Source: Candidatus Rokuibacteriota bacterium
Lineage (GTDB): Bacteria; Methylomirabilota; Methylomirabilia; Rokubacteriales; CSP1-6
Assembly (NCBI GenBank): GCA_003220345.1
Contig: QHSC01000099.1
Span: forward strand, 1,601-65,600
Direction: 5' to 3'
DNA: 64,000 bases
The notes under the pieces are model-generated. The model was given only the letters and a program-made list of their open reading frames with translations. It did not search any database and was not told where the DNA came from. Positions 1-64,000 of the stretch are shown one piece after another. The position numbers and the translations under genes are program-made. The first letter of the stretch is position 1, and each line of letters opens with the position of its first letter.

Positions 1-849
1 ATCACCGACGGCGAAGTCCGGCGCCTGGACGGCTACGTCGACTCCTACTACGCCGTCATCAAGGGCATCGAGCCGCTGCCCGTGCGCCGCCAGGCGGGGC
101 CCTGGGGCTATGACCAGCAGACGCGCTACGAGGCCGTCGGGCGCATCGAGGCGCCGCCGGGGGGCCTCGGCATCATCAAGGAGTTCGAGTATCTCAAGGC
201 CCACACGGCCAAGGCGACCAAGGCGACCTGCGCGGGACCCCTCACCTTCGGCTCGCGCATTCACCCGGGCAAGATGTACAAGGGCGTCGTGGACGTGGCC
301 GAGCGCTTCGCCGAGGTGATCAACGAGGAGCTGAAGGGCCTCGTGGCCGCCGGCGCCGAGCTCATCCAGATCGACGAGCCCGCGCGGGGCAATGTCTCGG
401 GCGAGGAGATGGCCCGTCTCTTCAACCTTGCCACCGAGGGCGTCAAGGTCAAGCTCGGCTTTCACATCTGCTTCGGCAATCGCTTCGGCCGCTCGCGCTT
501 CGATCGCACCTACCGCCCCTACTTCCCCGGCGTCCTCAAGGCGCGCGCCGACCAGCTCGTCCTCGAGTTCGCGGGACGCGAGCTTTCCGAGCTCGACGTG
601 TGGAAGGAGTACGGCGGAGACCGCGAGCTGGGCGCGGGCGTCATCGACGTCAAGGGCTTCTACCCCGAGACGCCCGAGGACGTGGCCACGCGCATCAAGC
701 GCGTGCTCGCGGTGTGCAAGCCGGAGAAGCTCACCGTCAATCCCGACTGCGGCTTCGGCTGGTCGCCGCGCTACATGTGCAACCAGAAGGTCCGCGCGCT
801 GGCCGCAGGGGCCGTGCTCGCCCGCCAGGAGCTGACGGGCAAGAAATAG
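1..849 (+). CDS. Cobalamin-independent methionine synthase (MetE C-terminal / Meth_synt_2-like) family protein, 5' end cut by window edge
   Basis: Frame 1 is open from base 1 into the 82..849 ORF. It has HxC (GFHICFG) and C-terminal Cys (NPDCGFG) zinc-ligand motifs typical of MetE-type methyltransferases. Confidence 0.7.
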   Translation: MTDGEVRRLDGYVDSYYAVIKGIEPLPVRRQAGPWGYDQQTRYEAVGRIEAPPGGLGIIKEFEYLKAHTAKATKATCAGPLTFGSRIHPGKMYKGVVDVAERFAEVINEELKGLVAAGAELIQIDEPARGNVSGEEMARLFNLATEGVKVKLGFHICFGNRFGRSRFDRTYRPYFPGVLKARADQLVLEFAGRELSELDVWKEYGGDRELGAGVIDVKGFYPETPEDVATRIKRVLAVCKPEKLTVNPDCGFGWSPRYMCNQKVRALAAGAVLARQELTGKK

Positions 850-854
850 CTCTC

Positions 855-1391
855 ATGTCGGTCGCCGAGACCTGGGGGACGGATACCGTCGAGCGGACGC
901 TGCCCTTCCCCTGCGACCGGTACGTCGATGAGCCCGACGGGGTCTATTTTCGCGGCATCACCGTGCACGCAAGTCCGGCCGCACTCTTCCGCTGGCTCTG
1001 CCAGATGCGCGTGGCGCCGTACTCCTACGACTGGATCGACAACGGCGGCCGCCGGAGCCCGCGCACCCTCACGCCAGGCATGGACGCCCTCGCCGTCGGG
1101 CAATCCATGATGCGCATCTTCACCCTCGTGGACTTCGGCCGGGACCGCCACGTCACCCTTCGGATCAAACACGGCACCGGCGCCTTCCGCCTCTTCGGCG
1201 ACCTCGCGGTGACATATCTCATCCTGCCGCAGGAGCCGGACAGCTGCCGCCTTCTCGTCAAGCTGGTCGTGCGGTATCCTCGGGGACTCAGGGGCGCGCT
1301 CATGCGCTGGGGCCTGCCCTGGGGCGACCTCCTGATGATGCGGTGCCAGCTCCTGAACCTCAAAGCCCTCGCGGAGGCAGTTTCCTCGTGA
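855..1391 (+). CDS. Hypothetical protein, possibly SRPBCC/START-fold
   Basis: Internal ATG at 855 of the 600..1391 ORF, 6 nt after the previous stop. The upstream part of that ORF overlaps the MetE-like gene out of frame. The fold assignment rests on weak recognition only. Confidence 0.5.
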   Translation: MSVAETWGTDTVERTLPFPCDRYVDEPDGVYFRGITVHASPAALFRWLCQMRVAPYSYDWIDNGGRRSPRTLTPGMDALAVGQSMMRIFTLVDFGRDRHVTLRIKHGTGAFRLFGDLAVTYLILPQEPDSCRLLVKLVVRYPRGLRGALMRWGLPWGDLLMMRCQLLNLKALAEAVSS

Positions 1392-1470
1392 CCAGACACA
1401 AGGGCCTCGGCCCGCGTGTCTTCAGCGACGACCTCGACTTTCGCTCGATGTTCGCCACGGAGCGTCCCTG

Positions 1471-2769
1471 ATGACCATGGTGATCCACGACTCGTACTCA
1501 CGCCGGAAGGTGGAGTTGCCGGCGCCGCCGGGGCGGCTCGGCATGTACTTCTGCGGCCCCACGGTCTACCAGCGCATCCATATCGGCAATGCCCGGCCGT
1601 TCGTGCTGTCGATGTGGCTCAAGGGCTGGCTCACCCTCCGCGGCTACGACGTCAAGCTCGCCGAGAACGTGACCGACATCAACGACAGGATCTACGTCGC
1701 GGCGCGCGCGCAGGGTATCGGCAGCGCCGAGCTGGCCCGGCAGGCGACGGCCTGGTACATCGAGGACACGAGCGCACTCGGCCTCGGGCGGCCCGACACC
1801 GAGCCTCTCGCCTCCGAGACCGTCACCGAGATCATCGCCCTCACGAGCGAGCTGATGTCTCGCGGGCTCGCGTACCAGGCGGGCGGCGACGTGTACTACC
1901 GCGTCGCGCGATTCCCGGAGTACGGCCGTCTTTCGGGCGTCCAGCGCGAGGCTATGATCGCCCAGGAGCCGGAGGACCGGAAGGAGGATCCCCGGGACTT
2001 CGCGCTCTGGAAAACGTGGAAAGCCGATGAGGACACCTGGTGGGATTCGCCCTGGGGCCGCGGGCGTCCGGGCTGGCACATCGAGTGCTCCGCCATGGCG
2101 GAGAAGCACCTCGGCACCGGCTTCGACATTCACGGCGGCGGGCTCGACCTGCGCTTTCCCCATCACGAGAACGAGCTGGCCCAGTCGCGCGGCGCCGGGC
2201 GGGAGTTCGCCCGCTGGTGGTTGCACAACGGCATGATCGAGATGGGCGCCGAGAAGATGTCGAAGTCCCTCGGCAATATCGTGCCACTCCGGGACGCTCT
2301 CGACCGCTGGGGCCGCGAGGCCATCCTCGTCTTCTTCATGGGCGCCCACTACCGGAGCCCGATCGAGTACTCCGAGGCCTCCCTTCAGGCGGCCCGCGCC
2401 CAGGCGGACGACTTCCGCAACGCCTTCCGCGTGGCCGCCGCCCGCCCCAGCGACCTGACGTGGGAGCACCTGGCCGCGGCCCTCGACGACGACTTCGACA
2501 CGCCCCGAGCGCTCGCCATCCTCCACGGCTGGCGCGCGGCCGGCCGGCTCGATCTCCTGGCGCGCGGCCTCGCCGTCTTCGGCCTCGCGATCGATCAGGG
2601 CGGCACCGATCGCTCGCCTGAGGCCAGCCGGCTCGCCGAGGAGCGTCAAGCGGCGCGGGCGCGCCGCGACTACGCCGAGGCCGATCGCCTGCGCGGGCAG
2701 ATCGAGGGGCTGGGATGGGAGGTGCAGGACATCCCGGGCGGCTTCCGCCTCATCCCGAAGACCGGGTGA
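1471..2769 (+). CDS. cysS: Cysteine--tRNA ligase
   Basis: 432 aa with class I aaRS motifs HIGN (HIGH) and KMSKS, and overall CysS-like sequence. The start could be ATG 1471 or 1477. Confidence 0.95.
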   Translation: MTMVIHDSYSRRKVELPAPPGRLGMYFCGPTVYQRIHIGNARPFVLSMWLKGWLTLRGYDVKLAENVTDINDRIYVAARAQGIGSAELARQATAWYIEDTSALGLGRPDTEPLASETVTEIIALTSELMSRGLAYQAGGDVYYRVARFPEYGRLSGVQREAMIAQEPEDRKEDPRDFALWKTWKADEDTWWDSPWGRGRPGWHIECSAMAEKHLGTGFDIHGGGLDLRFPHHENELAQSRGAGREFARWWLHNGMIEMGAEKMSKSLGNIVPLRDALDRWGREAILVFFMGAHYRSPIEYSEASLQAARAQADDFRNAFRVAAARPSDLTWEHLAAALDDDFDTPRALAILHGWRAAGRLDLLARGLAVFGLAIDQGGTDRSPEASRLAEERQAARARRDYAEADRLRGQIEGLGWEVQDIPGGFRLIPKTG

Positions 2770-3030
2770 TCTTCGGGCCAGAGGTAAACAATGGGCCACT
2801 CGCCCCACGCTTGCCCCGAGCTATCGAGCTGCACGCGCCTCGGCTTGTCGCACACGCTGCGAGAAAGAACAGCGCGGGCACAGCGCATGAGGCGCAGGCG
2901 CTCCGAGGCTCAATTTGATCTGTCCCTTGCCCTCTGGCAGGATCTTGCCGTCATGCCCCTCATCCCGCCTACGCCGTGAAAGTCGAGGTAGTGGAGACAC
3001 CGCCATGATTTTGCGGATCAGGAGGTCGCG

Positions 3031-3801
3031 ATGATGGACCCGGCGTTCACCCTCGAGGGGAAGACCGCCATCGTCGTCGGCGCGGCCAACGGGATCGGGC
3101 GCGCGACCGCCCTCGCGTTCGCGGCGGCCGGCGCCCACGTGACCTGCGCCGACATCGAGGAGCCGGGGGCCAAGGCCACCGCGGCCGAGATCGAGAAGGG
3201 CAGCGGGCACGCCCTGCCCGTGTCTCTCGACGTGACGGACAGCGCCAGCTGCCGCGCCGCCATCGCCGCCACCGTCGAGCGCTTCGGCAATCTCGCCGTC
3301 CTGCTCTACGGCGCCGCCGACAGCGACCGTACCGCCACCGTGCTGGAGATGGACGAGGCGGCCTGGGATCGCGTGATCCGCGTCAATCTCACGGGCGCGT
3401 TCCTGATGGCCAAGGCGGCGATCCCCGCGATGATCGCGCGCGGCGGCGGAAGCGTGATCCTCATCGCGTCGCAGCTCGGCCGCGTCGCCTCACCCGGGCG
3501 CCCGGCGTACTGCGCGAGCAAGGGCGCCCTGATCCAGCTCGCGAAGGTGCTCGCGGCCGACCACGCGGGGCAAGGCATCCGGGCCAACACGATCTCGCCG
3601 GGCGCCATCGAGACACGACGCATGCTCCGGCGGTGGAAGGACATGGACGAGGCGCGCAAGATGATGGGGCCGAAGCATCTGCTCGGTCGGCTCGGTCTGC
3701 CCGAGGAGATCGCCCGCGCCGCCGTCTATCTCGCGAGCGATGCCTCGGCCTTCATGACAGGCAGCGACCTGCTCATCGACGGCGGCTACACCGCAGTTTG
3801 A
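3031..3801 (+). CDS. SDR family NAD(P)-dependent oxidoreductase
   Basis: 256 aa with a glycine-rich GAANGIGRA dinucleotide motif and catalytic YCASK (YxxxK). AGGAGG lies upstream of the ATG. Confidence 0.9.
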   Translation: MMDPAFTLEGKTAIVVGAANGIGRATALAFAAAGAHVTCADIEEPGAKATAAEIEKGSGHALPVSLDVTDSASCRAAIAATVERFGNLAVLLYGAADSDRTATVLEMDEAAWDRVIRVNLTGAFLMAKAAIPAMIARGGGSVILIASQLGRVASPGRPAYCASKGALIQLAKVLAADHAGQGIRANTISPGAIETRRMLRRWKDMDEARKMMGPKHLLGRLGLPEEIARAAVYLASDASAFMTGSDLLIDGGYTAV

Positions 3802-3822
3802 CCCTGAGGTGCCTGGTAGATC

Positions 3823-4419
3823 GTGAAGGGTCTGACCGGCCCACTCCTGATCACCCTCGTCGCCGCGTGTGCGCCGCTGCCGCCCGTCACGCCGGCGCAC
3901 ACTCCCCGATCCGGACCCTTCGTCTATCTGGTCAGCCACGGCTGGCACGTCGGGATCGCCGTGGAGCAGGGGAACGTCCCACCGACGATCTGGCCGGAGA
4001 GCGCGGAGTTCAGCGGCTTCCGGTACCTCGAGGTCGGCTGGGGAGACGCCGATTACTACCCAACCGCCCACGGCTCCGTTGGGCTCGCGCTGAAGGCGAC
4101 GTTCCGCTCGAGAGGGAGCGTGCTCCACGTCGCCGCATTCGACGCGGGACCTCCCGAGTTCTTCGGCATGTCGAAGATCATCGAGGTCACGCTGTCACGC
4201 CGGGGCCTCGAGGATCTGGCCCGCTTCATCCACACGACCTATTCCAACACCTGGACGGCCCGCGCGCTCGCCGTCGCCGGTTGTCCGATCGATGCGGCAG
4301 GGGCGATCACGGCGGGCGGCGTCATGTACGAGGCACGCCGCTTCGGACGCGTCATCCGCAACGGAGCGCTGTGGAGGGACGTGCCGGCCGACGGCACCGA
4401 GCGAGAGGCCTGTCGCTGA
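3823..4419 (+). CDS. Lipoprotein, DUF2459 (TIGR02117)-like conserved hypothetical
   Basis: GTG start. Lipobox LVAAC in the N-terminal signal. HGWH and NTWTARAL motifs resemble the DUF2459 family. Family assignment is from memory. Confidence 0.6.
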   Translation: MKGLTGPLLITLVAACAPLPPVTPAHTPRSGPFVYLVSHGWHVGIAVEQGNVPPTIWPESAEFSGFRYLEVGWGDADYYPTAHGSVGLALKATFRSRGSVLHVAAFDAGPPEFFGMSKIIEVTLSRRGLEDLARFIHTTYSNTWTARALAVAGCPIDAAGAITAGGVMYEARRFGRVIRNGALWRDVPADGTEREACR

Positions 4420-4424
4420 CGGCC

Positions 4425-5141
4425 TCAGCCCTTGAAGAGCAGGCCCGCGCCGCTGGCGATGAGCAACGCGCTGATGACCCAGACGAAGACGCGCTGCGAG
4501 AAGCGGGCTTGCATGCGCCCGCCCAGGAACAATCCGGCCGCCACGATCGGAAGCGCGCCGGCCATGGACACCAGCGTCTCCCAGCGGAACAGGCCCAGGA
4601 TGGCGTAGGCGACGAGCCGGATGCCGCCGTCGATGAGGAAGTTCGAGGCGAAGGTCGCCCGGAACGTGGTCTTCTCGAGATTTCGCAGGCTCAGGTAGAT
4701 GACATAGAAGGGGCCCCCGCTGCCGAACAGCGTCCCGACCAGGCCGCCCAGCAGCCCGCACACGATGGCGAAGAGACGCGAGCCGCGCAGCGCGGGAAGC
4801 GGGAGCACCTGGTACACGGCATAGACGATCACGAACGCGCCGAGCACCCGGGCCAGCGCCGCCGTCGGAACCGCCTGGAGCAGATAGAGCCCGAGTCCCA
4901 CGCCCACGAGCATGAACGGGACGAGAGCGAGCTGCTCCCTCCACGCGATCTGGCCGAGATTCTTGATCCCCTGGCTGGCCGAGCCCAGATAGTCCAGCGA
5001 GACGACCAGCGGGACAACAGCGGTGACGGGCGAGACCAAGCTCAGCAGCGGGACAGCGATGAGACCCGAGCCGAAACCCGCCATGCCCCGGACGAAGTAG
5101 GCGAGAAACAAGACCAGCCCGGAGTAGACGAGAGTGTCCAA
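4425..5141 (-). CDS. TauE/SafE (TSUP) family sulfite/anion exporter
   Basis: 238 aa polytopic membrane protein. The N-terminal FVRGMAGFGSGLIAVPLL motif is typical of TauE/SafE. Confidence 0.85.
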   Translation of the reverse strand: MDTLVYSGLVLFLAYFVRGMAGFGSGLIAVPLLSLVSPVTAVVPLVVSLDYLGSASQGIKNLGQIAWREQLALVPFMLVGVGLGLYLLQAVPTAALARVLGAFVIVYAVYQVLPLPALRGSRLFAIVCGLLGGLVGTLFGSGGPFYVIYLSLRNLEKTTFRATFASNFLIDGGIRLVAYAILGLFRWETLVSMAGALPIVAAGLFLGGRMQARFSQRVFVWVISALLIASGAGLLFKG

Positions 5142-5207
5142 CGCTCTCGTATAGCACGAGACCGGCAGGAAGGCGGTGTCACACCGGGCGGTGAGGTCCG
5201 GGGACGA

Positions 5208-5846
5208 TCAGGGCTGCTGAGCGGTTCGCGACAGACCGGGCAACAGCGTCACGCTGGACTCGCCGAGGCGGCACGTGGCGCGCTCGCAGGCCTGCCGCGC
5301 GAGGATGGGCACCGGCCGACGCTCGGCGATGCGGCCGCCGGACGGGGCGATGCACCGGGCCAGCGCCTGGAGCGAGGCTCGAATCTGCCGGTTCTCCGGA
5401 GCCTGCGGATCATCGTTCGAGCGGGTGAAGACGGCGGCGTCCAGCACGTCGTGGCGGGGCGCGCCGAACAGCGGAGGCGCGAGGCGTAGAACGAGGAGCC
5501 CGAAGGACCCGCCGGGCGCCGCCACGCCCGCGAACTTACACGAAGCCGACCCATCACACCGCGGTCGGATGCGCTCATCAGCGCCCGGGCACACCGCGTG
5601 ACCCTCCGCGCTCGCGCCCCAGGCCAGGACACCCGTCTTGTGGTGGCACTGGACGCGTCCGGCCGCGTCGACGAGACAGACCATCAGGTCGGCGCGCTCG
5701 GTCGAATCGACCCGGTTCACCGTGACCGAGATGTCCACAGGCTCGGACCACGATCCCGGAGTTTCGCCCGAAGAAGCCTTCAGCGCCGCGAGGATGCCCA
5801 CCGTCACGAGCACGAGGAGGCCGGCGAGTGTCCTGGGCTTGGCCAT
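5208..5846 (-). CDS. Exported cysteine-rich hypothetical protein
   Basis: Internal ATG at 5846 gives the signal peptide MAKPRTLAGLLVLVTVGILAALKA. The mature part has 9 Cys. I recognise no family. Confidence 0.45.
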   Translation of the reverse strand: MAKPRTLAGLLVLVTVGILAALKASSGETPGSWSEPVDISVTVNRVDSTERADLMVCLVDAAGRVQCHHKTGVLAWGASAEGHAVCPGADERIRPRCDGSASCKFAGVAAPGGSFGLLVLRLAPPLFGAPRHDVLDAAVFTRSNDDPQAPENRQIRASLQALARCIAPSGGRIAERRPVPILARQACERATCRLGESSVTLLPGLSRTAQQP

Positions 5847-6076
5847 GGTCGTCGAGGAATCCCCGCAAGAGCCGGGCCAAGACCCAAGGCCCCAGAAACC
5901 GGTCCTTTCTCGACCCTCTCGACGCCCCGTCTGACGAATTCCGTCCTTCATGTGACACGCCTCGGCTGATTGTGGAGTCCTTCCCGATGAGGCAATATTT
6001 TGGGCTGCCATTTCGCTGACTTACAAGAATGCGTACTTGGCACGCGACTGGAAAGGAGGAGGGTCCCTCAAGAATC

Positions 6077-6889
6077 ATGAGACACCTGACGAAGCTCCTA
6101 CTCGGACTGGTGGTGCTACTGCAGCCATGGACCGCCGCCGCTCAGCAGCCACCCCTGGCGTTCGGCGTGCTGAACCAGCAGAGTCCGGCGCTCACCGCGG
6201 AGCGCTGGAACCCGATCCTCCACTACACGAGCACGGTGAGCGGCGTCCCGCTCCAGCTCAAGATGGGCCGCACGGTGCAGGAAACCAACTCAATGATGGC
6301 CCGCGGCGAATTCGACTTCGTGTTCACCAACCACAATTTTCAATCGGAGTTCGACAGCCTCGGCTTCAAGGTGATCGCCCGCTGGGCGGGAGAGCCGATC
6401 CGGGCGGTCATCGCGGTACCCGCGGACAGCCCGATCCAGAACCTGCATCAGCTGGCAGGCAAGCGCGTGTCTTTCCCTTCCAACGAGGCCTTCGTCGCCT
6501 ACGCTGTCCCGCTGGTCGCGCTCAAGCGGGCGGGCGTTCGCGTGGAGGAGGTCTTCGGTGGCAACCAGGAAGGCACGCTGGCGCAGCTCAAGGCCAGGCG
6601 CGTCGAGGCGGGCGCGGTCAACTCCCGCTTCCTCGGCCAGTACGCGGAGCGCGAGCACGTGCAGTTCCGCGAGATCTACGTGTCCGAGGGCTTCCCCGAC
6701 CTGGCGGTGATCGCGCACCCGCGCGTGCCCGCCGCCACCGTGGAGCGCGTGCGCCGCGCCCTGCTCGGAATGAGCAGCGACACCGCGGCGGCCTCCATCC
6801 TCACCCTCGCCAAGTCCAAGGGGTTCGAGGCGGCCACCGACCGTGACTACGACGGCGTCCGGCGCATCTACCGTCTCGTCGGCCAGTGA
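6077..6889 (+). CDS. PhnD-like (phosphonate-type) periplasmic substrate-binding protein
   Basis: Signal peptide MRHLTKLLLGLVVLLQPWTAAA from ATG 6077 (alternative ATG at 6029). PhnD/ABC type 3 binding-fold similarity. Its stop overlaps the kinase start (GTGA). Confidence 0.75.
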   Translation: MRHLTKLLLGLVVLLQPWTAAAQQPPLAFGVLNQQSPALTAERWNPILHYTSTVSGVPLQLKMGRTVQETNSMMARGEFDFVFTNHNFQSEFDSLGFKVIARWAGEPIRAVIAVPADSPIQNLHQLAGKRVSFPSNEAFVAYAVPLVALKRAGVRVEEVFGGNQEGTLAQLKARRVEAGAVNSRFLGQYAEREHVQFREIYVSEGFPDLAVIAHPRVPAATVERVRRALLGMSSDTAAASILTLAKSKGFEAATDRDYDGVRRIYRLVGQ

Positions 6890-9273
6890 AATCAAGCCTT
6901 CGCGCGCTCCTGCTGGGCGTCTCGAGCGTGGCGATCGTCGCCGTCACGCTGGGCGGCCTCGCCGTCAACCTGAGCGATCGCAGCACGGCAGCCCGGATGA
7001 GGCTCAGCGAGCAAACGGAGCGCCTCGGAACGGCGGCGGCTCCTCTGCTCCTCGACGCGCTCGTGGTCGGCGACCTGGCGCGCGCCGAGCAGATGCTGCG
7101 AAGCCTGAACGGAGAATCGGTGTGGAGCCGGCTGGCCCTGTACGAAAGCGACGGGCGCCGGCTCATCCTCGATGCCTCTCCCGACAACCTGAAACAATCC
7201 GGGGCTCCGCGCTGGGTCAAGCACCTGGTTCCCGTGACGCTCGAGGAGCACCGGGTCGCGATCGCGGCGCCGCCCGTCGTCTACGGCGTGCTCGCGGTGA
7301 CTCCGTCCGTGCAGAGCCTGGAAAGCGACCTCTGGGCCGAGATTCGCACCATGATCGCGGTCACCGGCGTGCTCCTGGTGACCCTCCTCGGCCTCACCCA
7401 CGTGATCCTGCTCGTCGGCCTGCGGCCGGTGCGCGCCCTCGCCGAGAGCGCGGCTCGGCTCGGCAGCGGAGACCTCACCGCCCGGATGCGGGAGACCAGG
7501 CTCAGCGAGATGGCCCCCACCGTGCGCGCCTTCAACTCGATGGCGGCCAGCCTCGAGCAGGCGCTCCACGAGGCCCGCACCCGTGAGGCCCGGCTGGAAA
7601 GCCTCGTCGCGATCAGCGGCGACCTGTCCCGGATGCAGGAGCTCGACTCCCTCATCGGGCGCATCGCGGAGGCGTGCGGGCGGCTCGTCAACACCGACTG
7701 GGTGGGCTTCCGCCTCGTGGAGGGCGACGAGCTGGCCATGGCCGGAACACTGGAGAGCAGTGACTTGATGGTGACGCCGAGTCTCAAGATCGGCAGTGGC
7801 CTGGCCGGCACCGTGGCCGCCTCCGGACGTCCGCTCCTGGTGCGGGATCCCGCCGACGATCCCCGCATGCTCCCCGAGGACGCGAAGGAGGTGCGTCGCT
7901 TCGGCGCCCGTGGGTTCCTGGGGGTACCCGCCAAGATCGGAGACCGGGTGGTCGGCGTCCTCACCTTCCAGACCAAGCGCGAGGAGGGATTCTCAGCCGA
8001 GGACATGGCCATCGCCACCGCCTTCGCCTCCCACGCGGCGATCGCGGTCGAGAACCGCCGATTGCTGCTCGAGTCCCGCCGCGCCTACGACGAGCTGGCC
8101 GAGACCCAGGGTCAGCTCGAGCAGGTTCAGAAGATGGATGCCATCGGCCGGCTCGCGGGCGGCGTCGCCCACGACTTCAACAACCTCCTCACCGTCATCC
8201 TCGGGCGCGCCGACATCCTGCTGCGCCAGCTGAAGCCCGAGGATTCCATGCACCGCGGCATCGAGCTGATCCAGCGCACCGCCGGCCGCGCCGCGGACCT
8301 GACGCGCCAGCTCCTCGCCTTCGGGCGCAAGCAAGTGCTCGAGCCAGTCGTCCTCGACCTGAGCGCGGTGACCATGGACATGAAGGACATGCTGGGGCGG
8401 CTGATCGGCGAGGACATCGCGCTCCTGACCACGCCGACCCCGGGGCTCGGCCGCGTGAAGGCCGACCGCGGGCAGATCGAGCAGGTGATCATGAACCTGT
8501 CCGTCAACGCGCGCGACGCCATGCCCCAGGGCGGCCGCCTCATCCTCGAGACCGCGAACGTGGAGCTCGACGACGAGTACGTGCGCCGGCACGTCGGGGC
8601 GCGGCCCGGGCCTCATGTCATGCTCGCCGTCTCCGATACCGGCACCGGGATCCCGCGCGAGATCCAGGCGCATATCTTCGAGCCGTTCTTCACGACCAAA
8701 GAGCAGGGCAAGGGCACCGGACTCGGCCTGGCCACTGTCTACGGCATCGTCAAGCAGAGCGGCGGGCATGTCGAGGTGGACAGCGAGCCGGACAAGGGCA
8801 CGACGTTCCGGATCTACCTGCCCCAGCTCGACGCCGCGGCCATCACCGTTGATCGAAGCCCGCGGCCGACCGCGGCCGCAGGCGGCAGCGAGACCATCCT
8901 GCTCGTGGAGGACGAGGAGGGCGTGCGCGAGCTGGCGCGCGACATCCTCCGGGCCAGCGGGTACACCGTGCTCGAGGCGCGCAACGGCCCCGAGGCCCTG
9001 CTGCTCTGCGAGCGGCACCAGGGCCCGCTCGATCTCCTCCTCACGGACGTGGTCATGCCCCGGATGAGCGGCCGCGAGCTGGCCGAGCGCCTGGGCCCGC
9101 TCCGGCCCGACCTCAGCGTGCTCTACATGTCGGGTTACACCGACGACGCGGTCATCCGCCACGGCGTGCTCGGCGCGGGCACCGCGTTCCTGCAGAAGCC
9201 CTTCGCGCCCGCCGCCCTCGTCCAGCGCGTCCGCGAATCGCTCGATCTCGCGAGCGCGCGCAGCCCCGCGTAA
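6886..9273 (+). CDS. Hybrid sensor histidine kinase (periplasmic/TM - HAMP - GAF - HisKA - HATPase - REC)
   Basis: H-box AHDFNNLL, N-box [11 protein letters not shown]-boxes DTGTGI and GTGLGLA, and a C-terminal receiver ([11 protein letters not shown]...[10 protein letters not shown]). Confidence 0.9.
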
Positions 9274-9322
9274 GCGCTCCTGGACGCGAGGGGCCTGGCC
9301 CCACCCTGCTATCCTGACATTG

Positions 9323-10600
9323 ATGCCTCAACTCGAGCGCGCCGCGATAGACGTGCTGGTGGTGGCGCCCATACCCGATTTCGATCGCGCCTCGGGGTCT
9401 CTGCGCTTCTATCAGATGTTGCAGATGCTGGCCCGGCGATACCGCGTGATGCTCCTGGGATGGGTGGATGCGGAAGATCCGCGATCACCGCGCTATGTCA
9501 AGGCCCTCGCCGACGCCGGACTCGCCGTGCAGGTCGTGTCCCACGCCGGCGTGGTCGGCGGCGTCAGTGCCATCCTCGGACGGGTCCGCCTCTGCGTGCT
9601 CTTCGAGTTCTTCACCAGCGCCGAACGGGTGATCGGGCGAGTCAGATTGCTGCGGCCGGATCTTCCCGTCGTGATCGATTCGGTGGACGTGCACTTCCTC
9701 CGTGAGATGCGGGGAGTCCCGTATGCCATGAGGCCGCGCCGCGCGGCCCGCAAGGCGCGACGGACGATGAGGCGGGAGCTCGGGGTCTACCGGCGCGCGG
9801 ATCTCGTCCTGACCGTCACCGAGTGCGATCGCGCCCAGATCCTCCAGACGTTGCCGAAGGCCCGCGTCTCCATCGTGCCGAATATTCACCAGGTCCGCGA
9901 GGACGTCCCGGGATTCAACGAGCGCCGGCGCAATTCGCTGCTGTTCGTCGGCGGGTTCGCCCATCCGCCGAATGGAGACGCGGTGCTCTTCTTCTGCCGC
10001 GACATCCTGCCCATGGTGAAGCGGGCGCTCGGGCAGGTCGAGGTCACCATCGTGGGCGACCGGCCGCCGCCGGAGATCCGGGATCTCGCCGGCGACGGCG
10101 TCGTCATCGCAGGCTGGGTGCCGGAGATGACGCCGTACCTCGATTCACACTGCGTGGCCATCGCACCGTTGCGGTTCGGTGCGGGCATGAAGGGGAAAGT
10201 GGGGCAAGCGCTGGCGGCGGGCCTCCCGGTGGTGACGACCCGCGTGGGCGCCGAAGGCATGGACCTGGAGGATGGGAAGGCCGCGCTCATCGCCGATTCG
10301 CCGACGGCCTTCGCCGAGGCCGTCGCACGTCTCTGCACCGACGGCGAGCTCCATCGAGACTTGAGCCAGGCTGGGCGATCCCACGTGCGCCACCGGTGGG
10401 ACGCGGCCGCCGTCGAAGCCCGGCTCATCGGCGCCCTCGAGAGCATTCGAGGGCTGACCCCGACGCCGCTACGGGCGCCCGGGCGCCTCGCCGCTCACGC
10501 GCGCGACGCGTATGTACGAAGCGGCCTTGCCCAGACGGTGGAGCACGCGTCGGCGGTCACGGCATGGTACGTGGGCCGGCTGCGCCCGCGACGGCGTTGA
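9323..10600 (+). CDS. Glycosyltransferase, GT4/group 1 family
   Basis: The C-terminal GT-B domain pattern (LLFVGGF..., GMKGKVGQALAAGLPVVTT) resembles glycosyl transferases group 1. ATG at 9323 (the ORF track uses TTG at 9320). Confidence 0.8.
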   Translation: MPQLERAAIDVLVVAPIPDFDRASGSLRFYQMLQMLARRYRVMLLGWVDAEDPRSPRYVKALADAGLAVQVVSHAGVVGGVSAILGRVRLCVLFEFFTSAERVIGRVRLLRPDLPVVIDSVDVHFLREMRGVPYAMRPRRAARKARRTMRRELGVYRRADLVLTVTECDRAQILQTLPKARVSIVPNIHQVREDVPGFNERRRNSLLFVGGFAHPPNGDAVLFFCRDILPMVKRALGQVEVTIVGDRPPPEIRDLAGDGVVIAGWVPEMTPYLDSHCVAIAPLRFGAGMKGKVGQALAAGLPVVTTRVGAEGMDLEDGKAALIADSPTAFAEAVARLCTDGELHRDLSQAGRSHVRHRWDAAAVEARLIGALESIRGLTPTPLRAPGRLAAHARDAYVRSGLAQTVEHASAVTAWYVGRLRPRRR

Positions 10601-10616
10601 CGGCCGGCTCCGCCCG

Positions 10617-11651
10617 CTATCGCGGTCCGCGCACGGCGCGAGCGGCTCCGCCCGGACGCCGCGGCACGAGAAGACCGCGCGCTCGGCGCTCGCGGACAGC
10701 ACGCTTCAGCTGGCCCCAGGCCACCCCCGCCGCGTAGACGCAGTCGAGCATCTCGTAAAAGGCGCCGGGCCGCCGGGCAAGCGTGCGGGCGCTCGAATGA
10801 GCGGTCATGCGCGCCATGGAGCGAATCCGCCAGCGCGGAATGCCGAGAATGCGAGGGCCGCCGGGCGGCTCCGCCGCCGCACGCGCCTCGCCTTCGCCCA
10901 TGTCCCACATCACGCGGCGGAAGTACGCGCGCCGCATTCGGGCCCTCGGGATGCGGTGGAAGACGGCCAGCCCGGGATCGTAGGCGACGGCGCGGCCGGA
11001 TTGAAGCACGCGGCGCACCATATCCACGTCCTCGTTGCAGAACCGCCTGCCGCCTACCGGCCCGAGGTTGACGTCGAATCCTCCCAGCGCCTGGAGGGCC
11101 GCGCGTCGGTACACCATGTTCGCTCCCCAGACCTGAGGATACTTCCCCGCGGGGACGGGCATCATGGCCGGCCTGTCATGTTCCATGATGGCCAGGTAGT
11201 CGAGCAGTCTCGGACTCTCGAGAAGCCACGATGGAGGCTCGGCCTCCCACCTGGGCCGGATACGCCCCCCCGCGCCGTCAACGCCCCATTTGTCCAGCAC
11301 GCCGGCGGCCGCCGCGACCCAGTCGACCGCGGGCGACACGTCGTCGTCCGTCAGCGCGATCACCGCGCCGCGCGCGACGGCGATGCCGGCATTGAGGGCC
11401 CGGCTCTTGCCGAGCCGCGGCTCGAACACGTAGCGGAGGCGGCCTTCCGCCCGCATGGCCATGGTCCGGAAGACTTCGAGGGTGTCGTCGGTAGAGCCAT
11501 TGTCCGCGACGAGGATTTCCCAACCCAGACCCGCCGGAGTCTGCTGCGCGAGCAGGGCCTCGAGCGTCTTGCGGAGTCGGGAGGCGCGGTTGTGCGTGGC
11601 GATGAGCACGGTGACCGCGAGGGAGCGCTCCGAAGCGGGGCCGGCCTTCAT
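10617..11651 (-). CDS. Glycosyltransferase family 2
   Basis: Internal ATG 11651 (MKAGPASERSLAVTVLIATHNRASRL) overlaps the upstream gene's stop (ATGA). GT-A signature and DxD (LTDDDV). Confidence 0.8.
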   Translation of the reverse strand: MKAGPASERSLAVTVLIATHNRASRLRKTLEALLAQQTPAGLGWEILVADNGSTDDTLEVFRTMAMRAEGRLRYVFEPRLGKSRALNAGIAVARGAVIALTDDDVSPAVDWVAAAAGVLDKWGVDGAGGRIRPRWEAEPPSWLLESPRLLDYLAIMEHDRPAMMPVPAGKYPQVWGANMVYRRAALQALGGFDVNLGPVGGRRFCNEDVDMVRRVLQSGRAVAYDPGLAVFHRIPRARMRRAYFRRVMWDMGEGEARAAAEPPGGPRILGIPRWRIRSMARMTAHSSARTLARRPGAFYEMLDCVYAAGVAWGQLKRAVRERRARGLLVPRRPGGAARAVRGPR

Positions 11652-12733
11652 GGCTTCGGGGTCGGGAATTTCGGCCCGGGCGCGGTCCGCTCGTACTCCC
11701 GGAGCTCCGGCCGGCGCCGGAGATCTGCCCGGACCACTCGGCGATGGAGAGCCTCGACGACGAGGTTCGCCGCGCGATTGCCACGGCGCCAACCCAGGAT
11801 CTTCATCATCTTCTCCGCGACCCACTCCGTGGCGAGCTCACGATGATGGGTGAGCCATCGGTAGTGGTCCCCGATCCACCAGTCGTCGGCGGGGAGATCC
11901 CACCGCTCCCGGAGGCAGCGGAGGCTGATCCGGTTCCACGCGTCGCTCCAGCGGAGGAGGTAGAAGGGCAGACCTGACCAGAGGAACGGCGGGGGCTGCT
12001 GGTTCGCCACGATGGCGGACGGCTCCAGGTAGACCGGGTACCCTGCGTCCCGCAGCTGCAGGCAGAGGTCCAGGCTCTCTCCGCAGCTCAGGTACCGCGG
12101 ATCTTGCAGGCCGAACTTGTCGAAGGTCTCGGTGCGGAGCAGCTTGCAGTGGAACTCGACCAGCTCCGTGGGGGCGCGACGCAGCTGCCCCTGCACCTCG
12201 GACATCAGGCGCCGCGGAAACCTGTGCTCCTCGAAGAACGACCGGCGCCCGTTCGCCTCGAGGATGTGCGCCTCCCCGCCCGCCATGTGGATGAGCCCGC
12301 GCGCGGGCTCCTCGTTGCAATAGAGCGGCCCCACCGCCCACGCGCCGGTCTCATCGGCGCACTGGACGAGGCGGTCGAGCCACCCCCGCGTGACGAGCAC
12401 GTCGTTGTCGATGAAGCACACGTACTCCGTGTCCACGTGAGACAGCGCGAGGGCGCGGGCCTCCATGGGAGAGAGGTAGTGCTCGGCACGGATGAGCGTG
12501 AAGCCACGTTGCCGAGCCTGGAGCTTGAGATACTGACGGACGGGCGCCGGCGAGGCGCCATCGACGTAGACGAGCTTATGCGGCAGCCCGGTATGGGCGA
12601 AGATGCTCTCGAGCGCCGGTCGTGTCACGCGGAACTGCTCGCGCGGCGCCACGACCACGGTCGTCCGGATCTCGGTCACGACTCTCTCCGATGGCTCGCG
12701 ATGTCCGCCGCTGTCCAGGCGACGGCGTGACAT
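11648..12733 (-). CDS. Glycosyltransferase family 2-like (GT-A fold)
   Basis: 361 aa with VYVDGASP and FIDNDVLV (DxD) motifs. Translationally coupled to the downstream GT2. Confidence 0.7.
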   Translation of the reverse strand: MSRRRLDSGGHREPSERVVTEIRTTVVVAPREQFRVTRPALESIFAHTGLPHKLVYVDGASPAPVRQYLKLQARQRGFTLIRAEHYLSPMEARALALSHVDTEYVCFIDNDVLVTRGWLDRLVQCADETGAWAVGPLYCNEEPARGLIHMAGGEAHILEANGRRSFFEEHRFPRRLMSEVQGQLRRAPTELVEFHCKLLRTETFDKFGLQDPRYLSCGESLDLCLQLRDAGYPVYLEPSAIVANQQPPPFLWSGLPFYLLRWSDAWNRISLRCLRERWDLPADDWWIGDHYRWLTHHRELATEWVAEKMMKILGWRRGNRAANLVVEALHRRVVRADLRRRPELREYERTAPGPKFPTPKP

Positions 12734-12854
12734 GACGCGGCTGCACCGCTCGTGCCATCCAGAGGGCTCCAGGAAATTCGATAGTTGCGGGCCTGCTCAG
12801 CGCCGGGATCGCCCGGACTGTAAAGCGAGCCGTCAGTGTTGGATGCGCGGCGCC

Positions 12855-15230
12855 TCAGCGCGGGCGCCGCGCGGTCTGGATCGCTTGCCAGACGCGCTCG
12901 GGCGTCGCCGGCATCTCGATGTGCTCGACGCCCAGCTCGGCCAGCGCGTCGCAGATCGCGTTCATCACTGCGCCGAGCGCAGGCGTCGTCCCGCCCTCGC
13001 CCCCGCCGCGCAGCCCGAGGGGATGGGACGTCGACGGCACCTCGCTGATCTCCGTCGTGAAGGACGGCAGCATGTCCGCGCGCGGCAGCGCGTACTCCAT
13101 CAGCGTGGAGGACAGGAGCTGGCCGCTCTCCTCGTCGTACGCGCACGCTTCCCAGAGGGCCTGCCCCACGCCCTGGGCGATGCCGCCGTGCGTCTGGCCG
13201 TGCAGGATCATCGGATTGACGGCGCGCCCGCAGTCGTCCACGGTCGTGTAGCGCACGATCTCGACCACTCCTGTCTCGAGATCCACCTCCACCTCGCACA
13301 CCGCGGTGCCGTAAGGAAAGGACGGCGCGGGCATCGTCTCGTCGCTCAGACCGTCGAGCGGCCCCCGGCAGTTCTCGGGCGCATCGTGCCGGAGCGTCGC
13401 GGCCGCCACCTCGAACAGGTCGACCGAGCGGTCGGTACCCTTCACCGTGAACCGGCGCGCCGAGAAGTCCACGTCGGCCTCCGCGGCCTCCAGGAGCCAG
13501 GCGGCGATCCGACGGCCCTTCTCCACGATCTGATCCGACGCCTTCGCCATCACCACCGCGGCGAGTCGCAGGGCGCGAGCGGAATGCGCTCCGCCGCCGA
13601 CGACGGTGGCGTCGGTGTCGCCGGTGACCAGGCGCACCTGGGACAGCTCCACGCCGAGCCACTCCACGACGAGCTGCGCGAAGCTGGTCGCGTGCCCCTG
13701 GCCGGACGAGAGCGTGCCCAGCACCACGTCCACCGATCCCTCCGGCCGCACCGTGATGTGCGCGCGCTCCCGTGGGAAGCCCGTGTTCAGCTCGATGTAG
13801 CTCGCCACGCCGATCCCGCGATGGCGTCCGCGCCGGCGCGCCTCGGCGCGACGCGCCTCGAACCCCGCCCAGTCTGCGAGGACCACCGCCCGATCGAAGG
13901 CGGCCAGGTAGTCGCCGCTGTCGTAGAGCGTGCCGGCGGCGTTGCGGTACGGCATGGCGCTCGCCGGCACGAGGTTCTTCCGTCGCAGCTCGAGCCGATC
14001 GAAGCCGTGCCGACGCGCGGCGAGGTCGATCAGCCGCTCCGTGACGAACATGATCTCGGGGCGGCCCGCGCTCCGGTACGGCGTGGTCGGCGATGTGTTG
14101 GTGACCACGGCCCGACCGCGGATCGAGACGGCGGGAACACGGTAGACGGTGCCCGTGAGCGCCATGCCCTTGTTGAGCGGGTGGAACGAGACGGCATGCG
14201 CGCCGACGTTGCTGGTGTTCGCGGCGCGAAGCGCGAGGAAACGGCCCTGGGCGTCCAGCGCCAGCTCGGCCCGGACGGCGAGGTCGCGGCCGTGGTAATC
14301 GGCGAGGAACGCCTCCCGGCGCTCACTCGTCCACTTGACGGGGCGGCCCACACGCCGCGCCGCCCACGCCACCAGGGCAAACTCGGGATAGCAGCTGTTG
14401 CGCGTCCCAAAATTCCCGCCCACGTCGCCCGCCATCACGCGCACCGCGCTCTCGGGAACGCCGAGGGCTCCGGCCACCCCGGTCTGGGTGCGCCCGAGAC
14501 CGCCGGCCCCCGCATGGACGGTGTAGCGGCCACTCGCGGGATCCCAGACACCCACCGCCGCGCGGGGCTCCATCGGCACACCGGTGACGCGGTGCACCCA
14601 CGTCTCGAATCGCACGACATGGGCCGCCCGTCCGAACGCGGCGTCCACGGCCGCGGCATCGCCCCCCTCGGAATCCACGCAGACGTTGGACGACATGCCC
14701 TCATAGAGCACGGGGGCATCAGAGGCGGCGGCGGTGATGCTCGCCGTCACCGCGGGCAGCGGCCCCCAGTCGACGGTGATGCGCTCGGCACCATCGCGCG
14801 CGGCCGCAGGCGTCGCGGCGACGACCACGGCCACCACCTCGCCCATGAAGCGCACCCGGTCGGCGGGAATCGACGGGTGGGGAGCGATGAAGGACACGTC
14901 GCCGGGCCGAACCATCTCCTCGTGGGGATTCCCCGGCATCGGGCTGTGGGTGAGCGGCCTCATGCCGTCGGCGACGGCGTCCTCGCCGGTGAGCACCGCG
15001 ATCACCCCCGGCGTGGCGAGGGCCGCCGCGGTGTCGATGCGCCCGATGCGCGCGTGGGCGTGCGGGGAGCGCACGAAGCACGCGTAGGCCTGGCCGGGCA
15101 GGTTGACGTCGTCACTGTAGCAGCCCCCGCCCACGAGCAGGCGCGCGTCCTCCTGGCGCAGGACGGGCTTGCCGAATCCTTCGCGGGCTACACTGGTTCG
15201 CGACTGGAGGAAGGACACGCGGGTGGCCAC
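12855..15230 (-). CDS. Xanthine dehydrogenase / aerobic CO dehydrogenase large-subunit family molybdopterin-binding protein (CoxL-like)
   Basis: 791 aa. The N-terminal GKPVLRQEDARLLVGGGCYSDD and the overall sequence are typical of the XDH/CoxL family. The active-site loop reads PYRSAGR, which is not the form I AYxCSFR motif. Confidence 0.9.
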   Translation of the reverse strand: MATRVSFLQSRTSVAREGFGKPVLRQEDARLLVGGGCYSDDVNLPGQAYACFVRSPHAHARIGRIDTAAALATPGVIAVLTGEDAVADGMRPLTHSPMPGNPHEEMVRPGDVSFIAPHPSIPADRVRFMGEVVAVVVAATPAAARDGAERITVDWGPLPAVTASITAAASDAPVLYEGMSSNVCVDSEGGDAAAVDAAFGRAAHVVRFETWVHRVTGVPMEPRAAVGVWDPASGRYTVHAGAGGLGRTQTGVAGALGVPESAVRVMAGDVGGNFGTRNSCYPEFALVAWAARRVGRPVKWTSERREAFLADYHGRDLAVRAELALDAQGRFLALRAANTSNVGAHAVSFHPLNKGMALTGTVYRVPAVSIRGRAVVTNTSPTTPYRSAGRPEIMFVTERLIDLAARRHGFDRLELRRKNLVPASAMPYRNAAGTLYDSGDYLAAFDRAVVLADWAGFEARRAEARRRGRHRGIGVASYIELNTGFPRERAHITVRPEGSVDVVLGTLSSGQGHATSFAQLVVEWLGVELSQVRLVTGDTDATVVGGGAHSARALRLAAVVMAKASDQIVEKGRRIAAWLLEAAEADVDFSARRFTVKGTDRSVDLFEVAAATLRHDAPENCRGPLDGLSDETMPAPSFPYGTAVCEVEVDLETGVVEIVRYTTVDDCGRAVNPMILHGQTHGGIAQGVGQALWEACAYDEESGQLLSSTLMEYALPRADMLPSFTTEISEVPSTSHPLGLRGGGEGGTTPALGAVMNAICDALAELGVEHIEMPATPERVWQAIQTARRPR

Positions 15231-15506
15231 CTAGGACATGATCATGCGGCGCAGCCGGCAAGCCGGTATTCTCGGCCAGGAAAGGCGACGCCGGACGAAC
15301 TCGACGATTTGCTCAGCATATCTCTTGGTCGGCAGACCAGTATATGCGGAGAGGGACCGGTACGTCCGGGAGCACCCGGAGTTGATGGCGCGCCGGCGCG
15401 TGCCCACAGCCTCACCGAGTGGCTTGATCGTTGCCTCCATAACTGGCTAAATGCTACCGACGATGGGGGGCATCATACGCAGAGGGTCGGCGTTCATGAT
15501 GCGCGC

Positions 15507-18500
15507 ATGAAGTGCGCGGGGTGCGGGCAGCAAAGTCCTCCGGAAGCGCGATTCTGCGCGGGCTGTGGGGCGCGCCTCGTTCATGCGTGCTCGGCGTGCG
15601 GCGCGGAGCTTCCCGCCGACGCCCGGTTCTGTCCTCGGTGTGGAGAGGCTTCGCTCACGCGCCCGGCCGTCACCGCGGAGTTCGCGAGCCCGGCGACGTA
15701 CACCCCCAAGCATCTCGCCGAGCGCATCCTCACCTCCAAGGCCGCCCTCGAGGGCGAGCGCAAGCAGGTCACCGTTCTGTTCGTCGATGTCTCCGGCTTC
15801 ACCGCGCTCTCCGCGCGACTCGACCCCGAGGACGTGCACGTACTCATGACGCGCGCGTTCAAGCTCATGCTGGCCGAGGTCCATCGGTACGAAGGCACGG
15901 TGAATCAGTTCCTCGGCGACGGCATCATGGCGCTCTTCGGCGCGCCGATCGCTCACGAGGACCATGCGCAGCGGGCGGTGCGCGCCGCGCTCGGCATCCA
16001 GCGCGCCCTCGAGGACTATCGCCGTGAACTGGAGCGCGAGCGCGCCCTGACGTTCAAGGTGCGCCAGGGCCTCAATAGCGGGCTCGTCGTCGTCGGCAGC
16101 ATCGGGAGCGACCTCCGGATGGACTACACCGCGGTCGGAGACACCACCAACGTCGCCGCGCGCTTGCAGCAAGGCGCCGAGAGCGGACACATCGTGATCG
16201 GCGAAACCACCTACCGACTCGTCGCCGATTACTTCGACACCCGCCCGCTCGGTGAGCTGTCCGTGCGCGGCAAGGCGGAGCCCATCCGCGCGTGGACCGT
16301 CGAGGCAGCACGCGAAGGCCGGACGAGGCTCGAGGCCGGTGTCCAGCGCGGGCTCACGCCTCTCGTCGGACGCGGGCGAGAGCTCGAGGCCCTCGAGGCC
16401 GCCCTCGCCCGGACGCGCGCCGGGCACGGGCAGGTCGTGTTCGTCGTCGGCGAGCCGGGCATCGGGAAGTCGCGCCTGCTCTACGAGTTCCGCGGGCGCG
16501 CGGGCGACGCCGACTGGCGCGAAGGGCATTGCCTCTCCTTCGGTCGCGCCACGGCCTTTCACCCGCTCGTCGATCTTCTCAAGCGATGGGTGGGCATCGA
16601 CGAGCGCGACGCCGACGATGTCGCGGTGACCAAGGTGGAGCGTGCGACCGCGGCCATCGGCGACGACGTGGGGGCGGCGGCGCCCTACCTGCGCTATCTC
16701 CTCTCGCCCGGCGCGGCCGACGCCGCGATCACCGCGCTCGATCCGCGCGAGCGCCGCGGCGGCATCTTCGAGGCGCTCCGTAGAATGATCCTGCGTGCGG
16801 CCGAGCGGCGGCCGCAGATCGTGGTGATCGAAGATCTCCACTGGATCGATCGGGCGACCGAGGAGTTCCTGGCCGTGCTCTGCGACAGCGTGCCCGCGAG
16901 TCCGGTGCTCCTGATCCTCACCTACCGACCCGGCTACGCGCAACCCTTCGGGGAGCGCACGTACCACACGCGGATCGTCCCGGCCCCACTTTCGGAGCCC
17001 GACAGCGCGCACATGGCCGCCGCCATTCTCTCCAGTGACGCGTTACCCGACACGCTCCGGAGCGCCATTGCCGCCAAGGCCGAGGGCAACCCGTTCTATG
17101 TCGAGGAGGTCGTGCGCTCGCTGCGTGAGGCGGGGGCGATCCGCGTCGAGAACGGCCGCTTCGTGCTCACCGCCCGGCTCGACGATGTCGTCATCCCCGA
17201 CACGATCCACGACGTGATCATGGCGCGCATCGACCGGCTGGACGAGGCGCCGAAGCGGGCGCTGCAGACCGCCTCCGTCATCGGGCGCGACTTCACGCAG
17301 CGCCTCGTCGAGCGCCTGAGCGAGATCCGCGGCCGGAGCGACACGCTGCTGCGCGAGCTACGGGCCGTGGAGCTGATCTACGAGACGAGCGTGTTCCCCG
17401 AGGTCGCGTACCGCTTCAAGCACGCCCTCACCCAGGACGTCGCCTATCGCTCGTTGCTCGTACAGCGCCGTCGCGAACTGCACGGTCTGATCGGCGGCGC
17501 CATCGAAGAGCTCTACGCCGACCGGCTCACCGAGCACTACGAGATCCTCGCCCATCATTTCTCGCTCGCGGAAGACTGGCGACGCGCGTTCGACTACTTG
17601 CTGCGAGCCGGCGAGAAAGCGGCGGCGGCGTTCGCCTTGCGTGACGCGCTGGCATTGTACGATCAGGCGCTGACCGTCGCCGATCGACTCGGGGACGCCC
17701 TGCCCGCCGCCGCCCGCATGGCCATCCATCAGGCGAGATCGTCCCACGCGTTCTTCCTCGGCGACTTCAACCAGGGCCGGGCCGAGGGAGAGCGGTGGCT
17801 CGCGCTCGCCGAGCGCGCAGGCGATCGGGCGGCCGCCGCGTCGGCCCTGGCGTGGACGAGCTTCGCCACCATGTGGGCGCAAGACTTCGGCGCGGCCAGC
17901 GACTATGCGCGCCGCGCCATCGAAGTCGGCTACGCCGACCGGCTCACCGAGCACTACGAGATCCTCGCCCATCATTTCTCGCTCGCGGAAGACTGGCGAC
18001 GCGCGTTCGACTACTTGCTGCGAGCCGGCGAGAAAGCGGCGGCGGCGTTCGCCTTGCGTGACGCGCTGGCATTGTACGATCAGGCGCTGACCGTCGCCGA
18101 TCGACTCGGGGACGCCCTGCCCGCCGCCGCCCGCATGGCCATCCATCAGGCGAGATCGTCCCACGCGTTCTTCCTCGGCGACTTCAACCAGGGCCGGGCC
18201 GAGGGAGAGCGGTGGCTCGCGCTCGCCGAGCGCGCAGGCGATCGGGCGGCCGCCGCGTCGGCCCTGGCGTGGACGAGCTTCGCCACCATGTGGGCGCAAG
18301 ACTTCGGCGCGGCCAGCGACTATGCGCGCCGCGCCATCGAAGTCGGCGGCGCCGCTGACGTCCCCGCCGCGGTGGGGGGCGGCTACCTCACCATGGCCTA
18401 CGTGAATGCTCTGAGCGGCCGGCACGACAAGGCGGGCTCGGAGTTCGACGAGGCGCTCCGCGTCAGCCGCATCGCGCGCGATCCGGCGCGCGAGATCCTC

Positions 18501-19430
18501 ACCCTGCAGATGCGTGGCGTCTTCGACGGCTGGCACGGTGACTATGGGCGCGCGCACGCCGATGCCAACGAGGCGGTCCGCCTCGCGCGCGACCATGGCT
18601 TGCTTGTCCTCTACCTGCGCAGCCTGTGGACGCGCGGCCTGGTGTCGACGTCGATCGGCGACTGGGACGGCGCCCTGCGTGACCTCGAGGAAGGCATCGC
18701 GGTGGCCGAACGGATCGGCGACCGCGGCTTCATGCCCAGGATGATGAACACCCTCGGCTGGCTGCATATCGAATGTGACGACATCGAGCGTGGGATCGAT
18801 GTCACGGCGCGGGCGGCCGCGTTCGCCCGCGACATCCGCCACGCCTTCGGCGTCGAGATGTACACCTTCTGCACCGTCAACCTCGGCGACGCCTTCCTGG
18901 CCAAGGGTGATCTCGTGCTGGCCGGCGAGAAGTTCGACGAGGCGCGACGCATCGCGGAGGACCCGAAGACTCACGAGTGGATGAAGTGGCGCTACACGCT
19001 GCACCTCCACGCGAGCCTCGGCGAGTACTGGCTGGCGCGCGGCGACCATCGGCGGGCCGCCGAGTTCGCCGAGCGCTCGCTGGCGGGGTCGCGGCCGACT
19101 CGGTCGCTGAAGTACGTCGCGCGGGCGCTGCGGCTCCTCGGCGACGTCGCGCGCCGGGACCGACGATGGGACGACGCCGAGGGCGCTTTGCGGGAGTCGG
19201 TCGAAGTCGCCCGGGCGATCGCGCATCCCAACCAGACCTGGAAGACCGAGCTGGCCCTGGCGCGACTCCATGCCGCCAGGGGCAGGCGTGACGCGGCGGC
19301 CGAATCTCTCGCGGCGGCTCGTCGGACCATCGAGGGGCTCCGGGGCGGGGTGCATGATGCGCGTCTGCTCGCTGGCCTCACCGAGGGCCCGCTGATCCGC
19401 GGCGTCTTCGACGCCTCACCCTTCGACTGA
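15507..19430 (+). CDS. Multidomain signalling protein: double zinc ribbon - class III adenylate/guanylate cyclase - AAA/STAND ATPase - TPR-like repeats
   Basis: ATG 15507. Four CxxC pairs at the N-terminus. Cyclase motifs VLFVDVSGFT, FLGDGIMALFGAP and AVGDTTNVAARLQ. P-loop GEPGIGKSRL. Long helical-repeat C-terminus. The upstream part of the 2275-aa ORF is antisense shadow. Confidence 0.9.
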   Translation: MKCAGCGQQSPPEARFCAGCGARLVHACSACGAELPADARFCPRCGEASLTRPAVTAEFASPATYTPKHLAERILTSKAALEGERKQVTVLFVDVSGFTALSARLDPEDVHVLMTRAFKLMLAEVHRYEGTVNQFLGDGIMALFGAPIAHEDHAQRAVRAALGIQRALEDYRRELERERALTFKVRQGLNSGLVVVGSIGSDLRMDYTAVGDTTNVAARLQQGAESGHIVIGETTYRLVADYFDTRPLGELSVRGKAEPIRAWTVEAAREGRTRLEAGVQRGLTPLVGRGRELEALEAALARTRAGHGQVVFVVGEPGIGKSRLLYEFRGRAGDADWREGHCLSFGRATAFHPLVDLLKRWVGIDERDADDVAVTKVERATAAIGDDVGAAAPYLRYLLSPGAADAAITALDPRERRGGIFEALRRMILRAAERRPQIVVIEDLHWIDRATEEFLAVLCDSVPASPVLLILTYRPGYAQPFGERTYHTRIVPAPLSEPDSAHMAAAILSSDALPDTLRSAIAAKAEGNPFYVEEVVRSLREAGAIRVENGRFVLTARLDDVVIPDTIHDVIMARIDRLDEAPKRALQTASVIGRDFTQRLVERLSEIRGRSDTLLRELRAVELIYETSVFPEVAYRFKHALTQDVAYRSLLVQRRRELHGLIGGAIEELYADRLTEHYEILAHHFSLAEDWRRAFDYLLRAGEKAAAAFALRDALALYDQALTVADRLGDALPAAARMAIHQARSSHAFFLGDFNQGRAEGERWLALAERAGDRAAAASALAWTSFATMWAQDFGAASDYARRAIEVGYADRLTEHYEILAHHFSLAEDWRRAFDYLLRAGEKAAAAFALRDALALYDQALTVADRLGDALPAAARMAIHQARSSHAFFLGDFNQGRAEGERWLALAERAGDRAAAASALAWTSFATMWAQDFGAASDYARRAIEVGGAADVPAAVGGGYLTMAYVNALSGRHDKAGSEFDEALRVSRIARDPAREILTLQMRGVFDGWHGDYGRAHADANEAVRLARDHGLLVLYLRSLWTRGLVSTSIGDWDGALRDLEEGIAVAERIGDRGFMPRMMNTLGWLHIECDDIERGIDVTARAAAFARDIRHAFGVEMYTFCTVNLGDAFLAKGDLVLAGEKFDEARRIAEDPKTHEWMKWRYTLHLHASLGEYWLARGDHRRAAEFAERSLAGSRPTRSLKYVARALRLLGDVARRDRRWDDAEGALRESVEVARAIAHPNQTWKTELALARLHAARGRRDAAAESLAAARRTIEGLRGGVHDARLLAGLTEGPLIRGVFDASPFD
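17514..18347 (+). repeat. Perfect direct tandem duplication, 2 x 417 bp (139 codons), in frame inside the cyclase/STAND/TPR gene
   Basis: 17514..17930 and 17931..18347 read identically base for base by eye. The protein segment YADRLTEHYEILAHHF...DYARRAIEVG occurs twice consecutively. Confidence 0.9.
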
Positions 19431-19514
19431 GGAATGGCCCGGCCCGTTCTGCGACCTTATGGTCGGCGCCATCGCTTATACTCCTGAGGCACACTCGACG
19501 AAAGGAGCCCGTGC

Positions 19515-20750
19515 GTGCCCCGGATCAACGAGGCTTTCCTGAATCTCCAGGCGAGCTATCTCTTCGCCGAGGTCAAGCGGCGTAGCCAGGCCTATCGCGA
19601 GGCGCACCCCGATGCGCGGCTGATCGACCTGGGGATCGGCGACGTCACGCTGCCGCTTCCGCCGGCGGTGGTCCGGGCCCTGGAGGTGGCCGTCGGCGAG
19701 CAGGCGAGCGCCGAGACGCTCAAGGGCTACGGCCCCTACATAGGCTACGAGTTCCTCCGCGGCGAGATCGCCGCGCACGACTTCGGCGCGCGTGACGTCA
19801 AGCTCGGCGCCGACGAGATCTTCGTGAGTGACGGCGGCAAGAGTGACGCCGCGAACATCCAGGAGCTGTTCGCGCAGGACTCCGTCGTGGCCCTGATGGA
19901 CCCCGCCTACCCGGTGTACGCGGACGCCAACGTGATGGCCGGCCGATCGCGTCCCGCCGACAGCACGGGGCGCTATGCCGACTTCGTGTACCTGCCGTGC
20001 ACCGCGGAGAACGACTTCCAGCCGGCGTTGCCCGATCGGCACGTCGACCTGATCTACCTCTGCTACCCGAACAATCCGACCGGCGCCGTGATGACGCGCG
20101 GGGCGCTCGGGCGCTGGGTCGACTATGCTCGCGCGCACGAGGCGGTGATCGTCTACGACGCCGCCTACGAGGCGTACATCCGGGACTCCGACATCCCACA
20201 TTCGATCTACGAGATCGAGGGGGCGCGCGAGGTGGCCATCGAGTCCCGCAGCTTCTCGAAGAGCGCCGGATTCACCGGCTTGCGGATGGCCTACACGGTC
20301 GTGCCCCGCGAGGCGCAGGGGCGGACGGCGGATGGCCGTGCCGTGAGCCTGAACCAGCTCTGGCTTCGCCGACAATCGACGAAGTCGAACGGTCCGCCCT
20401 ATGTCATCCAGCGGGCCGCCGCGGCCGTCTACACGCCGGAGGGCCAGCAGCAGGTCCGAGCCCTGATCGACCACTACATGGAGAACGCCCGCATCATCCG
20501 CGCGGGCCTGGAGGCGGCTGGTCTCACCGTGTACGGCGGGCGCAATGCGCCGTACATCTGGATCCGCACGCCGGCCGGCGTGTCCTCGTGGGATTTCTTC
20601 GACCGCCTCCTCGCCGAAGCCCAGGTGATCGGCGTGCCCGGATCCGGCTTCGGCCCGAGCGGCGAGGGCTACTTCCGCGTCACGGCCTTCGGCTCCCGCG
20701 CGCAGAGTGCCGAGGCGGTCGAGCGCATCGCGGCCCGCCTGCGCGGATAG
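19515..20750 (+). CDS. dapL: LL-diaminopimelate aminotransferase
   Basis: 411 aa. The N-terminal INEAFLNLQASYLFAEV, SFSKSAGFTGLRMAYTVVP and PGSGFGPSGEGYFRVTAFG closely match DapL (AGD2-type). AAAGGAG RBS before the GTG. Confidence 0.88.
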   Translation: MPRINEAFLNLQASYLFAEVKRRSQAYREAHPDARLIDLGIGDVTLPLPPAVVRALEVAVGEQASAETLKGYGPYIGYEFLRGEIAAHDFGARDVKLGADEIFVSDGGKSDAANIQELFAQDSVVALMDPAYPVYADANVMAGRSRPADSTGRYADFVYLPCTAENDFQPALPDRHVDLIYLCYPNNPTGAVMTRGALGRWVDYARAHEAVIVYDAAYEAYIRDSDIPHSIYEIEGAREVAIESRSFSKSAGFTGLRMAYTVVPREAQGRTADGRAVSLNQLWLRRQSTKSNGPPYVIQRAAAAVYTPEGQQQVRALIDHYMENARIIRAGLEAAGLTVYGGRNAPYIWIRTPAGVSSWDFFDRLLAEAQVIGVPGSGFGPSGEGYFRVTAFGSRAQSAEAVERIAARLRG

Positions 20751-20815
20751 CTGGCTATATGCCCGATCCCGGCCTCGGCGCACGACTCCGCGCCAGAGGG
20801 ACTTTCAAAGGGCTG

Positions 20816-21601
20816 ATGCGCCGAGACTCGTTCGGGTGTGTTTCCCTGTGGCATCGGCACCGATCGCCGCTGAGGCGCCGGCTGGCCGCTTTCACGGCGG
20901 CGTCCATGCTGTCGGGATGCGTCTCGAGCGCGCCACCCCGCGAGTCCCCTCCTGACACCCTGCGCCTGCTCCCTGCCGGATCGGCGGCATCGGTCCTCTA
21001 CGTAGCGCTGGGCGATAGCACGGTGGAGGGCGTTGGCGCCTCCGCGCCCACGCGCAACTACGTGGGCCGGCTCCACGAGCGGCTCCTCGAGGTGTACCCC
21101 CGCGCGCGGCTGGTGAACCTCGGGGTCGGTGGCGCCACGGCTGCCGGAGTACTGGGTCGCCAGCTCCCGCGCGCTCTCGGGCTCCAGCCCGATCTCGTCA
21201 CGCTGTCGGTCGGTCCGAACGACATCACGCGAGAGCGGGATCCCGCGAGCTACGCCCGCGACATCGAGACAATCCTCCGGACCCTCACGAACCGCACGAC
21301 CGCCGTCGTGGTGGTCAATCTCATCCCCGATCTCACCCTCACGCCTCGGTTCCGAGGCAAGGAGATCGAGCCGCGGCTGCGGCAGCGGGTGGTCGCGTTC
21401 AACGAAATTCTGACTCGTCAGGCGCGCGCCCACGGAACTGAAATCGTTGACCTCTACACCGCGAGCCACCAGGAGGTGCCGAGCCGGCCTGAGTTGATCG
21501 GCGCCGACCACTATCATCCGTCGGATGAGGGGTACGCGCGCTGGGCTGAATTGATGTGGGCCGGGATCGAACCGAGGATCATGCGCCCGCCGAAGCGCTG
21601 A
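20816..21601 (+). CDS. SGNH/GDSL hydrolase family lipoprotein
   Basis: ATG 20816. Lipobox MLSGC. Block I ALGDSTVEG (GDS) and block V DHYHPS (DxxH). Confidence 0.75.
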   Translation: MRRDSFGCVSLWHRHRSPLRRRLAAFTAASMLSGCVSSAPPRESPPDTLRLLPAGSAASVLYVALGDSTVEGVGASAPTRNYVGRLHERLLEVYPRARLVNLGVGGATAAGVLGRQLPRALGLQPDLVTLSVGPNDITRERDPASYARDIETILRTLTNRTTAVVVVNLIPDLTLTPRFRGKEIEPRLRQRVVAFNEILTRQARAHGTEIVDLYTASHQEVPSRPELIGADHYHPSDEGYARWAELMWAGIEPRIMRPPKR

Positions 21602-21774
21602 GTACGCTCTCGTTCTGCCGGCGCCCGGAACGCCGCGGCTCCGGGGACCGGCCTCGAGCTGCGTGCGCGTCCCTGCGTCCGTGAGCGCCCGGCCGATCCT
21701 CGGCGTCGTCGAGCCACTTGGAGTCATCCGCGCCCCTACTGGCGCGAGTTCAAGGTCCTGGAGCGCGTCGGCGG

Positions 21775-23043
21775 TCAGCGCGCTCCGCCCAGCGGCAGGG
21801 TGAGCACGGGGCTGACCCCGGTCTTCCCGGTCAGCTCGAGACGCGCGAGCTCCACGAGGAGCGAGAAGGTGGCCTTGGTGTCCTGGTCCGTCTGATCGAT
21901 GTAGAACCAGTACCCCTTGTAGAGGATGGCGACATGGGCACGAGGTGGCCGCTTGTCGCTGGCGACCGAGTACACGCGGAAAAGGTCCACGGTCAGGCGC
22001 TGCCAGTCGAAGGGCTGGCCCGACGGGTCGCGCGTCACCGTGACCAGACCCGCGGCGGCATGCTCGGAGGGAATCTCGATTCCGTGGCTCACGTAATAGA
22101 GTGCCTGCAGGAGCGAGCGAGTCTCCAGGTCGATGCTGGTCACGCCCTCGCTCGGATACGTGGACGGAAATGGGTTGAGCTTCTCCTGGGTGATGGGAAA
22201 CTTGCTGATGCCCCGCTTGAGTCGGAACACCTCCGTGACCTCGCGCACCTCCGCCGACTCCATGGCCCGCGGATCCAGGAGCAGGACGGGCTGCGGGGTC
22301 TTCTTGAACAGGGTCCACGCCGTGCCCCGCTCGTCGAGCCGGTACTCGTAGCCGCTCTTGGCAGCCTCGACCATGTCCCGAGCGGTGACGCTTCCGGCAG
22401 GCAGAGGGCTTCCCTGCGCCTCGCTCCGCTCCTCCACGCCGAACACGAGCTGACCGCGGTTCTGGAGCACCTGCATGGCCCGGACTCCTCGCAAGAACTC
22501 CTCGTAAGCAGGCGAGAGCTTCGGGGTGGGCCCACTCGCCGTCTGGGCATTGGGCACCCAGTTGAGGTTCTCCAGGTAGAGGCGAAACACGGTGGCGATC
22601 GGCCACGTGGTCTTGGCGAGGTAGAGGATCCCGTCCAGGGGGACGGGGGTGAAGAGCTTGCGCGTGAACTCCTGATCGTCGAGAGGCGTGAGGGTGAAGG
22701 TTGGGCGGTCGGCGCCTGCGATACCCAGCTGGGGCAGGACGGCGGCGTAGCTCTTGGCCACTTCGGCCCCGGACGCGACGAAGAACGGCGTCAGCTGGAA
22801 GTTCTTGGTCAGCTCGTATTGGGCGGCGATGGCGGAGACGGCCAGGCTACTGGGCGTATCCGTATACCGCAGCCGCACGATGTTGAGGAGCAGCTCCTCC
22901 TCGCTGCTCGCCTTCACCGTCTCGTTGTACTGGAGCCGGCTCTCGTGCAGGGCCCCCGGGCCCAGGGACGAGCACCCGGTGGCGAGCACAGAAGCGACGA
23001 TGATCCAGGTGATCCAGGTCGCGCCGCCGGTCACGTTCGCCAT
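21775..23043 (-). CDS. Conserved hypothetical lipoprotein (unknown function)
   Basis: ATG 23043 gives the signal peptide plus lipobox IIVASVLATGCSS. 422 aa with no family recognised. High-GC3 coding frame. Confidence 0.6.
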   Translation of the reverse strand: MANVTGGATWITWIIVASVLATGCSSLGPGALHESRLQYNETVKASSEEELLLNIVRLRYTDTPSSLAVSAIAAQYELTKNFQLTPFFVASGAEVAKSYAAVLPQLGIAGADRPTFTLTPLDDQEFTRKLFTPVPLDGILYLAKTTWPIATVFRLYLENLNWVPNAQTASGPTPKLSPAYEEFLRGVRAMQVLQNRGQLVFGVEERSEAQGSPLPAGSVTARDMVEAAKSGYEYRLDERGTAWTLFKKTPQPVLLLDPRAMESAEVREVTEVFRLKRGISKFPITQEKLNPFPSTYPSEGVTSIDLETRSLLQALYYVSHGIEIPSEHAAAGLVTVTRDPSGQPFDWQRLTVDLFRVYSVASDKRPPRAHVAILYKGYWFYIDQTDQDTKATFSLLVELARLELTGKTGVSPVLTLPLGGAR

Positions 23044-23143
23044 GAGGCTCCGCCTCCTCCGCGGTCTACTCTCGCCGGATCCGATCGACACGATATAGCC
23101 GGGGACGACCGTGGCAATCAAGCCGTCTGTGCCGGACAGCCGC

Positions 23144-24415
23144 TCATGCGGATCCGGCGTGTGTCAGCGCCTTTCGCAAGCGCGAGGGCGTCACCCGCCG
23201 GAGCACCACCTTGCCCGCGCCCACGAAAGTGCCGAGGGACGCGAAGGCATCCCGCAGCCCGTCCAGCGCCTCGTCCTGATCCAGGCGAGCGCCGCCGGTG
23301 GGCGGCTTCTGCCCCGAGGCGAACCACGGCTCGAAGTGGACGTGTCGAATCTCCAGCCGCCCTTCGGCGCGGTGGCGCTTGGCGTCGACGCGGCCGATGA
23401 GGTGGCCGTGATGGAGGATGGGCAGCGTGTAGTAGCCGTGCACCCGCTTGTGCCCGGGCGTGTAGACCTCGATGCGGTAGTCGAAGCCGAAGAGGCGCGC
23501 CACCCGGTCGCGATACCACAGGAGCGAGTCGAAGGGCGAGAGCAGGGTCGTCCCGCGCGATGGCGTGGGCGCTCGCCGTGCCCGGGCGAGGGCGGGAAGG
23601 TCGCGCGTGAGGGCGAGCCAGCGGCCCGGCCGGCCTTCGATCTCGAGCGCCGTCACCTCGCCACCCTCGATCATCGCGCGGAGCGCGGCGCGGCGAGGAC
23701 CCGGCCCGAGGCGCGGGAAGGTCAGGTAGTGGGTCAGGTCCAGCTCCGTCGCCGCGCCCATGGCGTGCAGCGAGCGCTCGATGTGCCAGCGCTGGAAGTC
23801 CTCGGACGAGACCGCCGCGCCGCCGAGCGAGTCGGGGATCGCGCGCTCCAGGAGGTCGAAGCGCTTCTGGAAGTGCTGCCGCGAATGAACGGTCAGCGCG
23901 CCGGTCATCCACAGGTAGTGCAGCGCATGCTGAACGGGCCGCCAGCTCCACCACCCGGCGGCGCCCGCGGGGCGGCGGCCCTCGAAATCTCCCTGGGCCA
24001 TCGGGCCATTGGCGAGCACGGCCGCCTTCACCCGGTCCAGCACCTTCGCGTTCCGGCGGAGCCACCTGGACCAGCCGGTGTGGCGGAGTCGGTAGTCGAG
24101 CATGGCGCGTCGCCACCAGGGCAGCATGGTGGTCGGGACGAGGCAGGCGGCGTGGGCCCAGTACTCGAAGAGGAGGCGGCGCCGATAGACGATCCGGTCG
24201 AGCCACGCGCGATCGTAGGGGCCGAAGCGGCTCCACACGGTGAGGTAGTGGGCGCGCTCGAGCACGTTGATCGAGTCGAGCTGGAGACCGCCCACGTCCT
24301 CGACGAAGCGGGCGAGCCGGTGTGCGGTGAGGGTCAGCGCGCGCGGCCGCGCGAGGTGCTGACGCTGGAGAAAGAGCGCGGTCACCGCGCGCAGCGGAAT
24401 GGAAGGGCCGGGCAT
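23144..24415 (-). CDS. Winged-helix DNA glycosylase YcaQ/AlkZ-like (DUF1006) protein
   Basis: FVEDVGGLQLDSINVLERAHYLTVWSRF and FEYWAHAACLVP are typical of the YcaQ family. Start taken at ATG 24415, because the upstream ORF extension overlaps the divergent gene. Confidence 0.8.
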   Translation of the reverse strand: MPGPSIPLRAVTALFLQRQHLARPRALTLTAHRLARFVEDVGGLQLDSINVLERAHYLTVWSRFGPYDRAWLDRIVYRRRLLFEYWAHAACLVPTTMLPWWRRAMLDYRLRHTGWSRWLRRNAKVLDRVKAAVLANGPMAQGDFEGRRPAGAAGWWSWRPVQHALHYLWMTGALTVHSRQHFQKRFDLLERAIPDSLGGAAVSSEDFQRWHIERSLHAMGAATELDLTHYLTFPRLGPGPRRAALRAMIEGGEVTALEIEGRPGRWLALTRDLPALARARRAPTPSRGTTLLSPFDSLLWYRDRVARLFGFDYRIEVYTPGHKRVHGYYTLPILHHGHLIGRVDAKRHRAEGRLEIRHVHFEPWFASGQKPPTGGARLDQDEALDGLRDAFASLGTFVGAGKVVLRRVTPSRLRKALTHAGSA

Positions 24416-24469
24416 CCCGACCGAGAGAGTACCACCGCGGAGCGGCGACACCTGCGCTAGGATACGGCC

Positions 24470-24778
24470 ATGGCCGGCGCGGAGTACCGCTCGTTCCGCG
24501 AGTTCTATCCCTTCTATCTCACCGAGCACAGCAAGAGCGGCACCCGGCGCCTGCACTTCGCGGGCACGCTGCTCGTCCTCCTCACCCTCGGCTACGTGCT
24601 CGTGGCGCAGCAGTGGTGCTTCCTCGCGCTGCTCCCTGTGTTCGGCTACGGCTTCGCCTGGGTCGCCCACTTCGCGGTGGAGCGGAACCGGCCCGCGACC
24701 TTCCAGTACCCGCTCTACAGCCTGGCCGGCGACTTCCGGATGTTCGCCGACATGCTCCGCGGCCGCGTCGCCTTCTGA
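24470..24778 (+). CDS. DUF962 / Mpo1-like membrane protein
   Basis: 102 aa. FREFYPFYLTEHSKSGTRRLHFAGT and two TM helices, as in the DUF962 (YGL010w-like) family. Confidence 0.75.
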   Translation: MAGAEYRSFREFYPFYLTEHSKSGTRRLHFAGTLLVLLTLGYVLVAQQWCFLALLPVFGYGFAWVAHFAVERNRPATFQYPLYSLAGDFRMFADMLRGRVAF

Positions 24779-24779
24779 A

Positions 24780-25973
24780 TCACGTCGCCCCGTCCGCCTC
24801 GAGCGCCCTGATCTCGGCCTCGTCGTAGCCCAGCTCCTTCAGGATCTCGCCGCGGTGCTGCCCGAGCACCGGGGCGACAGCGATCACCGTCTTCGAGGCG
24901 GAGAGCTTGATGGGATTGCCCACGGTGACGTAGCGCCCGCGCACCGGATGCTCGACCTCGACGATCATGTCCCGGGCGCGGAGGTGCGGATCGGTCATCA
25001 CCTCGCCGGTGTCGAGGCAGGCCCCGCAGGGCACGCCGGCGCCGGCGAGAATCTTCACGACCTCGTGCTTGGAGCGCTCCGAGGTCCACGCTTCCACGAG
25101 GCCATTGACCTCGTCCCGGCGCTGCCAGCGGGCCTCCGGCGCCTCGTAGCGCGCATCCCCGATGAGATCCTCGCGTCCGATGGCGCGCAGGAACGGATGC
25201 CACATCTGCTGCTGGGTGAAGATGAAGACGTAGTCATTCGGCCCGCCGGGATGGCAGCGGTACGTCGTGCCCGGCACGTTCGTGCCGAGCTGATTGCCCG
25301 TTCGCGCCGCCGGCTTGCCGAGGCGCTGGTGATCGCGGAGGCTCACGCGGATGAGGTTCACCACCACGTCCTGCATGGAGACCTCGACCTGCTGGCCTTG
25401 CCCGGACTCGTGGCGCTGCATGAGCCCGGCGAGGATCCCGATCACGCAGTGCATGCCCGTGCCGGAATCTCCGATGGACGGCCAGACATACGTGGGCGGG
25501 CCGTCGGGGAAGCCCGTGACACTCATGCCTCCCCCCATGGCCTGGGCGATCGGCTCGTAGCTCTTGTAGTCGCTGTACGGTCCGTAGGAGCCGAACCCCT
25601 TGATGCTCGCGTACACGAGGCGCGGGTTGAGCGCCTTCACGGCGGGATAGCCGAAGCCCAGGCGATCGAGGACGCCCGGCCCGAAGTTCTCGAGGAGCAC
25701 GTCGGCCGTCTTCAGGAGGGCCCGAAAGACCTCCTTGCCTCGGGGGTGCTTCAGGTTGAGGGGAAGGCTCCGCTTGTTGGCGTTGAAGGAGAGGAAGAAG
25801 AGGCTGTCGGAGTCCGCCCGGTCCCGATGCGTGTGACGCGCCGGATCCCCCCGCTCCGGCTCCTCGACCTTGACGACGTCGGCCCCCAGCCACGCGAGCA
25901 TCTGGCCGCAGGAGGGCCCCGCCTGATTGTTCGTGATGTCGACCACTCGAATGCCCGAGAGGGCCTGACTCAT
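24780..25973 (-). CDS. Family III CoA-transferase (CaiB/BaiF), formyl-CoA-transferase-like
   Basis: 397 aa. N-terminal LSGIRVVDITNNQAGPSCGQMLAWLGADVVKVE, and similarity along the length to Frc/YfdW as I remember it. Confidence 0.9.
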   Translation of the reverse strand: MSQALSGIRVVDITNNQAGPSCGQMLAWLGADVVKVEEPERGDPARHTHRDRADSDSLFFLSFNANKRSLPLNLKHPRGKEVFRALLKTADVLLENFGPGVLDRLGFGYPAVKALNPRLVYASIKGFGSYGPYSDYKSYEPIAQAMGGGMSVTGFPDGPPTYVWPSIGDSGTGMHCVIGILAGLMQRHESGQGQQVEVSMQDVVVNLIRVSLRDHQRLGKPAARTGNQLGTNVPGTTYRCHPGGPNDYVFIFTQQQMWHPFLRAIGREDLIGDARYEAPEARWQRRDEVNGLVEAWTSERSKHEVVKILAGAGVPCGACLDTGEVMTDPHLRARDMIVEVEHPVRGRYVTVGNPIKLSASKTVIAVAPVLGQHRGEILKELGYDEAEIRALEADGAT

Positions 25974-26018
25974 CCGTCGATCCCCTGGACCGGCGGCAGC
26001 GCTCGAGACAGCCGAGAA

Positions 26019-26909
26019 TCAGCGAGCATCCGGCGGCGCCACGACCACGTCCTCGTACCGGTGCCGCTTGGTGATGAGCTTGGCGCGGTGGAAGACATCG
26101 AGGGCGACCTCGAAGGCCGGGCGTGTGATCTCGACGTGGGGCGTCCAGCAGCCGAGCTTCTGGTAGTAGGCGATGGTCGAGGTGAGCACGGCCTGGTCGA
26201 TCTCGGGGAAGAACGAGGCCTCGGCCTCGGCAACCTTCGGCGCCGGCGTCTCGATGAGCCAGGCGCGCGCCTTCCGGTAGGCGCGCATGAAACGCTTGGC
26301 CGCCTCCGTGCCCAGCCATTCTCGCGTGGCGGCCAGGCTCGAGAAGGCCACGGGGCCGATCGCCTCGCCCACCGAGGCGACGACGTGGCCCACGCCGTCG
26401 TGCTCGAGCTGCTGGGGCGCAGGGCCCTGCTGGTGGATGTAGTCGCCGTCGCCCTTCCGGAACGCCTGATCCATCTGCGCGCTGGGAAGATCGACCGCCG
26501 TGATCGCCGCGAAGTCGAGGCCGCGACGGTGACACGCGTACTTGAACATGGCGAGCGGCTGGCCGCCGTGGTCGACGAGCACCCGCGTGCCCTTGAGCTT
26601 GTCCCAGGTGAAGGAGGGGTCGGCGGCACGTCCCGTGAGGAAGAAGCCGTCCTTCTCGTTGATCTGGGCGAAATGCATGACGGGCGGCCGCTGCCCCTTC
26701 TCGAGGGGGCCGAAGCCCTGCGAGGGCGCCGACTGGGCGACCTGCACCGTCCCGTTCACGAGTCCCTCGATGGCCGACTTGCCGGGCGGAGCGATCGAGT
26801 GCTTCGGCTCGAACCCCTCTGCCTTCAGGAAGCCGCCCGCGATCGTGGCGATCAGGGGCGAGTAGAACGCGGAAAAGCGTGTGAACTGGATGCTGATCTG
26901 GTCACTCAA
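26019..26909 (-). CDS. NMT1/THI5-like (NitT/TauT-type binding-protein fold) protein without signal peptide
   Basis: 296 aa. FSAFYSPLIATIAGGFLKAEG is typical of SsuA/THI5-like proteins. There is no N-terminal hydrophobic signal, so it is probably cytoplasmic. Confidence 0.6.
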   Translation of the reverse strand: MSDQISIQFTRFSAFYSPLIATIAGGFLKAEGFEPKHSIAPPGKSAIEGLVNGTVQVAQSAPSQGFGPLEKGQRPPVMHFAQINEKDGFFLTGRAADPSFTWDKLKGTRVLVDHGGQPLAMFKYACHRRGLDFAAITAVDLPSAQMDQAFRKGDGDYIHQQGPAPQQLEHDGVGHVVASVGEAIGPVAFSSLAATREWLGTEAAKRFMRAYRKARAWLIETPAPKVAEAEASFFPEIDQAVLTSTIAYYQKLGCWTPHVEITRPAFEVALDVFHRAKLITKRHRYEDVVVAPPDAR

Positions 26910-27081
26910 CGACGCCTCCCGGGTGCACGGTGGACGGCTTGGCTCGCTCGATCGGCGCGGGTAGGATCGCGCCCCCCATCGCCGGAGTCAAGGCGTACTG
27001 GCACGGCAACGAGCAGCGTGAACGGCGACACCCAAGGTAGGATACCGCCATGGCCACCTCACTGCCCCGCCCGTTCGCGTC

Positions 27082-28110
27082 GTGATGTTTCCCGTCGTCG
27101 AGAACATCCTGAAGACCGACAGGCACAAGACCTTCTATCTCGCCTGTGGCGTCGAGGACGCCCCGCTGATGATCTTCGTGCACGGCTGGCCGGAGCTCGC
27201 GATCAGCTGGCGGCATCAGCTGCCCTGCTTCGCCGATCTCGGCTTCCGCGCCGTCGCGCCGGACATGCGGGGCTATGGCCGATCGAGCGTGTATTCGCGT
27301 CACGAGGACTACGCGCTGGAGCAGTCCGTCGCGGACCTGATCGAGCTGCTCGACGCGCTGGGCGGGGAGAAGGCCATCTGGGTCGGCCACGATTGGGGGA
27401 GCCCGGTGGTGTCGAGCCTGGCCAGCCATCATCCCGAGCGATGCTTCGGCGTGGCCAACCTCTGCGTGCCGTACCTGGCGCGGGGCTTTGCTCCCCAGAC
27501 CCTCATCCCTCTCGTCGACCGCTCCCTCTATCCCGACGCGCAATTCCCCGCGGGGCAGTGGGAGTATCAGCTCTTCTACGAGGAGAGCTTCGACAAGGCG
27601 CGGGCCGCCTTCGAGGCCAACGTCTCCAACACCGTCAAGGCCCTGATCAGAAAGGGAAGCGCGAGCGGCAAGGGCAAGCCGTCCCGCACCGCGCACGTGC
27701 GTCGGGACGGCGGCTGGTTCGGGGGCAAGGGGCAGGCGCCCGAGGTGCCGATGGACACGGATGTGCTGACGCCGGCGGATTTTGACACATACGTGGCCGC
27801 CCTCGAGAGGAACGGCTTCTTCGGCCCGGACTCCTGGTACATGAACAGCGCGCGCAACCTCGAGTTCGCGCGCCAAGCCGTGCATGGCGGCGTCTTGAGC
27901 CTGCCCGTCTTGTTCCTTCACGGCGAGTACGACTACACGTGCGAGACCGTCGCCTCCCGTCTGGCGGATCCGATGCGGAAAGATTGCCGGAACCTGACCG
28001 AGGTGATCGTCCCGTCCGGCCACTGGATGGCCCAGGAGAAGCCGGCGGCCGTGAATGCCGCCCTCGCCAAGTGGCTGGCCGTGCAGCTCCCTGAAGTTTG
28101 GGTTGCCTGA
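27082..28110 (+). CDS. Alpha/beta hydrolase, epoxide-hydrolase-like
   Basis: HGWPE oxyanion motif and GHDWGS nucleophile elbow (Asp nucleophile type). 342 aa. GTG 27082 or ATG 27085. Confidence 0.85.
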   Translation: MMFPVVENILKTDRHKTFYLACGVEDAPLMIFVHGWPELAISWRHQLPCFADLGFRAVAPDMRGYGRSSVYSRHEDYALEQSVADLIELLDALGGEKAIWVGHDWGSPVVSSLASHHPERCFGVANLCVPYLARGFAPQTLIPLVDRSLYPDAQFPAGQWEYQLFYEESFDKARAAFEANVSNTVKALIRKGSASGKGKPSRTAHVRRDGGWFGGKGQAPEVPMDTDVLTPADFDTYVAALERNGFFGPDSWYMNSARNLEFARQAVHGGVLSLPVLFLHGEYDYTCETVASRLADPMRKDCRNLTEVIVPSGHWMAQEKPAAVNAALAKWLAVQLPEVWVA

Positions 28111-28330
28111 CCCCAGCTTTACGGACGGCTCCGAGATAACACTTCCGACCCCGGTAAGGCTTACCGATGCTTACCGACCCAAGGTGAGCCGTGTCGCGTG
28201 ACTTTGCACTTCCTTCCTCAAAGTTCCCGCAAACATCCGGAGAACGCGAGCTTGCGGGGGTGGCACAGAAGATGCTGAAGCAGGGGTTGGAAGAGCGGCA
28301 TTGTCCCAAGCGCATGAGGAGGAAGCGGCC

Positions 28331-28486
28331 ATGGAACATGACTTCGTGTACTGCCCGAGGTGCTTACGGTATTCGGTCGTTCACTGGATGCGTGGCCTCG
28401 GCCAGTGGGAGTGTGAGGATTGCTCATACCGGTTGCCCAGAGAGGAGATGCTGGAATGGACAACCACTGCGACGCTGCCGTCATAG
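28331..28486 (+). CDS. Small zinc-ribbon protein (hypothetical, 51 aa)
   Basis: ATG 28331 is preceded by GAGGAGGA with a 7-nt spacer. Two CxxC pairs (CPRC ... CEDC). Lies in a locally low-GC intergenic islet. Confidence 0.4.
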   Translation: MEHDFVYCPRCLRYSVVHWMRGLGQWECEDCSYRLPREEMLEWTTTATLPS

Positions 28487-28584
28487 CTCTCATGCTGGTT
28501 CTCTTGGCCTGCCTCACCGTCTTCTTCTTCAAGGTGGGGACGCCGAGCGGCGAGCTCGTGGCACTGCTGTTTCCCCGATTCTGA
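28456..28584 (+). CDS. Possible small single-TM peptide (42 aa)
   Basis: ATG 28456 is preceded by AGGAG with an 8-nt spacer. Translation is MDNHCDAAVIALMLVLLACLTVFFFKVGTPSGELVALLFPRF. Overlaps the zinc-ribbon ORF by 31 nt and is below the ORF-track cutoff. Confidence 0.25.
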   Translation: MDNHCDAAVIALMLVLLACLTVFFFKVGTPSGELVALLFPRF

Positions 28585-28602
28585 GCGGGTTGGGGAGACC
28601 GG

Positions 28603-30924
28603 TTACAGGCGAGGCGAGCCTGGAGCGCCGCGCTCTCGGCTCATCTTCTGGTACAGCAGCCCGACGAGCAAGAGAACCACGCCGAGGAGAAGGAAGGACA
28701 ACATCCGGTAGAGCGTCTTGACGGAGGCGAGGTCGACCACGAAGACCTTGAAGATCGTCAAACCCAGGAGACCAAGCGCGCCATAGCGCAGCGGCGCAGA
28801 GCGGCGAAGGAATCCCCAGGCAAGGACTGCCGCCGCGTAGAGCGTCCACAGCACAGACAGGCCCACCTGCGTTCTCCAGCGGATCTCGCTCCGGAGACCG
28901 CGTCGCGACGCCCCCGGCTTCGCGTCTTGCAAGAGCGCGTTCTGATAGCGGGTCCACCCCTGGCTCAGCACGAAGAGCAGCACCACGCCCGCCGTGCCCG
29001 AAACGGTGCGGCCCACGGTGCCCGCGTGCACCGACGCGCCCGAGCCGGCCAGCCACCGGCCCGCCAGTCCGATCACCGCACAGGCCACGATGCGCGCGAC
29101 GAGGTAGCGATTGAGCAGATCCTCGGCCGCGGCCTTGGCCATGCTGTCATCGGCCATGAGCACGCGCGCGAGCAGCATCAGCGCAGCCAGCGGCACCGCG
29201 ACCGCGAAGGTTGGCGAGGCGATGAGACGAGACAGCGCGCCCAGGACCAGGACCTGGGCGGCGAGAAGCCCGGCCGGCCAGAGCCCGGACGGCTCCCGCC
29301 ACAGAAGGACCGAGAGCGTCTGGGAGGCAAGGACCCACAGAACGGCCCTCAGCACCTCCGGCTTCGTGGTCAAGAGCTGATCGCCACGCAGCGAGAGCGC
29401 GAGCTGCCCCGCCGCCACGATGGCGGCGACGGTCAGGAGATGCGCGAGGAAGGTCGCGTTCCACACGGGCGGCCAGTTCGGGGAGGCCCACGTGTCGCCC
29501 CCCCACACCCGCAACACGGCCAGGATGAGCGCGGCCGTGCCGCCCCAGGCGGCGACGGGCGTGGCCACGCGGGGAGCAAGCCACAGGAGCACGGCGCCCT
29601 CCGCCGCCCAGGCGAGGGTGATCCACGGTCCCTTGAGGGCCAGCGGGATGGCCAGCGTCACGAAGACACACGCCACCCCGATGAGCACGCCGACGGTGGC
29701 GTCATCGCCCGGCACGCGGCGGCGGTAGACGCCGGCCACGATCGTGTACAGGATGGCCAGCGCCAGCGCCACCGGCGCTTCCAGGATCGGCCGCCACGCC
29801 TCGAGAGTGATGTAGACCGCCCAGAAGTAGCCCGCCGCCGTGCCGGCCACGATGAGGAGATCGACCTCGCGAAGGCGGCGCCCCTGGCTCCACTCGCGGG
29901 CCAGCGGCGTGAGGAGGAAGAGGACGAAGAGCGCGGTGAGAAGGGCCAGACGCACCACCGGCGTCTCCGCCTCGGGCTGGCGCGTGAAGGTGGGGACGAG
30001 CAAGAGCACCGTGCCCGCCCAGGCCAGACGGTTCAGCGCGCTCCAGGTTCGGAAGCGCGCGATGGCGAGCACGAGGAAGTCGAGGACGACGAGGTATCCC
30101 ATGAGCACGCGCTCGTTGGGCTGATCGCTGGCGAGAAGCACGGGAGTGAGGAGCCCGCCCAGCAGCGCGAGCACGGCCGTCACCTGCCGCTCCGAGATGA
30201 CCGCGACGATGGTGCCGAGCACGGTGACGACGAACATGAGCCCGAAGGCCGCCCCCACGCGCAGCAGCTCGTAGTAGGCATAGCCCGCGTAGAGCGAGAG
30301 GTAGCAGAGCCCGAGACCCAGGCCCGAGAGCGCCTCGGAGAGATAGGGGACATCGCGTCTGCGGTGTAGCACCAGGCCCGCCAGCAAGGCCGCGATGCCC
30401 GCGGCGAGCCCCAGGCCGAGCCTGGCGCGAGGGCCAATCAGGTTGTTCTCGATGGACCACTTCACCGCGAACGACGCGGCAAAGAGAATGGCGACGACGC
30501 CGACCCAGGTGGCCCAGCGCCCGCCGATCCGCTGCTCGAGATCCAGTCGCGGCGATGGGGCGGGCCCGGACGGGGCGGGCGCGGGCGCCACGGCGTCCCG
30601 TGTGGAGGTGGCGGCCGCGGTCTCGGCGGGAGCCAGGGTGGGCTCGGGAGCCGAGGGCGGCGCGGAGACGACGGGCTCGGGCCCTGTTGACATCGAAGGC
30701 GACGGGACCTCAGAGGGCGTCGGGGATACATCTGGCCTCGGAGCACGCGGCTGGGACTGCTGCTCGAGGGTCCAGACCCGATAGAGGAGGTCGCGGATCC
30801 TTTCCTCGAGGGCCGCGATGCGCTCGGCCGGCGTCGGCTGCCCCGGGCGAGGCCTGTACTCGCGCAGCACTTTGAGGGACACGGCCAGCGCACCAACCGC
30901 CACGAAGAGGGCCAGTAACGCCAT
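28603..30924 (-). CDS. DUF2339-like large polytopic membrane protein
   Basis: 773 aa: an N-terminal TM, a short coiled segment (ERIAALEERIRDLLYRV), a Pro/Ala/Ser-rich linker, then about 20 hydrophobic helices. Family assignment is from memory. Confidence 0.7.
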   Translation of the reverse strand: MALLALFVAVGALAVSLKVLREYRPRPGQPTPAERIAALEERIRDLLYRVWTLEQQSQPRAPRPDVSPTPSEVPSPSMSTGPEPVVSAPPSAPEPTLAPAETAAATSTRDAVAPAPAPSGPAPSPRLDLEQRIGGRWATWVGVVAILFAASFAVKWSIENNLIGPRARLGLGLAAGIAALLAGLVLHRRRDVPYLSEALSGLGLGLCYLSLYAGYAYYELLRVGAAFGLMFVVTVLGTIVAVISERQVTAVLALLGGLLTPVLLASDQPNERVLMGYLVVLDFLVLAIARFRTWSALNRLAWAGTVLLLVPTFTRQPEAETPVVRLALLTALFVLFLLTPLAREWSQGRRLREVDLLIVAGTAAGYFWAVYITLEAWRPILEAPVALALAILYTIVAGVYRRRVPGDDATVGVLIGVACVFVTLAIPLALKGPWITLAWAAEGAVLLWLAPRVATPVAAWGGTAALILAVLRVWGGDTWASPNWPPVWNATFLAHLLTVAAIVAAGQLALSLRGDQLLTTKPEVLRAVLWVLASQTLSVLLWREPSGLWPAGLLAAQVLVLGALSRLIASPTFAVAVPLAALMLLARVLMADDSMAKAAAEDLLNRYLVARIVACAVIGLAGRWLAGSGASVHAGTVGRTVSGTAGVVLLFVLSQGWTRYQNALLQDAKPGASRRGLRSEIRWRTQVGLSVLWTLYAAAVLAWGFLRRSAPLRYGALGLLGLTIFKVFVVDLASVKTLYRMLSFLLLGVVLLLVGLLYQKMSRERGAPGSPRL

Positions 30925-31041
30925 GCTGCGAGGAGCCTACACCAGAACTTCGAGAGGTCGGGCGCCATTTCCCTCGTCTGGCGTCACTTACGGCTCGGTC
31001 AGCGTTTCGGCTCCTCAGTCCGGGCTATAATCGGTCACCCT

Positions 31042-32235
31042 ATGGACGCGCCGCTCGCCGGTGTCCTCGTCGCCGATCTGACCCAGAACGTGGCCGGCCC
31101 CACCTGCACCCAGATCCTGGGCGACATGGGCGCGGACGTGATCAAGGTCGAGCGTCCGGGGCGCGGCGACGACGCGCGGGCCTGGGCGCCGCCCCTCTGG
31201 GGAGAGGAGAGCGCCACCTTCATGAGCTTCAACCGCAGCAAGCGGAGCCTGGCCGTCGACATGAAGGCCGAAGACGGGCGGGCGATCCTCGAGCGTCTGA
31301 TCCAGCGCGCCGACGTCCTCGTCCAGTCGCTCCGCGCGGGGGCCATCGAGGAGCTGGGGCTCGGCTGGGAGCGCGCGCGGGCGATCAATCCGCGGCTCGT
31401 CTACTGCTCGATCACGGCCTTCGGCACGCAGGGGCCGCTCAGCGACCGGCCCGGGTACGATCCGCTCATGCAGGCCTATGGCGGGCTCATGTCCGTCAAT
31501 GGGCACGCGGGGCAGCCGCCCGCGCGCGTCCCCGTTTCCATCGTGGACATGGGCACGGGCATGTGGGCGGTCATCGCCATCCTGGGGGCCTTGCGGGAGC
31601 GCGAGCGCACGGGCCGCGGCGTCAACGTGACGACAGCGCTCTTCGAGACGGCCCTCGCCTGGACCACCTTTCAGATGACCCACTACTTCGCCACCGGCGA
31701 GATCCCGCAGCCCCAAGGCTCCGGCACCGCGATGATCTGCCCGTACGAGGCCTTCCCCACGCGGGATGCCTGGGTCATGATCGCCGCGGGCTCCGACGCG
31801 CTCTTTCTCAAGGCGGCCACCGCGCTCGGCGCCCCCGAGCTGCCGCGCGATGCGCGATTTGCCGACAATCCCGCGCGCGTCGCGCATCGCGGCGAGCTCT
31901 TCGACGCGCTGTCGCGGATCACGCGCGGGCTCGCGAGCGCCGAGGTTCTCGCGCGGCTCCAGAGCGCCGGCGTGCCGTGCGCGCCCATCCTGACGCTCGA
32001 CCGCGTCGCCGCGGAGCCCCAGACCGAAGCGAGCGGCATGCTGATCTCCGCCAAGCATCCGCGGCTTCCCGACTACCGCACCGTCGGGCTGCCCGTGCGC
32101 TGGGACGGCGAGCGGCCCGGCGTGGCCCGCGTGCCCCCGCTGCTCGGCGAGCACACCGCCGAGGTGCTGGGCGCTCTCGGCTACGACGAAGCGGCCGTCA
32201 AGGATCTCGCGAGGCGCCATGTCATCCAGCTATAA
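31042..32235 (+). CDS. Family III CoA-transferase (CaiB/BaiF)
   Basis: 397 aa. PLAGVLVADLTQNVAGPTCTQILGDMGADVIKVERP is the typical N-terminal signature. Confidence 0.9.
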   Translation: MDAPLAGVLVADLTQNVAGPTCTQILGDMGADVIKVERPGRGDDARAWAPPLWGEESATFMSFNRSKRSLAVDMKAEDGRAILERLIQRADVLVQSLRAGAIEELGLGWERARAINPRLVYCSITAFGTQGPLSDRPGYDPLMQAYGGLMSVNGHAGQPPARVPVSIVDMGTGMWAVIAILGALRERERTGRGVNVTTALFETALAWTTFQMTHYFATGEIPQPQGSGTAMICPYEAFPTRDAWVMIAAGSDALFLKAATALGAPELPRDARFADNPARVAHRGELFDALSRITRGLASAEVLARLQSAGVPCAPILTLDRVAAEPQTEASGMLISAKHPRLPDYRTVGLPVRWDGERPGVARVPPLLGEHTAEVLGALGYDEAAVKDLARRHVIQL

Positions 32236-33013
32236 GACGATCAACGTCTCGGCCTCGCCCGACGGTCACGTCGTCACCGTCGAGCTCAACCGGCCCGAGG
32301 CGCTCAATGCCATGAACACGGCCATGGGCGAGGACCTCGTGCGCTGCTTCGAGGCCTTCCAGTGGGACAGGACGGCGCGCTGCGTGGTCTTCACGGGCGC
32401 CGGCACCAAGGCCTTCTGCGTGGGCGGCGACCTGAAGGAGCGCGAGGGCATGGCGGACGAGACATGGCGCGCCCAGCACGCCATCTTCGAGGCGGCCGCG
32501 GCCAAGGTGCTCCACTGCCCCGTGCCCGTGATCGCCGCCGTCGAGGGCTTCGCCATGGGCGGCGGCTGCGAGCTGGCCGTGCTCTCCGATTTCATCGTCG
32601 CCTCGGAGACGGCCGTCTTCGCGGTGCCCGAGGTGACGCGCGGGATCTTTCCCGGCATTGGCGGGACGCAATTGCTCCCGCGCATCATCGGGGCGCCGCT
32701 GGCCAAGGAGATGATCTTCACGGGGCGCCGCGTGCCCGCGGCGGAGGCCAAGGCCATCGGGCTCGTGAACCATCTCGTGCCCGCCGGCCAGGCGCGCGCC
32801 AGGGCCCTCGAGATCGCCCAGGTCATCGCGGACAATGGGCCCATCGCCGTCCGCCAGGCCAAGAAGGCGGTGAGCTGGGGGAGCGAGACCGACCTCGAGA
32901 CGGGTATGGCCCTGGCCATCGAGGCCTACAATGTCACTGTCACCACCGACGATCGCCTGGAGGGTGTGCGGGCGTTCAACGAGAAGCGCAAGCCGCGCTT
33001 TCAGGGGAAATAG
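32219..33013 (+). CDS. Enoyl-CoA hydratase/isomerase (crotonase) family protein
   Basis: 264 aa. FCVGGDLKE and the oxyanion-hole GGGCELA motif. Overlaps the upstream gene by 17 nt. Confidence 0.9.
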   Translation: MSSSYKTINVSASPDGHVVTVELNRPEALNAMNTAMGEDLVRCFEAFQWDRTARCVVFTGAGTKAFCVGGDLKEREGMADETWRAQHAIFEAAAAKVLHCPVPVIAAVEGFAMGGGCELAVLSDFIVASETAVFAVPEVTRGIFPGIGGTQLLPRIIGAPLAKEMIFTGRRVPAAEAKAIGLVNHLVPAGQARARALEIAQVIADNGPIAVRQAKKAVSWGSETDLETGMALAIEAYNVTVTTDDRLEGVRAFNEKRKPRFQGK

Positions 33014-33015
33014 GC

Positions 33016-34188
33016 ATGAAGGATATGAGCTTCGCGCTCACCGACGATCAGAAGGCGCTCAAGACGGCGGTCTACGACCTGTGCAAGCAGTACACGGGCG
33101 AGTACTGGCGCGAGCTGGACGCCAAGCGCGAGTACCCCGACGCGTTCATCAACGACCTGACCAAGGCGGGCTATCTCGCCGTCCTCATCCCGCAGGAGTA
33201 CGGCGGCGCCGGCCTCGGCATCATGGAGGCAGCGCTCATCCTGGAAGAGATCAACCGCTCGGGCGGCAACGGCGGGGCCTGCCACGCGCAGATGTACATC
33301 ATGGGCACCGTGCTGCGCCACGGCTCCGAGCCGCAGAAGCGCCAGTACCTGCCCAAGCTCGCCACCGGCGAGCTGCGGCTGCAGGCCTTCGGCGTCACCG
33401 AGCCCAACGCGGGGTCGGACACGACCAAGCTCCAGACCACGGCGATCAAGAAGGGCGACCGCTACGTGGTCAACGGCCAGAAGATGTTCATCTCCCGCGT
33501 GCTCCAGTCCGACCTCATGCTCCTGCTCGCCCGGACCACACCGGTGGACCAGGTGAAGAAGAAGACGGACGGGCTCAGCGTCTTCCTCATCGACATCCGC
33601 GAGGCCAAGGGCAAGGGCCTGGACGTGCGGCCGCTCCGGATGATGATGAACCACTCCACCAACGCGCTCTTCTTCGACAACCTGGAGATCCCCGCGAGCA
33701 GCCTCATCGGTCAGGAGGGCAAGGGCTTCTCCTACATCCTCGACGGCATGAACGCCGAGCGCATCCTCGTCGCCTCGGACTCGCTGGGCGACGCGCGGTG
33801 GTTCATCGAGAAGGCCGTCGCCTACTCGAGCCAGCGCGTCATCTTCGGCAAGCCGATCGGCGCCAACCAGGGCGTCCAGTTCCCCATCGCCAAGGCGTAC
33901 ATGGCCATCGAGGCCGCCGACCTCATGCGCACCAAGGCGGCCAAGCTCTTCGATGCCGACATCTCGTGCGGGCCGGAGGCGAACATGGCCAAGTACCTCG
34001 CCTCCGAGGCGGCCATCGAGGCGGGCAACGCCTGCATCGACTGCCACGGGGGCTACGGCTTCGCCGAGGAGTACGACATCGAGCGCAAGTTCCGCGAGTC
34101 GCGCCTCTACCGCGCGGCGCCCATCAACAACAACCTGATCATGGCCTACGTCGGGGAGCACGTCCTCGGCATGCCCCGCTCGTACTAG
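33016..34188 (+). CDS. Acyl-CoA dehydrogenase
   Basis: ATG 33016 within the 32362..34188 ORF, 2 nt after the previous stop. ACAD pattern along the length (GVTEPNAGSD, catalytic-base region YGFAEEYDIERKFRE). Confidence 0.9.
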   Translation: MKDMSFALTDDQKALKTAVYDLCKQYTGEYWRELDAKREYPDAFINDLTKAGYLAVLIPQEYGGAGLGIMEAALILEEINRSGGNGGACHAQMYIMGTVLRHGSEPQKRQYLPKLATGELRLQAFGVTEPNAGSDTTKLQTTAIKKGDRYVVNGQKMFISRVLQSDLMLLLARTTPVDQVKKKTDGLSVFLIDIREAKGKGLDVRPLRMMMNHSTNALFFDNLEIPASSLIGQEGKGFSYILDGMNAERILVASDSLGDARWFIEKAVAYSSQRVIFGKPIGANQGVQFPIAKAYMAIEAADLMRTKAAKLFDADISCGPEANMAKYLASEAAIEAGNACIDCHGGYGFAEEYDIERKFRESRLYRAAPINNNLIMAYVGEHVLGMPRSY

Positions 34189-34191
34189 AGC

Positions 34192-35133
34192 GTGCCAAGC
34201 CTGCCTGAGGTCGATCGCCTGTCCATCACCACGGTGGTGGACAACTTCATCGACAACCTGCGCGCGGACGAGAAGGTGGCGAAGCGCTTCACCCACGCCC
34301 AGGCCCGCCGCATGCCCACCCTCAAGGCCGAGCACGGCCTGGGCCACTGGGTCGAGGTGGAGCGTGGCGGGGAGCGGGGGCGCATCGCCTTCGACTTCGG
34401 GCTCACCGCCGAGAGCTACAACCACAACTTCCTGGAGCTGGGGCTCGAGGCGGGCAAGGTCGACGCGGTCGCCTTGAGTCACGGCCACATGGACCACTAC
34501 GGCGGGCTGGGCGGGTTCCTCAAGACCTACCGCCGGCGGATGAAGCGCGACGTCGTCTTCTACGGCGGCAGCGACCACTTCCTGCCGCGCTACAACGAGC
34601 GGAACAGCCAGCGCGTCTACGTCGGCCGACTCGATCGCGACGAGCTGGAGCGCTACGACCTCGACGTGCGGGTGGTCGAGAAGCCCACCGTGCTGCCCGA
34701 GGGCGTCCTCCTAAGTGGCGAGATGCACGAGACGGCGCCCTTCGAGATCATTCCCCCCTCGCTCAAGGTCGAGCGCGATGGCGAAGTGGTCCAGGACACC
34801 TTCATCGGCGAGCAGACGCTCGTCGCCAATGTCAGGAACCGCGGCCTCGTCGTCGTCACCTCGTGCTCCCACCGCGGCATCGTCGGCATCTGCCGCCATG
34901 CTGTCAAGGTCACCGGCGTCTCGAAGGTGCACGCCGTCATGGGCGGTTTCCACCTCTCGGGGCTGGCGGGCGAGCGCATCACCCAGGTCGTGGACGCTTT
35001 CCGCGGCCTCGACCTGGACTACCTGATCCCGCAGCACTGCACCGGGCTCGAAGCCGTCATCCAGATGGCTGTGCATCTGCCGAAGGAGCTGGTGGTAAGC
35101 TCGGTGGGAAGCACGTTCACTTTCGGTGCCTGA
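34192..35133 (+). CDS. MBL-fold metallo-hydrolase (COG1237-like)
   Basis: 313 aa with the HxHxDH motif as LSHGHMDHYGG. GTG start 3 nt after the ACAD stop. Confidence 0.8.
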   Translation: MPSLPEVDRLSITTVVDNFIDNLRADEKVAKRFTHAQARRMPTLKAEHGLGHWVEVERGGERGRIAFDFGLTAESYNHNFLELGLEAGKVDAVALSHGHMDHYGGLGGFLKTYRRRMKRDVVFYGGSDHFLPRYNERNSQRVYVGRLDRDELERYDLDVRVVEKPTVLPEGVLLSGEMHETAPFEIIPPSLKVERDGEVVQDTFIGEQTLVANVRNRGLVVVTSCSHRGIVGICRHAVKVTGVSKVHAVMGGFHLSGLAGERITQVVDAFRGLDLDYLIPQHCTGLEAVIQMAVHLPKELVVSSVGSTFTFGA

Positions 35134-35142
35134 GGAGACGCC

Positions 35143-36090
35143 ATGAAGCTGCCCAAGCGCGTGACCATCTGCGAGGTGGGAACTCGGGACGGGTTCCAGA
35201 TCGAGCCCGACTTCATTCCCACCGAGGCCAAGATCGAGGTTGTGAACAAGCTCGCGGCCACCGGCATGCCGCGCATCGAGGTGACCTCGTTCGTCTCGCC
35301 CAAGGCGGTGCCCCAGCTCAAGGACGCCGAGACCGTGATGGCGGGAATCACGAGGCGCCCGGGCACGCGCTACTCCGCCCTCGTGCCCAATGACAAGGGC
35401 GCCGTGCGCGCCGTCGACGCGGGCGTGGATGACATCCACACGGTGGTCTCGGCGAGCGAGAGCCACAATCTCGCCAACGTCAACATGTCGGTCGCCGAAT
35501 CGCTCGTCAAGCTCACGGCGACGGCAGAGGTCGCTCATCGCGCGGGCAAGCCCGTGTATTCCGGCATCTCCTGCTCCTTCGGCTGTCCCTTCGAGGGCGA
35601 CGTGCCCGTGGCCCAGCTCGAGTCCGTGGTCGCGCGCCTCGTGGACATGGGCGCCACGGGCATCGGCCTCGCAGACACCACGGGCATGGCGAACCCCGCT
35701 CAGGTCACCCGCGTGCTCGAGCACCTGATGCCGCGCTTCGCCGGCGTCGAGTGGACCCTGCACACGCACGACACTCGCGCCATGGCCATCCCGAACATCC
35801 TCGCCGCCATGGAGATGGGCGTCACCCACTTCGACGGCTCCATCGGCGGCCTGGGCGGCTGTCCTTTCGCGCCGGGCGCTTCCGGCAACGTCTGCACCGA
35901 GGACCTCGTGCACTGTCTCTCCGCCATGGGCGTGGAGACGGGCATCGACCTGGACGCGCTCATCGGCGTGTCGAAGCGCGTGCAGGAGATCGTGGGACGC
36001 GTGCTCCCCGGGCAGATCGTCAAGGCGGGCGCGTGGAGCCGGCGCTATCCCCTTCCCGACGGCGTGAAGGAGCGCCTCGCCGCCCGGTGA
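35143..36090 (+). CDS. Hydroxymethylglutaryl-CoA lyase family (HMGL-like) protein
   Basis: ICEVGTRDGFQ, THTHDT and GGLGGCPFAPGASGN motifs of the HMGL/pyruvate carboxyltransferase family. Confidence 0.9.
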   Translation: MKLPKRVTICEVGTRDGFQIEPDFIPTEAKIEVVNKLAATGMPRIEVTSFVSPKAVPQLKDAETVMAGITRRPGTRYSALVPNDKGAVRAVDAGVDDIHTVVSASESHNLANVNMSVAESLVKLTATAEVAHRAGKPVYSGISCSFGCPFEGDVPVAQLESVVARLVDMGATGIGLADTTGMANPAQVTRVLEHLMPRFAGVEWTLHTHDTRAMAIPNILAAMEMGVTHFDGSIGGLGGCPFAPGASGNVCTEDLVHCLSAMGVETGIDLDALIGVSKRVQEIVGRVLPGQIVKAGAWSRRYPLPDGVKERLAAR

Positions 36091-36641
36091 CCAAGCGCGC
36101 GCAGAAGATGCTGCGCCTGATGGACCGCGCCGTCACCGAGTGGCACATTCCGGTCATCGGGAAGGAGAAGGGCCGCGTGATCAAGCGGCTCCTCGCCCGC
36201 CACAAGCCCACGCGGGGAATCGAGGTCGGCTCGCTCTTCGGGTACTCGGCCATCCTCATCGCGGCCAACATGCCGCGAGGTGGGCACCTGACCTGCGTCG
36301 AGCAGAATCCCTACCTCGCGCGCTTCGCCCAGTCCAACGCCGATCACGCGGGGCTCAAGAGCCGCGTGAAGGTCGTGGTGGGTGACGCGCTCCGTGTCCT
36401 TCCCTTTCTGCGGGGCCCCGTGGACTTCGTGCTCATCGACGCGAAGAAGGAAGACTACCTCGACTACCTGAAAGCCCTCGAGCCGCGCTTCGTCAAGGGC
36501 GCCCTCGTCATCGCCGACAACACGGGCGTGTACCGCCGCGAGGTCAAGCCCTACCTCGAGCACGTCCGGAACGGCTCGTACGCGACCCGCGAGCTCGACT
36601 TCGGCTTCGACTGCATGGAAGTCTCGACGTACCGCGGATAG
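36087..36641 (+). CDS. Class I SAM-dependent O-methyltransferase (family 3, caffeoyl-CoA OMT-like)
   Basis: IEVGSLFGYSAILIA (SAM motif I) and DFVLIDAKKEDY. GTG 36087 overlaps the HMGL stop (GTGA). Alternative ATG at 36108. Confidence 0.8.
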   Translation: MTKRAQKMLRLMDRAVTEWHIPVIGKEKGRVIKRLLARHKPTRGIEVGSLFGYSAILIAANMPRGGHLTCVEQNPYLARFAQSNADHAGLKSRVKVVVGDALRVLPFLRGPVDFVLIDAKKEDYLDYLKALEPRFVKGALVIADNTGVYRREVKPYLEHVRNGSYATRELDFGFDCMEVSTYRG

Positions 36642-36646
36642 CCGGC

Positions 36647-37150
36647 ATGTTCGGCGAGAAACACGACCCCGAGTTCCTCAAGCATCTCTTCGACGAGACC
36701 GAGATCTTGCGCAAGCCCGTGGCCGGCATCATCGCCGGCTATCACATCCTCCCGTACATCCTGGTGGGACCGCAGGAAGATCAGCCGACCCGCGCCGTGG
36801 AGATTCGCGGCAAGATCAAGGTCTCGCCCCGACTGGTGCTGGCCCCGGGACGGGCGGGGCAGACCTATGGCGAGCTCTTCCAGGACGAAGGACTCATGGA
36901 CGAGGCCCTGGTCGCCCGCATCTTCTCTTTCGCCTACTCCTCGCGGCATCAAGTAACTCTGGAGAGCGAGGATCTGTCGATCAAGCGGCTCGAGCGCAAC
37001 CCCCAGGCGCAGATCGAGCGCGCCCTCGACGAGCTGGCCATGCGCGAGGTCATCAATACCGGTGTCATCAGGGCACCGAGCATCCGCTTCTATCCCGTGT
37101 CCCTCGATCGCTTCATCACCGAGATCCTCGATCAGGAGTTTCGGTCCTAA
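36647..37150 (+). CDS. Hypothetical protein (167 aa, no family recognised)
   Basis: ATG 5 nt after the upstream stop. Uninterrupted frame in the same tightly packed operon. Confidence 0.55.
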   Translation: MFGEKHDPEFLKHLFDETEILRKPVAGIIAGYHILPYILVGPQEDQPTRAVEIRGKIKVSPRLVLAPGRAGQTYGELFQDEGLMDEALVARIFSFAYSSRHQVTLESEDLSIKRLERNPQAQIERALDELAMREVINTGVIRAPSIRFYPVSLDRFITEILDQEFRS

Positions 37151-37159
37151 GCGGCCGCG

Positions 37160-37711
37160 ATGCCCACGCGCGAAGACTACCTGCGGCAGCCGCTCGAGCG
37201 GCGGCTCGCCCGCCTGGCCGGCACCGCTGACGAGCTCACCGAGGCAACCCGCAACCGAAGCGCCGCTCAGCTTGCCCGGCGGCCCGAGACCGCGAGCTGG
37301 TCGGCCACGGAGATCATCTGCCATCTCCGCGACGTGGAAGAGCTGTTCCGGATCCGCTTTCACACCATCCTCGCCCTGGACGATCCGCAGATCCTGACCT
37401 TCGGCGCCGAGCCAGCAGCCCTTGCCGCGTGGGGCATAGGCGGTCCGATAGGGCACCCGCTCGATCCCGATCGGTGGGCCGAGGAGCGGCAATACGCACG
37501 CAACGATCCGAGCCAGGCGCTCTCGGCCTTCCGACGCCATCGCGCGGAGACGGTCGCCCTCCTGGAATCGCTTACAGCGGCGCAATGGCAGCGAGGCGGC
37601 ATCCACCTCCGGCTCGGTCGGTTGACTCTCGGTGACTGGGTGGCCAGCCTCGCCGCTCACGATGACAATCACCTCGCTCAGCTTGAGCGCGCGCTCGAAG
37701 GCCGGGGCTGA
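37160..37711 (+). CDS. DinB superfamily protein
   Basis: 183 aa with the His triad pattern (ICHLRDVE ... AAHDDNHLAQL) typical of the DinB_2 four-helix-bundle family. Confidence 0.75.
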   Translation: MPTREDYLRQPLERRLARLAGTADELTEATRNRSAAQLARRPETASWSATEIICHLRDVEELFRIRFHTILALDDPQILTFGAEPAALAAWGIGGPIGHPLDPDRWAEERQYARNDPSQALSAFRRHRAETVALLESLTAAQWQRGGIHLRLGRLTLGDWVASLAAHDDNHLAQLERALEGRG

Positions 37712-37768
37712 CGGTGACCGGGTCGAACCGCTCACGGAGGCGGAGGTGCCGTCCTGCCCGACTGGCGA

Positions 37769-38338
37769 TCATCTGCGACGACGCCGAGGAGCCGCGCGAC
37801 GACGGATCTTCGCAGTCTCTTTCACGAATTCCTCGAACCGATCCGCGGCTCCCTCGGCCATGCTCCACCGCTTGAGTGTCGTGAGCAGGACCCTGTTCCG
37901 GGCGGCGATCCACGCAGCGACCGTGAGGCTCTGCCGATCACCCCAGTGGTAGAACGCGGCGAGGCGGTCGCGGCACGAATCGGTGGGCGAGAGCATCAGA
38001 ATCCGACCGTGCGACGTGGGCCGTGACAACGGGCGGATGCGATACTCGCCGCCTATGGCAAGGGGGCCACGAGGAAACTCGACGTAGAAGCGGGCGCGTG
38101 GATGCACGTAGCGGTCGCGCCTTCGGACGAAGCCGACGGAGGCCATGGCCGTATCCATCCCGGCTCGGGTCGCAGAACCGACCACGATGAAATCCAGGTC
38201 CCTCGAAGAATAGGCTCCCTCGCTGTAGAGAGCCGCGCAGGCCCCACCCGTCAAGACGGCCGGGATGCCGTGCGTGCGCAGGGCGCCAGCCACCGCGCCC
38301 GCGACGGCGCCAAGGCTCGAGCGCTCAGATAGCCTCAC
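37769..38338 (-). CDS. Minimal nucleotidyltransferase-fold protein (AbiEii-like candidate toxin)
   Basis: GTG 38338 overlaps the upstream stop (GTGA). VLTGGACAALYSEGAYSSRDLDFIV matches the pol-beta NTase hGGx9-13DhDh pattern. Arg-rich C-terminus. Confidence 0.55.
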   Translation of the reverse strand: MRLSERSSLGAVAGAVAGALRTHGIPAVLTGGACAALYSEGAYSSRDLDFIVVGSATRAGMDTAMASVGFVRRRDRYVHPRARFYVEFPRGPLAIGGEYRIRPLSRPTSHGRILMLSPTDSCRDRLAAFYHWGDRQSLTVAAWIAARNRVLLTTLKRWSMAEGAADRFEEFVKETAKIRRRAAPRRRRR

Positions 38339-38670
38339 AGGGGCTTGCCCGTGCGGCGAGGCCGGCGGCGCAATGCCGCCACCTCGTTCTGGAGCTCTAC
38401 CTCAGGCTCAGCGAGGCGTCGCAGGAACTGCTTGAGGGCGTCGCGAGCGAAGTATCGGGGATCCAGCTGGAACACTCGCGTGCGGCCGACCGAGCGCCCG
38501 GCGACCAGACCGTCGCGCTCGAGTCCGCGTAGCGCCTGCTGGACGCCATTGAGAGGCGCGCCCACGACACGCGACAATTCCCGAGGGTAGCTCTCGCCAA
38601 GCAGAGAGAGGGCGAGAAGGACGCGGGTACGTGTCGCGCTCCCGAATGGACTCGAGGTAGCCAGGACCAT
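38335..38670 (-). CDS. Winged helix-turn-helix transcriptional regulator (ArsR/PadR-like; candidate antitoxin)
   Basis: 111 aa. TRTRVLLALSLLGESYPRELSRVVGAPLNGVQQALRGLERDGLV is a typical wHTH. Coupled to the NTase gene. Confidence 0.7.
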   Translation of the reverse strand: MVLATSSPFGSATRTRVLLALSLLGESYPRELSRVVGAPLNGVQQALRGLERDGLVAGRSVGRTRVFQLDPRYFARDALKQFLRRLAEPEVELQNEVAALRRRPRRTGKPL

Positions 38671-38676
38671 AAGTAT

Positions 38677-38703
38677 TGGTCATATGACCATAGTTTATGG
38701 TCA
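38677..38703. promoter_or_regulatory. Candidate operator: 14-bp perfect palindrome TGGTCATATGACCA plus a third TGGTCA half-site
   Basis: Palindrome at 38677..38690, 7 nt upstream of the wHTH start codon. Extra TGGTCA at 38698..38703. Embedded in an AT-rich stretch of an otherwise GC-rich window. Confidence 0.4.
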
Positions 38704-38788
38704 ATAGTCAACTCCGGCCGGGCGGGGGAGAGGCGGGCGAGGCCACGACTCTCCATATTCCAGGCGCCTTATCAGGTACACTCCTCGC

Positions 38789-39715
38789 GTGCGCGCGTAT
38801 CTTGTCTCGCGGCTCGCCCAGACCGCGCTCGTGGTCTTCCTCTCCCTCACCGCCGTCTTCTTCCTGGTACGGCTGACCGGCGATCCCGTCCTGCTCTTCC
38901 TGCCCATGGATATCCAGGCCAAGGACGTCAACGAGTTCCGCCAGCGCCTCGGCTTCAACGATCCTCTGCCCGTGCAGTACGGCCGCTTTCTCTCGGGCGC
39001 GGCCCGCGGCGATTTCGGCGAGTCGCTGCGCTACCGGCGCGACGCCATGCGTCTCGTCCTGGAGCGGCTCCCCGCTACCCTCGAGCTGGGACTGGCCGCG
39101 CTCCTCCTCGCCTTCTCCATCTCCATTCCCATCGGCATCCTCTCGGCCACGCATCGGGGCACCCTCGTCGACTATCTCGGGATGGGTGGGGCCGTGCTCG
39201 GACAGGCCATCCCCGGCTTCTGGCTCGGCCTCATGCTGATCTACTTCTTTTCCGTCCGTCTCCACTGGCTGCCCACGGGGGGCATGGGCGGGCCCACGCA
39301 CTTCGTCATGCCGTGCATCGTCCTCGCCTCGTTCTATGCCGCGCGCATGGCGCGCCTCACGCGCTCGTCCGTCCTCGACGTCCTCGGCGCCGAGTTCGTC
39401 CTCACGGCGCGCGCGAAGGGCCTGGCCGAGCGGATCGTGATCGTCAAGCACGCGCTGAAGAACGCCGCCATCCCCATCGTGACGCTCGCCGGGCTCGAGA
39501 CCGGCCAGCTCCTGGGCGGCGCCGTCATCACGGAAACCATCTTCGCCTGGCCCGGGCTCGGGCGGCTCACCGTGCAGGCACTTCTCAACCGAGATTTCCC
39601 GGTGGTGCTCGCGGCCGTCTTCGTCATCTCCGTCACCTACACCCTCATCAACCTCGGGGTTGATCTCCTGTACGGGTGGCTGGACCCCCGCACGAGGCGC
39701 GAAGTGGCCGCATGA
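38789..39715 (+). CDS. ABC transporter permease, DppB/OppB type
   Basis: 308 aa, N-terminal MRAYLVSRLAQTALVVFL, EAA-loop region TARAKGLAERIVIVKHALKNA. Confidence 0.9.
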   Translation: MRAYLVSRLAQTALVVFLSLTAVFFLVRLTGDPVLLFLPMDIQAKDVNEFRQRLGFNDPLPVQYGRFLSGAARGDFGESLRYRRDAMRLVLERLPATLELGLAALLLAFSISIPIGILSATHRGTLVDYLGMGGAVLGQAIPGFWLGLMLIYFFSVRLHWLPTGGMGGPTHFVMPCIVLASFYAARMARLTRSSVLDVLGAEFVLTARAKGLAERIVIVKHALKNAAIPIVTLAGLETGQLLGGAVITETIFAWPGLGRLTVQALLNRDFPVVLAAVFVISVTYTLINLGVDLLYGWLDPRTRREVAA

Positions 39716-40539
39716 AGGTGGCCGCGATCAGGCGGAACGGCCTCGGCCTCCTCGGCCTCGTCCTCGCGGCGGCGGCAGTGCTCGCGGCGCTCGCCGCGCC
39801 GATCCTGGCTCCCCACAACCCCTTCATCGGCGACATGACCCAGGGTCTGCGGCCGCCCGGCACGCCCGGGCATCCCCTCGGCACCGACCAGCTCGGGCGC
39901 GACACGCTCTCGCGTGTGCTCTACGGCGCCCGCGTGGCCCTCTTCATCGGCCTGTGCACGGTGCTCGTGACGGCCATCGTGGGCGGGCTCCTGGGCCTCC
40001 TCGCGGGCTTCTTCGGCGGCTGGTCTGGTCAGGTCCTCATGCGGCTCTGTGATGTCCAGCTCTCCTTCCCGTTCATCCTCCTCGCCCTGACCATCAATGC
40101 CATCGTGGGCCTTGGCCTGCGCAACATCATCATCAGTTTGTCAGCGGCGGGCTGGGTCGTGTATGCTCGCGTCGTCCGCGGGGAGGTCCTGTCGGTGAAG
40201 CAGCGCGATTTCGTCCAGGCCGCGGCCGCCCTCGGCACGAGCCGGGCACGCATCCTGTTCCGCCACATCCTCCCCAACGTCGCTCCGTCCATCATCATCG
40301 TGGCGAGCTTGCAGTTCTCGCAGTTCATCGTGGCGGAAGCGGCCATCTCGTTCCTCGGGTTCGGGGTGCAGCCGCCCACGCCCGCCTGGGGGAGCATGCT
40401 CTCGGAGAGCCGCGACTTTCTCTACGTCGCCTGGTGGCTGACCGCCTTCCCCGGTGCCGCGCTGGCCCTGACCGCGCTCGGCGTCAACCTGGTCGGTGAC
40501 TGGCTCCGTGACGTCCTCGATCCCAAGTTCCAGGTGTAG
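39712..40539 (+). CDS. ABC transporter permease, DppC/OppC type
   Basis: ATG 39712 overlaps the upstream stop (ATGA). FVQAAAALGTSRARILFRHILPN EAA loop. Confidence 0.9.
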   Translation: MKVAAIRRNGLGLLGLVLAAAAVLAALAAPILAPHNPFIGDMTQGLRPPGTPGHPLGTDQLGRDTLSRVLYGARVALFIGLCTVLVTAIVGGLLGLLAGFFGGWSGQVLMRLCDVQLSFPFILLALTINAIVGLGLRNIIISLSAAGWVVYARVVRGEVLSVKQRDFVQAAAALGTSRARILFRHILPNVAPSIIIVASLQFSQFIVAEAAISFLGFGVQPPTPAWGSMLSESRDFLYVAWWLTAFPGAALALTALGVNLVGDWLRDVLDPKFQV

Positions 40540-40549
40540 GCATGGGCAC

Positions 40550-40981
40550 ATGGCTCCCGCGCTGAGCATCAGGAAGGCCCGTCCCGAGGACATCGAGCGC
40601 GTGCTCGAGCTCTGGAGGGATGCCGGGGCAACTCCGAAACCGACCGATACGCCCCCGGATCTGGCACGGCTCCTGGCTCAGGCGCAGGCGGTCCTCCTCG
40701 TCGCCGAAGCCGATGGCCGCGTGGTGGGCACGGTGGTCGGCGGATGGGACGGCTGGCGGGGTAACATCTACCGCCTCGCCGTGCTGCCCGAGTACCGGCG
40801 CCGCGGGATCGCGGGCGCCCTCATGCGCGAGGTGGACGCGGTCCTGGCAGGCCTGGGCGCGCGGCGGATCACCGCCCTCGTCGAGCACGATCATGCATGG
40901 GCCGTCGGTTTCTGGAACGCGCTCGAGCGCGCCGGCTACCGGCACGACCCGACGATGACACGATACGTGAAGACGTTCTAG
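40550..40981 (+). CDS. GNAT family N-acetyltransferase
   Basis: ATG 40550. Acetyl-CoA binding motif VLPEYRRRGIAGALM (R/QxxGxG/A). Confidence 0.85.
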   Translation: MAPALSIRKARPEDIERVLELWRDAGATPKPTDTPPDLARLLAQAQAVLLVAEADGRVVGTVVGGWDGWRGNIYRLAVLPEYRRRGIAGALMREVDAVLAGLGARRITALVEHDHAWAVGFWNALERAGYRHDPTMTRYVKTF

Positions 40982-41026
40982 ACAGGCACAGACAGCACAG
41001 GTCTAACGTACAAGGAGGATGCCCTC

Positions 41027-42550
41027 GTGCAATTCCTGAAAATCCTCGCAGCCATGCTTGCCCTCTTGGCCTCGGCCACCCCGGTCCTTGCCCAGGATCG
41101 AATGAAGGCCGAGGAAGTCATCGTGGCCTTCGCGGCAGAGCCCCGGACGCTCCTGCCCAACACCATCGTGGACTGGACGACCAACAACATGGTCGAGCAC
41201 ATGTACGATCGGCTGGTCGACCGCGATCCGAAGAGCTACAAGCCGATCCCCATGCTCGCCATCTCGTGGAAGGTGGTGGACAACACCACGTGGGAGTTCG
41301 CCCTGCGCAAGGGCGTCAAGTTCCACAACGGCGAGCCCTTCGATGCCCAGAGCGTCAAGGCGACCATGGACTACATCAAGGACCCCGCCAACAAGACGCA
41401 CTACCTGCCGCGCTGGACACTGGTGAAGGAAGTCCAGATCGTCGATCCCTACACGGTACGCTTCATCACCGACAAGCCATGGCCGGGGCTCATCGACCGC
41501 ATCTCCCTGCAGGATTTCATGCCGATGCCGCCCAAGGCCCTCAAGGAGGGCATCCAGGCTCTGGCCGCCAAGCCCGCGGGCACGGGGCCCTTCAAGTTCT
41601 CGCAGTGGGTGCGCGACGAGAAGCTCATCGTCACCCGCAACGACGACTACTGGAAGGGCAAGCCCGAGCTCAAGAAGGTCACCTTCCGCTTCATCCCCGA
41701 GTTCAGCGCGCGCCTTGCCGCGCTTCTCGCCGGCGAGATCGATATCATGAAGGACGTGCCGCCGCACGCCGTGGACCTCGTCAACGCCAGCGGCAAGGCG
41801 ACCGTGCGGGCCACCGTCTCCTCGCGCATCAACTACCTGGCCCTCGTCAACCTCAAGCAGGGGCCGATGCAGGACCTGAAGGTGCGCAAGGCCATCGCGC
41901 AGTCGGTCAACGTGGACGAGCTCATCCAGAACGTGCTCCGGGGGCGCGCGAGCAAGATGTGCGGGCCGCTTTCTCCCATCAACGTCGACTACTTCCCCAA
42001 GGTCCAGTGCCTCAAGTACGATCCCAAGCAGGCCCAGGCCCTCTTCAAGGAAGCCGGCGTCGATCCGAAGACGCTGACCCTCACCCTCGACACGCCCTCG
42101 GGCCGGTACCCGCTCGACAAGGACATCTCGCAGGCCATCGCCGCCCAGCTCGGGCGACAAGGCATCACCGTGAACGTGGTGGTCAACGAGTGGGGCACGC
42201 ACCTCGACAAGATCAAGAACCGCACGACCGGCGACATGTTCTTCCTCGGCTGGGGGCCCGCCCTCGATGCCCAGAACACCATCGAGCAGCTCTTCCAGGG
42301 CTCCATGACGTACTCGTCCTACGGCGGCAACAAGGCGCTCGAGGACAAGATCCAGACGGCCGTCACCATCGTGGACCCGCAGAAGCGCCTGGCCGCCTGG
42401 GCCGAGCTCCAGCAGCTCGTGGCCGCCGAGGTGCCGTGGGTCTTCCTCTGGCAGCAGCACGATCTCTACGGCGTGGCGAACTGGGTGGAGTGGCAGCCCC
42501 GGGCCGACGAGAAGGTGTGGATGTTCGAAGCGAAGATCGGGAAGAAGTAA
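41027..42550 (+). CDS. ABC transporter substrate-binding protein, family 5 (peptide/nickel type)
   Basis: 507 aa. Signal peptide MQFLKILAAMLALLASATPVLA. SBP_bac_5-like sequence throughout. Confidence 0.9.
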   Translation: MQFLKILAAMLALLASATPVLAQDRMKAEEVIVAFAAEPRTLLPNTIVDWTTNNMVEHMYDRLVDRDPKSYKPIPMLAISWKVVDNTTWEFALRKGVKFHNGEPFDAQSVKATMDYIKDPANKTHYLPRWTLVKEVQIVDPYTVRFITDKPWPGLIDRISLQDFMPMPPKALKEGIQALAAKPAGTGPFKFSQWVRDEKLIVTRNDDYWKGKPELKKVTFRFIPEFSARLAALLAGEIDIMKDVPPHAVDLVNASGKATVRATVSSRINYLALVNLKQGPMQDLKVRKAIAQSVNVDELIQNVLRGRASKMCGPLSPINVDYFPKVQCLKYDPKQAQALFKEAGVDPKTLTLTLDTPSGRYPLDKDISQAIAAQLGRQGITVNVVVNEWGTHLDKIKNRTTGDMFFLGWGPALDAQNTIEQLFQGSMTYSSYGGNKALEDKIQTAVTIVDPQKRLAAWAELQQLVAAEVPWVFLWQQHDLYGVANWVEWQPRADEKVWMFEAKIGKK

Positions 42551-42561
42551 GGAGACCGTCA

Positions 42562-43797
42562 ATGGGCATCACCGTTCTTCGAAACGCGTTCCTGATCGAC
42601 TGCACGGGCAAGGAGCCCGTCGACGGTGCCGCCGTCGTGATCGAGGGCGAGCGGATCAAGGACGTCATCCGCTCGGGCAAGGTCGGCCCTCTCAAGGGCA
42701 AGATCACCACCCTCGACCTCAAGGGCCGGACGCTGATGCCGGGCTTGACCGACGCGCACGTCCACATGTGCGCCGTCGAGGGCAACATCACTGACCAGCA
42801 CCGCCTCCTGCCCCCGAGCCTCATCGTGGCCAAGGCCATCCGCCGCATGGAGCAGGCGCTCCTGCAGGGCTTCACCACGGTGCGCGATGCGGGCGGGGCC
42901 GACTACGGCTTTCGCGAGGCGGTGGCGCAGGGCATTCATCCCGGCCCGCGCATGCTGATCTCGGGCCAGTACCTCTCGCAGACGGGTGGGCACGGCGACA
43001 AGCGACGCCGGGCGGAATGGCACGATCCCATCGAGTGCTGCACGGGCATGATCGGCATCATCGCGGACGGCCCCGACGAGGTGCGCAAGGCCGCGCGCGA
43101 GACCCTGCGCCACGACGTCGACCAGATCAAGATCATGGCCTCGGGCGGCGCCATGTCGCCGGGCGACGAGCTGGACACCACGCAGTACACCATCGAGGAG
43201 ATGCGCGCGGCCGTCGAGGAAGCGGAGGCCGTGGGCAAGTACGTGCTCGCCCACGCGTACTCGGGCAAGGCCGTGCGCGCCGCCGTGAAGGCGGGGGTCC
43301 GCTGCATCGAGCACGGCAACTTGATCGATGCCCAGGCCGCGCAGGAGATCAAGAAGGCGGGGGCCTTCCTCGTCCCGACCATGGTCACCTACGAGGCGAT
43401 CTGGCGCGAGGGCAAGAGCTACGGCATCGGCGAGCACCAGATCCAGAAGATCAACATGGCCCGGGAGAAGAGCGTGGAAGGGCTCGGCCACGCCTACAAG
43501 GCCGGCTGCAAGATCGGCTCGGGCTCGGACCTGCTCGGTGACATGCAGGCCCACCGCACCACGGAGCTCGAGCTCAAAGGCCAGGTCATGAAGCCCATGG
43601 AGGTCTTGCTCTCCGCCACGCGGGTCAATGCCGAGATCTTCCGCATGGAGAGCCAGATCGGCTCCGTCGAGCCCGGGAAATACGCCGACCTGATCGCGGT
43701 CAAGGGCAACCCGCTCAAGGACCTGCGCGTCTTCCAGAACGGAGAGAACCTTCACCTCATCATGAAGGGCGGCCAGGCGTACAAGCTCACTCTGTGA
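42562..43797 (+). CDS. Amidohydrolase family metallo-dependent hydrolase
   Basis: ATG 42562 with AAGGAG upstream. PGLTDAHVHM (HxH metal site). Later His/Asp ligands in a TIM-barrel amidohydrolase pattern. Confidence 0.85.
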   Translation: MGITVLRNAFLIDCTGKEPVDGAAVVIEGERIKDVIRSGKVGPLKGKITTLDLKGRTLMPGLTDAHVHMCAVEGNITDQHRLLPPSLIVAKAIRRMEQALLQGFTTVRDAGGADYGFREAVAQGIHPGPRMLISGQYLSQTGGHGDKRRRAEWHDPIECCTGMIGIIADGPDEVRKAARETLRHDVDQIKIMASGGAMSPGDELDTTQYTIEEMRAAVEEAEAVGKYVLAHAYSGKAVRAAVKAGVRCIEHGNLIDAQAAQEIKKAGAFLVPTMVTYEAIWREGKSYGIGEHQIQKINMAREKSVEGLGHAYKAGCKIGSGSDLLGDMQAHRTTELELKGQVMKPMEVLLSATRVNAEIFRMESQIGSVEPGKYADLIAVKGNPLKDLRVFQNGENLHLIMKGGQAYKLTL

Positions 43798-44687
43798 GGT
43801 CGACCTCGGGCGCCGCCGCCGCCGCCCTCCTGCTCGTCATCCTGCTCTGGGCCTCGAACTCTATCCTGGTCAAGATCGTCCTGCGGGAGATCGACCCGCT
43901 CACGTTGACCTGGCTGCGCTACGTGATCGCCGGGCTCTTCTACGTCCCCTACGCGGTCCTGACCCGCGCGGAGGCGCCGCGGTACACGTGGCGAGAGGGG
44001 GTGATGCTGGTGGCCGCCGGCATCGCCCTCGTGCCCGTCTTCAACTTGACCCTTTACTGGGCGCTCAGCTACACGACGGTGGCGAACACCGCGCTCGTGC
44101 GCATGACCGAGCCCGCCTGGGTGCTCCTCCTGGGCGCCCTCCTGCTGGGTGAGCGCGTGAGGCCACGGCAGCTCGGCGGGTTCGCCCTCGCCCTGCTCGG
44201 CACGCTGGCCCTCGTGCTGCTCGGGCGGCAGCCGAGCGGCGGGGGCGAGCACCACGTCCTCGGCATGCTCTACATGGGCGCCAACTCCCTTGCCTGGGTC
44301 GGCTACATTCTCTGCTTCAAGGATCTGCTCCGCCGCCACCGCGTCGCCCAGCTGACCACGCATGCCGCTCTCGTCGGCACCGCCGCGCTCTTTCTCGCCA
44401 CGGGCTGGACCCACGCGCGGACGATCGCGGATCAGGCCTTCGCCATGAGCGCTCTCGGCTGGGTCCTCGTCGTCGCCATGGCGCTGCTCGTGACCATCGC
44501 CTCCAACCAGCTCTTCGCCTTTGGTCTCCAGCGCGTGCCCGCGGGCGTGGCCACGGCCTACTCCTATCTCATTCCCGTCTTCGCGGCAGGCGGCGCGTGG
44601 CTCTTCCTCGGCGAGCCCATCACCAAGGTCGTGGTGGTCTGCGGCGCCGTCATCGCGGCGGGAGTCTACCTGATCAACCGGGCCTGA
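43794..44687 (+). CDS. EamA/DMT family transporter
   Basis: 297 aa with 10 predicted TM helices in two EamA repeats. GTG overlaps the upstream stop. Confidence 0.85.
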   Translation: MRSTSGAAAAALLLVILLWASNSILVKIVLREIDPLTLTWLRYVIAGLFYVPYAVLTRAEAPRYTWREGVMLVAAGIALVPVFNLTLYWALSYTTVANTALVRMTEPAWVLLLGALLLGERVRPRQLGGFALALLGTLALVLLGRQPSGGGEHHVLGMLYMGANSLAWVGYILCFKDLLRRHRVAQLTTHAALVGTAALFLATGWTHARTIADQAFAMSALGWVLVVAMALLVTIASNQLFAFGLQRVPAGVATAYSYLIPVFAAGGAWLFLGEPITKVVVVCGAVIAAGVYLINRA

Positions 44688-44717
44688 ATCCGCGCCGCGC
44701 CACGCGCGCTCCGATCC

Positions 44718-46685
44718 CTACCGCAGGAAGTAGGCGAGCTCGCGGCCCTTGGTGCCGGCCACGTACGGGTCCTGCCACTTGTCCGTCGTCTGCAAGAAGC
44801 CCTTGCCCGTCGGCTTCTTCGGCGCCGGCTTGCCCGCGAGGAGAGCCTCGCGCGTCTGCTGCTCGAGGGCCGCGCGGAACTTGTAGTGGTCGTAGACGTC
44901 GAGCACGTGCACGGTGTAGGCAAGCGCCACGTGGGGGTTGCCCCGGATGATCACCATGTTCTCGTCGTTGGCGTAGGAGGCCTTGAAGCCGAGATTGTGA
45001 CTCCCCGTGATGACCATGCAGTCGGTCTTCGAGAGCGGGTCGATGACCACGATCTTGTCGTGGATGATGGCGTGGCCCGCGCTCAAGAGCTCCCTCTGGA
45101 AGTCGCCGATGAGATCGTTGATGGCAGCCGCGCGAATCATCAGCACGTTGGGCGCCCCGTTCGGCGAGAAGATGGCGGGCGGCGGAATCTTGGGCTTCGT
45201 CTTGTCCTTCTTCTGGCCGGGCGGCGGCGCCACGAAGCCGGGCACCGCGGTAGGGTCGCTGATGGCCCCCATCACCATGAGCTTCGAATCGAGGCGGCCG
45301 AACTCGATCCCCGCGGAGACCACGGTGTTGACGTCCTCGCCCGCGGGATCGCTCCGTCCCGGATTGAAGACGAGGAAGAAGATCGCGTCCTTGGCCTTTT
45401 TCATCAGCTCGAACACCACCGCGAGATCGGGGGGCACCGTGCGTGTCTTCGGCGTTCCCACCTCGGGCGTGTTCGGGGAATACCACAGCTCCACCTGCGT
45501 CTGGTGGCCGTCGAGCTGGGCCTTCTTCGAATGCGCATCGGCCGCGCGCAGGGCCGGGCCCTGATTCGAGCCGAGCGGCGCCGTCAACGGTTTCGGGGTG
45601 GGCAGCTTGTCGGCGTGCAGGCGCTTCCAGTAGTCGAGATAGGCGGCGGCCACCGTGTCGGAGGTGAGGATGATGGTGTTGTTCGTCTGCGCGCACAAGC
45701 CGGTAGGCGTCCAGTTCGTGCTGCCCGTCCACACGGTGGTGGGCTTGCCGTGCTTGTCGAGGAGCACGGCGAACTTGTTGTGTCCGATGTGGTCGCTGTT
45801 GTTGAACATCCGGTTCTGCAGCCGCGGGCCCATGAGCTTCTGCAGCTTTGCCCGGACCGGCTGGTTCGTGACGTCCCACGTGACGGGGAGGCCGGATCCC
45901 TTGGGGGGCGACTTGCTCCCCGCCGTGCACAGGATCAGGTCGAGTCGCTTCTGGTGGGTGACGAGGAGGTTCTCCAGCTCAGGGTCGTCGAGCTCATAGA
46001 GCGCGAGATGCACGTGGCCGTCTACCTGGTCGGCGCGCTCGAAGAGCGACCGCAAGGCAGGCAAGACGTCGCCGGCGAGGAACGTGCGGATGGGATCGCC
46101 GGGCTTCTGGATATGGGCGTCGATCTGTGGCTTGGTCGGCGCGAGGCCGTCCGGGGTCCCGAGCTGCTTCCGGAGGTTCTGCGTGGAGAGGATGCCGTTC
46201 GTGAAGGTGACGGAAATGTCGCCGAAATCACTGGTGACGAGGATCTCGTCGGTCTGGATCGAGTCTCCGCAGATGAACAATGGAATGGGCGCGCCCTTGT
46301 ACTTGCCCGGCTGCGCGGTGGGCGAGGGCGGGACCGGCGCGCGCCCCGGCCCCGGGAGCCCCACGGGCACGATCTCGTACTTGGCCTTGAAGGCGGGCGG
46401 CCGCGTGGTCAGCGTGTTGCGGCTCTTGCGCAGGGTGAGGTCGCGCCAGGAGAATTTCTGGATGGGCCAGACGCTCGTGTCTTGCTCTTCCCACTTGGGG
46501 TTGGATTGGGTGGCGAAGGCGACCCAGGTGGGAAGATTGCGCCGTTCCACTTCCTGGCCGTTCAAGTCGAGATGGATGCGCGTGATCATGAAGCCGAGGC
46601 AGCCATCGATCTTTCCGTCCGTCTTCCATACGAGGTAGGCGACCTCGTTGTTGCACCACGCGCGTGCCGCCACGAGCTTCGCCAT
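44718..46685 (-). CDS. Phospholipase D family protein with two HKD motifs and an N-terminal domain of unknown function
   Basis: HNKFAVLLD...GSTN and HDKIVVID...GSHN match HxK(x)4D...GSxN twice. ATG 46685 has AGGAGG 6 nt upstream (the ORF track starts at 46706). Confidence 0.8.
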   Translation of the reverse strand: MAKLVAARAWCNNEVAYLVWKTDGKIDGCLGFMITRIHLDLNGQEVERRNLPTWVAFATQSNPKWEEQDTSVWPIQKFSWRDLTLRKSRNTLTTRPPAFKAKYEIVPVGLPGPGRAPVPPSPTAQPGKYKGAPIPLFICGDSIQTDEILVTSDFGDISVTFTNGILSTQNLRKQLGTPDGLAPTKPQIDAHIQKPGDPIRTFLAGDVLPALRSLFERADQVDGHVHLALYELDDPELENLLVTHQKRLDLILCTAGSKSPPKGSGLPVTWDVTNQPVRAKLQKLMGPRLQNRMFNNSDHIGHNKFAVLLDKHGKPTTVWTGSTNWTPTGLCAQTNNTIILTSDTVAAAYLDYWKRLHADKLPTPKPLTAPLGSNQGPALRAADAHSKKAQLDGHQTQVELWYSPNTPEVGTPKTRTVPPDLAVVFELMKKAKDAIFFLVFNPGRSDPAGEDVNTVVSAGIEFGRLDSKLMVMGAISDPTAVPGFVAPPPGQKKDKTKPKIPPPAIFSPNGAPNVLMIRAAAINDLIGDFQRELLSAGHAIIHDKIVVIDPLSKTDCMVITGSHNLGFKASYANDENMVIIRGNPHVALAYTVHVLDVYDHYKFRAALEQQTREALLAGKPAPKKPTGKGFLQTTDKWQDPYVAGTKGRELAYFLR

Positions 46686-46824
46686 CGATGGCCTCCTCTC
46701 GTGCATTCCGAGCGTTCGATCGACATCGCTACGTGTAGGGCGCGCAAAAGCTGCTTGTCAATCGGAAAGTGCGCTTACACCGTGGAGGCGGGGCGCGGCA
46801 TGAGATCTTGGAGCGTCAGCTCGC

Positions 46825-47229
46825 TCAGGCGTCAGCGAGGAGGCGCATCTCGACCTCGCGCCTCCTCGGCCCCTCGAACTCCACGAGCACGATCCGCTGG
46901 AACTCGCCGAGGGCGAGCTTGCCGTCCCGTACCGGCACGTGGACGCTCGGACCGACGAGGGCGCTGAGGAAGTGCGCCGCCACGTGAGCCCGCGAGTCGT
47001 GGCGGAAGGCGATCGGCGGGGTCAGCGTCTGGAGGATGTCCATGATGTCCTCGGGGACGCCGGTCTCCTTGGTCACGACCATGAGCCCCGCCGTCGTGTG
47101 TCTCAGGAACAGGTGACAGCTCCCGCCCGACGCCCCGCCGATGAGCGCCTCGACGCGTGCCGTGATATCGACGACCTCCTTGGCCGATTGTGTCTGGAGC
47201 TCGAGGGTGATGGGCATGGTCGTCGTCAT
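46825..47229 (-). CDS. YjbQ/UPF0047 family protein (secondary thiamine-phosphate synthase-like)
   Basis: ATG 47229 with GGAGGA upstream. VVDITARVE...CHLFLRHTTAGL...HVAAHFLSALVG is typical of YjbQ. Confidence 0.85.
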   Translation of the reverse strand: MTTTMPITLELQTQSAKEVVDITARVEALIGGASGGSCHLFLRHTTAGLMVVTKETGVPEDIMDILQTLTPPIAFRHDSRAHVAAHFLSALVGPSVHVPVRDGKLALGEFQRIVLVEFEGPRRREVEMRLLADA

Positions 47230-47338
47230 TCCCGTTCCTCCTGATCCCTGAACACCTAGCTCGAGTAGCCACGGCAATTGCCGAGACGGTCACGTCCTCT
47301 TCCTCACCCATCGAGGATGGCCACCCGGAGCCGCCCGG

Positions 47339-47869
47339 TCAAGGGGCCTGATCCCGCGGTCGTTCCGCATAGCGCTTGAGCCGCTCGAACCACACCAGCT
47401 TGTCCCGAAAGCCGGGATAGGCGGCGTTCAGGCCACTCGGATTCGGGAGGACGAAGACCCTGGCGTCACCCACCCGTTCCGGCTTCGGTCCGGCGCCCGG
47501 GCGCACGCGCGGCCCGAAGAAGGCGCGGTAGACGGTGACGCCGACGAAGGCGACGATCTCCGGCTTCACGCGCGCGATGACCCGCCCAAGCTGCGCGCGC
47601 CCGGCCTCGAACTCGCTCCTGGTCAGCTCGGAGGCCGCGCGGGTCGCCCGCGGAACGATGTTGGTGAGGGCGAGGCCGCACGACGGCAGCCGCGTGTCGT
47701 CCTCGTGGGTGAAAGCCTCCGGAATCAGCTTCGCGGCGTGGAGCAGCCGCCAGAACGGGTTGCCTCGCCCGGCGAAGTGGTGGCCGACCTCCGCGGAACG
47801 GAGCGACGGATTGATGCCGACAAACAGGATGCGCGGCCGCGCGCAAAGTCGGGCGGGGAGGCGCTTCAC
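47339..47869 (-). CDS. mug: G/U mismatch-specific uracil-DNA glycosylase (family 2 UDG)
   Basis: ILFVGINPSLRSA, NPFWRLL and VLPNPSGLN motifs align with E. coli Mug as I remember it. Confidence 0.85.
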   Translation of the reverse strand: MKRLPARLCARPRILFVGINPSLRSAEVGHHFAGRGNPFWRLLHAAKLIPEAFTHEDDTRLPSCGLALTNIVPRATRAASELTRSEFEAGRAQLGRVIARVKPEIVAFVGVTVYRAFFGPRVRPGAGPKPERVGDARVFVLPNPSGLNAAYPGFRDKLVWFERLKRYAERPRDQAP

Positions 47870-47899
47870 AGGCCGGGCTGCTGAGGAACTTGCAACCTG

Positions 47900-48754
47900 C
47901 TAGACGTCGCGCACGGTTGCGAGCACCGAGGGCAGGGCCGCCAGCACCTCGCGAAGACACTGGCGAACCCGGGCGATGTTCGCCTCGGCCTTCTCGGGAA
48001 TTCCCCCGCGCGACACCTGGGCGATGAACTCGTCGCGGGACGTCGTCATCAAGAGCGACGCGTTGATCTCCAGTTGAAGCGCGTGGACACGCCGGGTCTG
48101 AGGCTGCCCGAAGGTGGCCACGATGTTGCCGCCCGTATAGCCGCTGACGTTGTCGTGCACCTCGAAGCCGTGGCGCGTGAAGATCCCGGCCACCGCCGCC
48201 GCGAGCTGCGGGGCGCACGTCGCATCGTGGCGGGTGCCGATGATCACCTGATGGTCCTTCATCCGACGCGGGCTCCCCGTGTGGCCGTCGAGGAGGATGG
48301 CGTAGCCGTAGGCGTGCCGGAGCTGGCCGAGCAGATGCTCCAGGGCCGCATAGTACGGATCGTAGAGCGCCTGCAGGCGCGCTTCGACGTCGGCGAGCCC
48401 GAGGGGGCGCGTGAAGATGGCCACGTCCCGCATGGTATGGGTGCGCACCACCCCTCGCCGCGAGCGCACCTCGCCGTCGTGATGCTCGAAGTCGTCGCGG
48501 CGGCGATTGACGTCGACGAACATGCGCGAGAACGGCGTGGCGAGCACGGTGGCCCCGTGCTCGTGCAGCTCACCGTAGAGATCACCCACGAAGGTGTCGG
48601 CGAATCCGTAGGCGAAGGTCTCGAACCAGGGCTCGCTGTAGTCGTCGCAGGTGATGTGGGGCAACGGCTCCGTGCCGTAGTGGGGCACGCTCACCAGCAC
48701 CGGGTTGCGATTCCCCGGTGAGGGATGCCTGACGATCGGGAACGATGGCTCCAT
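47900..48754 (-). CDS. N-formylglutamate amidohydrolase (FGase/HutG) family protein
   Basis: 284 aa. The N-terminal PVLVSVPHYGTEPLP and later LLDGHTGS are typical of the FGase family. Confidence 0.75.
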   Translation of the reverse strand: MEPSFPIVRHPSPGNRNPVLVSVPHYGTEPLPHITCDDYSEPWFETFAYGFADTFVGDLYGELHEHGATVLATPFSRMFVDVNRRRDDFEHHDGEVRSRRGVVRTHTMRDVAIFTRPLGLADVEARLQALYDPYYAALEHLLGQLRHAYGYAILLDGHTGSPRRMKDHQVIIGTRHDATCAPQLAAAVAGIFTRHGFEVHDNVSGYTGGNIVATFGQPQTRRVHALQLEINASLLMTTSRDEFIAQVSRGGIPEKAEANIARVRQCLREVLAALPSVLATVRDV

Positions 48755-48924
48755 GGCTAGCTCACGTCTCAGGGGGGCAGTCTATACCATCACGTTGAGT
48801 CAGGACCCCCCCTGGACTATAGTCTCCCCGGGTCCGCGTCGCGTGCGCCGCCGGGCCCACCCTTCGCGAACCGAGCACCCGCATCAGGCGTCTGGCCCTG
48901 AGACACCTTGAAAGGGAGATCACC

Positions 48925-50334
48925 ATGAGGCGTTGGGACAGCGATCCAGGTCTCCGGCGGTTGGTCACCGAGCATCGAGCGGGTGTGATCGGGCGGCGCG
49001 AGTTCCTCGCGCGGCTCGGCACCGGCGCGGCCGCCGCCTCCCTCGTGGGAAGCGCCCGGCCCGCCAGCGCGCAGAAGAAGATCACCGTGACGATGTGGGA
49101 CACGGAGCCCAACCCCGCCACGCGCGCGGCCGTGAAGGCGATCGTCGAGGACTTCCACAAGCTCCACAAGGACATCGAGATCCAGGCGGAAGGCATGGGC
49201 TGGTCCGACATGGATCGCAAGCTCCAGGCGGCCATGGCGGCCAAGAGCCCGCCCACGGCGTCGCACACCCAGACCTACGTGGTGACTTCGTTCCGGGCCA
49301 AGGGACTGATCGAGCCGATCGACGACCTCGTCAAGGCCATCGGCGAGGACCGCATCTTCCCGTCGGTGCTCCGGTGGCTCAAGTATCCCGACGGCAAGTA
49401 CTGGGGCCTCACCCACGCCTGGGGCGCCGACAACCTCGGCGGCCGCGGCGACTATCTGACGGGCACCGGCGTCGACCCGCGGAGCTGGAAGACCTGGAAC
49501 GACTGGCTCCGCGATCTGCCCAAGCTCAACAAGGCGCCGCAATATTACGGAGTTTCCCTCGCGGGCATCCCGTTCTTCGTGAACGAGGACGTCTACATGT
49601 GGACGGGCTCGAACGGCGGAAGCCTTTTCGACGACAAGGGCAACCCCGCCCTCGAGAGCCCGCAGGTCCTCGGGATGCTCGAGTTCTGGAAGAAGGTCAA
49701 GCCGTACCTGCCGCCGGGGTGGGCGTCGCACGACTACCTGGAGACGCTCTCCGCCTGGGCCACGGGAAAGACGGCGCAGGTCTACATGTGGGGGCGCACC
49801 GCCGGGTACATCGACCAGTACGCGCCCCCCGACAAGCGAAACCCCGAGATCTTCCAGATGTGGCCGAAGACCATCGGCCCCATGGGCAAGGCGCCCCTGA
49901 CCCAGTTCGACAACGAGCCGTGGGTCTTCTACGCGGATGCCCCGAAGGAAGAAAAGGCCGCGGCCAAGGAGTTCCTCAAGTTCTTCTTCAAGAAGGAGAA
50001 CTACCGGCGCTACTGCGACTCCGTCCCTGTCCATCTCCTCTCGATCTTCAAGGAGGACTTCCAGGACCCCGCCTACATGGGGCATCCCGAGCGCAAGCGC
50101 TGGAAGCCGTGGCTGGACGCGCAGCTCAAGTGGGTGGAGATCGGCCGCGCCCACCCGCTCCTCGTGTGCAATCCGCAAGATATGCTGGTGCCGTGGATCG
50201 GCGACGTGGCCGCCGCGCCCATCCTGGCCGACATGGTCATGGCCGTGGTGGAGCGAGGGAAGGATCCGAAGGTGGCGGCCAAGGAAGCCAGCGACAAGAT
50301 CTCCCGCGACATCATCGGGAAGACCAAGAGCTAG
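48925..50334 (+). CDS. Extracellular solute-binding protein family 1 (carbohydrate-type ABC), Tat signal
   Basis: 469 aa. Twin-arginine signal GRREFLARLGTGAAAASLVGSARPASA. Confidence 0.85.
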   Translation: MRRWDSDPGLRRLVTEHRAGVIGRREFLARLGTGAAAASLVGSARPASAQKKITVTMWDTEPNPATRAAVKAIVEDFHKLHKDIEIQAEGMGWSDMDRKLQAAMAAKSPPTASHTQTYVVTSFRAKGLIEPIDDLVKAIGEDRIFPSVLRWLKYPDGKYWGLTHAWGADNLGGRGDYLTGTGVDPRSWKTWNDWLRDLPKLNKAPQYYGVSLAGIPFFVNEDVYMWTGSNGGSLFDDKGNPALESPQVLGMLEFWKKVKPYLPPGWASHDYLETLSAWATGKTAQVYMWGRTAGYIDQYAPPDKRNPEIFQMWPKTIGPMGKAPLTQFDNEPWVFYADAPKEEKAAAKEFLKFFFKKENYRRYCDSVPVHLLSIFKEDFQDPAYMGHPERKRWKPWLDAQLKWVEIGRAHPLLVCNPQDMLVPWIGDVAAAPILADMVMAVVERGKDPKVAAKEASDKISRDIIGKTKS

Positions 50335-50400
50335 GAGCGCGCGCGGAGCGTCGGTGGCCGTCGCCTCGACGGTCGCCGATGCTCCTGCTGCGCGATCGTC

Positions 50401-51333
50401 ATGTCTGTTCGCGTCGACACGCTCGTAGCCGTCCCCGGTCGCGCTTCGCGCCGTCGGCGAGAGGCCCTGACCGGGATCGGGCTCCTCCTGCCGTCCGTCG
50501 CCCTCGTCGTCGCCTTCACCATCTTCCCCGTCGGCTACAACGTCTGGCTGGGCTTCTACGCCAAGCACTCGCTGCGCGCCACCAGCGCCTGGGTCGGCCT
50601 CGGCAACTACACGCAGATCCTCACCGATCCCGATTTCTGGCGCAGCGTCTGGCTGGCCACCGTCTACGCGGTGGCGAGCACGGCCCTGCAGATCGTGGTC
50701 GGGGTGGCGGGGGCCCTCATCCTGCACCGGCGCTTCGCCGGCTGCGATTTCCTGCGCGGGGTCGCGCTCTTCCCGTACATGATCCCCACGGTGATCGCCG
50801 TCTTCGTGTGGCGCTGGCTCATGAACGACCTCTACGGGGTGATCCCGTATGTCCTGAGCGCCCTGCGGATCCCCGGCATGCCAGAAGCGTGGCTGACCCA
50901 CTCCACCATCATGTGGGTGCTCATCGTTCTTTCCGTGTGGACGTTCTTTCCCTTCGTCCTCGTCAACGTGCTCGCCCGCCTGCAGACCATTCCCCTCGAG
51001 CTCTACGACGCGGCCCGGGTCGACGGCGCCTCCGCGGTGCGGCAGTTCGTCCACGTCACCCTCCCGCAGCTCCGCAACGTGCTCCTCATCGTGCTGCTCC
51101 TGCGCGGGATCTGGATGTTCACCAAGTTCGACGTGCCGTGGCTCCTGGGCTTCGGCGGAGGCGCGGGGGAGGCGATCCGCACCCTCCCCGTCTTCACCTA
51201 TCAGCGCTCGTTCACCTACTACCAGGCGGGGATGGGCGCGGCGCTGTCGAACGTGATGCTCGCCCTCCTTCTCATGGCGGTGACGATCTACTTCGTGGCC
51301 TTCCCGCCCGAGGCGGACGAGACCGATGGCTGA
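50401..51333 (+). CDS. Carbohydrate ABC transporter permease (MalF/UgpA type)
   Basis: 310 aa, 6 TM, EAA-like loop LELYDAARVDGASAVRQFVHVTLPQL. Confidence 0.9.
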   Translation: MSVRVDTLVAVPGRASRRRREALTGIGLLLPSVALVVAFTIFPVGYNVWLGFYAKHSLRATSAWVGLGNYTQILTDPDFWRSVWLATVYAVASTALQIVVGVAGALILHRRFAGCDFLRGVALFPYMIPTVIAVFVWRWLMNDLYGVIPYVLSALRIPGMPEAWLTHSTIMWVLIVLSVWTFFPFVLVNVLARLQTIPLELYDAARVDGASAVRQFVHVTLPQLRNVLLIVLLLRGIWMFTKFDVPWLLGFGGGAGEAIRTLPVFTYQRSFTYYQAGMGAALSNVMLALLLMAVTIYFVAFPPEADETDG

Positions 51334-52186
51334 GCTTCGCTCGCGCGGTCGTGGCGGATCCCGCCGGCCCGTGTCGTCCGCCGCGGAGTGGACGCTCCGC
51401 ATCGGCCTCTTCCTCTTCTGCGCCTTCCCCCTCTACTGGATGCTCGTCTCCTCGCTCAAGGTCAGCCACGAGCTGCTCGCGTCCCCGCCCACCTTCTGGC
51501 CGCACGAGTGGGACCTGCGGGCCTACCGGAAGCTCTTCTACGAGACGAACTTCTGGAGATACTTCCAGAACACCATCGTCGTCTCTGCCATCACCACCGT
51601 CATCGTGGTCACGGCGGGAGTCATCGGCGCCTACAGCCTGACCCGCTACGCGTTCCCCGGCCGGACCCTCGTGGCCCGCATGACCCTGCTCGCCTACATG
51701 TTCCCGCCCATCATCATGCTGGTGCCGCTCTTCCTCCTCGCCCGCGAGTTCGGCCTCGTCAACTCGCTCCTCGGCCTCGCCCTCACCTACATCTCCTTCG
51801 CCCTCCCCTACGCGCTGTGGATCCTCCGCGCCTTCTTCCAGTCGATCCCCGTGGAGCTGGAGCACGCCGCCCTCATCGACGGCGCGAATCGCGCGCAGGC
51901 CCTTCTCTACGTGGTGGCGCCCCTCGCCCTCCCCGGCATCATCGCCACCGCCATCTTCACCTTCATCGTGGCCTGGAACGACTTCCTGTTCGCCCTCGTG
52001 CTCATCGGCCGGGACGAGCTGAAGACGCTCGCCATCGGCATCAACGATTTCTTCCACATGGCGGTGGTGGACTGGGGGCTGATCATGGCCGCCGGCGTCA
52101 TGGTCACCATCCCCGCCCTCGTGTTCTTCGTGGCCATCCAGCGCTATCTCATCGCGGGCTGGGGCGCGGGCGGCGTCAAGGGATAG
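51326..52186 (+). CDS. Carbohydrate ABC transporter permease (MalG/UgpE type)
   Basis: 286 aa, EAA loop ELEHAALIDGANRAQALLYVVAPLALPG. Overlaps the upstream permease by 8 nt. Confidence 0.9.
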   Translation: MAELRSRGRGGSRRPVSSAAEWTLRIGLFLFCAFPLYWMLVSSLKVSHELLASPPTFWPHEWDLRAYRKLFYETNFWRYFQNTIVVSAITTVIVVTAGVIGAYSLTRYAFPGRTLVARMTLLAYMFPPIIMLVPLFLLAREFGLVNSLLGLALTYISFALPYALWILRAFFQSIPVELEHAALIDGANRAQALLYVVAPLALPGIIATAIFTFIVAWNDFLFALVLIGRDELKTLAIGINDFFHMAVVDWGLIMAAGVMVTIPALVFFVAIQRYLIAGWGAGGVKG

Positions 52187-52203
52187 CGGGGCGGAGGACT
52201 GGC

Positions 52204-53424
52204 TCAGCTCTTCGCGGGTTCGATGACGCCCGCCGCGTGAAGCGCGGCCAGCTCGGACGCGCTCAGGCCGAGCAGCTCGGAGAGCACGCGGTCCGTGTCC
52301 TGACCGAGCAGCGGAGCCGGGCGCTCCACGAGACCGGGGGCGCTTCCGTGCAGCCGGATGGGCGAATTGGGCACGCGCGTCTTGCCGCGACGGGGATGGT
52401 CGATCTCGGCCCACACCTCTCGGGACGCGAGATGCGGATCGTTGACCACCTCGCGCGTGGTCCGCACGGGCGCACAGGGCACGTGGGCCTTGGTCAGGAT
52501 CGCCAGCACGTCGTCCTTGCCGTGGCGCCGGGTCCACGCCTCGACCATGGCGTCGATCTCCTCCATCCGCGCCGCGCGGTCGGGGGTGCTGGCGTAGTCG
52601 GGGTTGGTCAGGAGGTCTTCGCGCCCGAGCACGCGGACGATGCTGTCCCAGTGGCGATCCGAGGCCGTGAAGATGGCCACGTAGCCATCGCTCGTCGGGT
52701 AGACGTTGTAGGGCGCCATGGCCAGCGCGGGGTGGCGATTGCCTGTGCGCGGGGGCATGTGGGCGTCCTCACCATCCATGTGGACACCGAGCGCGCTCGC
52801 GAGCGCCATCACCGCGGCGTCCAGCATCGCGACCTCGACCCGCTGTCCCTGCCCCGTGCGCTCTCGCTGCAGCAACGCGCTCATGATGCCGCCGAAGAGG
52901 TGTACCCCGCCCAGGAAGTCGCACACCGCGGGCCCCGCCTTGACGGGCGGACGATCCGGAAACCCCGTGGCGTTCATGATCCCGCTCATGGCCTGAATCG
53001 TCAGATCCATGGCGGGCAGATCCCGATATGGTCCCGTCAGTCCGAAGCCGGTCCCGCTGCCGTAGACGAGCCGAGGGTTCTCGGCGGACAGCACCTCCCA
53101 CCCGAGACCCAGACGGTCCATCACGCCCGCCGCGAAGTTCTCGACCACCACATCGGCCTGCCGCGCGAGACGCAGAAACAGCGCCTTGCCGTCAGGATGC
53201 TTGAAATCGAGCACTACCGATTCCTTGTTGGAGTTGAGCATCACGAGAGGGTACGGCTCGACGTGCCGCTTGCGCCGCCGCACCACGTCGCCTTCGGGCG
53301 CTTCGATCTTGAGCACGCGGGCGCCCATGAAGCCCAGCAGGAGACCGCAGTACGGCCCGTTGTAGATCTGCCCCAGGTCGAGCACGAGCATCCCGTCGAG
53401 CGGACGAGCGACCGGCGTCGTCAT
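52204..53424 (-). CDS. Family III CoA-transferase (CaiB/BaiF)
   Basis: 406 aa. N-terminal RPLDGMLVLDLGQIYNGPYCGLLLGFMGARVLKIEAP. Confidence 0.9.
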   Translation of the reverse strand: MTTPVARPLDGMLVLDLGQIYNGPYCGLLLGFMGARVLKIEAPEGDVVRRRKRHVEPYPLVMLNSNKESVVLDFKHPDGKALFLRLARQADVVVENFAAGVMDRLGLGWEVLSAENPRLVYGSGTGFGLTGPYRDLPAMDLTIQAMSGIMNATGFPDRPPVKAGPAVCDFLGGVHLFGGIMSALLQRERTGQGQRVEVAMLDAAVMALASALGVHMDGEDAHMPPRTGNRHPALAMAPYNVYPTSDGYVAIFTASDRHWDSIVRVLGREDLLTNPDYASTPDRAARMEEIDAMVEAWTRRHGKDDVLAILTKAHVPCAPVRTTREVVNDPHLASREVWAEIDHPRRGKTRVPNSPIRLHGSAPGLVERPAPLLGQDTDRVLSELLGLSASELAALHAAGVIEPAKS

Positions 53425-54565
53425 GGAAAAAGGTCAGCAGGGCCAACGCTCCGAGCACGACGGCGAGCACGCCGAGCGCCGTCTCCATGCCCGCGCGGTC
53501 GACGAGGGCGCCGATGGGCGGGCCCACGACCACGAAAGACAGCCGGAAGACGAGGGCGGCAATCGACAGGACGCTCGCCCGGTCTTCCGCCGACGCGTCC
53601 TGCTGCATCACATTGGCCAGGATCGGTGCCTGCAGGCCCCGGATGGTCATGAAGCAGAGATAGAAGGCGAGGCCCCACGCCACGTGGCTCAGGGCGAGCC
53701 CGGCGTACCCCACGAGGACGAGCAGACAGCAGCCGAGGAGGCTCGCGCGCGCGCCGAGGGCGGCGGCCACGCGCCCGCTCGCCAGCGATACCGCGGCCAG
53801 CCAGATGTGCGCGCCCGCCCACAGCGGACCGAACCACGCGGTCGGAATGCCGCGCGCCTGCATGTAGGGCTGGATGAGCCAGATCACCACGAACGTCGAG
53901 AGGCCCAGGGCGACGTTCAGGGCCAGGGCCGCGCGGAGTCGTCGATGGTGCCAGAGCGTGAAGCCGAGGATGTGAAGGGCCCGGCGCGCGTGAGAGCGGG
54001 GATCAACGGAGGGGCGGCGTGGCGTCTCGCGCAGCATGGCCGCGGTAACGAGGGCGAGGACGGCGCTCGGCACCTGGAGCCAGAACGGCCAGCGCGGGCC
54101 CATCGTGTACAGCCACCCGCCGGCGGCGGCGCTCAGCGCCTCCGACGTCTGCGACACGGCGCGGGCCGTTCCGTCCCAGCGCGTGTATCGGTCACTGCGG
54201 CCGGCCGTCTCCAGCGACACCCACAGGAGCGCGCGGTCCGCGCCGGACATGAAGGCGCTGGCCGCGCCGAGGACAGTCTCGGCGACGGCAATCGCCCAGA
54301 AGGTCGTGCCGCGCGTGTAGACGAGCCATCCCGCCATCAGCAGCGCCGCGCCCACGAGCAGCGAGGCGCGGTACCCGACCCGATCGGCGAAGTACCCCGA
54401 CGGGAACTGGAAGAGCGCGACGGCCAGCCCGAATGCCGCCTGGAGGGTCATGATGTCGGTGAGCGACATCCCGATCTGATCCTTCCAGAAGAGGGTGACG
54501 ATGGGAATCGGGAAGAGCACGAACTCGATGGCGGCGAAGGCGATGAGGAGGCGCGCGTTGGTCAT
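53192..54565 (-). CDS. MFS transporter with an anomalous 77-aa Arg/Ala-rich C-terminal extension that overlaps the CoA-transferase gene
   Basis: ATG 54565. 12 TM helices end at ...LGALALLTFF. The frame then continues 233 nt into the next gene. An A5 run at 53427..53431 lies at the point where a stop is expected. Confidence 0.75.
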   Translation of the reverse strand: MTNARLLIAFAAIEFVLFPIPIVTLFWKDQIGMSLTDIMTLQAAFGLAVALFQFPSGYFADRVGYRASLLVGAALLMAGWLVYTRGTTFWAIAVAETVLGAASAFMSGADRALLWVSLETAGRSDRYTRWDGTARAVSQTSEALSAAAGGWLYTMGPRWPFWLQVPSAVLALVTAAMLRETPRRPSVDPRSHARRALHILGFTLWHHRRLRAALALNVALGLSTFVVIWLIQPYMQARGIPTAWFGPLWAGAHIWLAAVSLASGRVAAALGARASLLGCCLLVLVGYAGLALSHVAWGLAFYLCFMTIRGLQAPILANVMQQDASAEDRASVLSIAALVFRLSFVVVGPPIGALVDRAGMETALGVLAVVLGALALLTFFHDDAGRSSARRDARARPGADLQRAVLRSPAGLHGRPRAQDRSARRRRGAAAQAARRAVPSRDAQLQQGIGSARFQAS

Positions 54566-54755
54566 GGCGCGGCCTTCCGCTCGCTCGGATCCGCTCGTGC
54601 CGTTCCTAGTGGGCGTCACGCTCTGTTGGTAAGTATCACGAGCGGGCCCGCCCGGCCAGAGGAGCGCCGTGGCCTTTTGCTTTGGTCACCTCGGATCGCT
54701 TTGGTAGACTCGATCGCGATCCTCTCTGTCCCCCGCACCGTGAGGGAAGCGCGCG

Positions 54756-55568
54756 ATGATCCAGCGGCTCTCGAATAACCTCGGCGTCTACGAAGGCGAA
54801 GCGCCCCCGGAGACCAGGCAGCTCGAAGTCGACGGGTACGCGGTGATCCGCGGCGTCTTCACGGCGGACGACGTGCAGGCGCTACGCCGTGAGATCGATT
54901 CGGTCTTCGCGTCGTATCCCCAGGAGCGGGGCCGCACCGACGAGTTCCGCTACGAGATGTTCAACCGCAGCGCGCTGGCCCAGGCCGCCCTCGCCCACCC
55001 GCGGATCCTCGCCGTCATCGAGCCGCTGCTCGGCAACGACTGCCACGTGATCGCGAACACGGCCTGGCGGAACTCCCCGGAGTTTGCCGGCGGCTCCTGG
55101 CACTGCGATTCTGGCCCGCACATCCCCCGGCCCGAAGGCGTCGCGTGGGACGAGCGCATTCCGTATCCGGTGTTCGCGATCGGGGCGCACCTGCTGCTCC
55201 TCGACTGCGAGGAGGCCGACGGGCCCACCGCGGTCGCCCCGGGAAGCCATCGATCGGGCCGGCTCGCCCCGCCCGGTCGGAAGCACGACCCGACGTTGAC
55301 ATACGACGGGCGCCCTCCCGTGCTCCTCGTCGGGCGGGCGGGCGACGTCGCCCTCTTCGTTTCCGACGCGTGGCACCGCGGCACTCCGGCTGCCGGGGGG
55401 CGCGGCCGATACTTCCTCCAGGTGCACTATGGACGGCGCGATCTGGCCCAGCGGGTGCGGACGACCGCCCAGGTGAACCACGTGGCCCCGGAGGCGCTCG
55501 CCCGGGCTCGCGGCGAGCGGCAGCGCACGATTCTCGGCCTGCACGATCCGGCCTTCTACGACGGCTGA
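54756..55568 (+). CDS. Phytanoyl-CoA dioxygenase (PhyH) family Fe(II)/2-oxoglutarate oxygenase
   Basis: 270 aa. WHCDSG (HxD) and distal DAWHRGT His. PhyH-like N-terminus GYAVIRGVF. Confidence 0.8.
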   Translation: MIQRLSNNLGVYEGEAPPETRQLEVDGYAVIRGVFTADDVQALRREIDSVFASYPQERGRTDEFRYEMFNRSALAQAALAHPRILAVIEPLLGNDCHVIANTAWRNSPEFAGGSWHCDSGPHIPRPEGVAWDERIPYPVFAIGAHLLLLDCEEADGPTAVAPGSHRSGRLAPPGRKHDPTLTYDGRPPVLLVGRAGDVALFVSDAWHRGTPAAGGRGRYFLQVHYGRRDLAQRVRTTAQVNHVAPEALARARGERQRTILGLHDPAFYDG

Positions 55569-55624
55569 TCCTGTCACCAGCCGCCGCCGCGCAACTCCAC
55601 GCGGAGGTCGGCGATAATGCGCGC

Positions 55625-57211
55625 ATGCGTGGCGGGGACTACGACGCGATCGTCGTCGGCGCGGGCCACAACGGCCTGGTGACGGCGTGCTACCTGGCCC
55701 GTGCCGGGCTGCGGGTCCTCGTGCTCGAGCGTCGCTACCTGGTCGGCGGGGCCTGCGTGACCGAGGAAACCTTTCCCGGCTTCCAGGTCTCGACGGCAGC
55801 CTACGTCAACAGCCTCTTCCGCGAGGAGATCGTGCGCGACCTGCGCCTCTCCGGGTACGGGTTCGAGGTGCTTGCCCGGCAGCCGTCGTCGTTCACGCCG
55901 TTTCTCGACGGCCGATCGCTCCTGCTCGGATCGGATGCCGAGCTCAACCGCCGCGAGATCTCGAAGTTCAGCGCGCGCGACGCCGAACGCTTCCCGTCGT
56001 ACGAAGCCATGCTCGATCGGGTGGCGGCCTTCGTCGAGCCGACGATCACGGCGACGCCGCCGAACGTCCTGCGGCCCGGCGTGCGCGACCTCTGGTCGCT
56101 CCTGACGCTCGGCCGATCGTTCCGCCGTCTCGGCTCGGCAGCCTCCGACGCGGTCGAGATCCTCACCGGATCCGCGCGAACCCTGCTTGATCGCTGGTTC
56201 GAGTCCGACCAGCTCAAGGCGACACTCGCCACCGACGCCATCATCGGCGCCATGGCGAGCCCCTCGATGCCCGGCACCGGCTACGTGCTCCTTCATCACG
56301 TCATGGGCGAAACGGGGGGCAAGCGGGGCGTGTGGGGCTACGTGCGTGGGGGCATGGGCGGTCTCACCCGGGCGCTCGCGGGGGCCGCCGGCGATCTCGG
56401 CGTGGACATCCGGTGTGACGCCGAGGTCAGCCGCATCCTGGTCCGGGCGGGCTGCGTGACGGGCGTCGCCCTGGTCAGCGGCGACGAATATCGCGCACCC
56501 ATCGTTGCGAGCAACGCCGACGCCCGCGTGACCTTTCGGCGTCTGCTGGATGCGGGAGAGCTTCCTGCGGATTTCGTGGCGGCGGTGGACCGGATCAACT
56601 ACGAGAGCGCGTCGCTCAAGATCAACGTGGCGCTCGCCGAGCTTCCGAGCTTTCGCGCCTGTCCGGGCGTGGAGCCGGGACCGCAGCATCGCGGCACCAT
56701 CCACATCTGTCCCGACCTCGACTACATCGAGCGCGCCTACGACGACGCCAAGTACGGTCGCCCCTCGGAGCGCCCGGTCCTCGAGTGCACCATTCCGTCG
56801 GTGGTGGATCCCACGGTGGCGCCCCCGGGCCGGCATCTCATGTCCATCTTCGTGCAGTACGCGCCCTACGCGCTGCGGGAGTCGAGCTGGGACGACATCG
56901 GCGGCCGCTTCGCGGACCGCTGCTTCGACCTGCTCGAGGAGTACGCGCCGAATTTTCGCCGCGCGGTGCTGGCCCGCCAGGTCCTCACCCCGCTCGATCT
57001 CGAGCGCACGTTCAATCTCACGGGAGGCAACATCTTTCAGGGCGCGATGACGCCCGGCCAGCTCTTCTCGTTCCGGCCCGTGCCAGGCTACGCAGGCTAC
57101 CGCACGCCGTTGAAGGGTCTCTATCTCTGCGGGGCCGCCGCGCATCCGGGAGGCGGCGTCATGGGAGCGCCGGGCTGGAACGCCGCGCGCGAGATCCTCC
57201 GCACGCGCTAG
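55625..57211 (+). CDS. Phytoene desaturase (CrtI)-family NAD(P)/FAD-dependent oxidoreductase
   Basis: ATG 55625. YDAIVVGAGHNGLVTACYLARAG dinucleotide fold. C-terminal LYLCGAAAHPGGGVMGAPG is typical of the family. Confidence 0.85.
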   Translation: MRGGDYDAIVVGAGHNGLVTACYLARAGLRVLVLERRYLVGGACVTEETFPGFQVSTAAYVNSLFREEIVRDLRLSGYGFEVLARQPSSFTPFLDGRSLLLGSDAELNRREISKFSARDAERFPSYEAMLDRVAAFVEPTITATPPNVLRPGVRDLWSLLTLGRSFRRLGSAASDAVEILTGSARTLLDRWFESDQLKATLATDAIIGAMASPSMPGTGYVLLHHVMGETGGKRGVWGYVRGGMGGLTRALAGAAGDLGVDIRCDAEVSRILVRAGCVTGVALVSGDEYRAPIVASNADARVTFRRLLDAGELPADFVAAVDRINYESASLKINVALAELPSFRACPGVEPGPQHRGTIHICPDLDYIERAYDDAKYGRPSERPVLECTIPSVVDPTVAPPGRHLMSIFVQYAPYALRESSWDDIGGRFADRCFDLLEEYAPNFRRAVLARQVLTPLDLERTFNLTGGNIFQGAMTPGQLFSFRPVPGYAGYRTPLKGLYLCGAAAHPGGGVMGAPGWNAAREILRTR

Positions 57212-57220
57212 GAGCGCGCG

Positions 57221-57646
57221 CTACTCGCCGGCGCCCTCGGTCTTCTGCCGCTCGAGGACACGGGCGGTGGCCCGTCCCTTGTCGGGGTGGGGATCCTTGA
57301 CGACACCGTAGGCGGCGCGTCCTTCATGGTCCTCGGGCAGATGCTCGGTGATCGGCCGGCCGTCGGGCGCCACGAAGAGCAGGCAGTGGCAGTACTTCCA
57401 CTTCTGCATCTCGTCGCAGGCGCAGATCCAGCGGCGGAGCTTGGCTTCCGCCTGGGGGTCGGGATAGAAGTTGCACGGGCAGAGGGGCCGTCCGACCTGC
57501 TCGATGTGACGCGCGAGGCCTTCCACCACCGTCTCGGTGACGCCCACGTCGGGATGGAGGGAAGTGCCGGACTTCTCCGCGTACTTCCGCGCGTAGCTCC
57601 ACATCTTGTCGATGTTGGCCTGCGACGGCTTGGCCGGCTCGCTCAT
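57221..57646 (-). CDS. Ferredoxin:thioredoxin reductase catalytic-subunit-like protein (FTRc/FDR-like)
   Basis: ATG 57646. CPC-x16-CAC-x8-CHC (CPCNFYPDPQAEAKLRRWICACDEMQKWKYCHC) matches the FTR catalytic-subunit spacing CPC-x16-CPC-x8-CHC with all six Cys. Confidence 0.8.
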   Translation of the reverse strand: MSEPAKPSQANIDKMWSYARKYAEKSGTSLHPDVGVTETVVEGLARHIEQVGRPLCPCNFYPDPQAEAKLRRWICACDEMQKWKYCHCLLFVAPDGRPITEHLPEDHEGRAAYGVVKDPHPDKGRATARVLERQKTEGAGE

Positions 57647-57882
57647 GACTGGGCCTGGGCCAGCGCTTCGTCGATCTTGGCTGGGTTGAACCCGGCGAGC
57701 CGCGTCTCGCCGATGATGATGACGGGGAGCGAGGTCATGCCGATCGCCATCAGCTCCTCCCGGGCCTGGGGGTCTCGCCCCACGTTCTTCTCCACGAACG
57801 GCACCCCTTTTTGCGACAGATACTCTGTCGCGCGATGACAGGGGCCTCAGCCGATGTTCGTGTAGACGGTGACGTTTACCAT
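57643..57882 (-). CDS. Glutaredoxin-like protein, YruB/NrdH type, with in-frame TGA at codon 12 (candidate selenocysteine, U-G-P-C)
   Basis: Hand translation: MVNVTVYTNIG[TGA]GPCHRATEYLSQKGVPFVEKNVGRDPQAREELMAIGMTSLPVIIIGETRLAGFNPAKIDEALAQAQS. AGGAGG/GAGGA before ATG 57882. Stop overlaps the FTRc start (ATGA). Confidence 0.6.
57803..57846 (-). promoter_or_regulatory. Candidate bacterial SECIS-like nested hairpin immediately 3' of the in-frame UGA
   Basis: mRNA is UGAGGCCCCUGUCAUCGCGCGACAGAGUAUCUGUCGCAAAAAGGGGUGCC. Outer stem GCCCCU/AGGGGU. Inner 7-bp stem GCGACAG/CUGUCGC with apical loop AGUAU, about 23 nt after the UGA. Confidence 0.35.
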
Positions 57883-58046
57883 GTGGTCCTCGCCCTCCTG
57901 GCCAGGTCTCTCGCTCTTGGGATGCGGGAGCCGCCCCCGCCGATTCGGGGAAGCGGTCCATCCCAGAGTCCCCTGGGGCGCGGCCGTCGTCAAGCCCAGT
58001 CCGCCTGCGTTGACAATCCGCGAGCGCCGTGCGACAGATCGCTCTC

Positions 58047-59429
58047 ATGCAAGAAGAGCCGACGTCTCTCCGGATCGACGACCCGGGCGTGCGGGCGCTG
58101 TTCACCGAGGCCGCGCGTTTCCAGTCCTGGCTGGACGTCGAGGCCGCCCTCGCGCAGGCGCAGGCGGAGCTGGGCATCATTCCCGATGGCGCCGCCCGCG
58201 AGATCACCCGCAAGGCGCACCTGTCGTACCTCGACCTGGCGGCGGTACGGGCAGGCCTGGCCCGCACGGGGCATCCCCTCGTGCCTCTGGTCTGGGAGCT
58301 GGACCGCGCTTGCGAAGGCGACGCCGGCGGCTACGTGCACTGGGGGGCGACGACCCAGAACGTCACGCAGACCGGCCAGCTCCTCCAGGTGCGGCGCGCC
58401 CACGACATCTTCCTGGGCCAGCTCGCGACCATCCTGACCACGCTTGCCGACCTCGCCGAGCAGACCAAGGACGTCCTCCTCCCCGGACGCACGCACGGCC
58501 AGCACGCGGTACCCGCCACCTTCGGCTTCAAGGTGGCGGTGTGGATCGACGAGCTGGGCCGCCACGTGGAGCGGCTGAGCGGCTGCGAGGGCCGCGTGTT
58601 CGTGGCCATGCTGGGGGGCGGCGCGGGGACGCTCGCCTCGCTGGGCGAGCTCGGTCTCGCTACCCAGGAGAAGATGGCGCTCCGCCTCGGGATGCGCGCC
58701 ATGCCCATGCCCGCGCGGACGATCGGCGATCACCAGGCCGAGTACGTGACGCTCCTCGGCATGCTCGCCTCCACGTGCAGCAAGATCGGGCGCGAGATCT
58801 ACACCCTGATGAAGCAGGAGTTCGGCGAGCTCGAGGAGCCGGTGCCGCCCGGCACGGTGGGGAGCAGCACCATGCCCCAGAAGCGCAACCCGAAGCTGTC
58901 GCAAGACATCATCGCGGCCGCCGCGCAGATCCGCGCCCTCGTGCCCCTGGCCCTGGAGGCCATGCAGACGGAGCACGAGGCGGACCGGACGACGAGCATC
59001 ATGATGGCCCGGGCCCTCGTGCCCGCCTGCGAGCTCACGGGCGACATGCTGCAGCGGATGGTCGTCCTGATGGACGGGCTCCAGGTGTTTCCCGATCGGA
59101 TGCGGGAGAACCTCGACCTGTCGGGCGGCCTGATCATGGCCGAGGCGCTCATGCTCGAGCTGGGCAAGCAGATCGGACGGCAGCGGGCCCACGACGCCGT
59201 CTATGAGGCCGCTCAGGCGGCGGTGACCCAGTCGCGGCCCTTTCGCGAGACCCTCGCCGAAGACCCGCACGTGAGCGCCGGGCTCAGCGCCTCCCAGGTC
59301 GAGGCCCTCCTCGATCCTGCCCGTTACACGGGGCTCTGTCGCCAGTTCGCCGAGCGCGGCGCCGAGACGGCCCGCGACATCGCGGCGGCCATCCAGCGCC
59401 GGAGGACCGAGCGCGCCCGCACCGCCTGA
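58047..59429 (+). CDS. Class II fumarase/aspartase superfamily lyase (adenylosuccinate lyase / 3-carboxy-cis,cis-muconate cycloisomerase-like)
   Basis: Signature GSSTMPQKRNP. HWGATTQN region. About 460 aa. ATG 58047 (the ORF track uses GTG 58029). Confidence 0.85.
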   Translation: MQEEPTSLRIDDPGVRALFTEAARFQSWLDVEAALAQAQAELGIIPDGAAREITRKAHLSYLDLAAVRAGLARTGHPLVPLVWELDRACEGDAGGYVHWGATTQNVTQTGQLLQVRRAHDIFLGQLATILTTLADLAEQTKDVLLPGRTHGQHAVPATFGFKVAVWIDELGRHVERLSGCEGRVFVAMLGGGAGTLASLGELGLATQEKMALRLGMRAMPMPARTIGDHQAEYVTLLGMLASTCSKIGREIYTLMKQEFGELEEPVPPGTVGSSTMPQKRNPKLSQDIIAAAAQIRALVPLALEAMQTEHEADRTTSIMMARALVPACELTGDMLQRMVVLMDGLQVFPDRMRENLDLSGGLIMAEALMLELGKQIGRQRAHDAVYEAAQAAVTQSRPFRETLAEDPHVSAGLSASQVEALLDPARYTGLCRQFAERGAETARDIAAAIQRRRTERARTA

Positions 59430-59457
59430 GAGACGACCCGCCACTTCTCGCGGTCCG

Positions 59458-59859
59458 TCAATCGACGACGGCGATCACCTCCACCTCGACGAGGAGGTCG
59501 GGGTGGGCGAGGCGGCGCACCTCCACCGTGGTGCTCGTGGGGAGCGCGCCGAAGTACTCCATGCGGACATCGACGTGCTTGAAGTACTCCTCGATGTCCG
59601 TGACGTAGGTGTTGGTCTTCACGATGTCGGCGAGGGTGGCCCCGGCCGCGGCCAGGGCCGCCTTCACGTTCTCGCCCACTTGACGGATCTGCGCGCGCAT
59701 GTCGCCGCGTCCGACCACCTCTCCTTCCCGGCTCCGCGCGAGCTGGCCCGACACGAAGATCGTCTTCCTGCCCTCGACGACCACCACGTGGGAATAGAGG
59801 ACGTGCCCGCCCACCACTCGCTTGCTCAGCGTCTCGGGCTGGATATTCTGCCGCTTCAT
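59458..59859 (-). CDS. RidA/YjgF/L-PSP family protein
   Basis: 133 aa. TIFVSGQLA ... VKTNTYVTDI ... VEVEVIAV are typical RidA family blocks. Confidence 0.9.
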   Translation of the reverse strand: MKRQNIQPETLSKRVVGGHVLYSHVVVVEGRKTIFVSGQLARSREGEVVGRGDMRAQIRQVGENVKAALAAAGATLADIVKTNTYVTDIEEYFKHVDVRMEYFGALPTSTTVEVRRLAHPDLLVEVEVIAVVD

Positions 59860-59900
59860 GGGCTCTCTCCTTTGCCTCGATCTCGACGTATGATAGCGGA

Positions 59901-60797
59901 ATGCTCCCGACCCACGGACGCTACGACTACTCGAACATCACCACGCGCGCCGACTATACCTGGCCCGGCGGACGCCGGCTCGCCGTCTACGTCGCCCTCA
60001 ACATCGAGGCCTTCCGCTTCGGCGAGGGCAAGGGCGCGGCCATCGCGCCGCCGGACCAGGCCCAGAGCCACAGCATCTACAGCTGGCGGGACTACGGCAA
60101 CCGCGTGGGCATCTGGCGCCTCTTCGAGCTGCTCGACGAGCTCGGGATCCCCGCCGAGGCCCAGATGAATACGGCCGTGTACGAGATGGCGCCCGACATT
60201 CCCGCGCGGCTGCGCGCGCGGGGCGACGAGATCCTGGGCCACGGCCTGACCAACTCCGACGAGCAGGGTCATCTGGGCGAGGACGAGGAGCGCGCGCTGA
60301 TCGCGGGCGTCACCGCCACCATCGAGCGTCACGAAGGGGCCCGCCCCTTCGGCTGGATGAGCCCCTGGCTCTCCAACAGCTCGGTGACCATGGACCTGCT
60401 CCAGGAGGCGGGCTACCGGTACGCGATGGACTGGACGATGGACGATCAGCCCATCTGGATCCGCACGCGCAAGGGCCGCATCCTCGCCATGCCGTATCCG
60501 ATCGAAGTGAACGACACGCGCGGGATCGTCTGGTACCGGTACACGGCAGACGAGTTCGCCGACATGATCGTCGACCAGTTCGACGAGATGCTGGCGCAGT
60601 CGGCGCGCCAGCCCCTCGTGTGCCCGATCTCCCTGCACCCCTTCGTCATCGGGCGCCCCTACCGCATCCGCCGGCTCCGCCGGGCCCTCCAGCACATTCT
60701 CGGGCACGGGGAGCGCGTCTGGCTGACCCGTCCCCGCGACATCTGCGCCCACGTCGAGTCGCTGCCCCCCGGCGTCGTCCCGGGAAGCGCGACATGA
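59901..60797 (+). CDS. Polysaccharide deacetylase family protein, PuuE (allantoinase)-like
   Basis: 298 aa. YTWPGGRRLAVYVALNIE ... WRDYGNRVGIWR resembles PuuE-type deacetylase-fold hydrolases. Confidence 0.75.
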   Translation: MLPTHGRYDYSNITTRADYTWPGGRRLAVYVALNIEAFRFGEGKGAAIAPPDQAQSHSIYSWRDYGNRVGIWRLFELLDELGIPAEAQMNTAVYEMAPDIPARLRARGDEILGHGLTNSDEQGHLGEDEERALIAGVTATIERHEGARPFGWMSPWLSNSSVTMDLLQEAGYRYAMDWTMDDQPIWIRTRKGRILAMPYPIEVNDTRGIVWYRYTADEFADMIVDQFDEMLAQSARQPLVCPISLHPFVIGRPYRIRRLRRALQHILGHGERVWLTRPRDICAHVESLPPGVVPGSAT

Positions 60798-62050
60798 GGG
60801 AGCGTCAGCTCTTCTACGGCTGGTGGGTGGTGGCGGCCTTTTCCGTGACCACGTTCATGTCGACGGGCGTCCGTCATGCCGTCGGGCCGTTTCTCAAGCC
60901 GATCGTCGGCGACCTCGGGCTCGATCGCGCGAGCTTCTCCGCGGTCATCGCCCTGAGCCTCTTCCTCTACGGCGTCTTCATGCCGCTGGCGGGCCTGGCC
61001 CTTGACCGCTTCAGCGTGCGCGCCGTCACCACCGCCGGCACGCTGCTCCTCGTGGCCTCGCTCGTGCTGACCGCGATGGTGCGGAACTTCTGGGAGTTCA
61101 CCGCCGTGTACGGCGTGCTCGTGCCTCTCGGTCTCGCCGGCACCGGGCCCGTGATCGCCTCCGGCGTGGTCGCCCGCTGGTTCAGCAAGCGGCGCGGCAC
61201 CGCGCTGTCCGTGCTCGGCAGCGCCTCGATGACGGGGATGAGCCTGCTCGTGCCCGCCGTGACCTGGTTGATCATCACCACCGGGTGGCGCACGGCGTAC
61301 ATGCTCATCGCGGCCGGGATCCTCGTGGTCGTGCTGCCTCTCTGCCTGTGGGTGGTCCGGGACTCTCCGGAATCGATGGGACTCACCGCCGACGGCACCC
61401 TCCCGACGGCGGGGGCGGGCGCGATTGCCATCGAGCGGGTGAGCGGGGGCGAGGCTCTGCAGACCCTGGCCTTCTGGCAGCTCGCGGGCTCGTTCTTCAC
61501 CTGCGGGTTCTCCATGAGCCTTCTCTCCGCGCACGGGATCCCCATGCTCACCGATCACGGCTACTCGCCCATGTTCGCGTCGTGGGCGCTCGGTGTGCTC
61601 GGCGGCTCGAGCATCGGCTTCACGGTGATGCTCGGCGCCCTGTCGGACCGCCTTGGGCGCCGGCCCGTGCTCGCCGCCATCTACGCAGGCCGGGTCTTCA
61701 TCTTCGCCGGCTTCTTCCTCCTCCGCGACAACCCCGCCGCGATCCTCGTCGTGGCCGTCCTCGGCGGCATCACCATGGCAGGCACCGGCTCGATGACCTC
61801 GGCGCTGACCGCGGACATCTACGGGCGCTTCTCCGTCAGCTCGGTCTTCGGCCTGATCTTCCTCGTGCATCAGACGGGCTCCGCCCTCGGCTCCTGGCTC
61901 GCGGGCTCGCTGTTCGAGACGACGGGCGGCTACGGGGCGGCGTACGTGCTGGCGTGCGGATTGCTGGTGGCCGCGGCCATCGTCGCGCTCAACATCGACA
62001 AGGGCGCGCGACGGATCTGGCGCGCCGCGACCGCCTCGGCGACGAGCTGA
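60794..62050 (+). CDS. MFS transporter (oxalate/formate antiporter-like subfamily)
   Basis: ATG 60794 overlaps the upstream stop (ATGA). N-terminal LFYGWWVVAAFSVTTFMSTG is typical of OFA-type MFS. 12 TM. Confidence 0.85.
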   Translation: MRERQLFYGWWVVAAFSVTTFMSTGVRHAVGPFLKPIVGDLGLDRASFSAVIALSLFLYGVFMPLAGLALDRFSVRAVTTAGTLLLVASLVLTAMVRNFWEFTAVYGVLVPLGLAGTGPVIASGVVARWFSKRRGTALSVLGSASMTGMSLLVPAVTWLIITTGWRTAYMLIAAGILVVVLPLCLWVVRDSPESMGLTADGTLPTAGAGAIAIERVSGGEALQTLAFWQLAGSFFTCGFSMSLLSAHGIPMLTDHGYSPMFASWALGVLGGSSIGFTVMLGALSDRLGRRPVLAAIYAGRVFIFAGFFLLRDNPAAILVVAVLGGITMAGTGSMTSALTADIYGRFSVSSVFGLIFLVHQTGSALGSWLAGSLFETTGGYGAAYVLACGLLVAAAIVALNIDKGARRIWRAATASATS

Positions 62051-62107
62051 CGGGCTCGGCGGCCCCGGGGGCGGACGTCCGTGCCCGACGCCCGCGGCAC
62101 GATACGC

Positions 62108-63781
<1,674 letters not shown>

Positions 63782-64000
63782 CTATAAGCCGCGCCAGGAG
63801 AGGAGTCGAGACGGCGCACGCGCCACGGCCGCCTCGCAGCCTTCCCAGTCACAGGCGTTGAACGCGTCGACGAATCCGCTTCCGTCGCAGAGTCGTCCAT
63901 CACGAGCCGAAAGCGCTATAGTGATCGGCACCCTCAAGGATCCGCGCCGACAGCATCCGCAGTTCCGCGGCAAGCTCCGCCATACGCTGGAAGCGTCGTA

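Follow-up and report, generated by a model that had tools for sequence, protein, structure and literature searches.

Does an in-frame TGA at the redox motif of a small glutaredoxin-like reading frame mark a selenocysteine (Sec) codon, or does it break the gene? This question is raised by a minus-strand locus of the window, by which we mean the whole 64-kb stretch of Candidatus Rokubacteria DNA that was analysed. The 80-codon frame proposed in the preliminary description was re-derived from the sequence, and it extends from ATG 57882..57880 to TGA 57645..57643, with TGA 57849..57847 at codon 12 as its sole interruption and with a translation, reading UGA as U, identical to the one given there. 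The ribosome-binding motifs 5' of the ATG (AGGAGG 57899..57894 and GAGGA 57891..57887) were likewise recovered, as was the lack of a Met until far past the TGA, the first being codon 45. At its 3' end the frame shares an ATGA with an FTR-like gene whose ATG is 57646..57644, and this overlap, also claimed before, is considered real because the 141-aa downstream gene matches Pfam FeThRed_B (PF02943, 9.9e-23). The features of the locus are as follows.

57643..57882, minus strand: complete coding sequence of a predicted Sec-containing glutaredoxin/NrdH-like redoxin, 79 aa plus stop (MVNVTVYTNIG-U-GPCHRA...), based on the frame, PF00462 and full-length conservation in 28 Rokubacteria species.
57847..57849, minus strand: in-frame UGA, codon 12, predicted Sec at the nucleophilic position 1 of U-G-P-C; TGA in 36/36 stop-bearing loci.
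57887..57899, minus strand: Shine-Dalgarno-like AGGAGG and GAGGA 5' of the redoxin ATG, seen in the sequence, with GGAG-rich counterparts in orthologous loci.
57221..57646, minus strand: FTR-catalytic-like gene, 141 aa, putative reductase of the Sec-redoxin, based on PF02943, the 1DJ7/2PVG alignment and conserved adjacency.

The automated gene calls see only the 3' part of the redoxin frame. In the mechanical ORF list of the window this part begins at a GTG, codon 27, and gives 53 aa, while public gene calls begin at codon 22 or 27 (P0005, 58 aa; P0007, 53 aa). Among the 120 homologue matches listed, 114 are fragments of 46–62 aa that span only the post-TGA region. Four further ones (P0002, P0003, P0006, and P0008) read G-W-GPC, which is consistent with the TGA having been translated as Trp under code 4/25. 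An SGPC variant (P0001) was also listed, whose source contig was sought and not traced. The neighbours of the redoxin gene in the window are the FTR-like gene, a lyase, and an amine oxidase.

The codon-12 column was then compared across orthologues. It reads TGA, and never TAA or TAG, in 28/28 orthologous loci from other Rokubacteria species, and the same-column TGA of eight loci from other phyla (Chloroflexota, Vicinamibacterales) completes the 36 stop-bearing loci; five additional metagenome loci with TGA raise the number beyond the 28 Rokubacteria to 13. The recurrence of TGA at one column is far above chance. A Cys codon (TGT/TGC) occupies this column in 20 other homologue loci, and the one Cys case among the close orthologues is L062, which reads TGC. 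The orthologue comparison that had been suggested for this locus revealed no unconserved stop, as all 28 Rokubacteria keep the ATG, the T-[VI]-Y-T-N-[VI]-G strand, and the TGA. The 11 codons before the TGA are under purifying selection in these orthologues, the changes in codons 4–11 being mostly synonymous (ACC/ACG, TAC/TAT) or V/I swaps, and a GGAG-rich Shine-Dalgarno-like sequence lies at the matching place in the orthologous loci. The residues after the TGA are conserved throughout, with GPCHRA[TM]EYLS nearly invariant at the protein level.

Family profile searches were run on the redoxin with U replaced by C. The preliminary description had assigned it to a YruB/NrdH/glutaredoxin group, of which the glutaredoxin part was upheld by PF00462 (5.5e-14, 52.6 bits against a gathering score of 22.9, residues 4–59), whereas YruB and NrdH, the best NCBIfam matches, remained under their curated cutoffs. 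TIGR02196 (YruB) was the best-scoring NCBIfam model with 77.5 bits against a cutoff of 88.55, and the redoxin is hence described as YruB-related and not as a certified member, because its score lies under the trusted threshold. The NrdH models gave 56.1 against 85.75 (TIGR02194) and 46.5 against 131 (NF007657), and the Uxx-star model NF041212 gave 42.5 against 66, a family in which the Sec lies elsewhere. Filing the redoxin under YruB, NrdH, or Uxx-star was accordingly rejected, the scores being below the cutoffs of all three. NF041211, NF041114, and NF047338 scored 20–27 against cutoffs of 72–100, and none of the NCBIfam selenoprotein models captures the redoxin, Uxx_star coming nearest. By sequence, the closest solved structures are cGrx1 of Clostridium (Alkaliphilus) oremlandii (7C10, E 4e-13) and NrdH (1H75/4HS1). 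An AlphaFold2 model of a natural Cys-form orthologue exhibited a beta-alpha-beta-alpha-beta-beta-alpha arrangement with CGPC at the start of helix 1, which is the Grx/NrdH topology, and Foldseek with this model gave TM values of 0.8–0.9 to NrdH and cGrx1. The redoxin is thus predicted to be a glutaredoxin/NrdH-fold thiol-disulfide oxidoreductase of Grx-like size, carrying a GPC motif of the thioredoxin type. The earlier placement of the TGA at the first Cys of the family's CxxC also held, since the cGrx1 residue aligned with it is the first Cys of CPHC, natively a Sec (PMC7642778).

A hairpin follows the UGA within the coding sequence.

57813..57831, minus strand: bSECIS-type hairpin GCGACAGA-GUA-UCUGUCGC, 8-bp stem and 3-nt loop, based on folding energy, synonymous constraint, and covariation.

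This element was absent from the preliminary description and was identified in the follow-up. Its stem begins 16 nt past the UGA, and the gap from the UGA to the loop is 23 nt. The 36-nt segment folds with −14.3 kcal/mol (z −4.3), none of 200 shuffles being as stable, and the energy ranges from −12.6 to −16.4 kcal/mol in Rokubacteria. A bSECIS is described in section 5 of PMC13188914 by a loop of 3–9 nt with an upper stem of 4–16 bp, a G at loop position 1 or 2 that is usually followed by G/U, a distance of 16–37 nt from the UGA to the apical loop, and an MFE of −7.5 kcal/mol or lower; the redoxin hairpin agrees with all four of these criteria. All Rokubacteria have a G-U-A loop, and the loops of the remaining TGA forms read G-U-A, G-U-U, or A-G-U-U-C. 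Codons 18–23 exhibit zero synonymous diversity in 29 sequences apart from one compensatory pair, whereas the flanking codons have 0.5–1.3 bits. Rare codons are fixed in the hairpin, namely ACA at codon 19 (28/28) and TAT at codon 21 (29/29), in contrast to codon 7 outside it, where TAC is found in 27/29. In the stem alignment 99% of cells are paired, against 18–54% in slid controls, and two pairs carry compensatory changes, C-G to U-A and A-U, with a covariation that spans phyla. The hairpin is therefore under RNA-level constraint beyond what the protein needs, and it fits the bacterial SECIS consensus. Distant Cys homologues are devoid of it (0 to −5 kcal/mol), but three Cys forms from Anaerolineae keep a weaker, 7-bp version and L062, the close Cys orthologue, retains the hairpin intact, so that this control separates only the distant homologues, and exclusiveness of the hairpin to Sec forms is ruled out. 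An Rfam search at gathering thresholds gave no match in the 64-kb window.

Whether this lineage can insert Sec was judged from its genetic code and its other genes. Among the 44 long coding-like ORFs of the window, 26 end in TGA, which makes it the commonest normal stop; the code is therefore the standard one, and a global reassignment of TGA (code 4/25) is contradicted. When the window was searched for further TGAs embedded in coding-like frames, only 35131..35133 came up; it was discarded as a normal stop codon, the following gene lying in the same frame. Neither the 64-kb window nor the ~0.65 Mb of fetched loci yielded a tRNA-Sec with ARAGORN, and tblastn queries with the SelA, SelB, and SelD proteins of E. 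coli (from NC_000913.3) gave no match in the same DNA. Two more selenoprotein families with TGA do occur in Rokubacteria contigs. An AhpD-like CxxU gene has TGA at its Sec site in 23/23 loci together with an invariant hairpin of its own, and a UGSC-family gene in the Rokubacteria flanking DNA scores above the NCBIfam equivalog cutoff with TGA at the U. Together with the published selenoproteomes of Methylomirabilota (PMC13188914, PMC13582414), they provide indirect evidence of Sec decoding in the lineage.

The UGA could instead be read through with a residue other than Sec, which might be Cys supplied by SelB and a non-canonical tRNA-Cys, Trp inserted by a near-cognate tRNA, or the outcome of a lineage-specific context recoding, and the hairpin would then act as a read-through stimulator. 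The null searches for the Sec machinery suit such a reading, as do the public G-W-GPC calls made under code 4/25 and the Cys recoding of Sec-UGA via SelB (Vargas-Rodriguez et al. 2018, as cited in PMC13582414). We nevertheless consider it improbable. With TGA as the commonest ordinary stop there is no global reassignment, the UGA falls on the column of the catalytic Cys or Sec in a family for which a Sec member has been proven by experiment, and Trp in place of the nucleophile would destroy the redox chemistry; the hairpin, including its G-U opening loop, fits the SelB-type bSECIS consensus, and TGA also stands at the Sec site of both other classical selenoprotein families on the same contigs. 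A second alternative supposes two products, an 11-residue leader peptide and a truncated Grx-like protein starting from codon 22 or 27, with the hairpin as a regulatory element or attenuator. This is highly unlikely: ORF finders and public annotations do give products of 50–62 aa, and codon 27 is a GTG, but the truncated form would be without strand beta-1 and the entire redox motif, while the residues of the 11 upstream codons correspond one by one to the beta-1 strand of Grx/NrdH homologues. Moreover, the internal start shifts its place, with a Met for Thr19 in some clades and GTG or other codons elsewhere, whereas the segment between the TGA and these starts is the nearly invariant one. It is scarcely credible that the TGA arose from faulty sequencing, as had been considered at the outset, or from faulty assembly, or that a CGPC redoxin gene has decayed here into a nonsense-mutated pseudogene, for although one base separates TGA from TGC/TGT, the related contig L062 reads TGC, and gene callers handle the locus as a truncated gene, dozens of independent assemblies share the TGA (28 independently assembled Rokubacteria genomes, long-read MAGs included, and the 13 further loci), the ATG, Shine-Dalgarno sequence, and upstream codons are kept with synonymous variation, and a stop that is never TAA or TAG is followed by a conserved SECIS-type hairpin.

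The interval 57643..57882 on the minus strand is hence regarded as a genuine, previously unannotated gene, predicted to encode a selenoprotein of an already known kind. FTR reduces thioredoxin, and a predicted enzyme of this type is encoded directly downstream. The FTR-like gene matches PF02943 with 80.6 bits (cutoff 22) and aligns with the catalytic chain of Synechocystis FTR (1DJ7/2PVG, E ~1e-23) over all six Cys. It has the Cys pattern CPC-x16-CxC-x8-CHC of a [4Fe-4S] cluster and a redox disulfide, the middle motif being CAC and not CPC. It lies directly downstream of the redoxin gene in 27 of 28 Rokubacteria species loci, the remaining one (L024) ending at a contig end, and it also accompanies the redoxin in L062–L065. 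The L066/L067 clade carries the Sec redoxin gene without an FTR neighbour, and a related clade also has a gene for a canonical NADPH thioredoxin reductase directly upstream of the redoxin. The next gene in most Rokubacteria species is the Sec-containing AhpD-like C-x-Y-U gene, which is absent from the 64-kb window. Gene order alone suggests that the FTR-like enzyme is the reductase of the adjacent redoxin. According to PMC6262447, the ferredoxin:disulfide reductase (FDR) of Methanosarcina reduces atypical thioredoxin or NrdH-like proteins, and it supplies class III RNR according to the title of Wei et al. 2015.

Taken as a whole, the locus is very probably best explained by a 79-residue U-G-P-C selenoprotein with hairpin-directed Sec insertion and re-reduction by the FTR-like enzyme, possibly as part of a relay. 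By analogy with the established bacterial Sec pathway, SelB with Sec-tRNA(Sec) would bind the hairpin inside the coding sequence and deliver Sec to the UGA, which lies 23 nt before the loop. The oxidised redoxin would form an intramolecular selenenylsulfide between U12 and C15, which, as the conserved gene order suggests, the FTR-catalytic-like [4Fe-4S]/disulfide enzyme would re-reduce with electrons from a low-potential donor such as ferredoxin. The FTR-like gene, immediately downstream, is probably translationally coupled to the redoxin gene. Since the AhpD-like Sec gene comes next in most Rokubacteria, the module may be a detoxification relay, in which the Grx and AhpD-like selenoproteins might jointly remove peroxides or disulfides by selenium chemistry, a role that follows less firmly from the gene order. 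In its fullest form, which we hold to be possible though rather doubtful, this would be a conserved, dedicated selenium thiol-redox relay of Rokubacteria, in which a stand-alone FTR-type Fe-S enzyme would have the Sec-redoxin as its physiological substrate, joined to it by a Cys-Sec mixed bond, and the redoxin would pass electrons to the AhpD-like C-x-Y-U protein in most species, with the ATGA coupling linking FTR synthesis to Sec insertion and selenium supply. Section 9 of PMC13188914, which reviews selenoprotein operons, does not list a Grx(U)-FTRc-AhpD(U) arrangement.

The locus adds a conserved Sec-redoxin to Rokubacteria/Methylomirabilota, recently noted as rich in selenoproteins, and a model built from these sequences would mend its annotation across a widespread soil phylum. 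This redoxin adjoins a non-photosynthetic FTR-type enzyme, and the substrates of such bacterial enzymes are largely unknown; the two form a concrete candidate enzyme–substrate pair, which a second selenoprotein gene extends to a three-gene module in most species. Sec-glutaredoxins already form an established family, and the present gene does not change what is known of Sec encoding or of the folds that use Sec.

Four known systems were compared with the locus. cGrx1 (7C10–7C13) is likewise a PF00462 protein of ~80 aa and is the best PDB match by sequence (~40% identity), with a structural TM of 0.83–0.89. Its Sec, at the first position of U-x-x-C (Sec/Cys13), is the residue aligned with the redoxin TGA, and it is a native selenoprotein with U-P-H-C (PMC7642778; Kim et al. 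2011, as cited in PMC13188914). This motif is of the Grx type, whereas U-G-P-C is of the thioredoxin type. cGrx1 has been described as the reductant of selenoprotein MsrA and is treated as a glutaredoxin, while the redoxin has no MsrA nearby and an FTR-like Fe-S enzyme as its conserved neighbour; the hosts also differ, being an anaerobic clostridium and aerobic/microaerobic soil Rokubacteria, respectively. The G-F-x-P segment of the redoxin sits at what we take to be the place of the SGFRP motif of NrdH. NrdH proteins (E. coli 1H75, M. tuberculosis 4HS1, and C. glutamicum 4FIW) are the top Foldseek matches of the Cys-form model and have a Grx-like fold that is served by a thioredoxin-reductase-type enzyme and not by glutathione (the title of 1H75 reads 'thioredoxin-like activity profile'). 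They differ from the redoxin in their CVQC motif (C-V/M-Q-C), against UGPC with Sec for Cys, and in their association with nrdEF/nrdI, as no ribonucleotide reductase genes lie near the redoxin. With the FTR/FDR systems the partner gene shares the complete CPC...CxC...CHC motif of Synechocystis FTR (1DJ7), and a small CxxC-type redoxin is encoded beside the enzyme, as expected of an enzyme–substrate pair from the account of FDR in PMC6262447. The Rokubacteria locus differs in that a variable subunit or rubredoxin extension was not identified there, and in that the presumed redoxin substrate would have Sec at the residue that forms the mixed bond with FTR. Finally, metagenomic Grx and Grx-like UxxC selenoproteins (Sargasso Sea/GOS; PMC2398784; tables of PMC9312934 and PMC13188914) are PF00462-related UxxC proteins like the redoxin, and the surveys that found them used matching logic, namely TGA/Cys pairs and a bSECIS. 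Those surveys were marine and without FTR context.

The minus strand was read at the locus for which the preliminary description had proposed a selenoprotein gene, and the frame, ATG, SD-like motifs, codon-12 TGA, and ATGA overlap claimed there were all borne out. The following features were located, including a bacterial SECIS (bSECIS)-type hairpin.

57882..57880 (ATG) to 57645..57643 (TGA), minus strand: 80-codon frame of the Sec-redoxin gene
57849..57847, minus strand: in-frame TGA at codon 12, the sole interruption of this frame
57899..57894, minus strand: AGGAGG ahead of the ATG
57891..57887, minus strand: GAGGA ahead of the ATG
57831..57813, minus strand: bSECIS-type hairpin GCGACAGA-GUA-UCUGUCGC, starting 16 nt after the UGA

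The minus-strand translation is MVNVTVYTNIG-stop-GPCHRATEYLSQKGVPFVEKNVGRDPQAREELMAIGMTSLPVIIIGETRLAGFNPAKIDEALAQAQS-stop, of which the terminal TGA overlaps the start codon of the next gene (141 aa, 57646..57221). A mechanical ORF list recovered just two pieces of it: one of 53 aa opened by GTG (57643..57804), and one of 48 aa further upstream that stops at the TGA. As 26 of the 44 long coding-like ORFs in the window end with TGA, this codon serves there as a normal stop. Apart from codon 12, just one TGA, 35131-35133 (+), has coding-like sequence in-frame on both sides, and it was rejected as a Sec codon; it is apparently an ordinary stop, with the next gene (MKLPKR...) beginning three codons on in the same frame.

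The assignment to a glutaredoxin-like family held for the 79-aa protein with the Sec codon replaced by Cys, which matched Pfam Glutaredoxin PF00462 (5.5e-14, 52.6 bits vs a cutoff of 22.9). Its best NCBIfam model was the YruB family (77.5 bits, cutoff 88.55), followed by NrdH (56.1 vs 85.75), both below the curated cutoffs, and the dedicated ‘Uxx-star’ selenoprotein models scored lower than these two. An AlphaFold2 model of a natural Cys form, database protein P0004, exhibited the beta-alpha-beta-alpha-beta-beta-alpha glutaredoxin topology (mean pLDDT 80), and its helix 1 begins at C-G-P-C. Foldseek with this model retrieved the NrdH-redoxins 4HS1, 1H75, and 4FIW together with ‘cGrx1’ 7C10 (TM 0.8-0.9), and the same proteins topped a PDB sequence search (7C10 at 4e-13). 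In Clostridium oremlandii, cGrx1 naturally contains Sec, which is the first and catalytic residue of its U-P-x-C active site (PMC7642778). Because this Sec aligns with codon 12, the gene in the window is homologous to a Sec-glutaredoxin that has been studied experimentally, and its predicted Sec falls at the same place; its motif is U-G-P-C instead of U-P-x-C.

A homologue scan using one genome per GTDB species gave 56 loci, of which the best 28 (69-95% identity) were all from Candidatus Rokubacteria/Methylomirabilota MAGs. In line with the check that the preliminary description had proposed, the codon-12 column carries TGA or Cys among the homologues, and the upstream codons are conserved across these 28 orthologues. 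In all 28, an SD-like sequence precedes a conserved ATG, and the strand x-x-x-[VI]-T-[VI]-Y-T-N-[VI]-G leads up to the stop at the redox column, which is always TGA, and then to GPCHRA[TV]EYLS... on to the C-terminus. TGA was also found at this column in eight more distant homologues, comprising six from Chloroflexota (T-stop-[PG]-Y-C) and two from Vicinamibacterales (S-stop-Q-[SA]-C), and in five further metagenome loci of two more divergent clades; TGT or TGC occupied it in 20 others, mostly as CPYC. Both halves of the gene are under coding selection. In the 29 sequences compared, codons 5-11 encode either an invariant residue or V/I while varying synonymously (ACC/ACG at codons 5 and 8), which excludes both a pseudogene and an unrelated leader ORF before the TGA. 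A sequencing error at the TGA is ruled out by dozens of independent assemblies.

Public annotation mostly misses the redox motif: 114 of the 120 best protein matches are 46-62-aa fragments beginning after it, and two NCBI Rokubacteria contigs carry the fragment of the window’s own protein. Four other matches (P0002, P0003, P0006, and P0008) are full-length gene calls with G-W-GPC, apparently from gene calling set to an alternative genetic code in which TGA becomes Trp, leaving a spurious Trp in the database. P0004 is a genuine CGPC form, and P0001 (139 aa, 85% identical) carries Ser at the Sec column (G-S-GPC) and a long N-terminal extension. The Chloroflexota TGA homologues (L048:3-524, L044, L049, L050, L056, and L033; T-U-P-Y-C) are longer proteins, and in L048 the Grx domain (PF00462 1.2e-19) is fused to a PDZ domain (PDZ_2 4.8e-16); in L034 and L036-L038, close relatives of these homologues, the column holds Cys. 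The Vicinamibacterales (Acidobacteriota) homologues with S-U-Q-[SA]-C lie at L039:~2082-2273 and L042:~6001-6210.

The hairpin was compared with the bacterial SECIS consensus as given in PMC13188914: a loop of 3-9 nt, a stem of 4-16 bp, G at loop position 1 or 2, mostly followed by G/U, 16-37 nt from UGA to loop, and an MFE at or below −7.5 kcal/mol. The hairpin in the window falls within these ranges, with a 3-nt G-U-A loop, an 8-bp stem, 23 nt from UGA to loop, and −14.3 kcal/mol in a 36-nt segment (z = −4.3; none of 200 shuffles equally stable). Its codons 18-23 (GCG ACA GAG TAT CTG TCG) exhibited zero synonymous variation in 29 sequences, save one compensatory pair; the five codons on each side vary by 0.5-1.3 bits. 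TAT occurs at codon 21 in 29/29, yet TAC at codon 7 in 27/29, and ACA occurs at codon 19 in 28/28, other Thr codons being ACC/ACG. The hairpin also holds fixed codons that this genome, at 69% GC, uses rarely. Compensatory changes occur in three places: L028 and L062 have U-A in place of C-G (on one strand ACA becomes GUA, while on the other CUG becomes CUA, a synonymous change), AUG pairs with CUA in the L063-L067 clades, and the Chloroflexota and Vicinamibacterales forms use GUGAAAGA/UCUUUCAC. In 37 aligned TGA-bearing sequences, 99% of hairpin cells are paired, with compensatory changes in 2 of 8 pairs, one showing three pair types; when the 3′ partners were slid in the same alignment, pairing fell to 18-54% with no covariation. 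The hairpins of L039 and L042 lie at the same distance, with a 7-bp stem and an AGUUC loop.

The hairpin is missing from distant Cys forms, which gave 0 to −5 kcal/mol. This control is not clean, because L062 and three Anaerolineae Cys forms retain a hairpin. The single close Cys orthologue (L062:57-299, forest-soil contig, GGC-TGC-GGG, FTR-like neighbour kept) has the L028-type hairpin intact, and its TGC reflects either a switch from Sec to Cys that happened very recently or a difference in base calling. The Anaerolineae forms L034, L037, and L038 keep a 7-bp hairpin (around 6040-6080 in L034), GCGAAAG-CGUUC-CUUUCGC or GUGAAAG-AAUUC-CUUUCAC, at the place taken by the SECIS-type hairpin in their TGA relatives; this may be a fossil or pre-adapted SECIS. 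Hairpins in Cys forms look like recent Sec-to-Cys conversion leaving a ‘fossil’ element, as discussed for hydrogenases (PMC13582414).

The 141-aa downstream protein matched FeThRed_B PF02943 (9.9e-23). Its residues 11-96 align with the Synechocystis ferredoxin:thioredoxin reductase (FTR) catalytic chain (1DJ7/2PVG, E about 1e-23), and the six Cys of its [4Fe-4S]/disulfide motif, CPC-x16-CAC-x8-CHC, are all in register. This neighbour occurs in 27 of 28 species loci, the 28th (L024) being cut at the contig end, and in L062-L065; one clade has Grx(U) without it. In the divergent clade of L063 (2880-4610), L064, and L065, the order is trxB, Grx(U) (TGA at 3980), and the FTR-like gene, the first encoding a bona fide NADPH thioredoxin reductase directly upstream (TIGR01292, 412 bits vs 343).

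The window and ~0.65 Mb of fetched loci encode no tRNA-Sec, SelA, SelB, or SelD. Scanning these loci for TGA inside coding-like frames located other selenoprotein genes.

L010:7122-7925: AhpD-like gene, TGA at 7374 (further TGAs: L015 7424, L020 7437, L023 7637)
L028:7680-8201: UGSC-family gene, TGA at U 7959 (NF041046 136.8 vs equivalog cutoff 125; PF24696 2e-54)

The former, a 267-aa AhpD/CMD-domain protein (PF02627 5.8e-16; TIGR00778 above cutoff), follows the FTR-like gene in 23 of 28 Rokubacteria loci, forming a Grx(U)-FTRc-AhpD(U) cluster that is absent as to its AhpD-like member from the window and L001. TGA stands at the U of C-x-Y-U in 23/23, followed by a nucleotide-invariant hairpin (CUGCAGC-CGGGAA-GCUGCAG; G second in the loop, 20 nt from UGA). 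The UGSC gene lies ~1.7 kb downstream of Grx(U) in the same Rokubacteria MAG. Both are catalogued selenoprotein families (PMC9312934, PMC13188914), and their TGA-bearing genes provide independent, indirect support for Sec use in Rokubacteria. Furthermore, published work reports Sec-type hydrogenases from this phylum, as well as one Methylomirabilota MAG for which 63 selenoprotein genes were predicted (PMC13188914, PMC13582414).

We infer that Sec would be inserted at codon 12 in a SelB-dependent manner, and that Sec12 would act as nucleophile and be resolved by Cys15. By analogy with FTR-thioredoxin, the FTR-like [4Fe-4S]/disulfide enzyme would regenerate the Sec-redoxin from ferredoxin. A further analogy is offered by archaeal and bacterial ferredoxin:disulfide reductases, which reduce atypical thioredoxins (PMC6262447, and reportedly Wei et al. 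2015). The G-P-C motif, the modeled NrdH-like fold, and the trxB directly upstream in L063-L065 fit a thioredoxin-like redoxin probably served by dedicated reductases rather than glutathione. In most species, the AhpD-like selenoprotein points to peroxide detoxification as the output, but only tentatively, since the window does not contain that gene and the FTR neighbour is missing in one clade.

Catalogues have listed Sec-containing Grx and Grx-like UxxC proteins since the mid-2000s (PMC13188914, PMC9312934), and one Sec-glutaredoxin was characterised structurally and biochemically (PMC7642778). FTR selenoproteins are also already known, beside AhpD-like and UGSC. The finding would be no surprise to a selenoprotein specialist. 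What is new is a phylum-wide Rokubacteria family captured by no NCBIfam selenoprotein model, its U-G-P-C motif on an NrdH-like scaffold, and the conserved presence beside it of an FTR-type enzyme and, in most cases, another selenoprotein; PMC13188914, which reviews selenoprotein operons, does not list the Grx(U)-FTRc-AhpD(U) arrangement. The finding is solid, has value for annotation, and offers a testable candidate FTR substrate. A TACAAT hexamer, absent at that position in the window, lies ~15-30 nt 5′ of the Grx ATG, just upstream of the SD, in many Rokubacteria loci (L010, L018-L021, L023, and L026), which suggests a putative promoter with a very short leader.
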